From Escherichia coli (GTDB lineage Bacteria; Pseudomonadota; Gammaproteobacteria; Enterobacterales; Enterobacteriaceae), in assembly GCF_024700885.2 (NCBI RefSeq), contig NZ_CP117014.1: a DNA stretch of 64,000 nt. One strand, 5' to 3'. Below the pieces are notes generated by a model. The model did not search any database. It had not been told where the DNA came from and saw nothing but the letters and a program-made list of their open reading frames with translations. This document shows, piece after piece, positions 1 through 64,000 of this stretch. The position numbers and the translations under genes were made by a program. Position 1 is the first letter of the stretch. Each line of letters starts with the position of its first letter.

Positions 1-861
1 ATGGATAAGTCATTTATCTCTGATATTCTTTATGCTGACATTGAAAGCAAGGCTAAAGAATTAACAGTTAATTCGAACAATACTGTTCAACCTGTCGCAC
101 TTATGCGGCTTGGTGTTTTCGTCCCTAAACCAACTAAAAAACAGGGTGAAAACAACGAGATAGATGCATCATCTGTTTTTTCCAAATTGGAAATAGCTCA
201 AGCAGAAGGCTACGACAACATCAAGATCACTGGCCCTCGCTTGGACATGGATACTGATTTCAAAGTCTGGATTGGGGTAATCTACTCATTTAGCAAGTAT
301 GGCTTATCATCGAATACAATTCGCCTTTCTTTTCAAGAATTTGCAAAGGCGTGCGGATTTCCATCTAAGCGACTTGATGGGAAATTAAGAAACACGATCC
401 ACGATTCTTTAGGTCGGTTACGCAACAAAGGCATCTCATTCAAAAGAGGGAAAAGTGCTCGTGGAAGCTACAATACTGGCCTGCTTAAAACGGGATATTT
501 TGACTTTGAAACAGATGTCGTTGAACTGGAGGCTGATTCCAAGTTATGGGAAATCTTCCAGCTAGACTATCGGGTGCTTCTACAGCAACACGCACTTCGC
601 GCTTTACCTAAAAAAGAAGCAGCCCAGGCCATATATACCTTTATAGAAAGCCTCCCGGCACGTCCAATACCTATTTCATTTGCCAGAATACGTGAAAGAT
701 TAGCCTTGATGTCATCGGTAAGTGAGCAAAACAGAACGATAAAAAAAGCTATAGACCAGTTAAAAACAATAGGTTATCTCGATTGCACCATTGAAAAGCA
801 AGGTCGTGAAAACTTCATTATCGTTCACTCTCGGAATCCGAAACTTAAACCAACAGATTAA
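1..861 (+). CDS. repA: P1-type plasmid replication initiator RepA
   Basis: 286-aa ORF. From memory it is collinear with phage P1 RepA (..SFISDILYADIESKAKELTVNSNNTVQPVALMRLGVFVPKP...IVHSRNPKLK). An iteron array follows directly, as with P1 incA. Confidence 0.9.
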   Translation: MDKSFISDILYADIESKAKELTVNSNNTVQPVALMRLGVFVPKPTKKQGENNEIDASSVFSKLEIAQAEGYDNIKITGPRLDMDTDFKVWIGVIYSFSKYGLSSNTIRLSFQEFAKACGFPSKRLDGKLRNTIHDSLGRLRNKGISFKRGKSARGSYNTGLLKTGYFDFETDVVELEADSKLWEIFQLDYRVLLQQHALRALPKKEAAQAIYTFIESLPARPIPISFARIRERLALMSSVSEQNRTIKKAIDQLKTIGYLDCTIEKQGRENFIIVHSRNPKLKPTD

Positions 862-1085
862 ATGTGTGCTGAAGGGATAGTTTCATGTCTGGATGTGTGG
901 TGGAGGGAATTTCAGAGGATTGCTTATTTCAGATGTGTGCTGGAGGGATAAATGACGCTCTTTACATGCGAAATTCCCCTCCAGCACACATGTTGCCATT
1001 ACCATTCCCTCTACAACACATCTTGAGCAATGGGGTTTCCCGGCAGCACACATTTAACGTAAACCTTTCCCTACAGCACACATAA
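861..1085. repeat. incA: incA-like iteron array (copy-number control), seven ~19-bp RepA-type iterons
   Basis: Core ATGTGTGCTGGAGGGA-like repeats. Three are direct (862-879, 893-910, 933-950) and four inverted (973-992, 1004-1022, 1036-1053, 1066-1083). The core matches the P1 iteron consensus GATGTGTGCTGGAGGGAAA as I remember it. Confidence 0.8.
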
Positions 1086-1095
1086 TTAAAGCATT

Positions 1096-1803
1096 TCAGA
1101 ATTTGATCACTCCACTGATAGCCCCCTTTAACGCACTTGTAGCCATGCCAGCGGCACCGTTGACCAAGGCAGAAACACCTGAGCCTGCAGATGTGTATTT
1201 CTGGAAAGTGATTGGGTATGACAAGAACTCTGACACCTGATCACGTGAGCGAGTGATTTCCCCAAGTTGTGTAGGAAATACGCGCATTTCTTCTTCCAGT
1301 TCTTTTCCGCCGTCCTGAGTTACCCGGTAGACACGGATTTTCATCAGATATTCCGGAGGAAGGTTTATTGTTCCATCAGGATTTGTTACACGAGAACGAC
1401 GCTCTTTGAACCAGTCCATGATCTTGCCATCTTCGGTATCCCTCACGGTCATAGTGACCGGTCCAGCGCTAACATAGGTTGGCTTGCTGAATTCTACGCT
1501 GCCGATCACCTTGCTTTCTGTCTCAATGTTTCCACTGCTGTAGGTGATATCCTTCACGAACATATCGAAGCCGTTCAGGCCATCCACTTCAACGGTCCAC
1601 TGCCACCCCTGGGCGTAACGGATACGCATAGCGGCAGCAACAATATTTTTCCCGTAGGCAATATCGCTACTGTAATTCCCGCTTACCCCGCCGCCTGATA
1701 TGGCTTTATCAAGAATGTCGCTAATGAGGTTGCTGGTGAATGATTTCGTGTTAAATGACAATGCGGTGGTCAACGTTCTACCAACGCTGCTGAAAATACT
1801 CAC
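1096..1803 (-). CDS. hypothetical virion/tail-associated protein
   Basis: 235-aa ORF. It is the last gene of a tightly packed minus-strand operon with the tube, sheath and capsid genes. No motif recognised. Confidence 0.4.
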   Translation of the reverse strand: MSIFSSVGRTLTTALSFNTKSFTSNLISDILDKAISGGGVSGNYSSDIAYGKNIVAAAMRIRYAQGWQWTVEVDGLNGFDMFVKDITYSSGNIETESKVIGSVEFSKPTYVSAGPVTMTVRDTEDGKIMDWFKERRSRVTNPDGTINLPPEYLMKIRVYRVTQDGGKELEEEMRVFPTQLGEITRSRDQVSEFLSYPITFQKYTSAGSGVSALVNGAAGMATSALKGAISGVIKF

Positions 1804-1818
1804 TCTGCGCCTCCAGCG

Positions 1819-2370
1819 TTAAAAAATGGTAGCCCCCGGAATAATGGCCCGGTTTGAGGACATTTTTTCCTCAATCTCCTGCACGCGGGCATATAGCGTG
1901 GCTTCATCGGGCAGATCGGAGTAGTCAAATTTCCCGTCGATGGACGCTCTACGCTGCCGGGCGACATTTCTTACATTGATAAGCGCCTCCAGATATTCCT
2001 CCAGCATTCCAATGATTGCAGGAGGCACTTGCCATTCATCCAGCTTTCTGTCGCGTAGATTAACCAGATACAGCATTCGAAAAGGCCAGCGTTCTGAACC
2101 TGTTAGCTCTAATTCAATAAATCCGGATAATTCATCCGAATAGACCAACAGGCCATTGTTGTCGGTAACATGAACCAGAGAGAGATAATCTTCTGGTAAT
2201 GGGATTGCAGTACCACCAGCTTTTTCAAGTTTTAACGTTTTCACTACCCCTGCCCTGTCCTGATACGTGGTCAGAGCTTTGATCAGGAAGGCTTTCAGCG
2301 TTTCTTCTTCACGCACAAGCAGTGGATTAAATCGTACTTTAACGCTTTCTAATAATTCGGTTGGTGTCAT
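1819..2370 (-). CDS. hypothetical virion protein
   Basis: 183-aa ORF in the same late operon. The gap to the downstream gene is 15 nt. Confidence 0.4.
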   Translation of the reverse strand: MTPTELLESVKVRFNPLLVREEETLKAFLIKALTTYQDRAGVVKTLKLEKAGGTAIPLPEDYLSLVHVTDNNGLLVYSDELSGFIELELTGSERWPFRMLYLVNLRDRKLDEWQVPPAIIGMLEEYLEALINVRNVARQRRASIDGKFDYSDLPDEATLYARVQEIEEKMSSNRAIIPGATIF

Positions 2371-2422
2371 CGTACCTACAACTCAAATACAAGGAGTTCC
2401 CGCCACAAGGGCGGGAAAGAGA

Positions 2423-2914
2423 TCACTCTACCCAGTTGTAAACAATACGCAGGGAAGGCTTAACGACTGCTGTTACGTCTTCGGTGGAGAAGTCCACTGC
2501 GTCGGAATACACTTTGCAGTGATAATATGTGCGGATCAGACCTTTATGGTTACCGCTATTGGATTCAGCCGCTGCCTGTAAGGTAATTTCCAGATATTCT
2601 TTGCCATATACCATTTGTTTTACGGCGGCCAGAACATCCCCTTCGATGGTTTCAGAGCAGGTAACCTGGAATTCACCTGAGTTACGCAATGGCCCGTGCT
2701 GGTTGATCTTCATGCCGCCAGGACCATAGTCTTCCACGTCTTCGCGAGTCATTTCCGGCAACTGAGTGGTACGAACAAGTACAGATAGTTTTTCGTAACC
2801 TTTAATAGTCATCCAGAATTCTGAACCAATAAGTTTTTCGCCCGCTGCCAGGTTTTTGTTCAACCGGGATTTCAGAAAAGCGATATCGGCTTTTGTATTT
2901 GCAAAACCGGACAT
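2423..2914 (-). CDS. putative tail tube protein
   Basis: 163-aa ORF downstream of the sheath gene. Size and position fit a contractile-tail tube, and the synteny resembles the P1 21/22/23 cluster next to rep. No diagnostic motif. Confidence 0.4.
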   Translation of the reverse strand: MSGFANTKADIAFLKSRLNKNLAAGEKLIGSEFWMTIKGYEKLSVLVRTTQLPEMTREDVEDYGPGGMKINQHGPLRNSGEFQVTCSETIEGDVLAAVKQMVYGKEYLEITLQAAAESNSGNHKGLIRTYYHCKVYSDAVDFSTEDVTAVVKPSLRIVYNWVE

Positions 2915-2922
2915 AAATACTC

Positions 2923-3513
2923 CTACACAAAAACAGATGATATGTTGCTACGGTTAATCGAGGTGTTTCCGCTGCATTGCAGGGTTACCGTGTTATGAGT
3001 GAAATAGCCTTCCGGTGTGCGTGGGGCGTCCAGTTGGTAACTCACGCTTTTGATAACAACGTCGGTAAGGGCTATGTTCCTACCTATGTTTAACGTTACT
3101 GTCTCCGGGCGACGACCGAATGGCGCTACATTGTTCAGTTCCGGCGATTCCATCTTCAGCAATGCTGTAATGGCTGCGTTTACTTCAAGTTGCGCGTTCG
3201 TTGTCGCCATGAAATCAATTACCAGATTAAATTCAGGCGGTTGCTGACCTTCCCAAACAAGCATTGAGTTGAAGAGGGTTTTTGTTGTTACGCCGGTTGC
3301 GGTCTGAAGCGTATCTGCAAGAGAGCCAGCCGCAGCGCTAATACCACCAAGCAAACCTCCTACTGACTGGTTTTCAAATGGTGATTGCCACATTGATGAC
3401 AGTTCTGCGGTAGATCCTTCACCGATATAACCGACGACCATATCCTCTGAAGAGAGGATATAAACCTTCATTAACGGACTTATTCCGTCAGGCATTATCG
3501 CGCCGCAAATCAA
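2923..3513 (-). CDS. hypothetical virion protein
   Basis: 196-aa ORF located between the acidic protein gene and the tube gene. Confidence 0.35.
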   Translation of the reverse strand: MICGAIMPDGISPLMKVYILSSEDMVVGYIGEGSTAELSSMWQSPFENQSVGGLLGGISAAAGSLADTLQTATGVTTKTLFNSMLVWEGQQPPEFNLVIDFMATTNAQLEVNAAITALLKMESPELNNVAPFGRRPETVTLNIGRNIALTDVVIKSVSYQLDAPRTPEGYFTHNTVTLQCSGNTSINRSNISSVFV

Positions 3514-3562
3514 ACGCTATTTCTCCCAGGTAGAGGCCACCTTTGCAGACGGCCTATGTCAC

Positions 3563-4303
3563 TTACAAACCGCGTTTTTTGCGAATGCGCATTGATTTTT
3601 TGCGGTTGATATTCGCTACGGATGTATGTGCTTTGCGGCGTGCTTTTTTCAGCGCCTGTTTTTGCAATGACGTCATGCGGCGAGGACGCGGGCGTTTACG
3701 GATGATGGTTACCTTGCCATCACGAACCACTTTTTTACGTACCGCTTCCAGCATTGCGCTATCACCACCAGCAACGGTGTAAATGGCAATAGCTGTTTCC
3801 ATCATGTCGGTGTCGCTTTCGGAAAGAGCGTCATAAACACGTTCGGCAGCTGAGTCATCTTCATCGTCGATCATTTCGGTTACATCATCCTGATCAGCGC
3901 CAAGCGCAACAGCTGCATCAGCAAGAGCTGCGAGTGCATCGTTATAAGCATCGATTTGCTCATCGGTGAAATCGGTGTCTTCATCGATATCAGCCAGGCC
4001 AGCCATAGTGATTGCTAATGCATCAAATGAGTCAGCCTCCGGATCACCATCTTCAACCCAACCAGCAAGCATGGAAGCTGCCAGGCTGCGCATATCACCT
4101 TGTGCACGGGATTCAACCGCTTCCATCATCGCGGTTTCAATGTCGTCTTTGGGCTTTGGTTGAGTGTCCTTTCCTTTCTGTCCTGCGCTTTCCAGCATGG
4201 CGTTATCATTATTGTCCTGCGTGGATTTATCACCGCTTTCAAAGCAGCCAGAACCGAAAATCGCACGCATAAAAGGATCAGCAGTATAATTTTTCATATT
4301 CAA
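3563..4303 (-). CDS. hypothetical acidic protein with strongly basic C-terminal tail
   Basis: 246-aa ORF. The N-terminal two thirds are D/E-rich. The C terminus reads RKRPRPRRMTSLQKQALKKARRKAH..RKKSMRIRKKRGL. Confidence 0.35.
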   Translation of the reverse strand: MNMKNYTADPFMRAIFGSGCFESGDKSTQDNNDNAMLESAGQKGKDTQPKPKDDIETAMMEAVESRAQGDMRSLAASMLAGWVEDGDPEADSFDALAITMAGLADIDEDTDFTDEQIDAYNDALAALADAAVALGADQDDVTEMIDDEDDSAAERVYDALSESDTDMMETAIAIYTVAGGDSAMLEAVRKKVVRDGKVTIIRKRPRPRRMTSLQKQALKKARRKAHTSVANINRKKSMRIRKKRGL

Positions 4304-4340
4304 ACCTCTCTCCCCCGCATCATTTAGCGGGGGTTATAAA

Positions 4341-5999
4341 TCAGCGCATCAGAATTGGCTTACCGACGATTCGGCGAGCTGTACCGGTCGGACAAACAGA
4401 CCAGGACACTTCCCACAGATCGATGTCCTTTTGGACAACCTGAACAACGTATGGATCTTCACCCTGGGACTTGTCACGTGGAGTAACCAGCGCACCGGCT
4501 GCAACGTAACGGTCAAGCAATTCAGTCATTGCTTTCATTAGCGTTTCTTTGGTAATGCCATCCGGTTCGTGCTTAATCGCCTGAGCTACTTCATAGAAAT
4601 CTCTGGCGATGGCGTTCATCAAGGAAGACACATGCTGGAATCGCAGATAGTTGTTTTTGCTGTAAGTTGTTAAAGAGTCGTCAATGTAAACGGACCCGTC
4701 AGCAGCAACTGAAACTGGATTAATGCGCGCAAGAACGAACGCTTCACGATCAACTGCACCGATATTTGGAATTCGGGCAATGTTCTGTCGATCAATAATC
4801 GCGCGTGATATACCTGCCGGTGCGTAATGCCAACCACCAACATCCGGTACCAGCGCCACTCCTTTTGCCTTCGCTACGAATGCGTCGCAGCTAATGCCAT
4901 AGACGACATTCATTCCAGTGAAAGTATCTCGGCAGGAGAGTGGGAAGTAGTAACGGCTTGGTTGATGTGAGCCGCCAAAACTATGGCTTTTCGCTTCTGA
5001 AATAGCGTTTTCAGGTGTCTGGTTGCCCTTCAGGTCATAGAACATGTCTACGCGAACATCTTCAGCCAGCTTTTTGATTGCGGCTAAGGCGGATGCGTCA
5101 TAACAACCCAATGACAGCAATGCGGTGTAATTAACCTCTGAAGCTTCGAGAACCTTTAATGCTTCCAGATAGTCTGCAGCGTTAATTTCGGACAGATTTC
5201 CATCAGTACCACCTTCAAAAGCTACATCCTCAAAAATGAGTTGAGCAGCGGATGCTTCTGCATTATCTGCCAGTACGGCACCAATGCGAGAGGACTGGCT
5301 TTCAAGCAGTGTCGGAATCCATGCTGGTTGGCCCATGTCGTTGGTGCCTTCTGGATTGAAAGACACTTGGTGGCTTTCCAGCACCTCAATGGACCCATCG
5401 GTTTGTTTTTCTTTCAGCGTCAGCGTAAAGAGTTCGCTTTCTTCATCATCGCGAGTTAGTGATAACGTACGATTTTGAGATGCATCACCATCTTTGATGA
5501 AGAATAATGCCTTCTCTCCACCTTTAATCTGGGGCGTCTCTTTGGGTGTGAAGGTCACTGATTGAGTCGTTGCAGTTGAAGCAACACCAACGCTTAATGT
5601 GTCACCTGGATTTACTGTGGTTTCAGTAGGTTCAACGGAAAGTTCTTTGCTCGCCTTTGCCGCTTTTGCTTTGCCCACAACGGAAACAGAAATACCCGGC
5701 ACCTTCATGTCTTTAGCGCAAACTCGAACGACATATCCAGAGCCGCCTTTTACTGCACGCTCCACGTGGCGATATGGTTCAAATGCCGCGCCCTGGCGAG
5801 GGTGAATCGGTGAACCTAATACGCTTTGATAAGTCGTATCGTCAACTTTCAGTACCTTACCCGGTGCGCCACGACGCGATATTACAAGCCCAGCAAAGAC
5901 GGATGCGCCACCGCTGGTATTGGTGAGGGTAGCGTCAGCATTTACTGACATTACAGCAACGCCAGCTGCCTGCCCTACCGAAAAACTAATCTTATTCAT
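4341..5999 (-). CDS. putative contractile tail sheath protein
   Basis: 552-aa ORF. Size, position upstream of the tube candidate, and the character of the C-terminal region (..INPVSV..DDSLTT..LRFQHVSSLMNAIARD..) fit the sheath family. Not verified by search. Confidence 0.55.
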   Translation of the reverse strand: MNKISFSVGQAAGVAVMSVNADATLTNTSGGASVFAGLVISRRGAPGKVLKVDDTTYQSVLGSPIHPRQGAAFEPYRHVERAVKGGSGYVVRVCAKDMKVPGISVSVVGKAKAAKASKELSVEPTETTVNPGDTLSVGVASTATTQSVTFTPKETPQIKGGEKALFFIKDGDASQNRTLSLTRDDEESELFTLTLKEKQTDGSIEVLESHQVSFNPEGTNDMGQPAWIPTLLESQSSRIGAVLADNAEASAAQLIFEDVAFEGGTDGNLSEINAADYLEALKVLEASEVNYTALLSLGCYDASALAAIKKLAEDVRVDMFYDLKGNQTPENAISEAKSHSFGGSHQPSRYYFPLSCRDTFTGMNVVYGISCDAFVAKAKGVALVPDVGGWHYAPAGISRAIIDRQNIARIPNIGAVDREAFVLARINPVSVAADGSVYIDDSLTTYSKNNYLRFQHVSSLMNAIARDFYEVAQAIKHEPDGITKETLMKAMTELLDRYVAAGALVTPRDKSQGEDPYVVQVVQKDIDLWEVSWSVCPTGTARRIVGKPILMR

Positions 6000-6066
6000 G
6001 CTGGTTCTTATCCTCTAAAGCGAGAGAACGAGGCAAGGCTACCCACGGTTAATGGGCAGCCTCTGA

Positions 6067-6345
6067 TCAGGATTGGCTTACCGTGAAGTTATCGCCTACG
6101 GTTACTTCTTTCGTAGTTGGTTCAACACTGACGGTGCTTACGCTTTTATGTGCCTCCCTAACAGTGACTGTGCACTGTGCGGTTTTATTGCCGTCATTTG
6201 TTTTGATTGTCAGCACTGCCTGCCCGACCTTAAGAGCGGTACATGTAGTGCCATCAACCCGGACAATATCAGGGTGATCTGACTCAACAGTGAAAGATTT
6301 GTCTGTTGCGTCAGATGGCGTGATAGTTACTTGAATGTTTGCCAT
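6067..6345 (-). CDS. Ig-like (Big_2-type) domain protein, possible head/tail decoration
   Basis: 92 aa. It shows a beta-rich Big_2-like pattern (VTITPSDATDKSFTVESDHPDIVRVDG..LTIKTNDGNKTAQCTVTV) plus the start of a second repeat (VSVEPTTKEVTVGDNFTV). RBS is caggag. Confidence 0.5.
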   Translation of the reverse strand: MANIQVTITPSDATDKSFTVESDHPDIVRVDGTTCTALKVGQAVLTIKTNDGNKTAQCTVTVREAHKSVSTVSVEPTTKEVTVGDNFTVSQS

Positions 6346-6492
6346 TTTTTTCTCCTGAACGCCCCTTAATCAGGGGCGTGTTTTTGCCTTACTTCTGCTT
6401 TGTTTTTTTCTGTGCCTTTGAAGTGTTCGCGGCGATAGTTTCACCTTCATCTACGTCAAGTGACGTTGGTGATACCGACACGTTCGCCACCA

Positions 6493-8190
6493 TCACTTTT
6501 TTTCGTTAACCTTGCCTGTCAGCATGTCGATAGCACCTTCTTTGGCGCGAGTCAGACGCAGGCGGGTGAAGTAGTTTTCACCGTTGCGAGGATGTACTTC
6601 GTTGATGGCACTGCCCCAGAGAGTGGTACGGTTAACGAGAGACGGATTGGTTTCGTGCACGTAAGGGATTGCTGGGACTGCATCACCAGCAATCAGACCG
6701 GCTTTACCGATGCCTTCGCCACGCCCATAGAAGAAGATGTCATCCAGCCCGAAGTCATATCCCTGTGCCTGGAATTGCTCACAGACAGGTTGCGGCACTT
6801 CGTAAATACGAATCGTGCCAAACAGGGTGCCGATGTACTGTACATACGGCGACTGAACGTAACCTGGTGCGATCTGGAAGTGCTGTGGAGGCAGAGAGCG
6901 CAGGAAGTTCGCGGCGTCACCACCAGCAAAGCCGCCACGAATACCCGTTGTCAGGGTACGATTTGCCATTTCTTGAGACAGAGCGTTTACTACGTGACGC
7001 AGGAGGCCGACCCAGGACTCATAGTTTTGAGCTTCCGGCAGAGCCACATCAAATTCACGACCATAAACGGTATGGAATACCAGGGTGCGCAGACGCATGA
7101 TGTCGGTTTCATGGGAGATCCAGTTACGCATCGCGGAGAACTGAAGTGCCGCTAATTCAAGGCCGTGCTCACGGCTTAAATCGGATGCGGACATTACCGT
7201 GTGTTCGGAAGCAATTACGTACTGGGATGGACGAACTTCGTACTTACGCATAGCCTGGTTGATCACAGGAATCAGGCTTGGATTGCGCTCGATGTTAATT
7301 TCGACCTGAACAGCAATTTCAGTACCTTCTGGCGGAGCCTGGGTAAATGTAATGTCAATGACACCAGTGTCATAGGCAACTTTGGCAGTCGCTGAGAAAG
7401 CTTTACCTTTGCTGTCTTTAGCATTGAAATAAAGGTTGCCATCGCCGTCGTCAACTTTGGACGGTTTGCGGTTGATCAGCAGTTTGTTATAACCAGCGCG
7501 AAGCGGGCAGGATTGTCCCTCAAAATTTTGGATGTCGAACTGGAAGGTTTTGGTGCTGCCATCCCCTTTAGTGGAAAGGGTATACAGGCGCTTCATTTGA
7601 GAATAAACACCAGCTGACTGCATATTCAGTTCGTCACCTTGTTTGAAGGTGCCGAATTTTGTGCCTGCTACGTTGACCAGTTCATAAATATTTGACTCGT
7701 CACGATCACAAGGAACAAAAGTACAGGCATCACTGGTAGCAGCGCCCAGAGAGGCAGGCAGAATTAGAGCAGCATATTGAGCAACTTTCATTACGCCGTC
7801 AGAGCTACGCATTGATTGCGCGACAGACTCAAACATTGCCTTACCCGTGCCTTCGTGGGTATCACTGGCACATTCAGTCATCAGGCGCTCAAGAGCCATG
7901 TGTGCGTTCGCCAGGATGTCACTTGCCGGGTAATGACCATGTTGACGTTTATACTCATGCAGAGACATAGCCCACCCACCAGTGATCTGACGAGCGACCT
8001 CTGGATTTACGCCTTCAAACATAGGCACTTTCTGGATTGCTTTATCCAGGTTTTCCATCATTACTGCCTGGTCAGCAATCATGTTGCCTGCTGCATCGGT
8101 GGTCGGATCGACGGTCATAGCCATGACGCTTGCCGCCCGATTCATAATCTCGCGCTCGCGATCACGAGCTGGCTGAATGTTTTTATTCAC
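6493..8190 (-). CDS. putative major capsid protein (P1 gp23 position)
   Basis: 565-aa ORF and first gene of the late operon. Size and synteny (capsid-sheath-tube next to rep) match P1 gene 23. Ends in a GAA AAA AAG TGA slippery run. Confidence 0.55.
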   Translation of the reverse strand: MNKNIQPARDREREIMNRAASVMAMTVDPTTDAAGNMIADQAVMMENLDKAIQKVPMFEGVNPEVARQITGGWAMSLHEYKRQHGHYPASDILANAHMALERLMTECASDTHEGTGKAMFESVAQSMRSSDGVMKVAQYAALILPASLGAATSDACTFVPCDRDESNIYELVNVAGTKFGTFKQGDELNMQSAGVYSQMKRLYTLSTKGDGSTKTFQFDIQNFEGQSCPLRAGYNKLLINRKPSKVDDGDGNLYFNAKDSKGKAFSATAKVAYDTGVIDITFTQAPPEGTEIAVQVEINIERNPSLIPVINQAMRKYEVRPSQYVIASEHTVMSASDLSREHGLELAALQFSAMRNWISHETDIMRLRTLVFHTVYGREFDVALPEAQNYESWVGLLRHVVNALSQEMANRTLTTGIRGGFAGGDAANFLRSLPPQHFQIAPGYVQSPYVQYIGTLFGTIRIYEVPQPVCEQFQAQGYDFGLDDIFFYGRGEGIGKAGLIAGDAVPAIPYVHETNPSLVNRTTLWGSAINEVHPRNGENYFTRLRLTRAKEGAIDMLTGKVNEKK

Positions 8191-8348
8191 GGTTAAGCCC
8201 TAAATTCGGGCGCGGCGTGAAGGTTCTTTTGACGGGATAACAATACCTACTTTGTGATTTAGTCAATAGGTTTAGTAAAATAAAATCTATTAACACTCAT
8301 GTTGTTATGTGATTTAATTTTAGTTTTCTAACACAAATCATTAGAGTT

Positions 8349-8741
8349 ATGGCGTATCGAATCTTTGTTTCGTATAAAAATGGCGCTAAGAGCCACTCTC
8401 TGAACACAACAAGTCGCTTTCTTGTTGAGGCGCAGTTGGCATCAATTCTTGCCGAAAGTGAGATACTCTCGCTCGCTGAACGGATCGTTATCCAGTTTTC
8501 TGGTAGAGATATACTCAATGTCCCCGCTCTCACCCCGGCCTCCGAAGTTATGGAATCAATTAAATGGCCTGTATGCGGATGTCCTGCCAGGGTTGAAGAA
8601 CCGGTAACTGCAACGCTCTACATGCCGAAAGCTGTAAGAGATTGGCTTGCTATGGTTGGCAATGGGAAAGTCAGTGCTGGACTTCGCAAGTTAATTGAAA
8701 TGGCAGATATTCCTGAGTTAAAAAATGCATGGCGACAATGA
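8349..8741 (+). CDS. hypothetical protein with C-terminal ribbon-helix-helix-like segment
   Basis: 130 aa. The C terminus (TATLYMPKAVRDWLAMVGNGKVSAGLRKLIEMA) looks like an Arc/CopG strand-helix-helix. An operator-like TTAGTTTTCTAACA box lies 15 nt upstream. Confidence 0.4.
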   Translation: MAYRIFVSYKNGAKSHSLNTTSRFLVEAQLASILAESEILSLAERIVIQFSGRDILNVPALTPASEVMESIKWPVCGCPARVEEPVTATLYMPKAVRDWLAMVGNGKVSAGLRKLIEMADIPELKNAWRQ

Positions 8742-8757
8742 GTAAACAAGGGACAAA

Positions 8758-9216
8758 ATGAGTCACGTTAACCCATCAAAAACACAATATCGCTTAATGC
8801 TGGCGATCGCGTCAGCTATACCAACCAGCCTGAATCCCCCGGCAGGCTATCCCACTGTTGTTGATGATTGTTTTCAGTATTACGGAGAAGACATCCTGAG
8901 CCAGTCAAAAGCGCTCAAGCAGTTATGTAAGGCAGGTATTCTTCACTGTATCGGAGATCCGGACGATTTTGTTGTTATGCTGGCGGATCGTGACTCTTTT
9001 CTACTGTCCTGGAAAGCTGGTGCGCGCGAAGCACGTTTGGGGAATGGTATTGGTTACATAGACTATAGCGATTGTCCGCTGGCATTTGCTGGTGGATATA
9101 TGCATTGGCATGAGCGAAATAGGGGCCGTCAGCGTCAGTATCGTTTGAGTGACTTTAACGTCTGTCACGGTTTCGAAGAAGCTGACAGCCAGGACATCTG
9201 GCTTCAGGAGCCTTGA
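8758..9216 (+). CDS. hypothetical protein
   Basis: 152-aa ORF, 16 nt after the previous plus-strand gene. No motif recognised. Confidence 0.4.
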   Translation: MSHVNPSKTQYRLMLAIASAIPTSLNPPAGYPTVVDDCFQYYGEDILSQSKALKQLCKAGILHCIGDPDDFVVMLADRDSFLLSWKAGAREARLGNGIGYIDYSDCPLAFAGGYMHWHERNRGRQRQYRLSDFNVCHGFEEADSQDIWLQEP

Positions 9217-9536
9217 TCCCCCTTCCCTTCCCAAATCTCCCTGTTTCTTTGGTTATTCAGTGCGTTTCGTTGGTTGCATTCGTCGATCGTGCTGAATAAC
9301 TGTTCAGCGTATGTCGGATACTTGTTTAACAGCACTGGCGTGTCTTCTGGCACTAAACAAGGGGAGTAATCAATCAGATTTGCCTGCGGCTTGCTGGTGG
9401 CTTCTACGGTAATTTTCACTGGCACGCTGGTTGATGGCTTTTGCCCGTTCCCGCTGCATCCTGATAACGTCATCAGGCACACGCACATCGTTAATCCCAG
9501 CACGGCGTAACGCATTTTCAAGGCGAGTGATTTCAT
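9204..9536 (-). CDS. o-spanin (outer-membrane lipoprotein, Rz1-like), overlapped architecture
   Basis: Signal peptide with a lipobox (..LTMCVCLMTLSGC). It starts inside the i-spanin ORF in another frame and extends beyond it. Confidence 0.6.
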   Translation of the reverse strand: MKSLALKMRYAVLGLTMCVCLMTLSGCSGNGQKPSTSVPVKITVEATSKPQANLIDYSPCLVPEDTPVLLNKYPTYAEQLFSTIDECNQRNALNNQRNREIWEGKGDQGS

Positions 9537-9843
9537 TATGGCTTTCCTCCCGTTGTTTGATTAGGTTGGCATTCAGTTCTGCTGTTTTGCGCTGGTACTC
9601 CTTTTCCAGTGCTTTAATTCTTTCGTTTTCGGTCAGCATGGCTGAGCGAGCGTTCTCACTTAACTGTAATGCGGTAGAAAGCGTGTTGTTCGTGCTTTCC
9701 AGTTGTGATTTTGAGTCTTCAAGCGATCGGACATACCTGATGTGTTCGATAACTGCCGTCGTTGTTCGGTAAATTCCAGAAATGGCTAAAACCGCAATTA
9801 CAATCAAAATTATCTTTTTCAAAACCATCCTCTTCAGGTTCAT
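9370..9843 (-). CDS. i-spanin (Rz-like)
   Basis: 157 aa. An N-terminal TM helix (KKIILIVIAVLAISGIY) is followed by a long coiled-coil-like region. It overlaps the lipoprotein ORF. Confidence 0.6.
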   Translation of the reverse strand: MNLKRMVLKKIILIVIAVLAISGIYRTTTAVIEHIRYVRSLEDSKSQLESTNNTLSTALQLSENARSAMLTENERIKALEKEYQRKTAELNANLIKQREESHNEITRLENALRRAGINDVRVPDDVIRMQRERAKAINQRASENYRRSHQQAAGKSD

Positions 9844-9898
9844 TTTTGGTGTTAAACATGTACCAATTCACATCCTTTTGTGTTCCTAAGTGGTGTTG

Positions 9899-10705
9899 CT
9901 ATTGTTCCTTTTTGGTGTTCTTTTGGAGCGCATCGATAACGCCTTGTGGCATGATTAAACTGATTGCCGGACTCATTACTGCATCATCCAGTAGAGAACC
10001 AGTTAACGTGATGGCGACAGCGTTTTCTAAACCTTTGGTTGCCTGAGTGGTTGACGTTTTAATGCGACCTGTAAGGGCTACGACACTCTCACTTGCTGAG
10101 TTAATTTCGGAGAGTAAAACTTCGGCGGCTGTCACTGCTTCCCGTAAAGCATCAATTTCATCCTGAGTAATGACTGGAGCCTGAGCGCCCCCAGTACCAC
10201 CCTGTCCACCATTGCTATCACCACCACCAGCACTTCCGGCAGCTTCTATTTTTGCGTTAATGGCGTTCATGGCGGTTTTCAGAGCATCAAGTTTTAGCGC
10301 CGTCAATGCGTCCGTTAGAGATTGCGGAATGGAAACATTCCCCATCCCCTCAACAAGGGCGAAAGCAGGTATGGGGGTCAGCTCGTTACCTTTTACGTAG
10401 CATTCCCAGCCAATCTTCATCTGTAACAGCTCTGATGGCTTGGTGTATGGGGAAAGAGAATCAGCCAGTAATGAAGACGCTTTGCTGGCCTCATTTAGCT
10501 GTTCAGAAAAGCCAAGCAATTGAGTAGTCCAGGCCGAAACAGAATCAGGATAGGTTTTATCGGCGTGAACTATTCCCTGTATGGCGCTGGCGAGTGATGA
10601 GGCTTTTACAGACGCTGCCCGGCTTATGGTTATAGATTCTGGTGTAGAGATACCGGCATCTGACAGAATTTTGAAGGCTTTAACTTCACCTATTGAATCA
10701 AGCAT
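9899..10705 (-). CDS. hypothetical protein downstream of PAAR gene
   Basis: The likely start is MLDSIGEV at 10705, where TAATG overlaps the PAAR stop codon. The longer 301-aa track ORF would overlap PAAR. A Gly-rich linker (GSAGGGDSNGGQGGTGG) is present. Confidence 0.45.
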   Translation of the reverse strand: MLDSIGEVKAFKILSDAGISTPESITISRAASVKASSLASAIQGIVHADKTYPDSVSAWTTQLLGFSEQLNEASKASSLLADSLSPYTKPSELLQMKIGWECYVKGNELTPIPAFALVEGMGNVSIPQSLTDALTALKLDALKTAMNAINAKIEAAGSAGGGDSNGGQGGTGGAQAPVITQDEIDALREAVTAAEVLLSEINSASESVVALTGRIKTSTTQATKGLENAVAITLTGSLLDDAVMSPAISLIMPQGVIDALQKNTKKEQ

Positions 10706-10989
10706 TATGCAACCTGAAAAATATCCTCGCCGTTGGCGATAACAGAACCACAAGAAAGCGGATCGCCTACACAGACAACTCCCTTTCCACCTATCGAAAA
10801 CCATACTCGCGTCGATACAGCTGCCCCTGGATGTGCACTGTTACCGTCAGTGTGACTGGGAAACATGGCACCATCTACAACAATTGGCTTACCGTTAACG
10901 GTGAACCAGGGAACAGTTTCAGCTACCAGTCGCGGCGGAAATCCTCCGTGACCAGAACAAAGGGTGTCGCTGGTGGCTATTGCGCTCAT
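10705..10989 (-). CDS. PAAR-like spike-tip protein
   Basis: 94 aa. Shows a PAAR-repeat-like pattern (CSGHGGFP.., HPGAAVS, VCVGDPLSCGSVIANG). Confidence 0.55.
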   Translation of the reverse strand: MSAIATSDTLCSGHGGFPPRLVAETVPWFTVNGKPIVVDGAMFPSHTDGNSAHPGAAVSTRVWFSIGGKGVVCVGDPLSCGSVIANGEDIFQVA

Positions 10990-11077
10990 TCTTCACCTCC
11001 TGGTTATCCTCCTATTGTCATCACTTTGTTATTTCGTCATTCAAACTGAGAGTAAAATTTCGGAATATTTTTGTATT

Positions 11078-11239
11078 CTCAATTCATCCTCAAATAAATC
11101 TCACTGTCAGACCATCATTCATTGGGTGATTAAGATATTCTCAAAATGAACTCAATAATCACTCTTTATTATCTCTTTTGGTGTGGATTTTTGGGTGCTT
11201 CTCTTTTAAAATTGCATTTTGATTCTCAAATGTGTCTCA
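11078..11239. repeat. parC: parC-like centromere: CTCA/CTCT-core iterons phased at 11 bp
   Basis: CTCA/CTCT cores lie at 11078, 11089, 11100; 11140, 11151, 11162, 11173; and 11225, 11236. Spacing within each cluster is exactly 11 nt, directly upstream of parM. This matches the R1 parC architecture. Confidence 0.55.
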
Positions 11240-11255
11240 GAAGTGGAGCAAGAAG

Positions 11256-12212
11256 ATGCGCATTTTTATCGATGATGGTTCAACCAATATCAAAATGCTG
11301 TGGGAGCACGACGGGGAAACTCGCACTCACATCAGCCCTAACAGCTTTAAGCGCGGATGGTCAGCAACATTTTGTGCTGGCAAGCCGTTTAACTATGTCA
11401 TTGACGACGAAAAGTATTCGTATGATTTGATCTCGCCAGATGTTCTGCCGACGAATAACGTGGAATGGCAATACAGCCCGCTTAACGTCCTGGCTGTTCA
11501 CCATGCCCTGCTGACAAGTGGCATTGAGCCGCAGGAAGTAGAAATTGTGGTCACGCTGCCTCTGGCGGAGTTTTACGACGACGACGCGCAATACAATCTC
11601 GATAACATCGAGCGCAAGAAAGCCAGCCTTATGCGCCCCGTCACGCTGAATAAAGGCAATGTGTTCACGATTAAGAAAGTTACGGTACGACCGGAGTCTA
11701 TTCCGGCAGGAATTGGCCTGTGCGACAATCTGAACCCTGCCCATTCTATTCTTATCGTCGATTTGGGTGGAACTACCCTTGATGTTTCAATGGTCGCCGG
11801 GCAAATGACGGCAGTTTCCCGTGTTTTTGGCGATTCGAATCTTGGCGTCTCTCTGGTTACCAGGGAAGTAAGGCAAGCGCTTGCCAGAGCCAATACCGAA
11901 ACGTCAAATTACAATGTTGATCAGCTCATTATTAACCGCCACGATGAAGATTATCTGAATGACAATATCAATGACCCATCAGCGATTGGTGATGTGAAAA
12001 AGGCCATTGCCGCAAGCATTGACCGTCTGCGTACCCGCGTTCTTGATGTGATTGGCGACTTTAAAGGATATACGCATGTCATGGTGATCGGTGGTGGCGC
12101 ACCGCTGGTGGCAGATGCAATTCGCGAGCAAGTTAATATTCGTGATGACCGTTTCTTCGTGGCGGATGACCCGCAACTTGCTCTTGTTCATGGCCTGAAA
12201 GCAATCGGTTAA
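11256..12212 (+). CDS. parM: actin-like plasmid segregation ATPase ParM (R1 type)
   Basis: Starts MRIFIDDGSTNIK with a gtggag RBS. From memory it is collinear with R1 ParM (..HISPNSFK.., IVDLGGTTLDVS, YTHVMVIGGGA). Confidence 0.9.
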   Translation: MRIFIDDGSTNIKMLWEHDGETRTHISPNSFKRGWSATFCAGKPFNYVIDDEKYSYDLISPDVLPTNNVEWQYSPLNVLAVHHALLTSGIEPQEVEIVVTLPLAEFYDDDAQYNLDNIERKKASLMRPVTLNKGNVFTIKKVTVRPESIPAGIGLCDNLNPAHSILIVDLGGTTLDVSMVAGQMTAVSRVFGDSNLGVSLVTREVRQALARANTETSNYNVDQLIINRHDEDYLNDNINDPSAIGDVKKAIAASIDRLRTRVLDVIGDFKGYTHVMVIGGGAPLVADAIREQVNIRDDRFFVADDPQLALVHGLKAIG

Positions 12213-12218
12213 CGAGGT

Positions 12219-12563
12219 ATGTCCATGTCTCAGGAACGTAAGAAAGTGATGATTTATCTTCGCCCAGAGGCTTATGCCAATGAAAAGGCGGCGAGCGAGA
12301 AGATAAAAAAACATAGCGATATGGCAAGAACTGCATTGTTGGCAGGGCTTGCGCTGGGAGAAGTCGATAGCAGGCTTCCAGGATTACTGGCTTCCCTGCT
12401 GACCGAAGACAATAACCCGGAGCTGATCCGAAAAATGCTGGCATCCTTCCTGGAACTACCAGCTGCGGTTGAGGAGCGCCCTGCCTCCATTGAGCCAGTG
12501 AAGGAGCAAGTTGTTGCCAAAAGCGCGTCGGCGCGCAATCTGGCTGACTCTCTACCTGATTGA
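12219..12563 (+). CDS. parR: ParR centromere-binding adaptor
   Basis: The segment RTALLAGLALGEVDSRLPGLLASLLTED resembles R1 ParR RAALTAGLALYRQDPRTPFLLCELLTKE. It lies immediately after parM. Confidence 0.7.
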   Translation: MSMSQERKKVMIYLRPEAYANEKAASEKIKKHSDMARTALLAGLALGEVDSRLPGLLASLLTEDNNPELIRKMLASFLELPAAVEERPASIEPVKEQVVAKSASARNLADSLPD

Positions 12564-12850
12564 CAGAAGATGTGCTGGTTTAAGGCTGCAAATTGCAGCC
12601 TTTTTTGTGCCTTAATGGTGTCTAATTAGTGTTGAACTGGCACCAGTTAGGTGCTGTTATGGTGCAATTTTGTATCTGGTTCCAATTTAGGGCTGATTTC
12701 GTGTTAAATAGGATGCAATATAAGGTGTATTTGGTCTGATTGATGTTATACTTTGCCAAACATTCATGACTCCATTATAGAGCCTGTCCCGCATCAAAAA
12801 GGCTCTTATCTGGAACCGTTTTGATACCAAAATCACACCGAGGAACGGAT

Positions 12851-13492
12851 ATGATTATATTGGTAGTCAGCCAAAAAGGTGGCTGTGGAAAATCAACCAC
12901 AAGCGTAAACATCTGTGCGGAGCTTGCCCGCGCAAATAAGGATGTAGTGTTACTAGATGCAGACAAGCAAGGAACAGCTGCCCGCTGGGCAGCTGACCGT
13001 AACACGGCAGAGGTTTCTCCTGTAATTCATTGTGTCCAGAAGTTTGGTAATATTCGAGAAACACTTCTCGATCTGGATAAGCGTTATGAATTTGTTGTTG
13101 TTGATACAGCCGGGCGCGATAGCAAAGAGATGCGTACAGGCATAACCGCTGCAGATATTGTGTTGGTCCCATTCAGACCATCTCAACCAGATTTAGACAC
13201 GCTGGCACACTTTGTTGAAGTGTTTGAAGAGGCTTTGGACCTGATGCCTAATCCTAGCATTAAGGCGTTCGCAGTCTTAACAATGGCCCCATCCAATCCG
13301 GTTGTGAATGAAACCAATGAGGCCAAAGAGTACCTGGCTGAATATCCGCAACTGAAGTTGCTGAAAACCATCATTCGTGATCGTAAGGTTTACCGCGATT
13401 GCATGGCTGAAGGGAAGGGCGTTGTTGAGATGGACAACGGGAAAGCTAAAGGTGAAATCCAGATGTTGGTTAAGGAGTTATTAAGTGATTAA
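12851..13492 (+). CDS. parA: small Walker-type partition ATPase (ParA/ParF class, type Ib)
   Basis: Starts MIILVVSQKGGCGKSTTS, a deviant Walker A. About 213 aa with no N-terminal HTH. RBS is gaggaa. Confidence 0.8.
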   Translation: MIILVVSQKGGCGKSTTSVNICAELARANKDVVLLDADKQGTAARWAADRNTAEVSPVIHCVQKFGNIRETLLDLDKRYEFVVVDTAGRDSKEMRTGITAADIVLVPFRPSQPDLDTLAHFVEVFEEALDLMPNPSIKAFAVLTMAPSNPVVNETNEAKEYLAEYPQLKLLKTIIRDRKVYRDCMAEGKGVVEMDNGKAKGEIQMLVKELLSD

Positions 13493-13772
13493 GCCTCGTA
13501 AATCGGTAAAAGCCCCCGAAGTAAAAGACCCCGATCTTGAACGCCGAATTGAGGATTTTGCAAGTAAGGCTGATTTGGTGCCGGGTGAGCAACCAGAAGA
13601 CAACAAAGTGCTCGATAAGGACGCTCCACGTGATTTTAAATCTATTCGTGTTGGTTTCAATGAATACGAGTACCAGGTACTTGATGCGTTGAGCAAAAAG
13701 CATAATCGCAGCAAATTGAATATGATCCGCCATGCTATCCTCATGTTAGCGGAGTCTGAGGAAGCAAAATAA
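13485..13772 (+). CDS. ParG/RHH-like partition adaptor
   Basis: 95 aa. GTG start with an aaggag RBS, overlapping the parA stop. The C-terminal segment FKSIRVGFNEYEYQVLDALSKKHNRSKLNMIRHAILML fits a ribbon-helix-helix. Confidence 0.5.
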   Translation: MIKPRKSVKAPEVKDPDLERRIEDFASKADLVPGEQPEDNKVLDKDAPRDFKSIRVGFNEYEYQVLDALSKKHNRSKLNMIRHAILMLAESEEAK

Positions 13773-14040
13773 AGTCTTTCAGGTTGGTTTTAGAACTTAA
13801 AAAGTCTTGAACCAAAGGTGCACCAATACACCACTAATTTGGTGCACCTTTACATCCTTTTTGGTTCCAATTGTGTACCATTTGTCATTAATTTACTTAT
13901 GCGCAAAAGTGGGCTTCATGAAAAAGCTCATTATTGAAATAACGATAGAAAGTAATTTCTAATCAACTAGTGGTTGTCAGCCTATTCGGCTTATAAGATC
14001 ATACGCTGTTATACGTTGTTTACGCTTTGAGGAATCCACA

Positions 14041-15702
14041 ATGAGTGAGGCAGAAGCCCGCCCGACTAACTTTATTCGTCAGATCATCGATGAAGATCTG
14101 GCCAGTGGTAAGCACACCACAGTACATACCCGTTTCCCGCCGGAACCGAATGGCTATCTGCATATTGGTCATGCGAAATCTATCTGCCTGAACTTCGGGA
14201 TCGCCCAGGACTATAAAGGCCAGTGCAACCTGCGTTTCGACGACACTAACCCGGTAAAAGAAGATATCGAGTACGTCGAGTCGATTAAAAACGACGTTGA
14301 ATGGTTAGGTTTTCACTGGTCTGGCAACATCCGTTACTCCTCCGATTATTTTGACAAACTCCATGCCTATGCTGTTGAACTGATCAACAAAGGCCTGGCG
14401 TATGTTGACGAACTGACGCCGGAACAGATCCGCGAATACCGCGGCACCCTGACGCAGCCGGGTAAAAACAGCCCGTACCGCGACCGCAGCGTTGAAGAGA
14501 ACCTGGCGCTGTTCGAAAAAATGCGTGCCGGTGGTTTTGAAGAAGGTAAAGCCTGCCTGCGTGCGAAAATCGACATGGCTTCGCCGTTTATCGTGATGCG
14601 CGACCCGGTGCTGTACCGCATTAAGTTTGCTGAACATCACCAGACTGGCAACAAGTGGTGCATCTACCCGATGTACGACTTCACCCACTGCATCAGCGAT
14701 GCGCTGGAAGGTATTACGCACTCTCTGTGTACGCTTGAGTTCCAGGACAACCGTCGTCTGTATGACTGGGTACTGGACAACATCACCATTCCTGTTCACC
14801 CGCGCCAGTACGAATTTTCGCGCCTGAATCTGGAATACACTGTGATGTCCAAGCGTAAGCTGAACCTGCTGGTGACCGACAAGCACGTTGAAGGCTGGGA
14901 TGACCCGCGTATGCCGACCATTTCCGGTCTGCGTCGTCGTGGTTACACTGCGGCTTCTATTCGTGAGTTCTGCAAACGCATCGGCGTGACCAAGCAGGAC
15001 AACACCATTGAGATGGCGTCGCTGGAATCCTGCATCCGTGAAGATCTCAACGAAAATGCGCCGCGCGCAATGGCGGTTATCGATCCGGTGAAACTGGTTA
15101 TCGAAAACTACCAGGGCGAAGGCGAAATGGTCACCATGCCGAACCATCCAAACAAACCGGAAATGGGTAGCCGTCAGGTGCCGTTTAGCGGTGAGATTTG
15201 GATCGACCGCGCCGATTTCCGCGAAGAAGCTAACAAGCAGTACAAACGTCTGGTGCTGGGTAAAGAAGTGCGTCTGCGTAATGCTTACGTCATTAAGGCT
15301 GAACGCGTGGAGAAAGATGCCGAAGGCAATATCACCACCATCTTCTGTACTTATGACGCCGACACCTTAAGCAAAGATCCGGCAGATGGTCGTAAAGTGA
15401 AAGGCGTTATTCACTGGGTGAGCGCGGCACATGCGCTGCCGGTTGAAATCCGCCTGTACGATCGTCTGTTCAGCGTGCCGAACCCAGGTGCTGCGGATGA
15501 TTTCCTGTCGGTGATTAACCCGGAATCGCTGGTGATCAAACAGGGTTTTGCTGAACCGTCGCTGAAAGAAGCGGTAGCGGGTAAAGCATTCCAGTTTGAG
15601 CGTGAAGGTTATTTCTGCCTCGACAGCCGCCATTCTACGGCGGAAAAACCGGTATTTAACCGCACCGTTGGGCTGCGTGATACCTGGGCGAAGTTAGGTT
15701 AA
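14041..15702 (+). CDS. glnS: glutaminyl-tRNA synthetase, full length, host-like
   Basis: 553 aa with class I HIGH (HIGH) and KMSKS-type (VMSKR) motifs. From memory it differs from E. coli GlnRS at only a handful of positions and at the last residues (..TWAKLG). Confidence 0.95.
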
Positions 15703-15730
15703 TAGGTATTTCGCCACATAAAAAAGTAAA

Positions 15731-15752
15731 CGCCGCTACTGCGGCGTTTTTT
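15731..15752. terminator. bidirectional rho-independent terminator between glnS and dmt
   Basis: CGCCGC-tact-GCGGCG stem flanked by an A-run and a T-run, sitting between convergent genes. Confidence 0.6.
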
Positions 15753-17907
15753 ACTTCATTATTGCAATTATATCGTTAGCAACTACACGTGTTGACGCCT
15801 TGCAGGACACCGACCGTCTGGCTGCCATATGATGTACTTTAAACCCGTTTCGTTCATATAGTTCACGGATGTTTGGCGCACCACTATTTGTTATCACTAC
15901 CTTAGCGCCGCGCTGGTGGGCTTCCACCAATAGAGATACCAGCCGTTTCTGTTCGTCGAAACGGAAGCTATTTCCTGAATAACTGGTAAACCCTTCTGTA
16001 TCCGGCAGCGGTTCATACGGCGGATCGCAAAAAATCACATCGCCTTCACCAGCCGCCTCGATGACGCCAGCAAAGTCACCTGATACAAAGGACGTGTTTT
16101 TGAGTACGTCATCAGCCAAAAATGCCTCCATCTCTGCATGTGGGAAGTAGGGCGCTTTGTATTTGCCATACCCCACGTTGAACTCGCCATTTTGGTTGTA
16201 CCGCGTTACGCCATTAAAACAGTGCCGATTAAGGTACAAAAAGGCGGCAGCATGATGTAGCTGGTCATACTTTCCTCTGTTAAATGCCTCGCGCACTTCG
16301 AGGTAAGCGTCAGCGTTGTTGTAATTTTTGAAAAAACTATATGCCAGCGTGACGAGCGAATGTCCCTCTCGCTGCAATGTCTGATAGAAGTTAATCAGGT
16401 CACCGTTAATATCATTAAGCAGGTTGTGGCGAAATCCTGCATTCGTAAATACGGAACCGCCACCAACGAATGGTTCTATTAACCGCTTGCCGTGTGGTAG
16501 ATGCTCAAGCACTGTAGGCAACTCTGAGAATTTACCGCCTACCCATTTGAATATTGGGCGTTCATATTCATCCGGAGTCCGGAGTTTTCTTGTGTAGGTA
16601 ATGGTATTTATTGTTTTTTGCTGTTTATCCGCTACGGTCGCAAGAATGCGACACCCTATCCATTGCATAACAGGAACTGCCATGCTGTTGCCGATCGCTT
16701 TGTAACGCGGTCCGTCAGCTGCAAGCATCGCGGCCTCTTCTTCGCTTAAATCTGGATAGTGATTGCGAAGGTATGCCAGTTCATCTGAAGAAACTTTTTT
16801 ACGCTTTTCCGTAGGGATCAACGTGTGCCCGTCAGGAAAGCCCTGCAGGCGTTCGCACTCGACAGGCGTTAAGCGACGTACTGCCACTCCGACGTTCGCA
16901 CTGTCAAAAACAGCCAGGTCGGTTGCATCCTTAAAATCTCTGGCCTTGACCGTGGAAGCCGCCTCATCATCCGCATACTCACCAAATGCTACCATCCGGT
17001 AAGCACCGACAAGCCCACTTCCGCGCTGTGAAAAAATCTCCTGGTTGCTTGCACCCGTCCCGCCGGTATTGTGCGATCGGGCAAGTGTCGGGTGAGGATT
17101 TACAGGGTTATCCCAATGGCTCCCGCTTTTAATGCCATTTCCAACATTTCCGGCAACTTCCTTCCCCTCGCCTCTGCTCGGCGCAATATCCCGGCGCACG
17201 CCTTCGAACTCAAAAAGTACCGTTGCGGGATCGAGGTCTGTTCGAGCACTTGCGACAACAAACACGCGTCGGCGTCGTTGTGCCACTCCGAAGTATTGGG
17301 CATCAAGTATTCTCCAGGCCACCTTTCGCTGCGGTCCATAAATACAACCACACTGCGGCCACTTTGGAGCATGGCAACCGGTTTTGCCATCCCACCGCCA
17401 GAACGCGTTACTTTTTCCTGATTCAGGTCGATCACCTGGTTCAAATGGTGCATCTTCTCCAGCCAATCCGGCAAGGAAACATCCGAAGGCGTTATCTGCC
17501 GATGACAGGACTCCTGGGACATTTTCCCAGACGATAACTGTCGGTTTGAGGAAGGACTCAGACCGTTTGTCGTCAATTGCATTTGCAAGCTCCACATACT
17601 TCAAAGTTAGCGCGCCGCGCTCATCATCAAGCCCACCACGTAATCCCGCGATACTGAATGCCTGACAAGGTGTTCCCCCGACGAGCACATCAGGGGATTC
17701 GATTTCCCCAGCCAGGACTTTTTTGGCAAGTTTTGTCATATCGCCAAGGTTGGCGATATGAGGCCAGCGGTGCGCAAGAACGGCAGATGGAAAAGGCTCA
17801 ATTTCAGCAAACCACGCCGGACGCATACCCAACGGTTCCCAGGCAATGCTCGCGGCTTCAATTCCACTGCAAACTGAACCATATCGAAGGTTAACGTTCT
17901 GCTTCAC
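15751..17907 (-). CDS. dmt: bifunctional DNA methyltransferase (N-terminal C5-cytosine, C-terminal Dam-like N6-adenine)
   Basis: C5 motifs are present: [35 protein letters not shown]. Dam motifs follow: [13 protein letters not shown]. The likely start is GTG at 17907 after a GGAGG RBS. The track ORF extends to 17979, overlapping rdgC. Confidence 0.85.
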
Positions 17908-18796
17908 CGCCAATGGCCTCCACCAGCGCGTTAAACAGTGCAGATAATTCGCCCGTAAAGAGCACGAAATCAGCATCAAATCGTTGTGCTACATCCTCCC
18001 GGTCGATATCGTCATTCTGGTCATAGAGATCATCACAGAATGTCAGGGCTTTGATACTCATATCATCGTTGACTCTGAACGACGCGCGTTCCATCCAGTT
18101 AATTGCAACGGTCGTAGCTACTTTCCCCGCCTCAATGTGAGACATAATCTCGTCGGACTGTAGATCAACTTTGTTGCAGCGAACGGCACCACCATTATCG
18201 AGCAGACCCTTTAATGTGGCGTCTTCACCTGCTGTAAATCCGGCAGGGAAGCCGCTTTTAAACCACTCGGTCATTGTAATTTCCAGCGGTTCGCGTGGTG
18301 TGAATGGAATGACAGGCAGGCTGCCGAGCGATTTTCGCAATAAAGCCAGCTGGTCCTCTGCCTTTTTGGCGCTGCTTGCCTCAACGAATACCAGATGGTT
18401 GCTGCGGTCGATCAGGATTTTGGCAAGTGATTTTCTCGTGAACGCGCGAGGCAAAAGTGAATGCAGGACTTCATCTTTAAGACTGTCTCTTTCCGTTTTC
18501 TTCAGCTTGCGGGCTTGCTCTTCTTCGAGTTTCAGGACTTTTTTCTGCAACTCTTCCTTGAGCACCTGCGAGGGGAGAATTTTTTCTTCTCGCTTATGCT
18601 GTATTAGCAGAAAACCCTGGTATTCATGTGTGAGGTTGTCACCAAGAACGGAGGTCCAACCAGCTTTAGCCATATCCTGAGAACCGCATGGGGTAAACAC
18701 AAACTTGCTAAGGGCTGCATTTACTTCTGCAGTATCCCAGCTAACTTCGCGTGAAAGACGATAGATGAAGATATTTTTGAAAGCGACTGATCTCAT
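17891..18796 (-). CDS. rdgC: RdgC-family recombination-associated protein
   Basis: 301 aa. From memory it is collinear with E. coli RdgC ([77 protein letters not shown]). Confidence 0.85.
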
Positions 18797-18803
18797 TTCT
18801 CAC

Positions 18804-18845
18804 CATTTGTGTTAGAAAATACGCGTTAATTATCTAACACAAATG
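18804..18845. promoter_or_regulatory. operator-like dyad GTTAGA-N16-TCTAAC upstream of rdgC-dmt
   Basis: A perfect 13-bp inverted repeat, CATTTGTGTTAGA (18804-18816) / TCTAACACAAATG (18833-18845), in the intergenic region. Confidence 0.5.
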
Positions 18846-18855
18846 GGTGCATTTT

Positions 18856-19509
18856 CTATCCTTTCTTGAAATCGAAGTTGCCAGCAGTGGCCTGAAAGGT
18901 TCCCCCTGCCTTGAAAGCTATGTCCCCGTTAGCGGTGACAGCAATATTTTCCCCATTAACATTGATGTTGTTGGCTGATTTGACGTTAACACTCCCTCCT
19001 GCATTCACGATTACATCAGCCGGACCAATGATATATATCTGCCCGGACTCATTCATGCCAATCCTTGAGCCTGCTGCCGTATTGGCAATTTCATAGCCGC
19101 CACCAGCAGTTCGTACTTCAAGAATATTGTTGCGGTGAATAACGAAGTCTTTCGTTGCTGAGATTTGGGGGCGGGGAGGTGCTCCATCTACTTCCGGCGG
19201 CGTCCAGCCGTTGCCTTTGCCAGATGCTTCTGGTGCAACGTTTGGAATTCCTCCCGGTGCATCCTGAGCGGCACCAACTATCATTGGGCGTCTGGTGTCT
19301 ATTCGACCGTTAACATCTAAATAAGGAAACTCTACCCAGACCAGGTCACCTTTGACTGTGGGTACAAAAGCGTTTCCGATGGGTAACAGGTATTCCGCCC
19401 AGGGTAGATCGTCATCAGGAACGCCATTCCAGTCAGGTAAAACACGGACTTGAGCACGCATAAGCCCTGCCGGGTGCACAGTTCCAACAATTTGCGCTCT
19501 ACGCTTCAT
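18856..19509 (-). CDS. baseplate central spike protein (gpV/gp5 OB-fold plus beta-helix type)
   Basis: The N-terminal pattern is Phage_base_V-like (GTVHP..RAQVRVLPDW..LPWAEYL..VKGDLVWVEF). The C-terminal region is repetitive, G/N/V-rich and beta-helix-like. Confidence 0.55.
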   Translation of the reverse strand: MKRRAQIVGTVHPAGLMRAQVRVLPDWNGVPDDDLPWAEYLLPIGNAFVPTVKGDLVWVEFPYLDVNGRIDTRRPMIVGAAQDAPGGIPNVAPEASGKGNGWTPPEVDGAPPRPQISATKDFVIHRNNILEVRTAGGGYEIANTAAGSRIGMNESGQIYIIGPADVIVNAGGSVNVKSANNINVNGENIAVTANGDIAFKAGGTFQATAGNFDFKKG

Positions 19510-20486
19510 TTGTTCGGCACTCCTAATATCATTCGTGTTGTGTAGCCTACGCGGTCCTCAAAGTGCGCAACATTTTTTACTATCAGCTTACGGGGCATTG
19601 ATTCATCAATGCGGTTTTCCTGGTCATAGCGGTATACGATAATCTCTATTACCATCCCCGGTTTTATATCAGGATTGCCTGCGACTTCTATATCCATTTT
19701 GGGGACGAGAGACAGCTGCATATTGCGAAGAGTTTCCATATCAGAGTCGGATATATAACGCACTGGGAGTGAGCTATCGCCATATTCGACGTAGCCATCG
19801 GTCATGGAATACCCAACAAAACGATATTGATTCTTTGCTGTTGTCGCATGTTCCTGTTGGAGTAGGCGCATTTTGGACAAAGTGTATTCTGCTTTAGGGT
19901 TATTCCCCTCGTAGGTAAATGATGGCGTTTGCTTCATCAGATCAGCCAGGGTGTAAAAGTTCAATTCCCCCCGGCATACCCAACATAATGCACCTTTGTC
20001 TCGCGCTATCTCCGAAAGCATTTTTGACGGTTTGTCACCGGCATTCAGATGATATGTAACTGCGCGTTTTAGCACGCTGCTGGTAATTTTAAGCTTGCCG
20101 GAATATGCCTTGAATATAGCGTCTGGTGTTTTGTTGGTATGTAAATTTGTGCGCGGGGAGGGGATCTTAAACCTGCGCACGTCTTCACTGACAGCAATAA
20201 CGGTAACAACATCACCAGCCAGCATTGCAGACGTAACAAAGAAATCTGTTTTAAAAGTGCCTGCATTACCGTTTGGATCGCCCATTTCAGCCACCAGCGA
20301 TGCACCGTATTTGGCTTTCCAGTCATCAATTACGGTGCCGGTAGCGTCATGAATTTCCAGTTTTAGCAAAGGGGCTTTGAGGCTGGTTTTTTCTACATAT
20401 ACTGCGGTAAAAATCCAGTCTCGAGGCACTTTGTTATCGTTAATGAGCACTGACTGTAGAAAATATTGTTGTAACTCCTGGGCCAC
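19506..20486 (-). CDS. putative baseplate hub protein
   Basis: 326 aa, overlapping the start of the spike gene. The call rests on position and size only. Confidence 0.4.
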   Translation of the reverse strand: MAQELQQYFLQSVLINDNKVPRDWIFTAVYVEKTSLKAPLLKLEIHDATGTVIDDWKAKYGASLVAEMGDPNGNAGTFKTDFFVTSAMLAGDVVTVIAVSEDVRRFKIPSPRTNLHTNKTPDAIFKAYSGKLKITSSVLKRAVTYHLNAGDKPSKMLSEIARDKGALCWVCRGELNFYTLADLMKQTPSFTYEGNNPKAEYTLSKMRLLQQEHATTAKNQYRFVGYSMTDGYVEYGDSSLPVRYISDSDMETLRNMQLSLVPKMDIEVAGNPDIKPGMVIEIIVYRYDQENRIDESMPRKLIVKNVAHFEDRVGYTTRMILGVPNK

Positions 20487-20489
20487 TTA

Positions 20490-21257
20490 TCACCCCATAG
20501 ATATCGAGGTTTCGGTAATAATACGTTTTGCGTCCAACTCCCATGCTGTGATCACGTCTGTAATCACACTTATCGGCGCTTGTGTGGCATAAATACGCTC
20601 TTCTCCAATTGGTGCTGAAACATCCGTAAAGCCGACTTCTTTGGCATCCTGTATCGAGCAAATCAGCGGGACCGGGACACGAACAAGGTGAGTGGTTGCT
20701 TCAAATTGTGTACCTGTCATCAGGCGAAGCCGTGCGCCCAGCGAATTACACATCAGACTCATGGTCGCTTTATCAGTTGCCATTAACGTAACGTCATACG
20801 TCAGAATGGCCTGGGTGTATTCCAGTTCTGCTAAAGGCATTCCGGTATCCGGTTCGCAAAAACTGGCTACTTTTTTGCGGTCAATCTGCTGATCATCGTT
20901 GATATAATTGATATCCATAGTGCGTGAGATATTGACCAGGGGGAGAGCATCCCGGTTAATGTTCTGGTTTTCAGGTTTTCTCCCTTGCCCGGCATTTGCG
21001 CGACGAACTGCTTTAAGAAACTCGATCGCATTGTCGAAACGGGCCACATAGACACGCTCTGCTGGTGGACGATTCAGGAATGACGCAAAGCGTTTTTCTT
21101 CCGGCGCGGGGGCCACCAGTAAGATATCAGAAAAGATATTGCTGATTAGCGTAGCAAACGCGTTATCCACGTTTTCAAAGCCCGTGGTCTGGAATTTCCC
21201 TGTGCGTGAGGTTTGCCATTCACCTGTTCGCGCCAGGAGGGTTTTATTTGAAGTCAT
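20490..21257 (-). CDS. hypothetical baseplate/tail protein
   Basis: 255-aa ORF in the same operon. Confidence 0.35.
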   Translation of the reverse strand: MTSNKTLLARTGEWQTSRTGKFQTTGFENVDNAFATLISNIFSDILLVAPAPEEKRFASFLNRPPAERVYVARFDNAIEFLKAVRRANAGQGRKPENQNINRDALPLVNISRTMDINYINDDQQIDRKKVASFCEPDTGMPLAELEYTQAILTYDVTLMATDKATMSLMCNSLGARLRLMTGTQFEATTHLVRVPVPLICSIQDAKEVGFTDVSAPIGEERIYATQAPISVITDVITAWELDAKRIITETSISMG

Positions 21258-22087
21258 TCGATCACTCCGTTTTGAGTCGTATCAAAATTTCTGGCAGGTA
21301 TGCAGTAGTAAAGCGAACCAACATGTTGTGTGCCGTAGCTAAAAATACGGTGCACGTACCACCAGCGGCGGGCTACGCCGTTTACCATCTCTTCATTCCA
21401 TTCAAGAATTGATCCGACGGGGACGTTATTTGCTGCAATACGCAGAATCAGAACATCATCGGTTAAGCCATCCTGCTCACCGTCTGCGTCAATCGCATGG
21501 AAAGAGTCACGCCCGTCAGGGTTATCCAGCACATAAACGATTTCAGGTTCCTGGTAAGTCAGTTCGCGTTGGTTGTTATCCAGTTCAGTGAATGACTCTT
21601 CTCCTGTTTCGTCGCTGACTACCCCATATGTGCCAACATCTGGTCGATATAAGAGAGCCTGAAACGCGTCTGGGCTGGATTCAATAATCAGCATCCAGTC
21701 TGCGCGGATTTGGTCGTTAAAGGCTTTATGCCCGTTATAGCGTGCTTTTAGCTGTGGCGTCGGTTCTCTGCCAGCCAAGGAAGGTGGAAGTATGGCTATA
21801 TCTGATTCGCCAGCGTCCGGAGTAAGGCCACCGTTGCTATCAGCAAAATTATCATGGCTATCAGCTTCGGCGGTGGATTGCTCTTCCAGAATGCTGAATG
21901 AATCCGGTCCGGCATTGCCATGTTCCGGCGCGCTTCCTGCATCCGCTTCAACCGTCGCTGGCGTTTCTCTCTGCGTGCTGTCATGTTCTGACTCCTTACT
22001 TGCCAGGTTTGCATCGTCAGCAAACCATTCGTCAAAACGGCCCATAAGCATCCTCAAAGGTCGATTTATCAGGTATCGAGGGTGCAT
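21254..22087 (-). CDS. hypothetical virion protein with acidic N-terminal half
   Basis: 277-aa ORF and first gene of this minus-strand operon. Confidence 0.35.
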   Translation of the reverse strand: MHPRYLINRPLRMLMGRFDEWFADDANLASKESEHDSTQRETPATVEADAGSAPEHGNAGPDSFSILEEQSTAEADSHDNFADSNGGLTPDAGESDIAILPPSLAGREPTPQLKARYNGHKAFNDQIRADWMLIIESSPDAFQALLYRPDVGTYGVVSDETGEESFTELDNNQRELTYQEPEIVYVLDNPDGRDSFHAIDADGEQDGLTDDVLILRIAANNVPVGSILEWNEEMVNGVARRWWYVHRIFSYGTQHVGSLYYCIPARNFDTTQNGVIE

Positions 22088-22190
22088 TGTCTGGAGATTG
22101 TGATTTCAATTCATATCCCAGCATGGGACTAAAGTGCTTTACATTGTCCCATATTGGAACTACTATACTTTCAGTGAGAAGGAATCTGTG

Positions 22191-22493
22191 ATGAAAATAA
22201 TTTCGGTAAAAACACTAAGGGATTTTTGGGCGAAGAATCCCGATGCAGAACAGCCTTTAAAGGCATGGGTTGATGAAGCAACAAAGGCTGACTGGAAAAA
22301 TCCGGCTGAGATCAAAGAACAGTACCGGACAGCCAGCATCCTTAAAAACAGGCGCGTGGTGTTCAATATTAAGGGAAATGATTACAGGTTAATTGTCGCA
22401 ATTGCTTATCAGCGAGGATGGATGTTCGTTAAGTTTATTGGAACACACAAGGAATACGATGCCATTGACGCGGATACAATAGAACTGGAGTAA
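22191..22493 (+). CDS. higB: HigB-family type II toxin (ribosome-dependent mRNA interferase)
   Basis: MKIISVKTLRDFWAKNPDAEQPLKAWVDEA..ASILKNRRVVFNIKGNDYRLIV..FIGTHKEYD matches the HigB_toxin family pattern. The ATG at 22191 has a gagaagga RBS. Confidence 0.8.
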   Translation: MKIISVKTLRDFWAKNPDAEQPLKAWVDEATKADWKNPAEIKEQYRTASILKNRRVVFNIKGNDYRLIVAIAYQRGWMFVKFIGTHKEYDAIDADTIELE

Positions 22494-22496
22494 ATC

Positions 22497-22856
22497 ATGA
22501 ACATTAAACCTATCCGTACAGAACAAGATTATGAGGCCGCACTGCGTGCGGTCGAACCGATGTTCGATAACGAACCGGAAATGAACACCCCGGAAGGTGA
22601 TTTCTTTGAGGTCATGTGTCTTCTCATTGAGGAGTACGAGAAAAAACATTACCCAATTGAGCCACCATCACCTATTGAAGCCATTAAATTCCGCATGGAA
22701 CAGCAAGGGCTGACCGTGAAGGATCTGGAACCGGCAATTGGTAAGTCAAACCGTGTTTACGAAGTGCTTAATGGGACACGAAATTTGACGTTACCTATGA
22801 TTCGTCGTTTACATGCCCAGTTTGGTATTCCACTGGAAAGTCTGGTTGGTGTTTAA
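22497..22856 (+). CDS. higA: HigA-family antitoxin (HTH)
   Basis: Lies 3 nt after higB. The C-terminal Xre-type HTH reads LTVKDLEPAIGKSNRVYEVLNGTRNLTLPMIRRLHAQFGIP. Confidence 0.8.
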   Translation: MNIKPIRTEQDYEAALRAVEPMFDNEPEMNTPEGDFFEVMCLLIEEYEKKHYPIEPPSPIEAIKFRMEQQGLTVKDLEPAIGKSNRVYEVLNGTRNLTLPMIRRLHAQFGIPLESLVGV

Positions 22857-22916
22857 GTTTTGCGGTCTGGATGACCGCTTTTACATAAAATCAATGTTTA
22901 AATATTTGGTAATTAT

Positions 22917-23648
22917 ATGAGCGCTGATTCATCAATAGAAAAGGAAAACCCCTCTACCAAAAATCTGTTAGAAGACGCTGTAAAAGATAAGTTGTTTAAT
23001 AAGGTTTTTGCCTATATTTTTATTTCATTTTTAATTTCTAACTGGCAAGAAATATTGATTTTGTTTAAATCAAAATATGATATATACACAACACTATCTA
23101 TAGTATGGATTGGTGACAAATATCAAGTCCCTTATTTGGGAACCTTCATTGTACCTCCGTTTTTAGCTCACTTTGTTATGCCGTTTATATATGGCACTGT
23201 TGCGTCCATAGTAATGCCTTATATTACTATGCGTATATCAAAACTAACTGGTAGAAATTATGCGCAAATAAGACATATTGACCGTGAATTTGACTCAAAA
23301 GAGCAAGCAAGATTAGATGAGTTACAGAAAGAAATAGAACAAAAAAAAGATGAGCGTTTAAGTCTAGAAAAGAAAATAGAAGATCAACGTAAATCATTGG
23401 CTAAAATTGAAGGTGAAAAGAAAGAAGTTGAGGACGCTAGAATATCCCTGTTTTATGGGATAAAGGCAATAGTTGATATATATGAAACCAAAGGCGAAAG
23501 CATTTCCACCCAAGAGGATTTTGCTGATTTACTAAAGGCAGTCGAACAAACTGATTTTTATAAAGATACAGGTTTATACGGTATTAATAAATTGGTAGAT
23601 GATGTAAAAAGAATATACGAACATCAATCTATCTTAAATGATAAGTAA
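22917..23648 (+). CDS. membrane protein with C-terminal coiled coil (unknown function)
   Basis: 243 aa in visibly AT-rich DNA. Hydrophobic helices (FAYIFISFLISNW, LGTFIVPPFLAHFVMPFIYGTVASIVMPYI) are followed by a K/E-rich coiled coil. Confidence 0.5.
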   Translation: MSADSSIEKENPSTKNLLEDAVKDKLFNKVFAYIFISFLISNWQEILILFKSKYDIYTTLSIVWIGDKYQVPYLGTFIVPPFLAHFVMPFIYGTVASIVMPYITMRISKLTGRNYAQIRHIDREFDSKEQARLDELQKEIEQKKDERLSLEKKIEDQRKSLAKIEGEKKEVEDARISLFYGIKAIVDIYETKGESISTQEDFADLLKAVEQTDFYKDTGLYGINKLVDDVKRIYEHQSILNDK

Positions 23649-23678
23649 TAACATAGGCGGGATAACCGCCTATGTTAT
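23648..23678. terminator. hairpin between convergent genes (no U-tract)
   Basis: ATAACATAGGCGG-gataa-CCGCCTATGTTAT, a 13-bp stem. Confidence 0.4.
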
Positions 23679-23681
23679 CAA

Positions 23682-24878
23682 TCAAGAACCTTTCTTCACA
23701 TACTCCATGAACATTTTTTCAGCCTGCTCAGGTGACGTTCCTGCCATGACAAGCGCATCAATGAACGCCTGCTTCTTCAGTGCGAACTGATCGGCAAGGC
23801 GTTGCTGAAGCTCCTTGTTTTTCTGTTTCTCACGTTGCAAGGCCGCTTCTTTTGCTGCCGCCCGTTTTTTCTGTGCGTCTGACAACTTTCTGGCTTTGGT
23901 CAATTGGTCACGTAGCTTGTCAATTTTGCCGTTGTCCTTTGCCAGTTTTGTGCTTAAAGCGGCCTGGCGCTTCTGATAGAGCCTCCATTCGCGCTTGGCA
24001 GCGTCAACGTTTGTTTTACTGTTGCGATTGCGATTAAACTCCCTCTCGTCTTCTTTTGAGAAGTGTTTGGTTGTACGGCGGCGATCGTCACCAAATGCAA
24101 TTTGCGTTGCGGCCTTTTGTAACGCACGAGCAATACTCATTTGCCAACTGGCGGACTGTAACCGCGTCATTGAGTGGATCACGTGTTTACAGGCGACGCC
24201 TTGTAGCTTAGGGTTACGAACTTTTGGATAGGCGTATTCTTTTGGCGGGGCCAGGGCAAAGTTACCTGCAGTAGCGATGTAACGATACCAGTATTGATGA
24301 CGACCACAGTCACAATCGAAAGACACCCGCCCAGCGCACAGTGATTTAGTGATTTTCAGAGCTGATTTATCGTCTTCTGCGATGTCATCGACCATCTGAT
24401 CCCATTCTTCAAAGCGTATCCGGACGATATGGTGCTGGTGGACGGATATATCCGATGCTTCTACGCGGATATTAATCACGTTGTGGCGAAGAGATACGGG
24501 TGTAGCTCTTTTGATACCAGATCCGTCATCCACGGCGTTATTTGCACGCTTAATATCGATTGCCTGGCTGGATGCCACCAGCTGGGCGTATGTGATGCCA
24601 GCCGTCTTGCTGTCATATTTTTCGCGTGTTTTACTCCGTAGCTTTTCGAAACCTTTCAGGTCGTCTCGCGTGAAGAACGTGCCGCCTTTTTTCTTCCCTA
24701 ACTTGAGAATATCTTCGGCGGATTTGTTCCTCAGTCTACCTGGCGTCAGCGTCCGGTGAGCTTGTCGGCGCTTACGGGTTTGTTCTTTCCTGATAAGGTC
24801 GAATAAACGCGTGAAGTCCTTAGAGGACAGGCCGTCAGTGATATAGCGCCCGTCCTGGTTTTTCAGGAAATCAGGCAT
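23682..24878 (-). CDS. SWIM zinc-finger protein with basic coiled C-terminal region
   Basis: 398 aa with a CxC...CxH pattern (FDCDCGRHQYW...GVACKHVIH). Confidence 0.45.
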   Translation of the reverse strand: MPDFLKNQDGRYITDGLSSKDFTRLFDLIRKEQTRKRRQAHRTLTPGRLRNKSAEDILKLGKKKGGTFFTRDDLKGFEKLRSKTREKYDSKTAGITYAQLVASSQAIDIKRANNAVDDGSGIKRATPVSLRHNVINIRVEASDISVHQHHIVRIRFEEWDQMVDDIAEDDKSALKITKSLCAGRVSFDCDCGRHQYWYRYIATAGNFALAPPKEYAYPKVRNPKLQGVACKHVIHSMTRLQSASWQMSIARALQKAATQIAFGDDRRRTTKHFSKEDEREFNRNRNSKTNVDAAKREWRLYQKRQAALSTKLAKDNGKIDKLRDQLTKARKLSDAQKKRAAAKEAALQREKQKNKELQQRLADQFALKKQAFIDALVMAGTSPEQAEKMFMEYVKKGS

Positions 24879-25200
24879 TTTCTATCTCCGGTTCCGCGCT
24901 CGCGTAATCACGGATCTTGTTCCTCAGCCATGCCACATCAGGAAGAGTTAACGTGGTCCCGGCGGGCATTTCTTCCATTTCTGACTCATGGCCCACCAGC
25001 ACCCGGAATACCCAGCGCAAATCTGCATTGCCATACGCCCGGTAGGCTGCAAGGTCTGAACGATATACTTCATCAATCTTTATCGTGTACTGGAAATTAT
25101 CAGAGTGATACTCCGATACCCGCTTAATCATTTCCTGGTGAAACAGCGCACGAAAAATATCGTCTTCAATGTACCTATCGTCGAGTCTGCTATAGCCCAT
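24871..25200 (-). CDS. hypothetical protein
   Basis: 109-aa ORF overlapping the start of the downstream gene by 8 nt. Confidence 0.4.
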   Translation of the reverse strand: MGYSRLDDRYIEDDIFRALFHQEMIKRVSEYHSDNFQYTIKIDEVYRSDLAAYRAYGNADLRWVFRVLVGHESEMEEMPAGTTLTLPDVAWLRNKIRDYASAEPEIENA

Positions 25201-25373
25201 AACAAAGCCTCTCAGTCATAACCTGGGGGAAACTGTATGCAGGGTGTGAAATGCGAGAAACAGACAGGTCACCATAAATCCCCTCACTGGTGACAAGTGA
25301 CTTTCATTAATCTTTATGCGGGGGCCAGCTTCATTTGCTGGCATTAGATTAAAAATTAAACGGAGTGAATGAC

Positions 25374-25508
25374 ATGGATGTTATATTCGAATTATTAATG
25401 CTAATTGATCTGTTTATGAACGCTTCATTGACCACTCAAATACTCGCGTCAATATTTTTGTTACTCTTCTACCTGGTATTGAGGGAGTTAACAAAGCTAC
25501 TAATGTGA
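25374..25508 (+). CDS. small hydrophobic peptide (44 aa), possible membrane toxin/holin-like
   Basis: Not in the track because it is under 60 aa. RBS cggagtg lies 6 nt upstream of the ATG. Translation: MDVIFELLMLIDLFMNASLTTQILASIFLLLFYLVLRELTKLLM. Confidence 0.3.
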   Translation: MDVIFELLMLIDLFMNASLTTQILASIFLLLFYLVLRELTKLLM

Positions 25509-26162
25509 TCAAAGTATCACGGTATCTTCATCAACTTCTTTCCCAGCCAGTGACTTTGGCTGGGAGGTGCCTGCTTTAACTTTTTCATGCCCAATAATGG
25601 ACAGGAACGAAGCGAGTATGCCTGTTTTTTGCTCTTTCTCGACTGTACCGGTCATCTGCTCTACATAATCTGCACTGGCAACGTTGTGGTATACGGTCGC
25701 GTAGCAACACAGGATCATCAAAATATGCTCCGGCCTGATATCCTGCCAGTTCACCCTGTAGACTTCTTCTCCGTTACCGTTGTATTCGGTATCAACGATA
25801 GAGTCGGGGATTTCGAAAGCACCTTTGTTATTTTGCGGCAGGGATAATAGTTTCTGGAGTTTTAACTCTCTGTATCTTTCCATCCCAACGATGATTGCTG
25901 CTCTACCATCGGCATGACGGGTCTTGAGAGTCACCTGGCTTGCTCCGGTGCCAGCGGAGATCGTTGGCGTAATTTCGTCTACTAGAACCTTAAATTTGCT
26001 TTTCCGCAGGGCTGCTATAGCTGGAGGAATTTTTTGCTTTTGCTCCAATGCTGACGCGGGAAGGGGTTTTACTTCGTTAATAATGAGAGCACCGTCTTTC
26101 AGTATTGCAGTGAGCATTTGAGGCTTGCTGGTGGTCAGGCTGAATATTGCGATCTTTTCCAT
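25509..26162 (-). CDS. hypothetical protein
   Basis: The likely start is MEKIAIFS at 26162, after a GGAGGAAGG RBS. No motif recognised. Confidence 0.45.
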   Translation of the reverse strand: MEKIAIFSLTTSKPQMLTAILKDGALIINEVKPLPASALEQKQKIPPAIAALRKSKFKVLVDEITPTISAGTGASQVTLKTRHADGRAAIIVGMERYRELKLQKLLSLPQNNKGAFEIPDSIVDTEYNGNGEEVYRVNWQDIRPEHILMILCCYATVYHNVASADYVEQMTGTVEKEQKTGILASFLSIIGHEKVKAGTSQPKSLAGKEVDEDTVIL

Positions 26163-26430
26163 TTTCCTTCCTCCACGGATGACGGATACAAAAAAAGGCC
26201 GCACATGGCGGCCTGCTTTGGCGTTATGACTCCCTACCGCGCTTCGGCTGAAAGTTAATCGTCAAAAGAACCTTCAACGGGAGCCGTTAGCGCGATGGAT
26301 TATGTGCAGTTTGTGATTTCCAAAATAGTGTCAACCACTTTTTGTGGATTTTATTTTTTGACCGAAATTTGGCCTAAATCATGTTGATGTAGTTAATTGT
26401 TTTTATAACATAAAACTTCATTTTGTTTAC

Positions 26431-27054
26431 ATGAAGGATGGTGTAGTGAAGTTAAGGGTTTTAGGGGCCGCGCTCGCGGCTATGTTGGGATGCGTATCTG
26501 CTAATACTGCCAATGCAACTGCGTTACCTGCACAATTCAGGGCAGGGCAGCAGGTTATGAATAATGCTGGTGGGGATCATTCACAAGCGGCCATTATGGA
26601 CTTTTGCAAGAGGGAGGGCATTCCATTACGGCCTGTTGGAACTCAGTTTATTGGTAAAACTGACTTTTGCGTTTTTGCATATACAGCATATCTGACGGAC
26701 AAAGCTATAACAAAAACAGGTTATTCAACCAAAGATACTCTTTCCAGATTAAGTCAGGGATGGCAGCAATTCGAAGTGTATCGCCAGCAAGGATTAGGTG
26801 AGTTATTGCAACCACTTTTTATGCTTGCGTTGGTGCCCGAGGGGCAGCAATTTTTGGTTAAAAAGGGAATGCTTCGCCAAAGTGATATTGCCGGGTTCGA
26901 TAGCATGATGGCTTATGAGCGCAAACTAACCGAGCAGCGAAATAAAAAACCATCTGCTTCATGTGTGCAAAGTAAAACAGCAGAATACAGTGCAGTAGCC
27001 GGGCCTTTAGCCAAACAAATGGCAGAGCAATGGTGTAAAAAATACGGGCAATAA
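26431..27054 (+). CDS. predicted secreted protein
   Basis: N-terminal signal-like segment (LRVLGAALAAMLGCVSANTANA). Confidence 0.4.
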   Translation: MKDGVVKLRVLGAALAAMLGCVSANTANATALPAQFRAGQQVMNNAGGDHSQAAIMDFCKREGIPLRPVGTQFIGKTDFCVFAYTAYLTDKAITKTGYSTKDTLSRLSQGWQQFEVYRQQGLGELLQPLFMLALVPEGQQFLVKKGMLRQSDIAGFDSMMAYERKLTEQRNKKPSASCVQSKTAEYSAVAGPLAKQMAEQWCKKYGQ

Positions 27055-27074
27055 GTTACGCAGCGGAGGCAGAA

Positions 27075-27467
27075 TTGAAAAGATTGACAATTGCTTTACT
27101 GGCGTCTTTCCCTTTGATCGCGAGCGCCGGAAATTTACAAGTTAAGTGCGGTCGGTTTGATATAAAAATCTATCCAGATGCCATATTTCTGAATGGGAAT
27201 AAGGTTGATAACGTACACCGAAAAACTGAATCTGACGTAATGAGCTATGTGTTCCAGGAGTATGCGGAGATGGGGGGAACTTACACGCTGTACTCGCTGG
27301 ATGTTCCTTCTCGCGGTGATATGACATTATCCCATCAATGGCAGAACGCCGATGGCGAAGCTCTGCGCGAAGTTAAAACAGAAAAATGTGGCACTTTCCA
27401 TTCTTTTAAAGGGAAAGTGCCAAATGTTAAATCTGTGCTTGAAAAACAGCGCGCAGGTGATTTTTAA
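27075..27467 (+). CDS. predicted secreted protein
   Basis: Signal peptide MKRLTIALLASFPLIASA. A hairpin plus T-run terminator follows (GCGACAAC..GTTGTCGC, then tgtatgttttt). Confidence 0.4.
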   Translation: MKRLTIALLASFPLIASAGNLQVKCGRFDIKIYPDAIFLNGNKVDNVHRKTESDVMSYVFQEYAEMGGTYTLYSLDVPSRGDMTLSHQWQNADGEALREVKTEKCGTFHSFKGKVPNVKSVLEKQRAGDF

Positions 27468-27555
27468 ACTGTGTTAGCACTTTGAACATGGCGACAACAC
27501 ATCTTGGTGGCTGCGTTGTCGCTGTATGTTTTTATAATATAAAGCATTAAAGTTT

Positions 27556-28173
27556 TCATTTTTGTCGGATCTTTTCCAGCATATTTAATTCATTATCACT
27601 TTCTGCTGCTGAGACGGTTGGCCTCACATTTCCGAAATATTTCCTGTGAGACTCATGACTTATGTATTCACCGACAGTTTCATTCTTGAATATACGAATT
27701 TGACATATGCGAGATCCAACAATAAGTTCTACAGGGCTATTCCCATGATTAAATAACTCTAAAGATATACAGCCTCTGTACCCTGGTTGTATCATGGTAT
27801 TTAATGAAAGACCAAGCCTTGTATAGCTGCTTCTGGACAATACATCAGCGTAGCAATCTGGTGGCAAACAAACATATTCTAATGTTGTTGCCAGTACCAC
27901 TTGATTCGGGTAAACAATGAACCTATCCCCAAGATCTCTCCTTGTTTCCTGGAAAAATGTTCTGATTGGTTGATGAGTATCATTGTTTTTTGAGGGAATT
28001 AACTCTATTGACGGCTTCCTTGTCATAATAGACACTAAAAAATCGTAACCAAGTCTAAGGTCTATGGTGAAGTTTCCAATTTGGTTTTTATTTAGAAGAG
28101 GTTCAATGAACAACGACTCAGGTTCTTCTGATTCATAATATTGCAGCAATTCAGCTTTGCTTAGGAGATTCAT
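27556..28173 (-). CDS. Dcd-type dCTP deaminase homolog (dUTPase fold)
   Basis: Aligns by eye to E. coli Dcd across four blocks: IDLRLG; VLATTLEYVCLP; SRSSYTRLGL; IQPGYRGCISLELFN (catalytic Glu retained, IDPG changed to IQPG). The ATGA start/stop overlaps the upstream gene. Confidence 0.75.
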   Translation of the reverse strand: MNLLSKAELLQYYESEEPESLFIEPLLNKNQIGNFTIDLRLGYDFLVSIMTRKPSIELIPSKNNDTHQPIRTFFQETRRDLGDRFIVYPNQVVLATTLEYVCLPPDCYADVLSRSSYTRLGLSLNTMIQPGYRGCISLELFNHGNSPVELIVGSRICQIRIFKNETVGEYISHESHRKYFGNVRPTVSAAESDNELNMLEKIRQK

Positions 28174-29243
28174 TGTGCACTCCATTTTTCAAGAATCATT
28201 ACGTTTCGAATCGATTTTTCAACCAAATCATTTATAGTTTTTTCTATGGCTTCTTTTGACAACCCAGACCATATACCCGTAGGTTTTTCCCATTCAGAGC
28301 ATAAGTACTGCCAGCTGCTGTTAATAAAAGCATGCATTTCATTGTGGTCGCGAATAACAAAAGGACGCACATTATCAAAAGCTGATTTCACATCAAGCAA
28401 AGGTGTCGGCAATGTCAAACAAGGAGAAATAATCTGCCCACCCTTATGTAAGGCTGATATCACAGCATTGAACATGCCAACAACTGGATTTTCCACTTTG
28501 TTCAAAAAGTCGCTTACAATTTTAACTCTATCTTCTGTGGATGGGTGAGTATAGCTTGCAGGATGAGAGCCAGCTAATTTGTATAAGAAATCTACCCCAC
28601 TTTTTCCAATAAATTGGGCACTAAATAGATCTGCAAAATATTCTCTGCAATGATTTATCCAAATAACATCAGGTAGATTACTCCATTCTGGTCCTGGAAG
28701 TGTGCCTTTGTCCTTGGAACGATAGTTAAGACAGGCAAGCTCAGAAATACCTTTGCTAATATCAACGAAATGTCCCAATTCGTGATATAAAGGTATAGAG
28801 CATAATGGTCGTCTTCTGTACATTTCAGGTAATGAAATCTGAATTAATTCGACCTCGAATTTGACATTTAAAACTTCATCAAATAAAGAATACAAATTCT
28901 TGTTTACAGACTTAAAATAAAACCCATGCATATCTGGAGATAGGGCTGTGGTTATAAGTGTTTTTTCACTTATCCATTTTTTACAGGCATCATTTAAGCA
29001 ATAAACAATCTCGTAGGGAATTTTCTTTGTAGTACTGCCAGTGAAAAAATTAACTGCATCGGTGATAAAAAAAGTACAATCCGCAATTATTTTATCAGCA
29101 ACATTCACATGGTTTTCATAGAGCTTATCTACCGCTTCTTGTAGAACAGCAAGATATTCATGCATGTCTTTAGAAAAATAGGGAGATTCTGATATCTCCC
29201 TTAGCTTATTTCGAACTAATGTAAGTTGTGTAAATGCAAGCAT
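28170..29243 (-). CDS. soluble M48-like zinc metalloprotease homolog
   Basis: 357 aa with three signatures: YHELGH (HExxH), REYFAD (ExxAD) and THPSTEDRV (THPxxxxR). No TM helix or signal peptide seen. Confidence 0.65.
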   Translation of the reverse strand: MLAFTQLTLVRNKLREISESPYFSKDMHEYLAVLQEAVDKLYENHVNVADKIIADCTFFITDAVNFFTGSTTKKIPYEIVYCLNDACKKWISEKTLITTALSPDMHGFYFKSVNKNLYSLFDEVLNVKFEVELIQISLPEMYRRRPLCSIPLYHELGHFVDISKGISELACLNYRSKDKGTLPGPEWSNLPDVIWINHCREYFADLFSAQFIGKSGVDFLYKLAGSHPASYTHPSTEDRVKIVSDFLNKVENPVVGMFNAVISALHKGGQIISPCLTLPTPLLDVKSAFDNVRPFVIRDHNEMHAFINSSWQYLCSEWEKPTGIWSGLSKEAIEKTINDLVEKSIRNVMILEKWSAQ

Positions 29244-29548
29244 TAAATGTACTCTAATACATTCCGGGCCATTACGGGTTCTAACATATCTTCGCTAGTT
29301 ACTTTGGTTAGCACCTGGGCGAGCGCCTTAGTGTGGCGTATCTCTACCGCGAGCGAGATGGACTCTCTGTGAGAAGGAATCTGTAATTGATCACCTTTAT
29401 CTACACTTAAGTTTGAGGCTTCTCTGATCACCTCATAAACCCGTAACTTTAACTGCTGTGACACTTCTTGTTGAGATGCTATAAGCTGAAGTACAGTCTT
29501 GATTAACTTCAAAGAATCAGAAGCTTGCTGAGGAACCGCATAGAGCAT
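29243..29548 (-). CDS. small helical protein, first gene of the cassette
   Basis: 101 aa. RBS aaggagggg. Its stop overlaps the next start (TAATG). Confidence 0.5.
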   Translation of the reverse strand: MLYAVPQQASDSLKLIKTVLQLIASQQEVSQQLKLRVYEVIREASNLSVDKGDQLQIPSHRESISLAVEIRHTKALAQVLTKVTSEDMLEPVMARNVLEYI

Positions 29549-29630
29549 AACCCCTCCTTTTCCCTTATCTATAACCGCTTTCTTTTTTCTGTGGATGTTA
29601 AAAGTAGAAGCGGTTTTTACCTTTTATAAT

Positions 29631-29667
29631 ATATATAGTGTCTAAAACTAATTTTGGCACTATATAT
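29631..29667. promoter_or_regulatory. 10-bp inverted repeat in the cassette promoter region
   Basis: ATATATAGTG-N17-CACTATATAT, 83 nt upstream of the cassette start codon. Confidence 0.35.
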
Positions 29668-29684
29668 GGCATGATATCTATGTT

Positions 29685-29730
29685 TTAAAGACACAAAAGC
29701 TCTGTTAAAACAGAGCTTTTGTGTCTTTAA
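29685..29730. repeat. perfect 46-bp palindrome
   Basis: TTAAAGACACAAAAGCTCTGTT-aa-AACAGAGCTTTTGTGTCTTTAA, lying between the 95-aa gene and the cassette. Confidence 0.6.
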
Positions 29731-29874
29731 CTTGATCATTTTCTCGCTGAAGTGTATGTCAGGCTTAGCTCATAATCAAGTTGCTTCCAAGCTAAAAATG
29801 AGCTATTTCACTGAAACACCAAGAGCGGGATGTTTCATTTATTTGCGTTGGGCCTGACGGTGTGCAGGTGAGTT

Positions 29875-30162
29875 TTAGCTCATCACACTATAACGACGGG
29901 GAACGGAATTCTCCATCAGGTCACGAATTACTCCCGCCTCATGTAGTTCCTCTGTTTCCCAGTATCTGTTTGTCACCAGATCGAGGCTGGCTATGACCTT
30001 GTGCCGGTCATTAGGCATAGCCAATTTTTCTGCTATAACCATCAGTGAAAACTCTTCATCCAGTAGGATTTGATACCAGACTTTTGACAGCTCCAACTCT
30101 CTAATGAGGGTGAAGCGCCGCTCAAGTGTGGCGGCAGAATAAGTGAAATCTATTTTTTTCAT
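29875..30162 (-). CDS. hypothetical protein
   Basis: 95-aa ORF downstream of the antirepressor-like gene. Confidence 0.4.
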   Translation of the reverse strand: MKKIDFTYSAATLERRFTLIRELELSKVWYQILLDEEFSLMVIAEKLAMPNDRHKVIASLDLVTNRYWETEELHEAGVIRDLMENSVPRRYSVMS

Positions 30163-30221
30163 CGTGCGGATAATCCGATTATTTGGCAGTTAAATCCCCG
30201 GCGTCGCCGGGGATGCAGCAT

Positions 30222-31148
30222 TTAACTAACAATCCAGTCCATAGCAATAACATCCTCTGGAGCTAAATCAATAGCATGGATTTTCCCGTCACGGATGGTG
30301 CGCCAGTGCTTTCGTGATCCACCTTCGGGCCACACCCATATACCTTCAGGCCAGGAAGAACGACGACACACTGTTGCGTATCCAGTCCTGATCTTCTCTC
30401 TGACGGTATGTAGTGACAGATTATCCTTTGGGCTTTCAGGCACAGGATGGTGGATTGCCTGAAACATCCCCATCTTTGGATGATACCAGCGTTTATTGCG
30501 TGGTTCTGCCTCCGACATCACCTGCTTAAAGGCTTTCCGGAAGGGGGCCAGGGCCACAATGGAGCGTCGCGCAAGCAAACCCTCTGGAGTTAAAAACTCA
30601 TGCGTATCGGTGGGAATCCGGAAAGCGTTAACCAGGTTGCGACATTTGGCTTCAGTCAGGCCACATTTCGCCGCCAGCTGGCGGTAGCCAATGTAACCTT
30701 CCGGCATATTGCCTTTCTTGATTTGCTCGAGTGTTTCAGCGACCATCGATACTTGTGCTGATACCTCGGCTACCTGGGCATTTACGGCGTTGATCCGGCG
30801 TTCATGCTCAAGATGCATTTGCGCCATTTCAGCCAGAATTTCGGCTTTTGATTTTAACTGTACCCGGGCATTCTCCAGTTCGCGCCAGCGGTCCACCAGC
30901 CGGGCGGTGAATTCGGGAGAGAGCTGCGCGACGACGACAATACTATCGCGCTTGCCTTGCTCGCCTTCGAAGACGTAATAGCTCGCCGGGCGGCCTGCGG
31001 TGGGCTTTTCCTCAATTTGAGGAAAAGATATTACGCCCCGTTCCGCCAGGTGTTCAATGGTGCGTTTAACGTTATCAGGGCGCTTACCTACCAGTTCCGC
31101 GATCTCAATGCTGGTCATTGTCGCTTTTTGAGAGATGGACAGATTCAT
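30222..31148 (-). CDS. Rha-family regulatory / antirepressor-like protein
   Basis: The N terminus (MTSIEIAELVGKRPDNVKRTIEHLAERGVISF..) fits Phage_pRha. The position corresponds to P1 ant in immI. Confidence 0.6.
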   Translation of the reverse strand: MNLSISQKATMTSIEIAELVGKRPDNVKRTIEHLAERGVISFPQIEEKPTAGRPASYYVFEGEQGKRDSIVVVAQLSPEFTARLVDRWRELENARVQLKSKAEILAEMAQMHLEHERRINAVNAQVAEVSAQVSMVAETLEQIKKGNMPEGYIGYRQLAAKCGLTEAKCRNLVNAFRIPTDTHEFLTPEGLLARRSIVALAPFRKAFKQVMSEAEPRNKRWYHPKMGMFQAIHHPVPESPKDNLSLHTVREKIRTGYATVCRRSSWPEGIWVWPEGGSRKHWRTIRDGKIHAIDLAPEDVIAMDWIVS

Positions 31149-31363
31149 CAGTGCGCCTCCACGCAGTTCATCGGCAGATTCCAGTAATTGAGGATCTCCA
31201 TCGCATCAAGAGTGAAGCGAGCAGCAAAAATGCAGGGTTCTTCGGGAAGGTATGAGCGCGCCTCTGCTTCGGTAGCAGCCATGACGCAGATATACAGGTG
31301 TTTTTGGCAGGAATAGAAACGCCAGATAAATTCAGAATGAGTTGGGGTAGGGATAGTAGCCAT
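31148..31363 (-). CDS. small protein, position-equivalent to P1 icd
   Basis: 71 aa. RBS aaggagg. Its stop overlaps the antirepressor start (ATGA). The assignment is by synteny only. Confidence 0.4.
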   Translation of the reverse strand: MATIPTPTHSEFIWRFYSCQKHLYICVMAATEAEARSYLPEEPCIFAARFTLDAMEILNYWNLPMNCVEAH

Positions 31364-31384
31364 ATTGGCAGCCTCCTTTGACTA

Positions 31385-31500
31385 AGTTAAGGAGCTACCG
31401 CGTGAGGTTCCAATCTCAATGGCGGTAGCACTGACTGGGTTGGAACTACCGGCGTCAAAGGGAACCGGCCTGCCTTTCGGCAGCCCAGCCAGCACTACCA
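31385..31500 (-). ncRNA. candidate c4-like antisense/leader RNA of an immI-type operon
   Basis: Structured leader. An 8-bp stem, GCTACCGC (31394-31401) / GCGGTAGC (31422-31429), presents GGTTCCAAT in its loop. The complementary GTTGGAAC lies at 31439-31446, and a second GGTTCCAAT copy at 31594-31602. Confidence 0.25.
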
Positions 31501-31548
31501 TTGATCTCTGAGCTAAACGCTACGTATGGCTGTGCGATGGCATGACAC

Positions 31549-31569
31549 AAAAAAGACGCTTTCGGCGTC
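31549..31569 (-). terminator. rho-independent terminator (minus strand)
   Basis: On the minus strand: GACGC-cgaaa-GCGTC followed by TTTTTT. Confidence 0.6.
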
Positions 31570-31674
31570 TGTGTCGCCTTTGACATTATCCGGGGTTCCA
31601 ATCCCGGCACCCGTTTTTCTAAGGTGCCGTAGAAATATACCCCACGATAATGCTAGGGCGCAACAGTCAGTATT

Positions 31675-31842
31675 TTATGCTTTGGCGGATTTCTTCCGGG
31701 CTTGCTTGCAGGCGTAGGCCATTGCTTTAACTTTCACTTCATCCAGCTTCCCGGTGATCACTTCTTTTCCGAGAGTGACAAACCAGTCATAGCAACCGCC
31801 AGTGATGTTCTGGATTTGAAAGTTGAGGTAGCGAACAGTCAT
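31675..31842 (-). CDS. small hypothetical protein (55 aa)
   Basis: Not in the track. RBS ggggg. Translation: MTVRYLNFQIQNITGGCYDWFVTLGKEVITGKLDEVKVKAMAYACKQARKKSAKA. Followed by a terminator. Confidence 0.35.
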   Translation of the reverse strand: MTVRYLNFQIQNITGGCYDWFVTLGKEVITGKLDEVKVKAMAYACKQARKKSAKA

Positions 31843-32173
31843 TTTGACACCCCCGACGCGAGTAAAGAATGCAGATTATCGCGTGAGTGGTGGACGACGA
31901 GTGATGGGAAAAGACTGTAGTTGTTCATAGTGTAGTGACTCCTTGCTTTCGGAGCCGCCATCGACTGTTCCACGGTCTGGTGGCGGCGCAATAAAGGCTG
32001 GAACACCGTGAGTCAACGGGGGCTTTTCAGCCACCTATATTGCACCGCCATAGGTATGACGGCGGCAATAATACGAAAAACTAAACAGTTTGTCTCAAAA
32101 AGTTGACCGGTGTGCCAATCGGTAGTGAATGTACATCGGAGAAATTTACAATTCAACTTAAAATGTTAGAAAA

Positions 32174-32752
32174 CTAATTTATCGATTCAATCGCCATCTG
32201 ATACAACGTCATTTCATCGGCATTGTGCCGTATGAAATCTGCTTTTCCGCCTATTTTTCCATCAGCATGAACAGGGACCAGCCAGGGATATTGTTCTCGG
32301 ACCTCGGCTGGCGCTGCGTACTGGTGGTGCCATTTACACAAAGGGAGGACATATTTATGCGCGTTCTCTGCCGTTCTCCCGAAGATATGGTGCAGGGATA
32401 CCACTGGGCTATGTTGCCCGTGAATATGGCAGGCAATGCAGGGGAGAGTACCTATAGCGGTCTGTATCCGGCGTTCATCGGCTGTGAGTGATCTGCCTTT
32501 CAGGCCGCGTGACGTGCGTGTTTTTTTGGGCGGAGCGGATACAGCTTTATCTTTTCTCCGCTGTTCATATTGCTTTGCTTTTTCATTTTTCTTTTGCCGA
32601 TATTCAGGCGATGCGGCCTTTTCTCTCGCTCGCTGCTGCTGGCGTTGAGCTTGTTGAAGGCGCTTTGCCCTTTGTTCCTCTCGCCAGGCCGGGTCAGCCA
32701 ATTTTTGCATGGCTTTTTGTCTCTGTTTCTCCCAATAACTCTGTTTCTGCAT
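32174..32752 (-). CDS. ref: Ref-type recombination enhancement HNH endonuclease
   Basis: Basic disordered N terminus plus LPCIACHIHG..SLHHI..LPLCKWHHQYAAPAEVREQYPWLVPVHADG. From memory this is very close to P1 Ref. Confidence 0.8.
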   Translation of the reverse strand: MQKQSYWEKQRQKAMQKLADPAWREEQRAKRLQQAQRQQQRAREKAASPEYRQKKNEKAKQYEQRRKDKAVSAPPKKTRTSRGLKGRSLTADERRIQTAIGTLPCIACHIHGQHSPVVSLHHIFGRTAENAHKYVLPLCKWHHQYAAPAEVREQYPWLVPVHADGKIGGKADFIRHNADEMTLYQMAIESIN

Positions 32753-32801
32753 GATGGCAGTCTCTTACTTTTCAACGATTTTTCTATGATTGATCAAAAC
32801 G

Positions 32802-32829
32802 GTTAGATATTCAAAATTGATTTTCTAAC
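32802..32829. promoter_or_regulatory. operator-like dyad GTTAGA-N16-TCTAAC overlapping a TTGATT/TAATAT promoter
   Basis: GTTAGA at 32802-32807 and TCTAAC at 32824-32829. A -35-like TTGATT lies at 32817-32822 and a -10-like TAATAT at 32839-32844. It sits at the head of the plus-strand early block. Confidence 0.5.
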
Positions 32830-32869
32830 ACAAAACATTAATATCATCACTGATAAATGTTTGGAGGAC

Positions 32870-33025
32870 ATGATGCTTATAGCTTTAAGTGCGATCCACC
32901 AGCCATCTGTGAATGAGATTGGCCTGTTCTATGTGTTGTTTTTCGGGGCGTTGGCGCTACTTGAGCTTGGTATTGAGCTTTTCGCAGTGCTTATGTTTTG
33001 CGTCACGATTTTGGGGAAATTTTGA
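32870..33025 (+). CDS. small membrane protein (51 aa)
   Basis: Not in the track. RBS ggagg. Hydrophobic sequence (..IGLFYVLFFGALALLELGIELFAVLMFCVTILGKF). Its TGATG overlaps the next gene. Confidence 0.3.
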   Translation: MMLIALSAIHQPSVNEIGLFYVLFFGALALLELGIELFAVLMFCVTILGKF

Positions 33026-33636
33026 TGGTGAAACGTGTTTTGAAAATTTACATCGCGGGGCCGATGACTGGTTATCCAGATTACAACCGTGCTGCGTTTA
33101 ATGCGAAAGCGAGCGAGCTGATGGCTGAAGGGCATATCGTTCTGAATCCAGCTGTGTTACCTGGTGGCCTTTGTCAGAGTGAATACATGGATATTTGCCT
33201 GGCAATGGTGCGTTCTGCTGATGCGATCTACTTGCTCAATCGATGGGAGGAATCGATTGGTGCTCGTGCAGAGCACGCGCTGGCTGAAAAGCTGGGGCTG
33301 ACTGTAATTTATGAGTCACCAACCAACATTGAATGCCAGGTTGCTCCGCATATTTACCGGGAACTGGTCAATGCACTGCGTGATATCGCTGCTGTATATC
33401 ACGGCACAGAACAGCTTCGTGAGCGTTTAGCCCATACCATTTCCTATTACCTGTCTTTATCTCATGAGCACAAGCTCCGCCAGAAGGTAATGATCAAATT
33501 TATCATGAGGTTATCGAAATCCCTGGCAAACGCCGATCCAAAGAATCCATTACCGAAAGAGGCAATGAATTACCTGAAGTCCTGCAACGTTGTTTCTGAA
33601 GATGGCGTTCTTTTGGTTAGAAGGAGTTCTGCGTGA
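33025..33636 (+). CDS. DUF4406 / nucleoside 2-deoxyribosyltransferase-like protein with C-terminal extension
   Basis: MVKRVLKIYIAGPMTGYPDYNRAAFNAKASELMAEGHIVLNPA..ADAIYLLNRWEESIGARAEHALAEKLGL fits the DUF4406 pattern. Confidence 0.55.
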   Translation: MVKRVLKIYIAGPMTGYPDYNRAAFNAKASELMAEGHIVLNPAVLPGGLCQSEYMDICLAMVRSADAIYLLNRWEESIGARAEHALAEKLGLTVIYESPTNIECQVAPHIYRELVNALRDIAAVYHGTEQLRERLAHTISYYLSLSHEHKLRQKVMIKFIMRLSKSLANADPKNPLPKEAMNYLKSCNVVSEDGVLLVRRSSA

Positions 33637-33950
33637 GCTGGCGGGGATGGGGAAGGGCAGAAATCATGATACTCCGCCAGTGCGCCGGAACTATGACGGT
33701 CGAGAGTATTGGGAAGCTGATCGGTCGTACCGGTGATGCCGTCAGGACTAAAGCGCGGGAGTTGGGGATCAGCATGATTCTGAAAGGAGACTTTCATCCG
33801 TCAGCCAAATTCCGGCAGAGCGATATAGAACTGGCGCGGCAGCTTCATCAGTGTGGTGTTCCCCGCCGTGAGATCGCGGAAAAACTCGAAATGCCCCTGG
33901 GCATGATTAATCAGTACGTTTATTTCGAAAGGAGAGTACATGAAGTCTGA
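33633..33950 (+). CDS. putative HTH DNA-binding protein
   Basis: 105 aa with two HTH-like segments (VESIGKLIGRTGDAVRTKAREL; RREIAEKLEMPLGMINQYV). Confidence 0.4.
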   Translation: MSWRGWGRAEIMILRQCAGTMTVESIGKLIGRTGDAVRTKARELGISMILKGDFHPSAKFRQSDIELARQLHQCGVPRREIAEKLEMPLGMINQYVYFERRVHEV

Positions 33951-34443
33951 AGGTTTAACGCCAGCACAACTGGCAGAGCGTAACGCTGAGTATGTAACGG
34001 AAATTTCCCGACTTGAGAAAGCGTGTGCTGCGCTGGCGGCGGAGAATGCGAGACTGAATGCGATATGTGAGGATCGCCGCACGTTCATTATGAATGGCGT
34101 GCAGCTTGGCTTTATCAAGGTGCCAACAGTGGAAATAGATCCAGCTCTCGAAACAATTCGTCTCGCCCTATCACCACAAAAAACCACTCCTGCGACCGAC
34201 ACTTTCCTGGATGAAGTGAAGACTGAAGCACGCAAGGAGGGCGCTTACTTTGTGGCGAACAGGATGCTGGCTGCTTGGGAAGCTGGTTTTATTGATGATA
34301 CTGCGAAGAACGCCGCGGATATTGCCCGGATGATTCTTACCTCTACTGAGTTTATGGCTAATGCGCGGGAAGGCGATTTTGACCGCTCATTCTCTGATGG
34401 CGTTCTCGAAGATATCGCCGAACAGCTTAGAAAAGGAAGGTAA
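33940..34443 (+). CDS. Ea22-like mosaic early protein
   Basis: Shares the AALAAEN coiled segment and the ATDTFLDEVKTEARKEG..GFI module with the 37652-38374 product. Confidence 0.45.
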   Translation: MKSEGLTPAQLAERNAEYVTEISRLEKACAALAAENARLNAICEDRRTFIMNGVQLGFIKVPTVEIDPALETIRLALSPQKTTPATDTFLDEVKTEARKEGAYFVANRMLAAWEAGFIDDTAKNAADIARMILTSTEFMANAREGDFDRSFSDGVLEDIAEQLRKGR

Positions 34444-34446
34444 ACA

Positions 34447-34695
34447 GTGAGTAATACCGCACGACTACAGCTTGGTTTTTCACCGCTATCAAAAACCATC
34501 GTGTTGGCAAAAATGCGTGACTTAGGGGATGGAACAAAACGTCGTGTTGGCAATGATCGCGGTCGTGATGTAACCAACGAGGCCGCTCAACTCCTCTGGC
34601 ATCTGGTCATGGCAGAAGGCGGTGAAATTAATTGGGAGCTGGATGATGGTTCTCGCATGGTATTGAAGGCAGAAAAGCAGGAACCACCACAGTGA
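34447..34695 (+). CDS. hypothetical protein
   Basis: 82-aa ORF in the tightly packed plus-strand operon. Confidence 0.35.
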   Translation: MSNTARLQLGFSPLSKTIVLAKMRDLGDGTKRRVGNDRGRDVTNEAAQLLWHLVMAEGGEINWELDDGSRMVLKAEKQEPPQ

Positions 34696-34967
34696 ATATC
34701 GACACCACGATAACGCTCGATACGGCCCTAAATACCGGTCTGGCACTTCTTGGTTGGCTTTACATCATGTCCCGTACCTGGCGATGGCTGGGTTCCATTT
34801 TCCTAAAAGAGTGGAAAAAACGGCGCAAACAGGAACTACGCCAGAAGGCATTAGAAGCGTTCTATGACGCATTTGAACTTAGCCGCATTGAACCAGGCAC
34901 AACAGCCAGAATAGCGACAAAAGGCGACCTGATGATAGTGATGTTCAGACAGGAGAAAACCAAATGA
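34692..34967 (+). CDS. hypothetical membrane protein
   Basis: 91 aa with a TM-like segment (LNTGLALLGWLYIM). It has 4-nt overlaps with both neighbours. Confidence 0.35.
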   Translation: MNIDTTITLDTALNTGLALLGWLYIMSRTWRWLGSIFLKEWKKRRKQELRQKALEAFYDAFELSRIEPGTTARIATKGDLMIVMFRQEKTK

Positions 34968-35188
34968 CAGAACAGACGATGACAAATCGCGAACTTGTTG
35001 ATGCCGCGATTGAACTTGCTGGCGATTTTTATTCCATGATGGGGTACACGCATCGCCCAGGCTTCAAATATTGGGAGTCTCCGCACCCGCAAGAGCAACG
35101 GGTATTTCAAATGGCCTGCCGCGCTTTTGAAGTTATTCGCGGTTCTGATGTGATGGACGCGGTTGCTGATTTGGAGGATGAAGAGTGA
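34964..35188 (+). CDS. hypothetical protein
   Basis: 74-aa ORF with overlapping stop/start junctions. Confidence 0.35.
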   Translation: MTEQTMTNRELVDAAIELAGDFYSMMGYTHRPGFKYWESPHPQEQRVFQMACRAFEVIRGSDVMDAVADLEDEE

Positions 35189-35496
35189 ACACAATTAAAG
35201 AAATGCCGGTAGAACGTGATGAATATGGCTGCTGGACACATCCGGAGTATGAGAAGTTTTGCGCAGGTCGTGAATATATTTCCACTGAGGAATTTGACGC
35301 CTGGATGAAGGAAAATAATCTTCAGTGGACTATTCGCAGTATGGATGAAGATGATTTTGATCTGGACGCAGCTGGTCCCGATATTGCCGCCTGGGAACCG
35401 GAGCGACCAGAGGGTGAAGGCTGGTTTGTTGGCTCTATTCATGACACTGAAGATGGTCCGGTTTGTATCTGGCTGCGTGAGAAGGTTGCCGCATGA
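35185..35496 (+). CDS. hypothetical acidic protein
   Basis: 103-aa ORF with an overlapping stop/start junction. Confidence 0.35.
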   Translation: MNTIKEMPVERDEYGCWTHPEYEKFCAGREYISTEEFDAWMKENNLQWTIRSMDEDDFDLDAAGPDIAAWEPERPEGEGWFVGSIHDTEDGPVCIWLREKVAA

Positions 35497-35653
35497 CCCA
35501 GGCTCTGCATGAAGTGAATTTATATAGCCGTATTGATGGTTCTGGCTATAGAAACTAGACACGGGCGCGGTTTTTAGCGGAAATCTGACGCTAATGCAGG
35601 TGAAGGGAGGGCAGCTTAAAGTCTGATCAAATCATTTACGCACTCAAAATCAC

Positions 35654-35683
35654 GTTAGAACATTGATTTTAGTTTTCTAACAT
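35654..35683. promoter_or_regulatory. operator-like dyad GTTAGA-N16-TCTAAC containing the TTAGTTTTCTAACA box
   Basis: GTTAGA at 35654-35659 and TCTAAC at 35676-35681. It lies in the intergenic region before the 35725 gene. Confidence 0.5.
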
Positions 35684-35724
35684 ATTATTTTACCGATCGG
35701 AACAAAACAGAGTCGGTATGCATT

Positions 35725-36720
35725 ATGAGTGCAATAATCACCCCATATGTCGTAAATGAAACTGGTGTGGCTGTCTTTCCTGTAGATAAGCCCACCAGCA
35801 ATTACATCGGCGCAGGACGCCGTTTTCTTATATCCCCATTGCCGCGTGAACAGGCTGAAAACACCCCTGATGGTGTCGTTGACCTGAATTATTCACTGGT
35901 TGCCAACCAGTCACTGGCACCCTTTTTTCAAAGTGAGCGCGTATTTAACGCGTTAGGTGGTGAGGATTCTCTCGTTCACTGGGTTAGCACCAACATTCAC
36001 GATTGCCAGGTGCATGATAAGCGCGATTGCAGCCACCAGCTAACCACCCATTTCTATAACGGTTCTGCCGTTCGCCTGTGCTGGAAGCATGATGCGGAAT
36101 ACATGATGAAGGGATACGGCAAGCTGGAAGACCAACTGTCACTGAATCGCGCCAACTGGATTATGAACTGGGCTGCCAGCGAGTTAAAACTTCCGCCAGA
36201 TCGCGATCTGAGCATGGTTGAACTCACCTTTTGGGCCATTCGCCGGAATCTTAAAGACGAACTGCCTGATGAAGCTGGTCGCATTGCATTTTGTCAGCCA
36301 AAAACTGAAATCCCTACCGGCACTCTGAAAGAGTCGGATATTACTTGGGAGCATAGTACCCGCGAGCTGGTGGATATTTCCGCAGAGCAGATCGTCAATC
36401 TGTCCGTCGATGAAGATTCTGGCCTCCTATATATGCGCCGTCCAAAAACCTTACTCGGAAAAAGCCCGGCTTATCTCCGGTTTGTGGTGTCTCGCCCGTG
36501 TGTAGGCTGCGGCGGCAAGGTTAATCACCCATTCATGTACCGCGCCCGCTCGTTAAACGAACACGACCGCTGGACTGTTCCTCTTTGCGATGACTGCGCC
36601 AGAAGCGCAGAAAACGATGTCCGGGCATGGGAAAAAGCACATGGCATACGCCTTTACGTAGCCGCTAACCAGCTTTTCGACTTCGCCATTGAGCGCGGAG
36701 TGATCACGTTCAATAACTGA
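35725..36720 (+). CDS. hypothetical protein with C-terminal Cys-rich (HNH/DUF968-like?) segment
   Basis: 331 aa. The C terminus reads RPCVGCGGKVNHPF..DRWTVPLCDDCARS. Confidence 0.4.
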   Translation: MSAIITPYVVNETGVAVFPVDKPTSNYIGAGRRFLISPLPREQAENTPDGVVDLNYSLVANQSLAPFFQSERVFNALGGEDSLVHWVSTNIHDCQVHDKRDCSHQLTTHFYNGSAVRLCWKHDAEYMMKGYGKLEDQLSLNRANWIMNWAASELKLPPDRDLSMVELTFWAIRRNLKDELPDEAGRIAFCQPKTEIPTGTLKESDITWEHSTRELVDISAEQIVNLSVDEDSGLLYMRRPKTLLGKSPAYLRFVVSRPCVGCGGKVNHPFMYRARSLNEHDRWTVPLCDDCARSAENDVRAWEKAHGIRLYVAANQLFDFAIERGVITFNN

Positions 36721-36733
36721 TGGGAGCAATGCA

Positions 36734-37027
36734 ATGAGTCAAGGTAATGGTGACGGAGCTGCAAAGTGCAGAATCTCCACTTGTTTGATTAATGACAAAA
36801 AAATAGAACCGTGCGCGGCGTTGGCACAATCTCTGGAGAAGGATGCTGAATACACGACGCGGAAAGGTCTGCTGAAATACAAAATCTATAACCATGAATT
36901 AATTCATTCACAAGACCTGATCATGCTGCGGTCTGGTGAATTTTCTAAATCGCCTATTCGAGTTTCATTTTGCCCATTCTGTGGTGAAAGTCTGAAAACG
37001 TGGGAAGCGGAGGCAACCAGTGAATAA
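36734..37027 (+). CDS. hypothetical zinc-ribbon protein
   Basis: 97 aa with a CxxC element (FCPFCGESL). Confidence 0.35.
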   Translation: MSQGNGDGAAKCRISTCLINDKKIEPCAALAQSLEKDAEYTTRKGLLKYKIYNHELIHSQDLIMLRSGEFSKSPIRVSFCPFCGESLKTWEAEATSE

Positions 37028-37664
37028 CCGCTTTTACATGATGTGCTTGCGTGAAACTGTGGGTAATAACGCCTCATTCCATTGCCATAACGGCAATGGT
37101 TACAGTTCTGATATCGATCGCGCTCATATTTACACGCTGGAAGAAGCCCAAAAAGCCTGGAATTGTGGGCGAGATATCGATCAGCCTGTTTGTGCCGATA
37201 GTGTGGATGCAATGGCTGTGTGGCACGTTGATTGCCAGTACATCCCTACAGAAAGCCTGATTGAGTCAGATTGCACTGAGTATGTGGCCTACAAAAAAGG
37301 TAGCTGGAACGGCAACGATGTTTACTGGCTTCAACACGGTGGATTGCCAACAGATGACTTCAGTAAAGCGACCATCTTTAGCTTCGCCAACAAAAACGAA
37401 CCAGGAATAGTTTGGTTGCCATTTTCCATTGCTGATGCAGCAAAGCGCCGGACGTTCAATATCAATAACTTTAACCGCAGAACAATGGTTCAGGGCGCAG
37501 GTTTGGTCATGCCTGACTGGTTGAAAGAGCAGAACAGAAGAAAGAAGTCGCGAAGCGGGAAGGTGCGTTGGAATTGTCCGCATTGCGGAAAAATAACCTG
37601 GCAGTACAGCCCATATGATTTTGAAGGCTGTCGTGATTACAACTGTGAAGGATGGCGAGAATGA
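37020..37664 (+). CDS. hypothetical protein with C-terminal Cys cluster
   Basis: 214 aa containing WNCPHCGKITW..CRDYNCEGW. Confidence 0.4.
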   Translation: MNNRFYMMCLRETVGNNASFHCHNGNGYSSDIDRAHIYTLEEAQKAWNCGRDIDQPVCADSVDAMAVWHVDCQYIPTESLIESDCTEYVAYKKGSWNGNDVYWLQHGGLPTDDFSKATIFSFANKNEPGIVWLPFSIADAAKRRTFNINNFNRRTMVQGAGLVMPDWLKEQNRRKKSRSGKVRWNCPHCGKITWQYSPYDFEGCRDYNCEGWRE

Positions 37665-38374
37665 CAATTGACTATCAGGTACTGCGTGAGGCGGCAGAAA
37701 AGGCAACACCAGACGAATGGGTCGCATTTATTTCGACGGATACTGGTACTTATGCGGTGCACACGCCCGGTGATGAACGATGTGAAGACGTTATCAAATG
37801 GACCGGCTTTGATGGACAGAAAAATGCAGAGAACAACGCTCGTTATGTTGCCGCGTTCAACCCAAAGGTTGCACTGGAGCTTCTTGGTGAAATTAAGCGC
37901 CTGGAGGACACAAATATTGATGCTATGTGTCGAATTGCAGAGCTTGAGACTAATCTCGCGGCGCTGGCGGCGGAGAATGAACTGGCTCGTAAGGCAGTTC
38001 AGGCATTCTGCGATGTTGTTGGCGACAACACCGAGGTTATCGCTGAGGAGGTTGGGCGAGATGGCGTTCTGGTTATTTTGGAGGCCATGAAGGCAACAGG
38101 AAATATGCCAGCCACCGATGCTTTTCTGGCTGAAATTCGTGCGGAAGCACGCAACGAGGGAGTTAACTATACCGCCAGCCGTCTTGCTGCTGCGTTCAAT
38201 CACGGATTTATCAATAAGTCTTTGCGTGAAGTTTTCGACGTTACACGCATGATTTTGTCAGCGAAAGAAGAGTTGGCTAATGAAGCGCATCCGATTGATG
38301 GCCTGTCTGGTGAATATGCGGAGAAATCCCTTGAAGAATGGGCGGAACAGATTCGCAAAGGAGCTGACAAGTGA
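37652..38374 (+). CDS. Ead/Ea22-like family protein
   Basis: The N-terminal YQVLREAAEKATPDEW..AAFNPKVALELLGEIKRLE is the pattern I associate with ead/Ea22-like proteins. Confidence 0.5.
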   Translation: MARMTIDYQVLREAAEKATPDEWVAFISTDTGTYAVHTPGDERCEDVIKWTGFDGQKNAENNARYVAAFNPKVALELLGEIKRLEDTNIDAMCRIAELETNLAALAAENELARKAVQAFCDVVGDNTEVIAEEVGRDGVLVILEAMKATGNMPATDAFLAEIRAEARNEGVNYTASRLAAAFNHGFINKSLREVFDVTRMILSAKEELANEAHPIDGLSGEYAEKSLEEWAEQIRKGADK

Positions 38375-38781
38375 AGAAGATGATTTTTATCGCGGCATTG
38401 TTGGTGAATATCCAACAAGTGCATGCTTCAGCAGCTATTGTAGCCTCTACCGCCGCGACTACGGCTGCTGTAGCTGCTGCGAACTCTGCGAATATCGCAA
38501 ACCAACAGGCACAGCGTGCTGCTAATGCATCAGCCAGCGTTCACTCAATCACCATTAAGAGCAGTAAGCAAAATCTGGGATTCATAACGTGCGGCACGCG
38601 TTCTAATGAAGCTGTAGGTTCACTTGGATGTACGGTATATGGGGGTAGTGAGAATAGAGAAATTCCATGGAAAACGTGGCCCGGATACGTTCTTGGCTCG
38701 AAGCTCCCGGCCAGTTATGAAGTAAACGCCGTATCGTTTGATCACTATAACGGCGTGGCAACGGTCTATTTTGCATATTGA
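38371..38781 (+). CDS. predicted secreted protein with Ala/Thr-rich N-terminal region
   Basis: Signal-like MKKMIFIAALLVNIQQVHA, followed by a low-complexity AATTAAVAAANSAN stretch. Confidence 0.4.
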   Translation: MKKMIFIAALLVNIQQVHASAAIVASTAATTAAVAAANSANIANQQAQRAANASASVHSITIKSSKQNLGFITCGTRSNEAVGSLGCTVYGGSENREIPWKTWPGYVLGSKLPASYEVNAVSFDHYNGVATVYFAY

Positions 38782-38788
38782 GGCCCGC

Positions 38789-39322
38789 ATGAAATTCTCC
38801 AAATTTTCTGAGTTGGTGAATCGTATTTTGTTGAATCGTATTTTGTCCAACAACCACAGCCATCGTCGCGATATGGATGTAACGATCGTTGTTCATTCGC
38901 CTGGCAGCATTGGTTCAACACCCTCAGTTGAGGTTCAGTCAATTCACGCTGGTTTTGATTGGGATTCCGGGAAAGTGCTGATTTTCCCAGCACAGCCACT
39001 GACCACTCTAACACCAGAACAGATTACTGATATTACTGATAGTGTGCGCAAAGGTCAGTCCTGGCACGCATATCAGGAATACAAGAAGCATAAAGAGCAG
39101 TTGGAAAAATTATCGATTGAACTTGATACCGCAAAACAGCGCATTGCAGAGCTGGAGAGCAATCGCGCGGCGCTGGCGGCGGAGCATGGTATTCAGATTG
39201 CAATAAATGAACTGCTTGCTCTGGCCCCGCGTCTGGATAAACGAGCGGTGGATGCACTCTCTGTGGCTGTGGAGCACCTGTGTAAACTGATTAAGAAGGA
39301 GGCAGTCAGTGAGCAAAATTAA
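38789..39322 (+). CDS. hypothetical protein with Ea22-like coiled segment
   Basis: Starts MKFSKF at 38789 after a TGAGG RBS. Shares the IAELESNRAALAAEH module with the 37652 gene. Confidence 0.4.
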   Translation: MKFSKFSELVNRILLNRILSNNHSHRRDMDVTIVVHSPGSIGSTPSVEVQSIHAGFDWDSGKVLIFPAQPLTTLTPEQITDITDSVRKGQSWHAYQEYKKHKEQLEKLSIELDTAKQRIAELESNRAALAAEHGIQIAINELLALAPRLDKRAVDALSVAVEHLCKLIKKEAVSEQN

Positions 39323-40064
39323 TTACCAGGCACTGCGTGAGGCGGCAGAGAAAGCAACGTGGGGAGACTGGGACTCATATAAACCACACCGTGGCGCACG
39401 TGGTTATAAGGTCCGACTAAGTGGTCAGGCCATTGCGCAACACGTTCTGAAAAACAACGCTGAATTTATTGCTGCCTTTAATCCAAAGGTTGCTTTGGCA
39501 TTACTGGATGAACTGGAAAGAAACCAGCAATACATCAAACGCCGCGACCAGAAGAACGAGGATATTGCTCTTACGGTTGGGAAGCTGAGAGTTGAGCTTG
39601 AGGAAGTAAAACAACACGCTGAAGAATTATCCGAAACCAAGGCTGTTCGTAACCAATGGCGGCCAGATATTTGCCCAATAACCGGACGTGCATTTTTCAT
39701 GTGGATTGAGCATCCAACATTGGGAAATGTGCCGACATATGGTGGCCCATTAGATAGTTACACCATTCCAACAAAGGACGGTGACGGTGAGTTTTCATGT
39801 GAGCGTTACGATCATGATTTTGGCGGTTGGGTAGAAAGCGAATGTCTTGGGTTATATCTGATTGATGATAGAGAACAATGCAGGGTCTACGAACTGGAGG
39901 AGCGCGTTAAGGAACTGGATGCTCGGGAAATATCGCTCCCGGAACGTAGCAGCATGCTTCATCGAACAGATTTTCACGATGATTACCAAACGGTAATGGC
40001 ATACAAAGTTTCTGAAGTCATCGATGCAATCCGCGCTACTGGCATTCGCATCAAAGGAGAGTGA
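39309..40064 (+). CDS. Ead/Ea22-like family protein
   Basis: SKINYQALREAAEKATWGDW..AAFNPKVALALLDELERNQ; the start codon is GTG. Confidence 0.5.
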   Translation: MSKINYQALREAAEKATWGDWDSYKPHRGARGYKVRLSGQAIAQHVLKNNAEFIAAFNPKVALALLDELERNQQYIKRRDQKNEDIALTVGKLRVELEEVKQHAEELSETKAVRNQWRPDICPITGRAFFMWIEHPTLGNVPTYGGPLDSYTIPTKDGDGEFSCERYDHDFGGWVESECLGLYLIDDREQCRVYELEERVKELDAREISLPERSSMLHRTDFHDDYQTVMAYKVSEVIDAIRATGIRIKGE

Positions 40065-40065
40065 G

Positions 40066-40476
40066 ATGAACGCTATAACCAAAGAACGTATCAAATTATT
40101 CATTAAAAATCCGCTTGATAACGGACTTACTCGTGGCGAACAAATGGAACTGGCACGAATTGCTCTGGCATCGCTGGAAGCAGAGGCAGTTATGTTCTGT
40201 ATATCAGGACAAAATGTAGATTCAGAAGAACATGTATCAACCAGCAAAGCGGTTGTTGATGCCTGGGTTGAAGAATGGAATCAGGTTGACGGAAGTCCTG
40301 GCGAACCACTGTACAAAACTATGCCACTCTACTATCACGCTGCCTTGCCAGCGCCGGTAGTGCCGGATGAAATGTATTGGCAGGATGCGCCAGTTGAAGG
40401 CAGCAGCAAAGCGGCTGCATACGCTACAGGCTGGAACGCCTGCCGCGCCGCTATGCTTCATGGGAAAGGAGAGTGA
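40066..40476 (+). CDS. short paralog of the 506-aa early protein
   Basis: MNAITKERIKLFIKNPLDNGLTRGEQMELARIALASLEAE is nearly identical to the N terminus of the 40752 gene. The LPAPVVPDE and WNACRAAML modules are also shared. Confidence 0.5.
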   Translation: MNAITKERIKLFIKNPLDNGLTRGEQMELARIALASLEAEAVMFCISGQNVDSEEHVSTSKAVVDAWVEEWNQVDGSPGEPLYKTMPLYYHAALPAPVVPDEMYWQDAPVEGSSKAAAYATGWNACRAAMLHGKGE

Positions 40477-40477
40477 T

Positions 40478-40741
40478 ATGGCAACTTTAACAAAAAAAGA
40501 ACGGGCATGGTTGAACGAATTACAGGACGTTCTTGATCGCTGTCCATCACCGAAAAAAATTGGTTTTTACACCATTGGCGATAAAAGCATTTACCTGTAT
40601 GACCTGCGCCGCATGGATGAAATCATGGAGACTCTTGATAATCGTTCGTCGATGGATTGGTGTGTTGCTGTTCATGATATGAATGCAGGGTTTGATGAAA
40701 AGATTTTGTTCCCCTCATCAGTTGAAAGCACTGCGGGTTAA
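40478..40741 (+). CDS. hypothetical protein
   Basis: The likely start is MATLTKKERAW at 40478 after an aaaggagag RBS. The track ORF starts upstream, inside the previous gene. Confidence 0.4.
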   Translation: MATLTKKERAWLNELQDVLDRCPSPKKIGFYTIGDKSIYLYDLRRMDEIMETLDNRSSMDWCVAVHDMNAGFDEKILFPSSVESTAG

Positions 40742-40751
40742 GGAGTAACAC

Positions 40752-42272
40752 ATGACCACTATTACCAAAGAACGTATTGAATTGTTCATTAAAAATCCGC
40801 TTGAAAACGGGCTTACCCGTGGTGAACAAATGGAACTGGCACGGATTGCGCTGGCATCGCTGGAAGCAGATCCAGTTAAACGAGTTAACTCAGATCAGAT
40901 GCGCCGAGTCTGCTTAGAAGCTAATCGCCATTTAGATAAATATGACGCGATGGCGAAAGAGGTAAATAAGTTGCTTGGACGCATCGCCCCGCCAGCGCCG
41001 GTAGTGCCGGAAGAAGCAACTCCGGAAAACGTAGAAATGCTCTCTGGCTATGTTTCCACGTACAAATTAACCGATAGCGAGCGCGATATTGCTGCCGAAA
41101 TATGGAACGCCTGCCGCACCGCCATGCTTCAGTCCGGAAACTTTCGGGAAAGCAAGAATTCGTCAACCAATAATTTTCGGGAAATCGCGGAAACGTCAAC
41201 CAACTATCCGGTAATTCCTAGTGAGGTGTTGTCAGCAATCCTGAAGTTTGCCAGAGTTCGTGCCGATTTCGATGATTTTGACGGTGACAGGCGAGGTATC
41301 GGTGATTGTCTGGATGAGGCCGAGCAAGAGCTTATCGTTACCATTAACAAATATGCCAGTCAGTTGGCAGCAGAACCGATAGCGACTAATGACGTTCGAG
41401 AGCAAACAGCCGTTCCGCCAATACAGGCTGATGTCGCGCAAGCAATTGAAAATCTCAAGCAGAAGTTAGTGGAATGCAATCGCTATAACTACTGCGCAGA
41501 TGCAGTTAAAGGCGTAGAGGATGCCAGCCGCGTCTTGGCACTCCAAAATCAAAATATGTCAGCACCGGTAACGCCGGAGGCCATTGAAAACGCAATTGAA
41601 TATATCCGCAGTATCGCTTTTCACATCGATGAAGACGATTACCACGGCAAGCATATTGCGTATTTCATGCGACAAGCATTGGCCTGGCTGGAAGGGCATT
41701 CATGCAGCGACGACAGGCTGGGTAAGGCCGACAATCAACCCGCATCTGGTAACCAGTCTGCCGAATCCAATCGCGGTAATGAGTGGACCGGCAATCCTGA
41801 TATTGATAACGCCATCATCATGCTCGACCGCATAGATACGGCGGAAAGTTGCGATGATGACCGTATTGAGGCCGTTAAGGCTGTGTTGCGTAGACTGGCA
41901 GGCAACTATCCGGATATTCCGGATAGTTCGGTGCCAGCGCCAGGAAAGGGCGTCACCGGTGAACGTATCCGCATTAAGCCGCATGTTTATCGCGAACTGG
42001 TTAACCGTCTCCACGATACAGCGATCAAGTGTGCTGGCACCCAGCAATTACGAGAAAGAATTAGCCGTGTTTTGGGCGACGTTATTACACCAGATCATCA
42101 TAAACAAGCCGAGAAAAGTGGCCTGGAAAGGTGTCGCCTTGAGGCGGCATTAAACATTAAGCCGGGGCATACGCTTGGCATTATTGATGCACTATTGGTT
42201 CATAAGATGGCCAGGGCTTTATTGCCGCTGGTGGCTGAAAAGCATGAGGTGGACCATGCCAACGAAAGCTGA
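40752..42272 (+). CDS. large mosaic early protein
   Basis: 506 aa. The N terminus is paralogous to the 40066 gene. Its C-terminal KPHVYRELVNRLHDTAIKCAGTQQLRERISRVL resembles the segment APHIYRELVNALRDIAAVYHGTEQLRERLAHTI of the 33025 product. Confidence 0.5.
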   Translation: MTTITKERIELFIKNPLENGLTRGEQMELARIALASLEADPVKRVNSDQMRRVCLEANRHLDKYDAMAKEVNKLLGRIAPPAPVVPEEATPENVEMLSGYVSTYKLTDSERDIAAEIWNACRTAMLQSGNFRESKNSSTNNFREIAETSTNYPVIPSEVLSAILKFARVRADFDDFDGDRRGIGDCLDEAEQELIVTINKYASQLAAEPIATNDVREQTAVPPIQADVAQAIENLKQKLVECNRYNYCADAVKGVEDASRVLALQNQNMSAPVTPEAIENAIEYIRSIAFHIDEDDYHGKHIAYFMRQALAWLEGHSCSDDRLGKADNQPASGNQSAESNRGNEWTGNPDIDNAIIMLDRIDTAESCDDDRIEAVKAVLRRLAGNYPDIPDSSVPAPGKGVTGERIRIKPHVYRELVNRLHDTAIKCAGTQQLRERISRVLGDVITPDHHKQAEKSGLERCRLEAALNIKPGHTLGIIDALLVHKMARALLPLVAEKHEVDHANES

Positions 42273-42540
42273 ATTACAGGTGCGCGTAGATGAGCTTGAA
42301 AAAGAGAACGCGAGCCTCAAAAAAATGCTGTCGCGGGCGGAAAGGGAATTATCAGGCAAATTATTGCCAGAAGAACTGCCACCAGCAGATATACCTGATC
42401 GAGTGTCCTGGTGGATGAAGTATTTCCGTGCACCGTGGGAGGCGTTTTGGTGCTACGACCATCGCAGATGGTGTGATGAGCTTGATAGCAGTTTCCCCTA
42501 TTTTGCAGAAGGGAACTCTTGCCCTGAATGTAGGCGTTAA
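42256..42540 (+). CDS. hypothetical coiled-coil/Cys-His protein (tandem paralog 1)
   Basis: Starts MPTKAELQ after a gaggtgg RBS. The C-terminal module is PWEAFWCYDHRRWCDELDSSFPYFAEGNSCPECRR. Confidence 0.45.
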   Translation: MPTKAELQVRVDELEKENASLKKMLSRAERELSGKLLPEELPPADIPDRVSWWMKYFRAPWEAFWCYDHRRWCDELDSSFPYFAEGNSCPECRR

Positions 42541-42845
42541 TGATGACCGGCGAGCTTTATTTTAAAATGGCACGGGAGCGGCGTGTGCATCTGGATCGGA
42601 TATTTCATCTCCAGAAGAGAGTAGAAGAACTGGAACGTCGTCTGAACTGTTATCCTGTTGATATGGTGTCTGCAATACCGCCGATTCCAATAGAAATGCA
42701 GATCCGCCTATGGATGGAAGAATATGGAATGCCGTGGGAGATATTTTTCTGCTTCGACCATAAACAGTGGGTAGATGAGCTGGATAATAGTTTCCCATAT
42801 TTCACAGAGAACACATGCCCAGTATGCAGGAAGAACGGAATATGA
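42540..42845 (+). CDS. hypothetical coiled-coil/Cys-His protein (tandem paralog 2)
   Basis: The C-terminal module PWEIFFCFDHKQWVDELDNSFPYFTENTCPVCRK is paralogous to that of the previous gene. Confidence 0.45.
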   Translation: MMTGELYFKMARERRVHLDRIFHLQKRVEELERRLNCYPVDMVSAIPPIPIEMQIRLWMEEYGMPWEIFFCFDHKQWVDELDNSFPYFTENTCPVCRKNGI

Positions 42846-43366
42846 CAAAATTTGGAAAGCTGGAAGCTCATTTGCTAACTCGCAACTACCGCCATGATAT
42901 ACACCCATATAGACAGTGGATCGATGAAAGCGAAGGAGTAGTTACATTCCCTCTCTACAGGTTTGATGGGATGTTGGCTGGGTATCAGACATATAGACCA
43001 GGTGCACCTAAGCAGCATAGCAATCCGAAGATGGCCCGGTATTTCACGCGATCACACGGCAGACAGTTACTTTGGGGAACCTATCTTCCTTTAAAAGATG
43101 GCCCAATATGGATAACTGAGTCTATTTTTAAGAGCGCAGCTGTACACAACGCGGGCGGCAATTCGTGGGCGCTGTTAGGTTCAACTTTCTCCGCAGGATT
43201 ACGCCGTCAACTTGCGATGCTGCCGTATGACTTTCGCGTAATAGGTGACAATGATGCGGCTGGTGAATCACTTGTGAAGTCTTTCGGAAAAGGTTTTGTG
43301 GCCCCGGATCTTGACGAGCTACAACCACATGAAGTGTCTCATTTGATTTTTAGCCATAGCCAATAA
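42842..43366 (+). CDS. Toprim-domain protein (primase-like fragment)
   Basis: The ATGA overlaps the previous stop. Toprim-like acidic motifs are present (WITESIFKSAA ... VIGDNDAAGE). Confidence 0.5.
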   Translation: MTKFGKLEAHLLTRNYRHDIHPYRQWIDESEGVVTFPLYRFDGMLAGYQTYRPGAPKQHSNPKMARYFTRSHGRQLLWGTYLPLKDGPIWITESIFKSAAVHNAGGNSWALLGSTFSAGLRRQLAMLPYDFRVIGDNDAAGESLVKSFGKGFVAPDLDELQPHEVSHLIFSHSQ

Positions 43367-43574
43367 GCATCTCTCCCCTTTGAGGTCACAATTAGTGGCC
43401 TTAAACAATGTGTTTTCTACCTCGATTTAGCCTTTATTATCGTTTTGCATTTCTCTAATCCGGGCAACGAGGTTACGCTGATTCGTTGGTGATGAATAGT
43501 AGCAAAGCGCACAAAATCATCTGCGGTGGTTGATGTACGTAACGCGTTTGCACCAAATGTGTCTCTTTAATGTA

Positions 43575-43594
43575 TACTGTATAAATGAACAGTA
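43575..43594. promoter_or_regulatory. LexA (SOS) box upstream of humD
   Basis: TACTGTATAAATGAACAGTA fits CTG-N10-CAG, 20 nt upstream of the humD ATG. Confidence 0.7.
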
Positions 43595-43613
43595 TTATTG
43601 AGGTGAAAACGCT

Positions 43614-44003
43614 ATGGGCTTCCCTTCTCCTGCGGCGGACTATGTTGAAAGCCGAATTTCTCTTGATCAGCAACTAATCAGGCATCCATCAGCGACATAC
43701 TTCATGCGGGCGGCAGACAGCCATCACCGTGAGGGAATATTGCAGGGTGCTTTGCTGGTGGTTGATTCTTCGCTTACTCCAGTTGATGGTTCGCTGCTTG
43801 TGTGCGCTATGGAGGGAGAATATCGCGTAAAAAGATACCGGAAGTATCCGCGCCAGCACCTGGAGGATTTAAGCACCGGGAAGAAAGAGGCGTTACCAGT
43901 AGATGACGATGGTTACACGGGTAGTAATGCTGTTTTTGGTGTGATCACCCACATTATCAATGACGCCAGGGGCGGTGAATTTGATGATAGTCCTGCTATA
44001 TGA
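43614..44003 (+). CDS. humD: UmuD'-like protein HumD
   Basis: MGFPSPAADYVESRISLDQQLI..GALLVVDSSLT..GSLLVCA.EGE.R.KRYR. From memory it is close to P1 HumD. It lacks the UmuD N-terminal cleaved peptide. Confidence 0.85.
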   Translation: MGFPSPAADYVESRISLDQQLIRHPSATYFMRAADSHHREGILQGALLVVDSSLTPVDGSLLVCAMEGEYRVKRYRKYPRQHLEDLSTGKKEALPVDDDGYTGSNAVFGVITHIINDARGGEFDDSPAI

Positions 44004-44137
44004 TTTGTTTTCAGAGAAACCATAGAGAGGCATGACTGGATCTATATCGCCCTGGCCATTTAAATGATTCCTCCCATTAGACGCGGTTACTCACTTGAAG
44101 ATAAGATGAGGTTATAATTCTCTTTTTAGGTACGCGA

Positions 44138-44560
44138 ATGAGTTCGTCTGCTTTTGTCACTGTTGTCACTGGAGTAAGCGTTTTTGTCCTAGGTCGACTC
44201 ATCATCAAGGGGGTTGAGTCTTACATTTCATTCAAGGAACAGTTGGGGGAAATATCGCATCTGTTATTGTCTAACCAAGCAAAGCTATCGAATCCCCGCT
44301 CTGACTTAAAACAAGAAATCATCCATGATTTGAAAGATGCGGCAGCACAGTTACGGGTGAAGTACGAACTATTACCTTTCTATATCAAAATGTTACACAT
44401 CGGTTTTCGCCTTGTTCCATCAGAAACTGAAATTCGTAAAGCGGCGCAAGAATTGAATCTGATAGCCTCGATACATGATGGTAAAACCGGAGAGCTGCCA
44501 TATGAGCACATAGCCAAGATTGGATTACTGCTCAGAATTCCAACCACTTATTCTGCTTAA
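44138..44560 (+). CDS. hypothetical membrane-anchored protein
   Basis: 140 aa with an N-terminal TM segment (SAFVTVVTGVSVFVLGRLII). Confidence 0.4.
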   Translation: MSSSAFVTVVTGVSVFVLGRLIIKGVESYISFKEQLGEISHLLLSNQAKLSNPRSDLKQEIIHDLKDAAAQLRVKYELLPFYIKMLHIGFRLVPSETEIRKAAQELNLIASIHDGKTGELPYEHIAKIGLLLRIPTTYSA

Positions 44561-44668
44561 TCCCAGCAATTGCAAGACTGCATCTCGAGGATTTAAGGCA
44601 CCAAGAAGTGGTATTCAGCATCATTAAAACCTATAATTGCGTACACATAACGAGCACACGAGGTGTTT

Positions 44669-44890
44669 ATGCAATCCATTAACTTCCGTACCGCGCGCGG
44701 CAACCTTTCTGAAGTGCTCAACAATGTTGAAGCCGGGGAAGAGGTTGAAATCACCCGCAGAGGCCGTGAGCCAGCAGTAATTGTCAGCAAGGCTACTTTT
44801 GAAGCCTACAAAAAAGCGGCGCTGGATGCCGAATTTGCATCCCTGTTTGACACCCTGGACTCCACCAACAAGGAACTGGTTAACCGATAA
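44669..44890 (+). CDS. phd: Phd antitoxin
   Basis: [73 protein letters not shown] matches P1 Phd as I remember it. Confidence 0.95.
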
Positions 44891-45270
44891 TGAGGCATAT
44901 ATCACCGGAAGAACTTATTGCGCTTCATGATGCGAATATAAGCCGCTACGGCGGCCTGCCGGGAATGTCAGATCCGGGTAGGGCAGAGGCCATTATCGGG
45001 AGAGTTCAGGCCAGAGTTGCCTACGAAGAGATCACCGACCTTTTCGAAGTCTCCGCCACCTACCTGGTGGCTACGGCGAGAGGGCATATATTCAATGATG
45101 CCAATAAGCGTACCGCGCTAAACAGTGCGCTGCTATTTCTACGCCGTAACGGTATACAGGTATATGATGATCCCGTGCTGGTGGAGCTTGCAGTGGGGGC
45201 TGCAACTGGTGAAATCCCCGTATCTTCAGTAGCGAAAAAACTACGTGAACTATATGGTTCCAATATTTGA
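44890..45270 (+). CDS. doc: Doc toxin (Fic-fold kinase)
   Basis: [34 protein letters not shown] contains the Fic-type motif H-x-F-x-D-A-N-K-R. From memory it matches P1 Doc. Confidence 0.95.
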
Positions 45271-45271
45271 A

Positions 45272-45301
45272 AAGAAGCCCGCTCAACCAGGCGGGCTTCT
45301 T
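45272..45301. terminator. bidirectional hairpin terminator after doc
   Basis: AAGAAGCCCGC-tcaaccag-GCGGGCTTCTT (11-bp stem), sitting between convergent genes. Confidence 0.6.
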
Positions 45302-45305
45302 ACTA

Positions 45306-46400
45306 TCACTCAATGATTTTTTCTGCTGTCAGCCAGCTAATTTCTTGCCTGTCTTTCGGCGGTTTTAGCATGTGGGCGTATTCAGCGACATTCTCCCACG
45401 GAATTGTTTTTGCCCACTCAACGATAGCATTGTGATCTGCAGTGAAGAGTGGAATGGTGTGCGATTTCAACCATTCTAATGTCGTGACGCCATGTTTTTT
45501 GGCGTGGTGCTGCGCATGATGCCGGGCTATCACTCGTAATGGTATTGTCCATTCACTACCATCAGGCATCGAAAAGCGCATTGTCTTCGGCATATCTGAT
45601 TCAAGAACAGCCTCCCTAATACCAGGGAACTCACCAAGAATCATACGACGATAGTCATCACTATTTCGCCCGCCATACCTTTCGGCAAAATGATCAAGAT
45701 ATTCTTGGGTAATAAATGGTGAATCCTCCGCACTCAGCTTAATGGCTTTATATACACCACTCGGATTATCTTCAGCTAAAGCACGTCCATGATGTGAATC
45801 ATAAAAAAAGCCTATTTCCTCTGGTGACGGAATTGAAGTGAGCAATATGCGTGAATCACCACTAGTCATGCTTGCCCACACAATGCTGTATGCCCGATCG
45901 CTGATATGTGCGGAATCCACAATAATGAATAAAAGATGGTCGGCGTAGTGACCTGCAATGCTATCTTCATAGTTAAGGCGGAAGTTACAAAAGCACATTC
46001 CCCAAAATTCATTGAACATCAGACCGCTATCACCGACCTTAAAATACTCAATGATAAAAGGTTGTTTTTTCAGCAATGCCTCCCAACATTGCCACACATA
46101 TGCAACAATTCCTCTTTTGCAAACATTTGATTTTGGATAAACAATTACTGTCCGGGAATCAGGATACATAATCGTATAAAGGGTACTAATAACAGCAAGC
46201 ACTTGCGGTCGTCCGATCCCATACGGAGTGGTGACAGTAGCTTTTGCATTATTGGGCTGTATAGCTTCAACAATTTGTTGTTGCTGGTGGCTTAAATCAA
46301 TATCAAACAATTCTTTTGCTGCCAGTACCCAATTGTCTTTATATTTCTCCACCAGCGACAGCCAGCGCGGATCTTTATAAATATTGCTCTTAGTCGCCAT
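45306..46400 (-). CDS. terminase large-subunit (PacB) ATPase-domain paralog with degenerate Walker motifs, no nuclease domain
   Basis: The likely start is MATKSNIY at 46400 (RBS aaggaag). It aligns to the PacB-like protein of this window (DPRW, SHQQQQI, FYDSHH, SPF.T, GEFP). Walker A GHGTGKSS is replaced by PYGIGRPQ, and Walker B LILDEAS by IIVDSAH. Confidence 0.6.
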   Translation of the reverse strand: MATKSNIYKDPRWLSLVEKYKDNWVLAAKELFDIDLSHQQQQIVEAIQPNNAKATVTTPYGIGRPQVLAVISTLYTIMYPDSRTVIVYPKSNVCKRGIVAYVWQCWEALLKKQPFIIEYFKVGDSGLMFNEFWGMCFCNFRLNYEDSIAGHYADHLLFIIVDSAHISDRAYSIVWASMTSGDSRILLTSIPSPEEIGFFYDSHHGRALAEDNPSGVYKAIKLSAEDSPFITQEYLDHFAERYGGRNSDDYRRMILGEFPGIREAVLESDMPKTMRFSMPDGSEWTIPLRVIARHHAQHHAKKHGVTTLEWLKSHTIPLFTADHNAIVEWAKTIPWENVAEYAHMLKPPKDRQEISWLTAEKIIE

Positions 46401-47157
46401 CTGCCACTTCCTTAACTTCTTCTTTGGCCTGTTCTGCAATCGCCGCACGGCATTTCGCCCTGGCTGTAGCGATTGCTTCAGCTCGCACATCGTCTGGAAT
46501 CGTTGACGTGATATACATATCCAGTTCTTCGGCACGGAATACTGTTTGGTCCAGATATTCGCGTAGCATCCAGGTAAATTCGAAATCACACGCGATAATC
46601 TCTGCGCTACCTTCTGCACCATTTGGGAAATGAATAAATGCCTGTTTAGCCAAACCGATAACACGACATGCGGTTGCCAAAACAGCGACAACTAGGTTTA
46701 CATTTTCACACGCTACGGGCTGGTTAACGCCGGAGATTACTCCATTTAACTGTCGGTTATATGGAAGGTAGTTTGAGATGCGTTCTACGCGCCATGTGCC
46801 AGTCAGGCTGCCATTTTTAAATATAATTGGTGTAACGGATAGCCCAAGCTCGCGTATAAGTCGTTGCGCTATAGCAGGATCATTAAACAGGTCTAATGCT
46901 ACACATTCGAAAGACTGCGCAAGGGCAAACAGTTCTTCCAGAGAGTAGTCTTTGCCCCTGGCGGTGATGTAACGACGAACGCCGCTGTCTGCATCACTCC
47001 ATATAGCTACGCCATGCTCTTCATTCAGCTCTTCATTAAAGCCGAGATACGTCATGATAGTGCGTTCAATCGTGTCAAACGGCAGTGACATGTCGGCGTT
47101 AACAGCCACCAGCAGGCCATTACGCAAGCGGTATTGAATTGTTTTAGTGCTTTCCAT
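46390..47157 (-). CDS. hypothetical protein
   Basis: 255-aa ORF overlapping the downstream start by 11 nt. Confidence 0.4.
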   Translation of the reverse strand: MESTKTIQYRLRNGLLVAVNADMSLPFDTIERTIMTYLGFNEELNEEHGVAIWSDADSGVRRYITARGKDYSLEELFALAQSFECVALDLFNDPAIAQRLIRELGLSVTPIIFKNGSLTGTWRVERISNYLPYNRQLNGVISGVNQPVACENVNLVVAVLATACRVIGLAKQAFIHFPNGAEGSAEIIACDFEFTWMLREYLDQTVFRAEELDMYITSTIPDDVRAEAIATARAKCRAAIAEQAKEEVKEVADGD

Positions 47158-47163
47158 GTCAAA

Positions 47164-47604
47164 TCACTCCACAACAAACCAGTCACAGGCCAGCAGGTCG
47201 CCAACTGAAGGCACCCACGGAACAACTACACCTTGTGCATTTTTTAAGGCGAAATAAGCACCATACGGAACGAGGTCGCCGGGGAAATATCCCTTAATGG
47301 CTTCCATTCGTGCCGGGTACTGTCCTTCAGGAACCAGCCAGCAGAATTGGTTTTCGCCGTTCCACCCGCGTCGAGCAACTTTCTTGCCTTCCTTCAGCCA
47401 CATCAGCGCGTCTGAAAAGTCGGCTGCTTCAAGGTCGATTTCTTCTTGCTGGGTGGTGATGCCACCAGCAGAAATAGTTACGCTCCCGGTAAGATTAATC
47501 ATCACGCCGTTGTCATCCGTAATGATGACCGTGGTTCCATTTTTTTTGTGAGCTTTGTATTTGGGACGGAACTTAAAAAGCTCTTTCGTTGCCATGTTAT
47601 TCAT
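47164..47604 (-). CDS. DUF2829-domain protein (Tad2-family-like) with N-terminal extension
   Basis: The C-terminal FSDALMWLKEGKKVARRGWNGENQFCWLV...YFALKNAQGVVVPWVPSVGDLLACDWFVVE fits the DUF2829 pattern (F..AL..lK.GkkvaR.gWng ... W.ps..DllA.DW). Confidence 0.6.
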   Translation of the reverse strand: MNNMATKELFKFRPKYKAHKKNGTTVIITDDNGVMINLTGSVTISAGGITTQQEEIDLEAADFSDALMWLKEGKKVARRGWNGENQFCWLVPEGQYPARMEAIKGYFPGDLVPYGAYFALKNAQGVVVPWVPSVGDLLACDWFVVE

Positions 47605-47618
47605 AGTCTTTTCTCTGC

Positions 47619-48113
47619 TTATAACTTTTCGTACTGAAGCGGTGAACGCTTAATTTCAAAGTGGCCTTCCGATGTGCTACCAAAGCCACCAGCACCACGC
47701 TCCGTTTCGTTGAGTTCCTCAACCTCGACTAGTGAGACTTGTTCAACACGCTCAAAAATTCCTTGCATGACAGCCATTCCAGGCTTGAGACAAACGCCTT
47801 CCCCGCCGGGATCAGTAATCAGTTTTGCCATGATTTCGCCGCGATAATCGGAGTCGATAATTCCTACGCAGTTAGCCAGGCGAGTATGTTTTTTGCAGCC
47901 CAATCCTGATCGCGGATAGAGTTTCAGACACCAGCCGGGCGGGATCTCCATAGCCAGTCCGGTATACACCCACCAGCTTGAGGAAATTGCACCATTGCTA
48001 TCGACGCATGGTTTTATTTCAACAGCCTCAAAATCCATCGCCGCCGATCCGGAGGTGGCATAAGCTGGAAGTTTTGCTGCCGGATGTAGGCGTTTCACTT
48101 TTACGTAAATCAT
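47619..48113 (-). CDS. dut: trimeric dUTPase
   Basis: Motifs present: SAAMDF, PRSGL, GIIDSDYRGEI, RGAGGFGST. Confidence 0.85.
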   Translation of the reverse strand: MIYVKVKRLHPAAKLPAYATSGSAAMDFEAVEIKPCVDSNGAISSSWWVYTGLAMEIPPGWCLKLYPRSGLGCKKHTRLANCVGIIDSDYRGEIMAKLITDPGGEGVCLKPGMAVMQGIFERVEQVSLVEVEELNETERGAGGFGSTSEGHFEIKRSPLQYEKL

Positions 48114-48592
48114 TGTTTTTTAGCTCTCTGCGTGAAGGTGTAAACCCGACGTTTGATATGTGGAACGGTAGGAACAGGAAGACAGGAACTTTCAATAACT
48201 CCTTGCTCATCCAGCGATCGCACCGCCCGCAAGAACTGCGACGTGTCGCCGCCAAACTGGCGGGCATAGGTGCTGCCGTTATGAAGTATTTGAGCTATTA
48301 CCCGAGTTTTTGTCTGGCTGTCACGATATGCGAATAGCCGCACGGCCTCTTCTGGCGCAATCGCTAACTGATAGCCTTTCCCGGCACGGTGTCGAATGAA
48401 TCCATGCGCCAGTAGGTTTTTGAGTTCGTTACGAGTGCGAACAGATCCGTAACCCAGGAAGTGTGGATTGATAACGACTGGCTTAAACCATTCCGTAGGT
48501 GCTTTAGCTAATAGAGCTAACAGCTTCCCGGATAATTCTGGATAGGAAGACGGGTAACAATTCAGAGATGGGTAATAAGTTTTCACCGACAC
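48110..48592 (-). CDS. hypothetical protein
   Basis: 160-aa ORF with a 4-nt overlap with dut. Confidence 0.4.
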   Translation of the reverse strand: MSVKTYYPSLNCYPSSYPELSGKLLALLAKAPTEWFKPVVINPHFLGYGSVRTRNELKNLLAHGFIRHRAGKGYQLAIAPEEAVRLFAYRDSQTKTRVIAQILHNGSTYARQFGGDTSQFLRAVRSLDEQGVIESSCLPVPTVPHIKRRVYTFTQRAKKQ

Positions 48593-48927
48593 CCCCTTGC
48601 AGGATATCGACCGGCATTAGTATCCGGTGCAATAAAGCCGGTAGTGGGGCGAGTGAAAGCGAGATTAATCTTCTCGACCATAGTGCGATAATTTTCCTGA
48701 TAGTGGGCCAGGAGTTTTTCGGCGGCAATGATGGTTACTTTCCGGACGTAGCTTTCTGCTTCCTCCAGATTTCGCCAGTTTTTTTCGAGGGTAAACACAG
48801 GGACGGCCTCAAGCCCGGTCATGATGCCGAACACAACGACAGCATGACTGTTCTTAACACCAGCGGCGAAGGTTACGGTGTAACCATCCACCTTGAAGCG
48901 TCTTGATTCCGTGATTTGACTCTGCAA
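48583..48927 (-). CDS. hypothetical protein (first gene of the dut operon)
   Basis: 114 aa. TTG start after a taggaggg RBS. An operator-like box GTGTTAGAAATTT lies at 48985-48997 upstream. Confidence 0.4.
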   Translation of the reverse strand: MQSQITESRRFKVDGYTVTFAAGVKNSHAVVVFGIMTGLEAVPVFTLEKNWRNLEEAESYVRKVTIIAAEKLLAHYQENYRTMVEKINLAFTRPTTGFIAPDTNAGRYPARGCR

Positions 48928-49000
48928 AGCACCCTCCTAAATAGGCGAGGGTACTTTACAGCAAAGGCGTTAATCTAAAAAGATGTGTTAGAAATTTAAT

Positions 49001-50029
49001 TTACGAATCCATCAGGCGGCTATTAGCCCCCACAGACACGCCGCCACGGCGAAGATACCGCATAAGTGTTTCCGGTTTCTTCCAGGTTCCTTCCTGCATG
49101 ATCTCCACCATAGACACCTGCTTTTCAGCCATATCAATAGCGGCCCCGACGCGTGCACTATGCCCGGTCCACGTCCGGTATCTTCCTTTGTTTGGCGTAG
49201 CATCTCTTTTATTCAGCAACACCCAGGCGTCGCTGAATATTTTCTCCATTGCAGGTGCAGTAAGGGGCGTTGTCGTGATCCTGGCCTTATTGCTACGGTG
49301 TATCGGCGGGAACAGCACTGCGTCAGGATGTTCGCGAAGCCCGGAAACATCCAGCCAGTCATTCAGCACAGCGGTAGTGCGACGGGAAAGCACCTTATCA
49401 AGCCCGGCGGCGGTCGTTATTGTCTTCGTGTGTGAAATATGTAGCGTGACAGTGTCACCTGTTTGATCCAGATCTCCTACACGAATACGCGAGATTTCCG
49501 ACATACGCATCAGCGTATTGTATGCAACAAAGAGAAAAGCCCGGTTGCGCAGGTCCACCAGCCGTTCTGACCTGGACAACAGGACGTCGAGCAGTTTCAG
49601 ATCGTCCCACCGAAGCGGTATAGCCTGGCCTGTTCGTTCGCCTTTTTCAGTTGCCGCTTCGCGCCGGATGCGCCGCATAGCCAGAGAAACACTTTTATCA
49701 TCCGAAAGTGGCGGAAGGCCACAATGCGAAAGCAGCATATTCAGCATGGCGTAGTGCTTATCAATGGTGGTCGAAGCCAGATCGGCATCATGCAGCTGAA
49801 GAAAATACTCGCGGGCCATTTCTGGTGAGATCGGAAACCAGGCAAGCTGGCGAGCGTGACACCAGCGCGCCCATGAATGAAACACCAACCGGAGGTCGCG
49901 CAGAGTATTCGGCGCATAAGCCCCCTGGTCATTCATGAACCGCATAAAGTTTTCTGCAGCCTCCTGGTACTCTTTGCCAATGTTGCGCAGAAAACCACCG
50001 GAGCTGCCAGAGATAATTAATTCACTCAT
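49001..50029 (-). CDS. dre: Dre tyrosine site-specific recombinase (Cre family)
   Basis: 342 aa. MSELIISGSSGGFLRNIGKEYQEAAENFMRFMNDQGAYAPNTLRDL... matches my memory of phage D6 Dre. The cognate rox site lies upstream. Confidence 0.9.
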   Translation of the reverse strand: MSELIISGSSGGFLRNIGKEYQEAAENFMRFMNDQGAYAPNTLRDLRLVFHSWARWCHARQLAWFPISPEMAREYFLQLHDADLASTTIDKHYAMLNMLLSHCGLPPLSDDKSVSLAMRRIRREAATEKGERTGQAIPLRWDDLKLLDVLLSRSERLVDLRNRAFLFVAYNTLMRMSEISRIRVGDLDQTGDTVTLHISHTKTITTAAGLDKVLSRRTTAVLNDWLDVSGLREHPDAVLFPPIHRSNKARITTTPLTAPAMEKIFSDAWVLLNKRDATPNKGRYRTWTGHSARVGAAIDMAEKQVSMVEIMQEGTWKKPETLMRYLRRGGVSVGANSRLMDS

Positions 50030-50181
50030 GAAACTATTTAACCTCTATATACAGATAACGCTACGCGAAAAATATAAAAATGACAGGGTAGCTATAAGTT
50101 AATTTTCAAGATTCAAGCCTTTGATTCGAGGCGCGTATTTTCAGTGATGTCAATACTGATCATCTACCCATAATTATAGCC

Positions 50182-50213
50182 TAACTTTAAATAATGCCAA
50201 TTATTTAAAGTTA
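50182..50213. other. rox: rox recombination site
   Basis: Exact TAACTTTAAATAAT-GCCA-ATTATTTAAAGTTA: 14-bp inverted arms around a 4-bp spacer. Confidence 0.9.
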
Positions 50214-50423
50214 TAAAATGCCGATTTTTTTTAATCCATCATAGATTGATGATGACCAGTAACACGTTGCCTTCATGGTCTTTAATTTGCGAAGTGTGGT
50301 TTCTACGGTTGGTTTTCTAAAATTGATGACAAAAAATCACAGTTCGATCCTTTACTCACTCTGTTATTCGACATAAATTTGTCATAGTAATTTTATGTTA
50401 GAAAACTAAATCGAGTAGGAATA

Positions 50424-51461
50424 ATGAGTAAGAAGTCGATCGAGAAAGAGTACAAACGGTTCCTGCAAACCGCTGAACGGTGGAAAGAGCTGGTGGTCGC
50501 AAACTCTGTTTTCCATGATACCAGTTATGCTGGCGAGGAATTCCGCCATGTTGCATTAACGCATGACCAAAACATATTAGAAGAAGCTGAAAAATGTCTT
50601 GCTGAATGGAAAGCCTTCGTTGACATGTGCCGCGATGCCGACGGCAAAGCGTCGAACATTGTTGAGTCTGTATATTCTCCGATCCCATTCATCATTGAGG
50701 ACACCAATCAAAGCACGCATGTCGTTGTGCAAAGCGCTACAACAACACGTACATTTACACGTGAACAATTGCTAAAAAAATACGACAAAATCATAAAGAA
50801 AAGCCTTAAAAATAGGGTTTTTTCTCAAATCGTAGGTGATCTTGAAGAAGAACAGCGCTTCTTTGAAGCTGAGCCTGAAGGCGAGATCTACCGGGCGCGT
50901 AAAGAGGCATATACAGATGTTGTGCTGACAACAAACATCGAAGGCAGCAATGCCCTTTCTCGCTTTAGAGTTGGCGCACATGGTGCATTGGTTTTCGCAA
51001 GACTACCGAAGACAACGATCCCCGTTGTCAATAATGTTGGTGAACGCCGGAGCATTACAATTTATTCTGGCGTCGAATCGGTACCTTGCAGCCTTCTCGG
51101 CGATTTTAACTTATATCGTGTTCGTGACCTGGAAAAACACCAGCCAAGCTATGTTGCGAAGTCGTACATCTTAAGGAACATCGATATTCGCAATGAAAGC
51201 CTTAAGCAGAAATCCGCTAAGATGCTGGAGGATGCCGATCCGGCTATTCGCCATATCATTGAGCGTAAGATACGTACATCACGTGAAGCAATGGCAAGGC
51301 TGGATAAAATGGATCTGGAATTGTTAGACGTAATGATGGCCTCTGGAGACGACCTGACCGGCATTAAACTGAATGAAGCTCGTAAAAAATACGGCAAAGC
51401 AATCGAAGAACGTTACGGATACACATTCCCCCAAACGCAGTACGCCGCGAAGCTCTGGTAA
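50424..51461 (+). CDS. hypothetical protein at the position of P1 c1 (candidate master repressor)
   Basis: 345-aa ORF convergent with pacB, as c1 is in P1. The operator-like box ATGTTAGAAAACTA (50395-50408) lies just upstream. I saw no sequence similarity to P1 C1. Confidence 0.45.
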   Translation: MSKKSIEKEYKRFLQTAERWKELVVANSVFHDTSYAGEEFRHVALTHDQNILEEAEKCLAEWKAFVDMCRDADGKASNIVESVYSPIPFIIEDTNQSTHVVVQSATTTRTFTREQLLKKYDKIIKKSLKNRVFSQIVGDLEEEQRFFEAEPEGEIYRARKEAYTDVVLTTNIEGSNALSRFRVGAHGALVFARLPKTTIPVVNNVGERRSITIYSGVESVPCSLLGDFNLYRVRDLEKHQPSYVAKSYILRNIDIRNESLKQKSAKMLEDADPAIRHIIERKIRTSREAMARLDKMDLELLDVMMASGDDLTGIKLNEARKKYGKAIEERYGYTFPQTQYAAKLW

Positions 51462-51470
51462 TCACAACCG

Positions 51471-51490
51471 GCCCCGCATCGCGGGGCTTT
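51471..51490 (+). terminator. rho-independent terminator
   Basis: GCCCCGC-atc-GCGGGGC followed by TTT. Confidence 0.55.
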
Positions 51491-52997
51491 ATATATCCAG
51501 ATCCGGCATTTCGATATCCGCCAGAACCTGATCTCGGAAAGTTGCCATTTCGGCACCAATATCTTCATTAGCAGGCACATAGTCCACCAGCATAGTGAAG
51601 CAGTAGGTATCCCATCGGTCAGGCGATTTGATGTTTAGCTTTTGCCGCATGTGCTCTTTGCGCATCATCGCCATTTTCCCTTCTTCATTCAGTAAAAAGG
51701 GGATTTTTGACGCTTGCTCTGCCGTTTTAGGGTCACTGTCTATCCGCATACGCCCTGACTTTATGGCATCACGCGCCATAATGTTTGCGTAGGCACGCTG
51801 ATTAACAAATCGCTCCCTGTCTTTGTTCGCAAACATGGGTTTTCCCCACCGAATACGTACCGGGTTCGCACCACGACGCACCAACTGCGCACACGTATCA
51901 GAACCAAAACCATCAGCATCAACCGCGATTGTTATATTCGGGTATTTTTCCGGCGTACATTCGTTATATATGAAGTCAGCAAAGGCCAATGGGTCCATAG
52001 TGCCAGGCATCTCCATTACCTTAAAGTTAACAACGCGCCGCTTATCCCTGTGACCTGATACCTTGCAGATGTTGAGGACCGACTTATCTCGCCCATTACC
52101 AACGTCAGCCGTTGCCACCCATCCCCAGTTTTTCTCCAACAACACCTTGCGGCGAGCAGAGCGATCGCATTCATCACGACCAAGCAAATAGCCGTTAATT
52201 TCTCGTGGGAACTGACCAAGCACCTTGACCATGTACTCAATAGAATCGCGCCCACCATATTCCAGAAGCTTCTCCTTGATGAATTGTGGTGTGACGAACG
52301 GTGATTCTTCCGAGTTAAGAACAATTGCTGTCCAGATCCCTTTCGGGTTGTCTGGGGTTTTTGCTCGAGAATGGTGCGAATCGTAGAAATAACCACTTGG
52401 CCTTGTTGGCTGGGATAGCATCAACATCCGGTTATCTTCTTCAGTAAGAGCACCGGTCATTACGCCGATCGCCTTATCAGATATACCAGATGCTTCATCC
52501 AGAATTAGAAGCAAATGTGCCGCGTGTTCCCCCGCCAGCGCTTCTTCGTTGCCGAGTCGATAACCTTTGCAGAGAACTTCCCAAATCCCCTTACGGGAGC
52601 GCTCATAAAACATGGTGTCAGAGAGGACAAAATAGGTCTGCAACCACCCATGACGCTTAACTGCATTCGCCCAATACTGTTTAACGTATTTGAATACGCC
52701 TGTTTTTACCTGGCCTATCTTGTTAGCAACAATGATGACACGGGCATCGGGGAACAGGATCATAAAAATCAACAGCAACATCGCGGTAAGGGACGACTTC
52801 CCCGTTCCGTGTCCGGACGTGACGGTCGTCCTACTCCCCGTTTCCTGCACTGACTGAATGATCTGCTGCTGCTGGTGGGAGGGGAACATCCCAAAAATAT
52901 CGACTACAGCCTGGGTAAAGTTGTAGCGGTATTTGATTACCATATCGCGCCAGCGTGGATCGCTGGTGACGCATTTAATCTTGCGCCCGCCAGCCAT
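51489..52997 (-). CDS. pacB: terminase large subunit (PacB type)
   Basis: 502 aa with Walker A SGHGTGKSS and Walker B LLLILDEAS plus a C-terminal nuclease-sized domain. It overlaps the pacA stop. Confidence 0.85.
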   Translation of the reverse strand: MAGGRKIKCVTSDPRWRDMVIKYRYNFTQAVVDIFGMFPSHQQQQIIQSVQETGSRTTVTSGHGTGKSSLTAMLLLIFMILFPDARVIIVANKIGQVKTGVFKYVKQYWANAVKRHGWLQTYFVLSDTMFYERSRKGIWEVLCKGYRLGNEEALAGEHAAHLLLILDEASGISDKAIGVMTGALTEEDNRMLMLSQPTRPSGYFYDSHHSRAKTPDNPKGIWTAIVLNSEESPFVTPQFIKEKLLEYGGRDSIEYMVKVLGQFPREINGYLLGRDECDRSARRKVLLEKNWGWVATADVGNGRDKSVLNICKVSGHRDKRRVVNFKVMEMPGTMDPLAFADFIYNECTPEKYPNITIAVDADGFGSDTCAQLVRRGANPVRIRWGKPMFANKDRERFVNQRAYANIMARDAIKSGRMRIDSDPKTAEQASKIPFLLNEEGKMAMMRKEHMRQKLNIKSPDRWDTYCFTMLVDYVPANEDIGAEMATFRDQVLADIEMPDLDI

Positions 52998-54361
52998 TAA
53001 TCATCCTCCGGCGGTTCTATCGCGATATCATCATCTCCGGCGTCATACCCTGCATCAGATGCATCATAATCACCGTAAATTTCAGCCGTTGCCGAAGGGT
53101 CAATATCCAGCTCTTCGTCGTTGGCCTCGAATTCTCCAGCTTTACGCTCGCCATTGCGGTCGTAATCTCCGCACCCCAATTCTTCAACAATGGTTGCCAC
53201 ATCCGCCCGGCGCTCTGCCAGCCATTGCGGATGGTTAGCCTGAAGCGTTGCAAACTCCCTTGCCTCTTTGTCCAGCTGTTCATCATCAACATCATTGACG
53301 TCAGAAACAGGTGGTTCGAGAAGAGTGATAGCTTTCGCCGCGCGCGCCGCGAGGATAGCCGGGACGCTGACACCCTGGCGCTCGATGTATTCAGCAACAC
53401 CGATATCATCCAGTTCCTCGCGCTCACGCATACGTATAGCGGCGGCGATAACTCTGGCTGCGCGTGCGTCAGCGCCAATGCGATATTCAATCTCTTTGCC
53501 ACGCTGTTCGGCCTGTAGGCGTGCTAATTCGAGTTTTTCTCTGGCCTCAGCCTCTTTGAATGCTTGCTGGCGAGCGCTCTGACGAAGCTTTTCATCCCCC
53601 TGTCGCAGCTTTTGTTCGGACTGATATATAGCTGCCAACCTACTGATAAAATCATTCATGTAGTAGGCCGCGTCACTGATTAGACCGAGAAGGCGCTGCC
53701 CAGGGTGCATTCCTTCTGGCTCTTTATCGCCCAAGGCGTCTATTTCCGCCTGTAGACGTTCGGCCTCCTGATCAACAATGCTTTGATACTGAAGTGCGCG
53801 CTCTTGCGCCATTTGAATTGCTAACCGCAGGTGTTCTTCTGCGCCGTTCTTCATCATATCGCGAGCCACATTCGTAGTTGGCAATGTGGCACGCTGCACA
53901 GCACCGTCAGGGATCATTGCAGAAGATCCCTCAATTTTTGGGGCGTTTTTATCTTCTTCGGGGATCATTTTCGCCATTTTTTCGCGCAATGATCTCCTGA
54001 CAGATTCTTTTATCTCATTGTTATTATTTGAATTATTTTCATGATCCGAAGTTTTCTTTCTCGGCATACTTCGGAAAGAACCTGCGCCCTGCGAATTGTC
54101 AATTTCTGTAAATTTTGTTTTTTCTGCACCCTCTTCCAGCTTTTTTGTTGCTCTTCCCGCCCGTTTTTTTTCAGGTGATTTGGTGCTTTTTTTTGTTGTC
54201 TTTACCTGCGACCGCACCTCATTTTTTTTCATATTGAGATGCTTTCTGGCTGTATTGAAGCTAAGGCCATGCTCCTCACAGTATTCCTTTACAGTGATCC
54301 CTTTTTCTTCACGCAACGCTATAAAGCGGGCGCGGTGCTCCTCCCAATTAACCAGACTCAT
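52997..54361 (-). CDS. pacA: terminase small/recognition subunit (PacA type)
   Basis: 454 aa. It has an N-terminal HTH-like segment (ITVKEYCEEHGLSFNTARKHL), a basic linker, a coiled middle and a highly acidic C terminus. This is the same layout as P1 PacA. Confidence 0.75.
   Translation of the reverse strand: MSLVNWEEHRARFIALREEKGITVKEYCEEHGLSFNTARKHLNMKKNEVRSQVKTTKKSTKSPEKKRAGRATKKLEEGAEKTKFTEIDNSQGAGSFRSMPRKKTSDHENNSNNNNEIKESVRRSLREKMAKMIPEEDKNAPKIEGSSAMIPDGAVQRATLPTTNVARDMMKNGAEEHLRLAIQMAQERALQYQSIVDQEAERLQAEIDALGDKEPEGMHPGQRLLGLISDAAYYMNDFISRLAAIYQSEQKLRQGDEKLRQSARQQAFKEAEAREKLELARLQAEQRGKEIEYRIGADARAARVIAAAIRMREREELDDIGVAEYIERQGVSVPAILAARAAKAITLLEPPVSDVNDVDDEQLDKEAREFATLQANHPQWLAERRADVATIVEELGCGDYDRNGERKAGEFEANDEELDIDPSATAEIYGDYDASDAGYDAGDDDIAIEPPEDD
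53912..54046. other. pac: candidate pac site: cluster of five GATC-containing hexamers inside pacA
   Basis: GATC occurs at 53912, 53925, 53963, 53991 and 54043. In gene sense the hexamers read GGATCA, AGATCA, TGATCC, GGATCT, TGATCC. P1 pac is built from TGATCA/G hexamers within pacA. Confidence 0.4.
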
Positions 54362-54750
54362 AAAGCAACACCACGCTTTTTAACGGCGGCATTCCACAGC
54401 TTATTCGCCATGTCCACCAGCTCTCGTTGCTCTTTTCGCGCCTGTTCGACTGATTTCCTGCTACAGTTTTTAACCAGTAAACTGCCATATTCAGGGGTTC
54501 GCCCACGCACCTTGAACTGATATCCGTTCAGGCCATGCAACCAGTATTTTCGTGGGTAAACACGATCATCAAGCTCACAGATTGCCCTGCTTGAACGAAC
54601 AAAATGACGAATGATGTTAGTTACACTTACTCGTGAAACATGGAGATGAGGGTATTTTTCTTTGGCGAGAGTGGTAATTTCAGTGACTGTCAGATAGCAG
54701 TCAGCCCTGATCATGATATCCGCAATTTCTGCGCTGCTGATTTGTTCCAT
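54358..54750 (-). CDS. hypothetical protein at the position of P1 lpa (late promoter activator)
   Basis: 130 aa. It overlaps the pacA start and is preceded by an operator-like dyad. The assignment is by synteny only. Confidence 0.4.
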   Translation of the reverse strand: MEQISSAEIADIMIRADCYLTVTEITTLAKEKYPHLHVSRVSVTNIIRHFVRSSRAICELDDRVYPRKYWLHGLNGYQFKVRGRTPEYGSLLVKNCSRKSVEQARKEQRELVDMANKLWNAAVKKRGVAL

Positions 54751-54829
54751 TAATCCCCCGGGCAGGAAATGACCGAGGGGATGATAATGAGAATGTTAAA
54801 ACTGTATAGACTGGTAAAAAGATGAATGT

Positions 54830-54857
54830 ATTAGAAAATTAATACTAAATATCTAAT
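54830..54857. promoter_or_regulatory. operator-like dyad variant ATTAGA-N16-TCTAAT
   Basis: It has the same 16-nt spacing as the GTTAGA/TCTAAC dyads and carries a symmetric G-to-A / C-to-T change in the two half-sites. Confidence 0.45.
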
Positions 54858-54858
54858 G

Positions 54859-55251
54859 CTACCAGCTAGACAAACGAACAACATGTTTCACTTTTGCGAT
54901 CCACTGTCCGCGATAACTATTGATTACGGCCTGTGCCAGCTTCAAATTGGCTTCAAAATCAGCCTTACTACCATCAGACTCCACCAGCATTCCTCCATCT
55001 ATTTCTGGTAAACATAGATAATCCTGCTCAACCTGCAGCGGCATTGATGGCTCTCTGAATGGGGTTACTTGCTCTGCTTTCCAGCGAAATCTAACCCTTA
55101 TCCCCCTGGTGGTCATTACTAGATAGCCTGTTATAGTGCTTTTATGGCCCACATCAGTACGCGTGGCATTGCATGACTCGATCTTACAGTTAGCGATAGA
55201 CCACTCCATATTGGTGGCCTGTTGAGTGCTTAATTTGGTAGTCCCGTACAT
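54859..55251 (-). CDS. hypothetical protein
   Basis: 130-aa ORF. Confidence 0.4.
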   Translation of the reverse strand: MYGTTKLSTQQATNMEWSIANCKIESCNATRTDVGHKSTITGYLVMTTRGIRVRFRWKAEQVTPFREPSMPLQVEQDYLCLPEIDGGMLVESDGSKADFEANLKLAQAVINSYRGQWIAKVKHVVRLSSW

Positions 55252-55826
55252 CAGAAAGCCTCCCAGTCAGTCGCGATAATATCCACACCAGTTGCAAACC
55301 AGTCTGTCTGCGCCTGTAAATCCCCATTCATCATTACCAGGCGAGGCATCACCATCACATCGCACCCTTCCACAATATCGAATGCCTCTTCCGGCAAGAA
55401 TTCGAAGAGCTTTTCTTTGCTGCCAATACTGCCACGGAACATCGATATATAGCTCCCTTTGGGCCATGATGTCCGCCGGGCATCAAGCCCTTTCATCATC
55501 CAGTAAAAAGCCGAGGAAAAAGGGATATTCTTTTTGCCAATGATTACATTATTCGCTTCTGTGTATTTCAGGAACTTAACTAACCTTACCATTGACTCGG
55601 ATAACGCAACGTATGGCTCATGATTGATTGCTGACACGCTTACACCGTGCAATCCAACGCTTACCACTGTCATATCGCCGCTCTGTGCGGTTTCGATATT
55701 GACGCCTTTGCGAACTAATGAGGCGTAAATTTCCTCTCGCTTTTGGGTCCAGCGTTCACGCTTCCCTATGAAGTCACTCAAAATGAGATCTTCTTCTGTA
55801 TATGCGTTATCGTTCGCCATTAACAT
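55251..55826 (-). CDS. second DUF2829-like protein with N-terminal extension
   Basis: The C-terminal half (FSSAFYWMMKGLDARRTSWPKGSYISMF...MPRLVMMNGDLQAQTDWFATGVDIIATDWEAF) fits the same F..A...G...R.sW ... W....D..A.DW pattern. Confidence 0.45.
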   Translation of the reverse strand: MLMANDNAYTEEDLILSDFIGKRERWTQKREEIYASLVRKGVNIETAQSGDMTVVSVGLHGVSVSAINHEPYVALSESMVRLVKFLKYTEANNVIIGKKNIPFSSAFYWMMKGLDARRTSWPKGSYISMFRGSIGSKEKLFEFLPEEAFDIVEGCDVMVMPRLVMMNGDLQAQTDWFATGVDIIATDWEAF

Positions 55827-56048
55827 AACGTTTCCTTTTTTACACGCGCGACTATCCCCCGGAAGTACCGGTAGTGATGTCGTAACTTCGTATTAATTAA
55901 GGGGTACAGCCTGAGCGGCTATATGATGAATTGAAAGGAGTTGTGGCGGTGGTGCCTCCACCTGCCAGGTTAGCCACTCCTGGCGACGTCACTTATCAGA
56001 ACGTAGTGAATGAAAATGGCTTCGTCACGAGCGCATAGCCGCAATTAC

Positions 56049-56096
56049 CACAACGGAAACGGCGCTCACGCTAATTAAACGCCTTTTCCTGTTGTG
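56049..56096. repeat. box-hairpin element A
   Basis: CACAACGGAAACGGCG / CGCCTTTTCCTGTTGTG: 15 bp with one bulge and one mismatch, and a 15-nt loop. The left arm is preceded by GCAATTAC. Confidence 0.5.
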
Positions 56097-56280
56097 CGCC
56101 GTGCTCTTCCGGCTGTCACACCGAATCGCCAGGATGGTGAATCCGCAGTCCGACGCTATGAACGGGGCTTGCACATTCCGGCTACCTGGTGTGCCCATGC
56201 AGTGTTAGTAAAAGGTACCTAACAGCTACACCAGACCGCTAACGACGCATGTGCCATACGCCGTGTTACAACCAAATGTG

Positions 56281-56356
56281 GTGGCCCCTACCGGACTTGA
56301 ACCGGTGACCGTGCGATTATGAGTCGCCCGCTCTAACCACTGAGCTAAAGGGCCAG
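56281..56356 (-). tRNA. tRNA-Ile2 (anticodon CAU, lysidine type) or Met
   Basis: GGCCCTTTAGCTCAGTGGTTAGAGCGGGCGACTCATAATCGCACGGTCACCGGTTCAAGTCCGGTAGGGGCCACCA forms a cloverleaf. From memory it is close to E. coli ileX. CCA is encoded. Confidence 0.85.
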
Positions 56357-56785
56357 ATTACTGTTAATTACGCTTACGCTTTTTGCCAGAACCGCGTAAG
56401 GCTTTTGCCGCTTGCTCTACCCCGTATGCAACCACCAGCAGAAACAATAATGTCCACTCCGGGTTTTTATCGGCAAACGCCCAAAAATCCATCACTTGCA
56501 GCCACCTTTTAAGACAAAACGCCATTGCTGTTAGGTTGCGGTGCCGGGCGCCTCCCGGTGACGTTAACCAGTTAACAATTAACGCCGGATCACTTATGGA
56601 TTCTCGTTACGCCAGTAAAAAGACCACCTTTACTGTTTTAACTGTTCCGCGTGCGCTTAGCCGCATTCACCGCAATGGTAAGAGCATTTGGCTGACTGGG
56701 CGGCGATGACGCCTGTACGCATTTGGTGATCCGGTTCTGCTTCCGGCATTCGCTTAATTAGCCAAATACCCTTAATGTTGCACTG

Positions 56786-56872
56786 GCGGAGAGTAATGGA
56801 ATCGAACCATCATCGCTTGCGCAATGGGACGGTTTTCAAGACCGCTTGAGCACCATGCTCCCTACTCTCCCG
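56786..56872 (-). tRNA. tRNA-Ser (anticodon UGA), class II with atypical D arm
   Basis: Acceptor GGAGAGT/ACTCTCC, discriminator G and CCA. Anticodon stem-loop GCGGT-CTTGAAA-ACCGT. Long variable arm and T arm GATGG-TTCGATT-CCATT. The D arm (GAGC-ATGGT-GCTC) lacks the GG. Confidence 0.65.
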
Positions 56873-57002
56873 TTATTGTGGCGACCGGTGCTGATCTCCG
56901 GCTTGCGGTTATTTCAGACTCTCACGGGCGTTTAATTGCCCCGCCGAACAGCTCTTTTCCGCAATAGCTGCAATGTCTTTCGCGCATCAGCCTGCGCATT
57001 CA

Positions 57003-57102
57003 CCACAATGTTGAGAACACTGGTTGTCACGCTGCAACGCAACATTTATTCGTAGATTGGGATATGACCCCGTTACGCCAGTGTTCTCAACGTTGTAGTG
57101 CC
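57003..57102. repeat. box-hairpin element B
   Basis: CACCACAATGTTGAGAACACTGG / CCAGTGTTCTCAACGTTGTAGTG: 23 positions (21 Watson-Crick pairs, 1 GU, 1 mismatch) with a 54-nt loop. Confidence 0.55.
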
Positions 57103-57238
57103 GGTTACGGTTCCGGCCAGACCTCTTCCTCAACGGGGTGTTCTCCATACGGACTACCGTTTATTGGTCGTTCCTGCGGTTTATGTTGTGAAGCCAGATG
57201 CTTATCTTCTGGTTGCTTCAAAGAGCTGCACTTCATCA

Positions 57239-57325
57239 CAACGGTAAGAGCATTTATGGCTCGCATCGCGGGAAAAAGCCCACGGTAGAGAGTCGAACTC
57301 TACAAATGCTCTTACCTGTTGTGTT
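57239..57325. repeat. box-hairpin element C containing a T-arm-like hairpin; abuts the tRNA-Thr 3' end
   Basis: The outer stem is CACAACGGTAAGAGCATTT / AAATGCTCTTACCTGTTGTG (19 bp, 1 bulge). On the minus strand the inner region reads GTAGAG-TTCGACT-CTCTAC, then CGTGGG-CTTTTT-CCCGCG. Confidence 0.55.
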
Positions 57326-57326
57326 G

Positions 57327-57402
57327 GTGCCGGTTAACGGGATCGAACCGCTGACCATTCGCTTACAAAGCGACTGCTCTACCAACTGAGCTAAACCGGC
57401 AA
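57327..57402 (-). tRNA. tRNA-Thr (anticodon UGU)
   Basis: GCCGGTTTAGCTCAGTTGGTAGAGCAGTCGCTTTGTAAGCGAATGGTCAGCGGTTCGATCCCGTTAACCGGCACCA; the anticodon loop is TTTGTAA. Confidence 0.85.
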
Positions 57403-57406
57403 TTTG

Positions 57407-57493
57407 GTGGGGAGTGATGGAGTCGAACCACCCGAGTCGCAATGACAGTAGATTTACAGTCTACCCCGCTACCCCTACGGACTAACTCCCCTA
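57407..57493 (-). tRNA. tRNA-Tyr (anticodon GUA), class II
   Basis: GGGGAGT...GTAGA-CTGTAAA-TCTAC, a long variable arm, T arm GGTGG-TTCGACT-CCATC, acceptor 3' strand ACTCCCC, discriminator A and CCA. Confidence 0.8.
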
Positions 57494-57498
57494 AATTG

Positions 57499-57575
57499 GC
57501 GATGGTGGGTGGATTCGAACCACCTACCGAAAGCTTAGAAGGCTGCTGTTCTATCCTACTGAGCTACACCATCAC
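57499..57575 (-). tRNA. tRNA-Arg (anticodon UCU)
   Basis: Acceptor GATGGTG/CACCATC, discriminator G and CCA. The anticodon loop is CTTCTAA and the T arm GGTGG-TTCGAAT-CCACC. Both the anticodon stem and the D stem contain mismatches. Confidence 0.7.
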
Positions 57576-58036
57576 TTGCCGGGTACGTCTCCGGCGAGGG
57601 CTTCCACCTCCGTATGCTTTTCGGCGCACCGCGCCCTGGCTGCAATTCGGTAACAGGGGATGCACAACCCTGGCTTCCAGCGTGATTAGCGCCTTCAGCA
57701 TGACGGGATATACCCGTTACAAGAAGTTCTCCCAGGATGCCATTAAGCAATGGCTGTTACGCGGGAAGGACGCAACAGGTAAGGGCGCTGACCAGAAAGA
57801 CCTGACCCTTCTCATTCATCTGGTTAATCACACCAGCGCCCTTGCCTGTTATGCCTCCCCGTTCCCTAATACACAGACGGGGACACTCTGCGGTCGATTT
57901 TTTTGACGGGGGACGACTCATACCCCGTGGCGTCTGGCTTCTTAGGCCGCTACCATCATCAGATCATCGTTTGCATTTACTTTAATGGTCAGTTTCTAAA
58001 CCGCCGCAAAGTCGCTAACCATGACGAAAACCCTAA

Positions 58037-58158
58037 AAAAGCCCACCCGAAGATGGGCAAATACGCTACATCTCACACAAGAAAGAAGCCGACTGCCTGA
58101 GCTGGATTCACTTTCAAATGCCCGCTGAAAGGGATCACAAGTCGGCTTCTTTCTTGAT
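58037..58158 (-). ncRNA. candidate small-RNA 3' module: 17-bp hairpin plus rho-independent terminator
   Basis: On the minus strand, CAAGAAAGAAGCCGACT (58158-58142) pairs perfectly with 58096-58080 across a 45-nt loop. GCCCA-tcttcggg-TGGGC plus TTTTTT follows at 58060-58037. Confidence 0.35.
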
Positions 58159-58374
58159 GCGGCACTCTCTCCGCCCGTCACCGCTCTGTCTCGGTTGTCG
58201 CGTTTGCCACGCCAGCCGTAACGAGGTTTAAAGTCTTTACACGTTTCCATCACTCGACTGCCGTCTGTGGCTGTTCGTTGCAGCGGGGGTGCCTCCCCCT
58301 GGGGATATCCCCGGCCTTACCCCATTCTTTCAAGACACAATGCAAGGCCACATCCGCATAGGTGCATTACCGCA

Positions 58375-58439
58375 ACATTAAGGAGACTCAGGGCAAAAGG
58401 TAACCGCCACAAAAATCCCTATGCCTCCTTAATGTTGAA
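58375..58439. repeat. box-hairpin element E
   Basis: CAACATTAAGGAG / CTCCTTAATGTTG: a perfect 13-bp stem with a 39-nt loop. The left arm is preceded by GCATTACCG, as in the other boxes. Confidence 0.5.
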
Positions 58440-58667
58440 GATGTGCATTGATGATTAGATGCAGCATGTACCGTTACTCTCTGCCGGACCATCATCAATG
58501 AACACCTTAAAAAGACCTTCCGTGGCTCAACATGTATTGTCGTTTACTCCGCAAAGTGCTCTCTCTGAAACCACTTTCCGCACTAAACCTGCTGAACTTT
58601 GGCCTGCACGGTGCCAAAGCGTGCTCTTGCATTACTATACATTTCTAACACTTTAATTTGTTAAATG

Positions 58668-58741
58668 CTGGTGGGCGAACAATAACCAATAAGTGACTAT
58701 CAAGCCCAGCAAGCGAAACGTGGGTACCGCCCACCAGCAAG
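58668..58741. repeat. long hairpin
   Basis: TGCTGGTGGGCG / CGCCCACCAGCA: a perfect 12-bp stem with a 50-nt loop. Confidence 0.45.
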
Positions 58742-58808
58742 GAAAATTCTATGTTAAGTTATCTTCACAATCAATACATTCGAATTGTGATTTTAGATTT
58801 CTAACACA

Positions 58809-60017
58809 TTATTTCCCATAAAGATCTTCTACACCCCCATTCTTCTTATCCCATTCGTTCGCCCATACCCGGCAAGCGTCAATGATTTCCTGACGACGAT
58901 CTCCTTGCATGAACGGGATGCTTTCATGGAAACAGCTTGGAATGCAGGCCACACTGAATACAGTATCAAACTCCGTCTGCTTGATTGCCTCCAGCGTCTC
59001 CGGACGCATTTTTAATTCATCGATTGGCGCATCCTTAGAGTCCATAATCCGGCGATATAAGCGCGGAAAATCCGTCTCCAGATACGCCATAATTTTATCT
59101 GCGAGACATTCGTCTATGTCGGTATTCCAGTCCTTTTCGAAGCCCGGCAGGCGATAGTAAAGCGGCGTTCCCCATACCGATGGGATCACATCCATCGTTA
59201 ACAGGCGATTGGTTCTGATTTGTTGATGGTAATTAGCCGTCAGCAGTGCTTCGCCACGCTGCCCAGTTTCCGCAACCAGGCCGTGCGGATACTCATGGAT
59301 GTAGGCAATGGCATCCCTTCCATCATACATAAGTGGAAATGTCTCTGGTCTTTGTCCCATGCCACAAGCACGGTTCAGATCGTGACCAAGCTGTGAGCAC
59401 TCTCGCTTTAATGTTTCGATAATGCTCTGCGCTGTAGCCAACTTTTTACGCAGTGTGACGCCTTCGCCTTGATAATCAATGCATTGCTGATTGAGCTTGG
59501 TTAAACGCTCTTTTAGTTCCCGGCGCTCTCTTTTCAGCGTGCGGTTATCCTTCTCCGCAACATCCAGCCGCTTTGTCAGGCTTGGCGGATAGTCTTTTTT
59601 GTAACGGTTCAAATCGGCTTCGGCAGATTTACGCAGTGTATTTGCCTGTTCAAGACGCGCTTCCAGATTGCCGATCTCATTACGCATATTCGCGGCAAAT
59701 TGATTAACTGCATCACCCAGGCTTTCAACTGTCGCTGATACGCCTGTGACTTGTGAAAAACGGATCAAGCCATCATTAACTGCTTGTTGGTATTCCTCAA
59801 ACTGATCCACCAGCTTATTGTAATCAACTGCCCCATCATCAAGCAGCTTGTTGATTTCCGCCACCAGGTTATCTGTAGTGGCAATGACACTCTCGTGCAG
59901 TCGCTTTGACAGGTCATCACCCGGATTCCGTTTCTGTATAAGAGCGATTTGTGTGCGCAGCGTTTCAATTGCTGTCGAGATAATTTCCAGATTAGAAGTA
60001 TCAGTGTGTTGACTCAT
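58809..60017 (-). CDS. hypothetical protein, N-terminal coiled coil
   Basis: 402-aa ORF. Operator-like boxes lie on both sides (58791-58809 and 60041-60056). Confidence 0.45.
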   Translation of the reverse strand: MSQHTDTSNLEIISTAIETLRTQIALIQKRNPGDDLSKRLHESVIATTDNLVAEINKLLDDGAVDYNKLVDQFEEYQQAVNDGLIRFSQVTGVSATVESLGDAVNQFAANMRNEIGNLEARLEQANTLRKSAEADLNRYKKDYPPSLTKRLDVAEKDNRTLKRERRELKERLTKLNQQCIDYQGEGVTLRKKLATAQSIIETLKRECSQLGHDLNRACGMGQRPETFPLMYDGRDAIAYIHEYPHGLVAETGQRGEALLTANYHQQIRTNRLLTMDVIPSVWGTPLYYRLPGFEKDWNTDIDECLADKIMAYLETDFPRLYRRIMDSKDAPIDELKMRPETLEAIKQTEFDTVFSVACIPSCFHESIPFMQGDRRQEIIDACRVWANEWDKKNGGVEDLYGK

Positions 60018-60096
60018 TGCTATTCCCGTTACTTTGTTAAATTATTTTTCTAACATATTTTATTAGTTTGATGACAGTATCGAAAGATGCAATAAA

Positions 60097-60124
60097 CAAA
60101 AAACCCGCTAATTGGCGGGTTTTT
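60097..60124. terminator. bidirectional rho-independent terminator
   Basis: ACCCGC-taattg-GCGGGT flanked by an A-run and a T-run. Confidence 0.6.
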
Positions 60125-60130
60125 ATGCAA

Positions 60131-60445
60131 TTACTGTGTTGCAGCCTGATAAATAAGATACGCGATAAATACAGGTACGATGGCCCATTGCAGCAATGAA
60201 AGTAGCCTCATTACTGTTATTGGGGTAACTCCATCCACGTATTGTTTCTCTGACATTTTCCCGAACCAACTAACCGACAACAGTGCCGAGTTTTCCCCCA
60301 ATTCCAGCTCTCTGAGAGCTTCACGGATTAACGGCGCTGTCACAGCCTTAACCGGTGTGCTCAACGTGATACTCCGCGTCCTCCCCGCATCGTCAGCGAA
60401 CGCCAGACTCACATAATATTTTTTGCTCAATGTACAAACTCCCAA
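60131..60445 (-). CDS. hypothetical tail-anchored membrane protein
   Basis: 104 aa with a C-terminal TM segment (LLSLLQWAIVPVFIAYLIY). Confidence 0.4.
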   Translation of the reverse strand: MGVCTLSKKYYVSLAFADDAGRTRSITLSTPVKAVTAPLIREALRELELGENSALLSVSWFGKMSEKQYVDGVTPITVMRLLSLLQWAIVPVFIAYLIYQAATQ

Positions 60446-60627
60446 TCATCAGCGCTTGCACTTTCCGGGGTTATGTGAACCTTATCGCCAGTAACAATAT
60501 TGCGAGCTTCAAAACTTCCATTGATACGTTTCGAGATCTCAATACATAGAGCCTGCTGCCATGAGCGACGACGAGCGATAGCATTAGTTCCTGCAGGGAT
60601 AAGTTCTGCCACGTTAAGTAACCGCAA
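60427..60627 (-). CDS. hypothetical protein
   Basis: 66-aa ORF overlapping the downstream start. Confidence 0.3.
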   Translation of the reverse strand: MRLLNVAELIPAGTNAIARRRSWQQALCIEISKRINGSFEARNIVTGDKVHITPESASADDWEFVH

Positions 60628-60641
60628 AACGATTTCTCCGT

Positions 60642-61136
60642 TTAATCAAGACAAACATACTCCGTGATAGCTTTTATGGCTTCAGCGGCACTGCGCGCCT
60701 CAAAGCAGTAGTAACCGGCTTCTGTGAGGCGAGTCATCCAGACGAGTTGTTCGGGAGTCAGGCGATTTCTCCCATGTTTCATCTCAATGCGCATTCCGTG
60801 GTATCCCCCACAAGCAAGGTCTATAGAAAGATCGGGATATCCCTTCTTTTGGCCCTCTGCCACCATTTTTATTGCCGTCCTTATGCCTCGCAGGCCACCG
60901 TTTGGAGTGGCGTGAGTATGCTCATACACATAACGCATATTGCGATACATCCAGTCCAGGACGCGAACCTGCTCGTAATGCTCATGGTTCCTTTTGATTA
61001 GATCTGGGTTTTTCTCCAGTTCTCTAAGAGCTGCGGCATGTGGGGATGTTTCAGAATATTCACTGCGACGCCTTCTCTTTCGCGCTATTTTTCTAACACA
61101 CCCATTGATAGTAAATATGCGAAATAATAACAACAA
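60642..61136 (-). CDS. VRR-NUC domain nuclease
   Basis: ATPNGGLRG..KKGYPDLSIDL..GMRIEMKHGRNRLTPEQLVWMTRLTEAGYYCFEARSAAEA fits VRR-NUC. The true start is probably internal, because an operator-like box (61086-61099) lies within the 5' end of the track ORF. Confidence 0.6.
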   Translation of the reverse strand: MLLLFRIFTINGCVRKIARKRRRRSEYSETSPHAAALRELEKNPDLIKRNHEHYEQVRVLDWMYRNMRYVYEHTHATPNGGLRGIRTAIKMVAEGQKKGYPDLSIDLACGGYHGMRIEMKHGRNRLTPEQLVWMTRLTEAGYYCFEARSAAEAIKAITEYVCLD

Positions 61137-61272
61137 CGTTAGATTTGTAAAACAAGAGAGATACTACTCAAGGATGGTCTATATGCAACAGGTCGGATTT
61201 GCTTTTAGAGTAAAGAGTGACCTTAATCAACAAGGAGGGTAAATCGCATGGCATTTACCCAACCTGTTATTT

Positions 61273-61533
61273 TTAAAGGGTTATTTTATCCTGTTCGGAT
61301 AATTCTTTGATTGTCTTGTCGATTGCGATCAACCAACCTTCATAGGTTAAATCATCAACAAGTTCTACCAACTTATCATCGGTGTGAGGAAAGTATATCC
61401 AGCTCCAGTTCGCAGGGTTTTCTGCTTTTCGCAGCGTAAAAACCTTCTTGTATCGGTGGAACTCAAGGATATACCCCTTCGATATGGAATATTCCTTTAG
61501 GTCTTCGACCGTAAACCTACGATTCTTTCGCAT
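61273..61533 (-). CDS. hypothetical protein
   Basis: 86-aa ORF, 2 nt after the upstream gene. Confidence 0.35.
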   Translation of the reverse strand: MRKNRRFTVEDLKEYSISKGYILEFHRYKKVFTLRKAENPANWSWIYFPHTDDKLVELVDDLTYEGWLIAIDKTIKELSEQDKITL

Positions 61534-61535
61534 GG

Positions 61536-61970
61536 CTACCCCATAATTCGATATTTCTCTATAGACTCGTCGTAACTTGTGTACACGTATGGCTCTGTAT
61601 CATCGGCATAAGGTGCGACTTCCAGAGCATGAACAGGATTGTATACCGCGTCATTTTCCAGGCGATCGCTCGAATACAGATGCCCAGCCAAAACCGTAAG
61701 CGCCGGGCGACTCATTTTGTAGATCTCTGCCACATCACTATCTACAACTTGTCCAAATGATATGTCGCCGCGCTCCAGCAATAACGTTTTAAGCGCAGGC
61801 CACCACGGCCCATAAAGGTGATAAAGCTGTGGATCTCGTTTCAGCCTTTCCACCATGCCATTCAGATATGCATCCAGAAACGCCTCTTCACTCCTGCCAT
61901 TGAGCGCCTGCGGCAAAATGTCCTCAAGGTAGGATTCCGTCGGTTTTACAGTGTCAATTAATGTCGTCAT
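61536..61970 (-). CDS. hypothetical protein
   Basis: 144-aa ORF. Confidence 0.4.
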   Translation of the reverse strand: MTTLIDTVKPTESYLEDILPQALNGRSEEAFLDAYLNGMVERLKRDPQLYHLYGPWWPALKTLLLERGDISFGQVVDSDVAEIYKMSRPALTVLAGHLYSSDRLENDAVYNPVHALEVAPYADDTEPYVYTSYDESIEKYRIMG

Positions 61971-62006
61971 TCAAATTCGGCCCCAGTTGGGGCCGCTCCT
62001 TATCTG

Positions 62007-63962
62007 TTAGGCCGCATCGGCGATTATTTTACGCAGTTCATCTACCGAGTAACGCGTAGATACCATCCATGCAGGACGGTCAAAGTTCACATCAGCAACC
62101 GGGTTTGCTTCAAAATTCCAGAAACGTCCGCCAATCTTCTTAATCGCGTCTTTGGCGTTCCGTATTGTCGAGGAACCTGGTTGGTCGGCAATGAGATAAA
62201 CCGCGCCAACGTCCTCGCTGACGCTCCACCAGCGCCCGCGAACACGCGCCTTAGCGCGAATCGGCTTATCATTAACCACAATGATATAGTCATCATTCGC
62301 CGCTTCATCAGCTCTGGCTTCAGCCACTGCCGCCTGCTCTTCTCTTTTGCTTTCAGCCTGCTCAAGCCTTTCCGCGATCTCTGATTCAGTGGCCCCGCCG
62401 TTTTTCAGCGATACATAGTCCTGCCACGTTGCCGATTTGAGCGTATCCGGCAACTCATTCACATAGTCGCCGTCTTTCAACTCACGGGCGCGGCGGGTAG
62501 CCATTTCTACCAGGCGATTAACAGAAACAGCATCAGCAAAATCGTCCTTACTAATGTGTTTTTCATCAAATGCATTGATGACAGCCCCCACCTTAATCCA
62601 CTGTGCTGCCGGTGATTCCAGGGGGTTATCAGCCTGAACAATGGCGAGTTTCGCTCCATCTACCCCATTATTCGCCAGCTGTTCCAATGCCGCCCATCCA
62701 TCTGCATCACTGAGTGATTTATATTGCTCAAACAATGCATCGCGCCAGGCCACCAGCGCAGAACGTGTTTTTTCGATCTTCGCCTTAATTTTCGCGATCT
62801 TGACCTGATTAAACATCCGTTCAATATCATCGATATTGCTAAAGGCTTTCATCCTGCCCTGGAATAAACGGTATGCCAGCACGGTCCTCCAGAATGATTC
62901 CAGACCTTCTCCGGACGGTTTGCGGAACAAGCTAAGAATATCTTCAGAAGTGACTTTATTAAGCGAACGACCTGACAGACCACGCCCAGCCATCCAGTTT
63001 TCGAACTCATGGGCAACATCATCCATCGTTGCCTGTGCGCCCCATGCCTGCATTCCCTGGGTGTAATCATACCCATACAATGCCTGGAGGAATCCCTCGC
63101 CGTCCACGATATTCAGCGGGTTATCACTGGCTTGTATTTTTGCCACTTCACGCTTCAGCGCCTCGTCGTTGCCATCAGGATATATCCATCGCTCAGGTGC
63201 TATATCCGATGCTCGCCCGATTTTTTGGCCTATCACGCCATCATAGGCCGATGACAGCGCGATCTGACCATCATCTGTGCGATATGCCCAGTATTTAATA
63301 GCTGACCCACCGCCCCATGCATTACCAGGTTTACCAGCAATAACATTCATTACCCCATTGCGAATAGCATCATAGAACTGATCGCGAGTAAGTATTGTTG
63401 ATAGCTGGTGGCACTGAACACCACGCGCAGCCGTTGCGCGCGATTCAGCTACCCCCTCTTCAAAAGTTACCGCTTCAATCACAGAGTCAAACGGCAATGT
63501 AACGATTGACCCCGGTGCTCGAGCGTAACGACTTGCTCTATCCAGCCAGGCGATACGGCAGAGGTATTGTGCTTTTTCACCGTCAATTTTTTCCACCCGG
63601 ACAATCGCTGTTGTTTCGCGATCATCAATGACTGCACGGTAATAACTACCTTTATGCAACAGGATATTCTTGTCAGTGCGCATATATTCCTGTGGGTTCT
63701 GAATAACATCGATACTGATATCCAGCACACCAGACTTAATAGCGCGCTCCACCTCACCACGAGAGCGTTTCATTATGGTATCCGCGTCTTTTGCCCTGGT
63801 GATCGCAAACCGCAGCACCCGCGCACGTTTTCTGTAGCTACTCAACTGCTCAAGCGCGTATTTTTGCCCATTCCTGTTCGTACCCGCTTTTATCAGGTCG
63901 TCAAGATTGCGCTGGTAATACTCTATCTGTTCCATCGCGCTTTTCAGTTCTGTCTCCATCAT
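62007..63962 (-). CDS. large hypothetical protein
   Basis: 651-aa ORF with no motif recognised. The upstream gene runs off the window end. Confidence 0.45.
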   Translation of the reverse strand: MMETELKSAMEQIEYYQRNLDDLIKAGTNRNGQKYALEQLSSYRKRARVLRFAITRAKDADTIMKRSRGEVERAIKSGVLDISIDVIQNPQEYMRTDKNILLHKGSYYRAVIDDRETTAIVRVEKIDGEKAQYLCRIAWLDRASRYARAPGSIVTLPFDSVIEAVTFEEGVAESRATAARGVQCHQLSTILTRDQFYDAIRNGVMNVIAGKPGNAWGGGSAIKYWAYRTDDGQIALSSAYDGVIGQKIGRASDIAPERWIYPDGNDEALKREVAKIQASDNPLNIVDGEGFLQALYGYDYTQGMQAWGAQATMDDVAHEFENWMAGRGLSGRSLNKVTSEDILSLFRKPSGEGLESFWRTVLAYRLFQGRMKAFSNIDDIERMFNQVKIAKIKAKIEKTRSALVAWRDALFEQYKSLSDADGWAALEQLANNGVDGAKLAIVQADNPLESPAAQWIKVGAVINAFDEKHISKDDFADAVSVNRLVEMATRRARELKDGDYVNELPDTLKSATWQDYVSLKNGGATESEIAERLEQAESKREEQAAVAEARADEAANDDYIIVVNDKPIRAKARVRGRWWSVSEDVGAVYLIADQPGSSTIRNAKDAIKKIGGRFWNFEANPVADVNFDRPAWMVSTRYSVDELRKIIADAA

Positions 63963-64000
63963 GCCGATATCTTTTCCGGCGGCGTTTGCCGCTTTCAGGT

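Follow-up and report, generated by a model that had tools for sequence, protein, structure and literature searches.

The segment at positions 55830-58808 of the analysed window, i.e. the whole 64-kb stretch of DNA, lies in a P1/D6-like phage-plasmid and comprises ~3 kb nearly without genes, in which five tRNA genes are interleaved with five RNA modules, U1-U5 (Table 1). As claimed in an earlier note on this DNA, ARAGORN identified exactly five tRNA genes in the segment, all on the minus strand, and Rfam was concordant. The same note had found no credible open reading frame here. This holds for the ORF at 57682-57906(+) called by PGAP, which has no coding signature, but not for the TciC-like gene, the product of which shares 39% identity with P1 TciC along 33 aa; it has a Shine-Dalgarno sequence (AAGGUGG) 9 nt upstream and is annotated by PGAP in a plasmid of 99.7% identity. 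By contrast to D6 and P1, tciA and tciB are missing in the window.

Table 1. Features of the segment, listed in the direction of minus-strand transcription.
Feature	Position	Strand	Remarks
Operator-like motif ATTTCTAACAC	58797-58807	+	second copy at 58641-58651
Sigma-70-like promoter	58746-58774	-	TTGATT-17-TAGAAT; sole one found in segment
Leader hairpin, 12 bp	58668-58741	-	pair 17/70 CG to GC in relatives
Leader hairpin I7	58435-58511	-	21 nt, 86% complementary
H3	58373-58437	-	element E; 21-bp stem; I5, 21 nt, 86% complementary
Module U3	58271-58382	-	R1 (not trained on U3) 43.9 bits, E 4e-10; orthologues in all D6-like relatives
Perfect hairpin I8, 17 bp	58078-58156	-	upstream of terminator
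Intrinsic terminator GCCCAUCUUCGGGUGGGC + U6	58035-58058	-	58041-58058, then U-run; common to P1 'dicF-like region'
HE, 17-19 bp	57770-57853	-	same arm family, no module after; I10, 17 nt, 94%
tRNA-Arg (UCU)	57497-57573	-	ARAGORN, Rfam
tRNA-Tyr (GUA)	57405-57491	-	ARAGORN, Rfam
tRNA-Thr (UGU)	57325-57400	-	ARAGORN, Rfam
H5	57237-57323	-	element C; 19-20 bp with bulged A; starts 1 nt after tRNA-Thr CCA
Module U5	57179-57248	-	mini-module, ~65 nt; R1 16.9 bits, E 0.008, marginal
Orphan 3' half-module	57092-57117	-	P5-like hairpin CCGG-AACCGUAA-CCGG, then CACUACAAC; also 5' base of H4
H4	57001-57100	-	23-bp stem, 54-nt loop; I4, 23 nt, 91% complementary
Module U4	56869-57015	-	R1 22.9 bits, E 2e-4
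tRNA-Ser (UGA)	56784-56870	-	ARAGORN, Rfam
H1	56672-56781	-	element B; I2, 31 nt, 71% complementary; starts 2 nt after tRNA-Ser CCA
Module U1	56529-56682	-	copy nearest Rfam STnc100; RF02076 39.1 bits, E 2.5e-6, under gathering score 47
TciC-like small ORF	56364-56495	-	43 aa; match to phrog_23152
tRNA, CAU anticodon	56279-56354	-	ARAGORN Met/CAT; P1 homologue annotated tRNA-Ile2 (ileX-like)
H2	56050-56096	-	element A; 16-17 bp with bulged A
Module U2	55934-56060	-	R1 55.9 bits, E 2e-13; in every D6-like relative

The segment serves as non-coding leader to an early minus-strand operon and is the counterpart of the ban-operon leader of P1 and P7, in which the homologous DNA is annotated with a C1 operator and promoter followed by tRNAs, tciABC and ban. 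The sigma-70-like promoter probably marks the start of the RNA operon; it lies at the position equivalent to the C1-controlled Pban/Op72 of P1/P7 and has an operator-like motif on either side. This motif occurs seven times in the 64-kb window versus 1.3 expected, in part as inverted pairs, while the P1 C1 operator consensus was looked for and is absent. The operon is probably under repressor control. The perfect 17-bp hairpin, the minus-strand terminator and the 12-bp hairpin reported in the earlier note were all located, and the former carries three compensatory pair changes in one relative (L018). RF00039 gives no match to the terminator element, and its identity as DicF was rejected. Because this strong terminator is placed between the only promoter found and the tRNAs, transcription of the latter requires read-through or an undetected promoter. 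Overall, minus-strand folds are more stable than those of the plus strand (-501 vs -462 kcal/mol). Close relatives differ in the tRNA/ORF content between the elements (Asn, Arg, Arg-Tyr or Asn-Tyr) as well as in the presence of tRNA-Ser, tciA/B and an SPFH gene.

A box of ~25 nt had been described as recurring five times in the same orientation. The recurrence was confirmed, while the start coordinates of three copies had been 2 nt off. The degenerate 14-mer GCAWTYACCRCAAY has three exact matches (56041, 56663 and 56996), all in the segment and on the same strand (0.01 in shuffles); allowing two mismatches, the pattern is not significant (9 matches versus 6.7 expected). The repeat search returned a 25-nt family of four copies (56040, 56662, 56995 and 57228). 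For the degenerate copies at 57228 and 58366, homology was confirmed by a covariance model; a half-box is present on the plus strand at 56135-56156. The box consists of the 5' strand of a closing helix (P1) together with a GAAU junction and a second helix (P2), all belonging to a larger module, i.e. a multi-helix RNA of 65-150 nt. Its main partner is not the nearby complement, as had been proposed: on the transcribed strand, GUUGYGG of the box pairs with CCRCAAC 60-140 nt downstream, closing a four- or five-way junction by 7-9 bp. P1 is followed by the GAAU junction and by P2, which is a small hairpin; the middle of the module is hypervariable, and after it come a penultimate hairpin and a terminal one of 4-5 bp, which stacks directly on P1's 3' strand.

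A covariance model, R1, was built solely from the U1-type modules of nine phages and used to search the whole 64-kb window with filters off. The five top matches were U1 (134 bits) and U2-U5, all on the minus strand; the next match had an E value of 0.39. RF02076 aligned the same helices to U1, whereas it did not detect U2-U5 even at E 10. In the reverse test, a model termed R2 detected, at 43-63 bits, STnc100 genes validated by Rfam (RF02076 scores of 76-132 bits). Thus, the box, for which no element class had been named, constitutes the conserved 5' end of a module of the STnc100 type (RF02076), and U1-U5 are very probably structured RNAs of the STnc100/PasD superfamily on the tRNA strand. 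U1 is ~78% identical to a lambdoid-phage module between DicF and dicB/kil, and ~110 nt separate U2 from the Tad2-like gene downstream (55251-55826). In many relatives, tRNA-Ser is abutted by a module, the middle of which is of at least three different types. The closing helix of U5 reads GUUGUGA/UCACAAC, and AGAUAAGCA forms the loop of its terminal hairpin. STnc100 is abundant in EHEC, and one copy was confirmed by Northern blot to accumulate as a discrete RNA (PMC5331693); PasD is Hfq-associated and STnc100-related (bioRxiv 10.64898/2026.05.13.724894); and the dicBF transcript, in which a U1-type module lies, is processed by RNase III as well as RNase E (bioRxiv 10.1101/2023.04.14.536235).

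The earlier suggestion that structure rather than sequence is maintained was borne out by alignments across relatives, in which changes in the arms are compensatory. Among nine U1-type sequences, 9 of 33 pairs are compensatory. Covariation is strong: an alignment of 50 distinct module sequences has 97.4% of its cells paired, and double changes occur at 21 of the 33 pairs, a value reached in none of 500 shuffles and compared with at most 8 in slid alignments; because the alignment (A3) was fitted to the covariance model, these pairing counts are inflated. Within orthologue groups, 18 variants keep a pair and 2 break it, and paired columns are less variable than unpaired ones. Moreover, U2, U3 and U4, or a variant at the same position, recur in D6-like relatives with pairing kept; at the U4 position in P1, GUGGUGA/UCGCCAC is replaced by the compensatory GUGAUGA/UCAUCAC. 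On the transcribed strand, G-U oppositions exceed A-C oppositions and, in 22 relatives, 99 of 99 module matches are on the operon strand.

The stems initially described as elements A, B, C and E were all present in the repeat search. They are separate hairpins (H) of 13-23 bp just 5' of each module, overlapping the closing helix by 4-9 nt; the 3' arm of H3 continues into the U3 closing helix. Their arm family has a further member, HE, that had been missed. Counting arms of at least 13 nt with at most one mismatch and loops of 3-70 nt, the 3-kb segment contains 6 long hairpins versus 10 in the other 61 kb (~12x density) and a mean of 0.065 in dinucleotide shuffles of the segment (~90x). Repeat I17 is perfect over 13 nt and extendable to ~19. 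The bases of the hairpins at the tRNA-Thr and tRNA-Ser ends are 1-2 nt past CCA, in agreement with the earlier description, and the T-arm-like sequence GUAGAG-UUCGACU-CUCUAC is indeed present in the H5 loop (57283-57301, minus strand). The H stems are kept by compensatory changes among paralogues and orthologues alike, including the H5 arms, which in relatives enclose three unrelated loop variants. In minimum-free-energy folds of H+U composites, full H out-competes P1 in four of five cases, and P1 may therefore need H to be cut or opened.

These features suggest a mechanism in which the array, i.e. the five tRNAs, U1-U5 and one RNA with hairpin and terminator, would be transcribed as long precursors. 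RNase P would cut at the tRNA 5' ends, including that of tRNA-Ser, 4 nt before which the U4 closing helix ends; the tRNA 3' ends would be generated by RNase E and exonucleases; and RNase III would cut the long H stems. RNase III accommodates ~22 bp of dsRNA (PMC6212723), and several H stems (16-19 bp) are below this preferred length. Cutting would free compact modules together with the GUUGYG strand contested by H and P1, and P1 could then close. The freed modules may persist as stable small RNAs, like the chromosomal STnc100 and PasD copies. Co-transcription and excision by nucleases, considered on their own, are in our view about evenly balanced.

Small regulatory RNAs and processing signals, both suggested in the earlier note, remain the two best functional readings. 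A cis-only reading, for which we see a rather low but appreciable likelihood, holds that the modules and H punctuate the operon, direct cuts by RNase III, RNase E or RNase P and are also 5' or 3' caps stabilising adjacent tRNAs or mRNAs (tciC and Tad2-like; in relatives dicB, kil and terB), with no function of the excised RNA in trans. The locations fit: U1-type modules are always immediately upstream of the small genes dicB, kil and terB/tciA, a module is directly upstream of tRNA-Ser, tRNA 3' ends are abutted by hairpins, and in mEp460 the closing helix, flanked by the DicF terminator and the Shine-Dalgarno sequence of dicB, reaches 20 bp. Also in line with it, no complementarity exceeding 13 nt was found between the modules and the remainder of the window, and four of the five modules lack an own U-tail terminator of the kind typical of Hfq-dependent sRNAs. 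Canonical STnc100 copies, by contrast, resemble independent genes, having an AU-rich spacer upstream and a terminator of their own, and accumulate as discrete RNAs (PMC5331693); moreover, a simple cap does not need the conserved four- or five-way junction and loops (GAAU, AGGCA), and there is no gene downstream of U3 or U5 that could be protected. We consider it unlikely that the copies are non-functional relics of repeated insertion of an STnc100-type cassette with only U1, or U1-U3, active. The steep fall in score from U1 to U5, the truncation of U5, the orphan halves and the plus-strand half-box, HE without a following module, and apparent tRNA and terminator debris in the H5 loop are as expected from decay; however, U5 is identical or near-identical in 16 of the 22 relatives that were searched, P1, P7 and D6 among them, and decay does not fit with the recurrence of U2-U4 in relatives, the compensatory change at the U4 position in P1 or the low variability of paired columns, in which the pair is nearly always kept.

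Equally improbable is that the CRCAAC...GTTGYG hairpins and module ends are recombination boundaries between P1-like and lambdoid phages at which tRNA genes and small ORFs are swapped, the RNA structure being incidental. The variable content between elements, conserved module ends around unrelated middles, the H5 loop variants, orphan half-modules nested in hairpins (57092-57117 and, in the H1 loop, 56731-56747) and the similarity of U1 to lambdoid copies all speak for exchange, which is compatible with RNA function; however, recombination alone leaves the compensatory double changes, the G-U excess and the single orientation of all copies unexplained, the termini do not match the integron attC core RYYYAAC/GTTRRRY, and no dedicated recombinase was noticed. 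That the elements mimic tRNAs, or divert tRNA-directed enzymes or defence nucleases as decoys, is very improbable. The closing helix stacked on a terminal 5-bp hairpin has the geometry of an acceptor/T-arm minihelix, two H5 loop variants that are not homologous contain T-arm-like hairpins with UUCGANU loops, and the elements lie among tRNAs beside a Tad2-like anti-defence gene. Nevertheless, this idea of the earlier note found no support from any tRNA model: ARAGORN and the Rfam tRNA models do not match the modules, tRNA searches with the H5 variants were non-significant (14.6-14.9 bits, E ~1), the terminal loop, AGGCA, has 5 nt and is not a T-loop, and an anticodon arm, a D-loop GG and a CCA end are all absent. 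Least credible of all is a protein-coding segment, although upl and plp are annotated on the opposite strand of homologous P1 DNA, PGAP called the 74-aa ORF at 57682-57906(+), and every box contains an AUG (GAAUGC) opening 16-43 codons. Neither plp nor upl is intact in the window, and their P1 copies overlap modules and tRNA-Thr; the 74-aa ORF has no concentration of substitutions at codon position 3, is interrupted by stops and frameshifts in P1/P7 and has no Pfam match; and the box-initiated ORFs vary between copies in frame, length and sequence, with a sole Shine-Dalgarno-like GGUGA that immediately adjoins the AUG.

Altogether, we lean slightly towards STnc100-type identity jointly with excision from a polycistronic precursor, the processing step being drawn from the arrangement of the elements. 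A regulatory role of the modules in trans is suggested only tentatively; in this case, the hypervariable arm would most plausibly carry specificity. The array is a new arrangement of a known kind of RNA, the prophage small RNAs of the STnc100 family, and not a new class.

Two minus-strand genes border the segment at 55830-58808: a Tad2-like gene at 55251-55826 and a PmgS-like gene at 58809-60017. The segment is 99.7% identical to E. coli plasmids and 94% identical to the phage-plasmid D6 across 90% of its length, and it shares blocks at 84-89% identity with phages P1 and P7. Some 100 plasmids are relatives over their full length. ARAGORN and Rfam returned exactly the five minus-strand tRNA genes claimed in the earlier note, and no others in the 64-kb window.

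The recurring box described in the same note is real: a degenerate 14-mer has three exact matches, all of them in the segment and on one strand (0.01 in shuffles), and a repeat search recovered a 25-nt family with four copies. The bare box pattern at two mismatches is not significant and, therefore, the case for five copies rests on a covariance model. This model, R1, was built solely from the U1-type sequences of nine phages (alignment A2; the U1 module of the window, D6, phages P1 and P7, and five lambdoid phages), a design meant to avoid circularity, and was searched with filters off against both strands of the whole window. The top five R1 hits, referred to as modules U1-U5, are exactly the five box positions, all on the minus strand, and the next hit has an E-value of 0.39. 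R1 aligns U2-U4 to the same helices as the STnc100 consensus, and U5 is a mini-module of ~65 nt that retains the closing helix P1 and the terminal hairpin alone. A broader model, R2, which was built from the modules of P1/D6 and of lambdoid early operons, detected no modules beyond these five on either strand of the whole window.

Modules, long hairpins (H1-H5, HE) and tRNA genes of the segment, with positions in the window
Feature	Position	Strand	Description
U1	56529-56682	-	R1 134 bits, E 1.3e-34
U2	55934-56060	-	R1 55.9 bits, E 2e-13
U3	58271-58382	-	R1 43.9 bits, E 4e-10
U4	56869-57015	-	R1 22.9 bits, E 2e-4
U5	57179-57248	-	R1 16.9 bits, E 0.008
H1	56672-56781		precedes U1
H2	56050-56096		precedes U2; 16-17 bp
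H3	58373-58437		precedes U3; 21 bp
H4	57001-57100		precedes U4; 23 bp
H5	57237-57323		precedes U5; 19-20 bp
HE	57770-57853		without following module; 17-19 bp
Hairpin	58078-58156		17-20 bp
tRNA-Met/CAU	56279-56354	-	ARAGORN, Rfam
tRNA-Ser/UGA	56784-56870	-	ARAGORN, Rfam
tRNA-Thr/UGU	57325-57400	-	ARAGORN, Rfam
tRNA-Tyr/GUA	57405-57491	-	ARAGORN, Rfam
tRNA-Arg/UCU	57497-57573	-	ARAGORN, Rfam

RF02076, the Rfam model of the prophage sRNA family STnc100, matched 56537-56674 on the minus strand at 39.1 bits (E 2.5e-6), i.e. below its gathering score of 47 bits. In this alignment, read on the transcribed strand, the box (UUGCGGUG-AAU-GCGGCU...) pairs with CACCGCAA ~130 nt downstream and closes a multi-helix junction; the main partner of the box is distal and is not the nearby complement with which the earlier note had paired it. 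A distal partner was found by eye and by folding for all five boxes, and directly before it sits a 4-5-bp hairpin with the loop AGGCR in U1-U3 and AGAUNAGCA in U4 and U5. Moreover, the cmscan alignment of U1 contains the STnc100 core, i.e. the closing helix, the GAAU junction, P2, the penultimate hairpin, and a terminal 5-bp AGGCA-loop hairpin abutting the closing helix. RF02076 did not detect U2-U5 even when the 3 kb were searched at E 10, and the copies in D6, phage P1 and lambdoid early operons also scored below the threshold (33-40 bits). In the reverse test, STnc100 genes validated by Rfam, for which RF02076 gives 76-132 bits, were found by R2 at 43-63 bits. We therefore conclude that the window modules and STnc100 form one superfamily, although no window copy is a member of STnc100 by Rfam's own threshold; the elements, for which no class could be named from the sequence, belong to the named family STnc100 in this sense.

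The modules also carry the marks of conserved RNA structure. Among the nine U1-type sequences, aligned with MAFFT (A2), 9 of 33 pairs have compensatory changes. The R1 search identified 105 modules in 36 related loci; in the alignment of the 50 distinct module sequences, which was fitted to the model and so favours pairing, 97.4% of the cells are standard pairs and 21 of 33 pairs have changed on both sides, as opposed to 2-8 double-changed pairs and 31-42% pairing in slid-partner controls, and none of 500 shuffles reached the observed values. Three results are independent of that fit: the MAFFT result; within orthologue groups, 18 variants keep a pair and two break one, with variation concentrated in unpaired columns; and the variants that relatives carry at the U4 position have compensatory changes in the closing helix. 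As for the strand, all 99 module hits in 22 relatives lie on the operon strand, G-U oppositions greatly exceed A-C oppositions, and the minus-strand RNA folds more stably overall (-501 vs -462 kcal/mol). In total, the module elements are RNA-level structures on the tRNA strand, and the double-changed pairs, together with the covarying arms of H5 described below, bear out the proposal that structured RNAs are maintained here by compensation.

Parts of modules were observed outside U1-U5. Between tRNA(CAU) and H2, TGGTGAATCCGCAGTCCGACGC (56135-56156, plus strand) resembles the 5' half of U4 (18 of 22 nt) but is oriented the other way and lacks a 3' partner; R2 gives no match there, and the sequence is an orphan half-box, not a whole module. 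Hairpins that resemble module helix P5 are found on the minus strand at 57092-57117 (CCGG-AACCGUAA-CCGG, then CACUACAAC) and, within the loop of H1, at 56731-56747 (CCGG-AAGCAGAA-CCGG); both have the appearance of 3' module ends that were left inside the hairpins when the rest of the module was lost.

All stems reported in the earlier note exist, and HE is a further one that it did not list. With hairpins defined by arms of 13 nt or more, no more than one mismatch and a loop of 3-70 nt, the count is six in the 3 kb of the segment vs ten in the remaining 61 kb and a mean of 0.065 in dinucleotide shuffles. The H hairpins are a second repeated element, with one of 13-23 bp before each module; no module lies 3' of HE. 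Their arms are homologous (CAAC-AGGUAAGRGC..., CAAC-AUUAAGGAG..., CAAC-GUUGAGAAC...) and differ among copies, each of which keeps its own complement. Orthologues of H5 have three loop variants, and their arms covary (A-U to G-C and C-G to U-A); in one relative, three changes in the 17-bp hairpin at 58078-58156 are compensatory. For the H stems in general, most relatives are too alike to say much about covariation, and the useful signal comes from the H5 variants and the paralogues. The elements adjoin the tRNA genes closely: H5 and H1 start 1-2 nt past the CCA ends of tRNA-Thr and tRNA-Ser, and U4 stops 4 nt short of the first base of tRNA-Ser, a position that in relatives is held by modules with three or more different middles. 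Each H has a 3' arm ending in GUUG(Y)G, and these bases also serve as the 5' strand of the module's closing helix; the layout is therefore CRCAAC ... GUUGYG ... CCRCAAC. When the H+U composites are folded for minimum free energy, the full hairpin prevails in four of the five; as modelled, H may have to be cut or opened before the closing helix P1 can form.

The sole sigma-70-like promoter of the segment, from 58774 to 58746 on the minus strand, is flanked by two copies of the motif ATTTCTAACAC. The form (A/T)TTTCTAACAC(A) occurs seven times in the window vs 1.3 expected (8324, 18809, 32821, 48985, 58641, 58797 and 61089), and some copies of the operator-like ATTTCTAACAC are arranged as inverted pairs. 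This motif is probably the operator for a D6-type repressor; the operator consensus of phage P1 C1 has no match anywhere in the window. From homology and from the orientation of the elements, we infer that the whole segment is transcribed on the minus strand.

Downstream of this promoter, a terminator at 58035-58058 on the minus strand (GCCCAUCUUCGGGUGGGC-U6) compares with the GCCCCUCUUCGGAGGGGC-U6 that follows canonical STnc100 copies in a lambdoid IMG/VR contig (L041, 2262-2730), the two being one compensated pair apart. Since the window terminator is a short UUCG-type hairpin, the likeness to STnc100 is suggestive only: U3, the 17-bp hairpin and the terminator could be one extended STnc100-type gene, or the likeness could be convergence of UUCG-type terminators. 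Other identities proposed by models or annotation were rejected. For the RNA at 58037-58158, the DicF model RF00039 has no hit in the window at E 10 (the genuine DicF of mEp460 scores 76.7 bits) and there is no alignment to real DicF; likewise, the "dicF-like region" of phage P1 does not align to DicF and has the terminator alone in common with the window. The tmRNA-like hits at 57889-58047 reach 15-24 bits where the thresholds are 47-50, squeeze models of 213-355 nt into 106-152 nt, and are treated as noise; weak miRNA and Plastid-ycf2 Rfam hits can be put down to generic hairpins or to the antisense of a tRNA.

That the segment has no credible ORF is nearly correct, but one small ORF had been missed: 56364-56495 on the minus strand encodes a 43-aa membrane-type peptide that is a homologue of phage P1 TciC and is annotated by PGAP in a near-identical plasmid. 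PGAP also annotates 57682-57906 on the plus strand, which overlaps HE, as a 74-aa hypothetical protein (WP_000622155.1) in near-identical plasmids; this ORF has no excess of third-position substitutions and is broken by stops and frameshifts in phages P1 and P7. Pfam gave no match for four candidate ORFs, and micro-ORFs starting at box AUGs are not conserved. On the Pfam result and the codon-position test, a protein-coding segment was rejected. Phage P1 itself has three modules, none of them annotated, and they overlap the CDS that are annotated as upl and plp on the other strand; upl and plp (3660-4229, plus strand) are antisense to two STnc100-type modules (3777-3890 and 4054-4123, minus strand), and plp also overlaps tRNA-Thr. 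The window has a DNA-level homologue of plp at 56982-57355, and neither the upl nor the plp ORF is intact there. Phage P1 upl and plp, like a PGAP ORF, were probably annotated by mistake where RNA genes lie.

One of the closest known counterparts of the segment is the leader of the ban operon of phages P1 and P7, in which the homologous DNA blocks contain the terminator, tRNAs, modules, tciC and tRNA(CAU) in the same order. In these phages, a C1-controlled promoter and operator (Pban/Op72) are followed by the "dicF-like region", tRNA-Asn, tRNA-Thr, tciA, tciB, tciC, tRNA-Ile(CAU) and ban, and the P7 annotation places the tRNAs under control of the ban operator. By contrast, the D6-like operon runs into the Tad2-like gene, orf5, lpa and pacA instead of ban, the window has another tRNA set, and tciA and tciB, which are present in D6 and phage P1, are missing from it. 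Literature searches for RNAs of the phage P1 ban operon and for "dicF-like" found nothing relevant. Among close relatives (loci L001-L032), the slot upstream of tRNA-Thr holds tRNA-Asn, tRNA-Arg, tRNA-Arg-Tyr or tRNA-Asn-Tyr, and tRNA-Ser is present in some and absent in others. Colicin E5 targets Asn and Tyr tRNAs and colicin D targets Arg tRNAs, and the genes adjoining the variable slot are named tci for tellurite or colicin resistance. The Tad2-like gene corresponds to D6 orf6 (phrog_7362), in which Pfam recognises a Tad2-like (Thoeris anti-defence 2) domain (E 9.5e-10); as this gene lies just downstream of the array, the RNA array may lead into an anti-defence gene.

Lambdoid prophages of the Qin/Rac type have a second counterpart, an element located from DicF to dicB (or kil) that is ~78% identical to U1 with compensatory differences. 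A U1-type element is present, unannotated, between the DicF terminator and dicB/kil in 4028 of 5426 complete E. coli genomes (~74%), and dicB is the sole annotation under the match in those genomes. The module fills the gap from the DicF terminator to the dicB Shine-Dalgarno sequence (L003, 2428-2660). It differs from the window modules in being a single copy, in being followed by a protein gene, in its closing helix of 13-20 bp (20 bp in mEp460), and in having the DicF terminator where the window has a separate upstream H.

STnc100, a prophage sRNA of Salmonella, EHEC and Stx phages, ranks with the most abundant sRNA families annotated in enterobacterial genomes, and a review table gives no function for it (PMC9029176). 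EHEC has ~11 copies that are expressed according to RNA-seq, one of which was confirmed as a discrete RNA by Northern blot (PMC5331693), and a copy lies downstream of stx2 (PMC12370729). STnc100 is related to the Hfq-associated PasD (bioRxiv 10.64898/2026.05.13.724894), whose association with Hfq and target mRNAs that preprint cites from RIL-seq. The window modules resemble STnc100 in core architecture, including the small second hairpin and the long penultimate hairpin, and in phage location; moreover, STnc100 genes often lie downstream of tRNA genes on the same strand, and tandem arrays occur. Tandem arrays beside tRNAs are not unique to the window, as L041 has four tandem canonical copies (2265-3380, minus strand) downstream of two tRNAs (4009-4160, minus strand), separated by AU-rich promoter-like spacers and with terminators after copies 3 and 4. 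The window copies differ in being separated by 13-23-bp hairpins and tRNAs instead of AU-rich spacers, and in lying in the early operon of a P1/D6-type phage-plasmid instead of a lambdoid late or early-left operon. Furthermore, U1, U2, U4 and U5 lack both a promoter-like spacer of their own and a Rho-independent terminator; U3 alone lies within a promoter-to-terminator unit (58774 to 58041), with the terminator ~210 nt away.

Some features of the segment could be read in other ways. DNA-level cassette boundaries, which may coexist with an RNA role, would fit the way in which tRNA and ORF content varies between conserved ends, as well as the unrelated module middles and the nested orphan half-modules; however, such boundaries leave the covariation, the G-U bias and the strict orientation unexplained. 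The termini CRCAAC ... GTTGYG do not fit an integron attC site, as they share just AAC/GTT with its inverse-core and core consensus RYYYAAC ... GTTRRRY. Decaying duplications are suggested by the degenerate appearance of U5, the orphan halves and HE, but U2-U5 recur in relatives with their pairing kept, and U5 is essentially invariant.

The tRNA-like decoys envisaged in the earlier note are supported by no tRNA model. A T-arm-like hairpin with a UUCGANU loop does occur in two non-homologous H5 loop variants (GUAGAG-UUCGACU-CUCUAC in the window, 57283-57301, minus strand; AGGG-UUCGAAU-CCCU in D6 and phage P1, loci L001 and L002, alignment A5); the P7-type variant has no such hairpin. However, ARAGORN and the Rfam tRNA-clan models recognise just the five genuine tRNAs, the H5 of the window has no tRNA-clan hit, and the P1/D6 variant reaches 14.6 bits with the tRNA-Sec model and 14.9 bits with mascRNA, both at E ~1. 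The T-arm-like hairpins may be tRNA debris.

The preferred reading is one of structured, STnc100-type RNAs embedded in a tRNA operon, and its elements, homology, structure, strand and juxtaposition with tRNA ends are observed. RNase III processing hairpins are found in phage polycistronic transcripts such as the T7 early region and the lambda N leader; H4, H3 and H5 are like them in being intercistronic, near-perfect and long (~20 bp) and in belonging to an early phage operon. Stable non-tRNA RNAs that are co-transcribed with tRNAs and freed by the tRNA-processing machinery, i.e. E. coli 3'ETS-leuZ, an sRNA cut from a tRNA precursor, and the "species 1 and 2" RNAs (rnaC, rnaD) of the phage T4 tRNA cluster, provide a functional analogy alone. 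A processing site of RNase III would be an intramolecular duplex of some two helical turns (~20-22 bp). The enzyme accommodates about 22 bp, and several window stems fall below this optimum (PMC6212723). By this route, a long precursor would start at the 58774 promoter and would have to read through the terminator at 58041-58058, unless an internal promoter has gone undetected. RNase P would cut the tRNA 5' ends, RNase E and exonucleases would act on the 3' ends, and RNase III would cut the long H stems (19-23 bp in H4, H3 and H5, shorter in the others); the freed modules would be stable small RNAs, as are their chromosomal relatives.

Such modules may act in trans or may be solely cis-acting punctuation and stabilisers. 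Family members accumulate and PasD binds Hfq and targets, as a trans role would predict; against it, terminators are missing, with no Hfq-type 3' terminator and U-tail on four of the five modules, there is no conserved seed, the single-stranded middle being the least conserved part, and the longest complementarity of a module or the terminator RNA to the other 61 kb of the window is 11-13 nt, which is near chance. GUUGYG can pair either with the upstream CRCAAC (hairpin H) or with the downstream CCRCAAC (closing helix P1). A far-reaching combination, which we regard as quite improbable, is that the H+U units are a processing-coupled RNA switch in which nuclease cutting of H at tRNA boundaries allows refolding into the closed STnc100 scaffold, a constant chassis displaying a hypervariable arm; arrays of such programmable RNAs, beside variable tRNAs and an anti-defence gene, would then be an RNA-based host-takeover or counter-defence island, with module ends also serving as cassette-exchange points between P1-like and lambdoid phages.

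Altogether, the locus extends a known family and is not a new class. Compared with the literature searched, the extension of STnc100 to diverged paralogues of P1/D6-type phage-plasmids, the integration into a tRNA operon by long hairpins instead of own promoters and terminators, and the modelled competition between H and closing helix P1 appear to be new. The STnc100 family is much larger than the Rfam threshold reveals, and takes in the dicF-dicB element as well as three to six copies per P1/D6-type phage-plasmid; its core is a multi-helix scaffold that stays constant and is supported by covariation, while the middle is hypervariable. In the phage-plasmids, the copies are wired into a tRNA operon, and long hairpins replace their own promoters and terminators. 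The locus matters mainly because STnc100 is abundant and without known function, and it provides a compact system for testing how STnc100-type RNAs mature and act.
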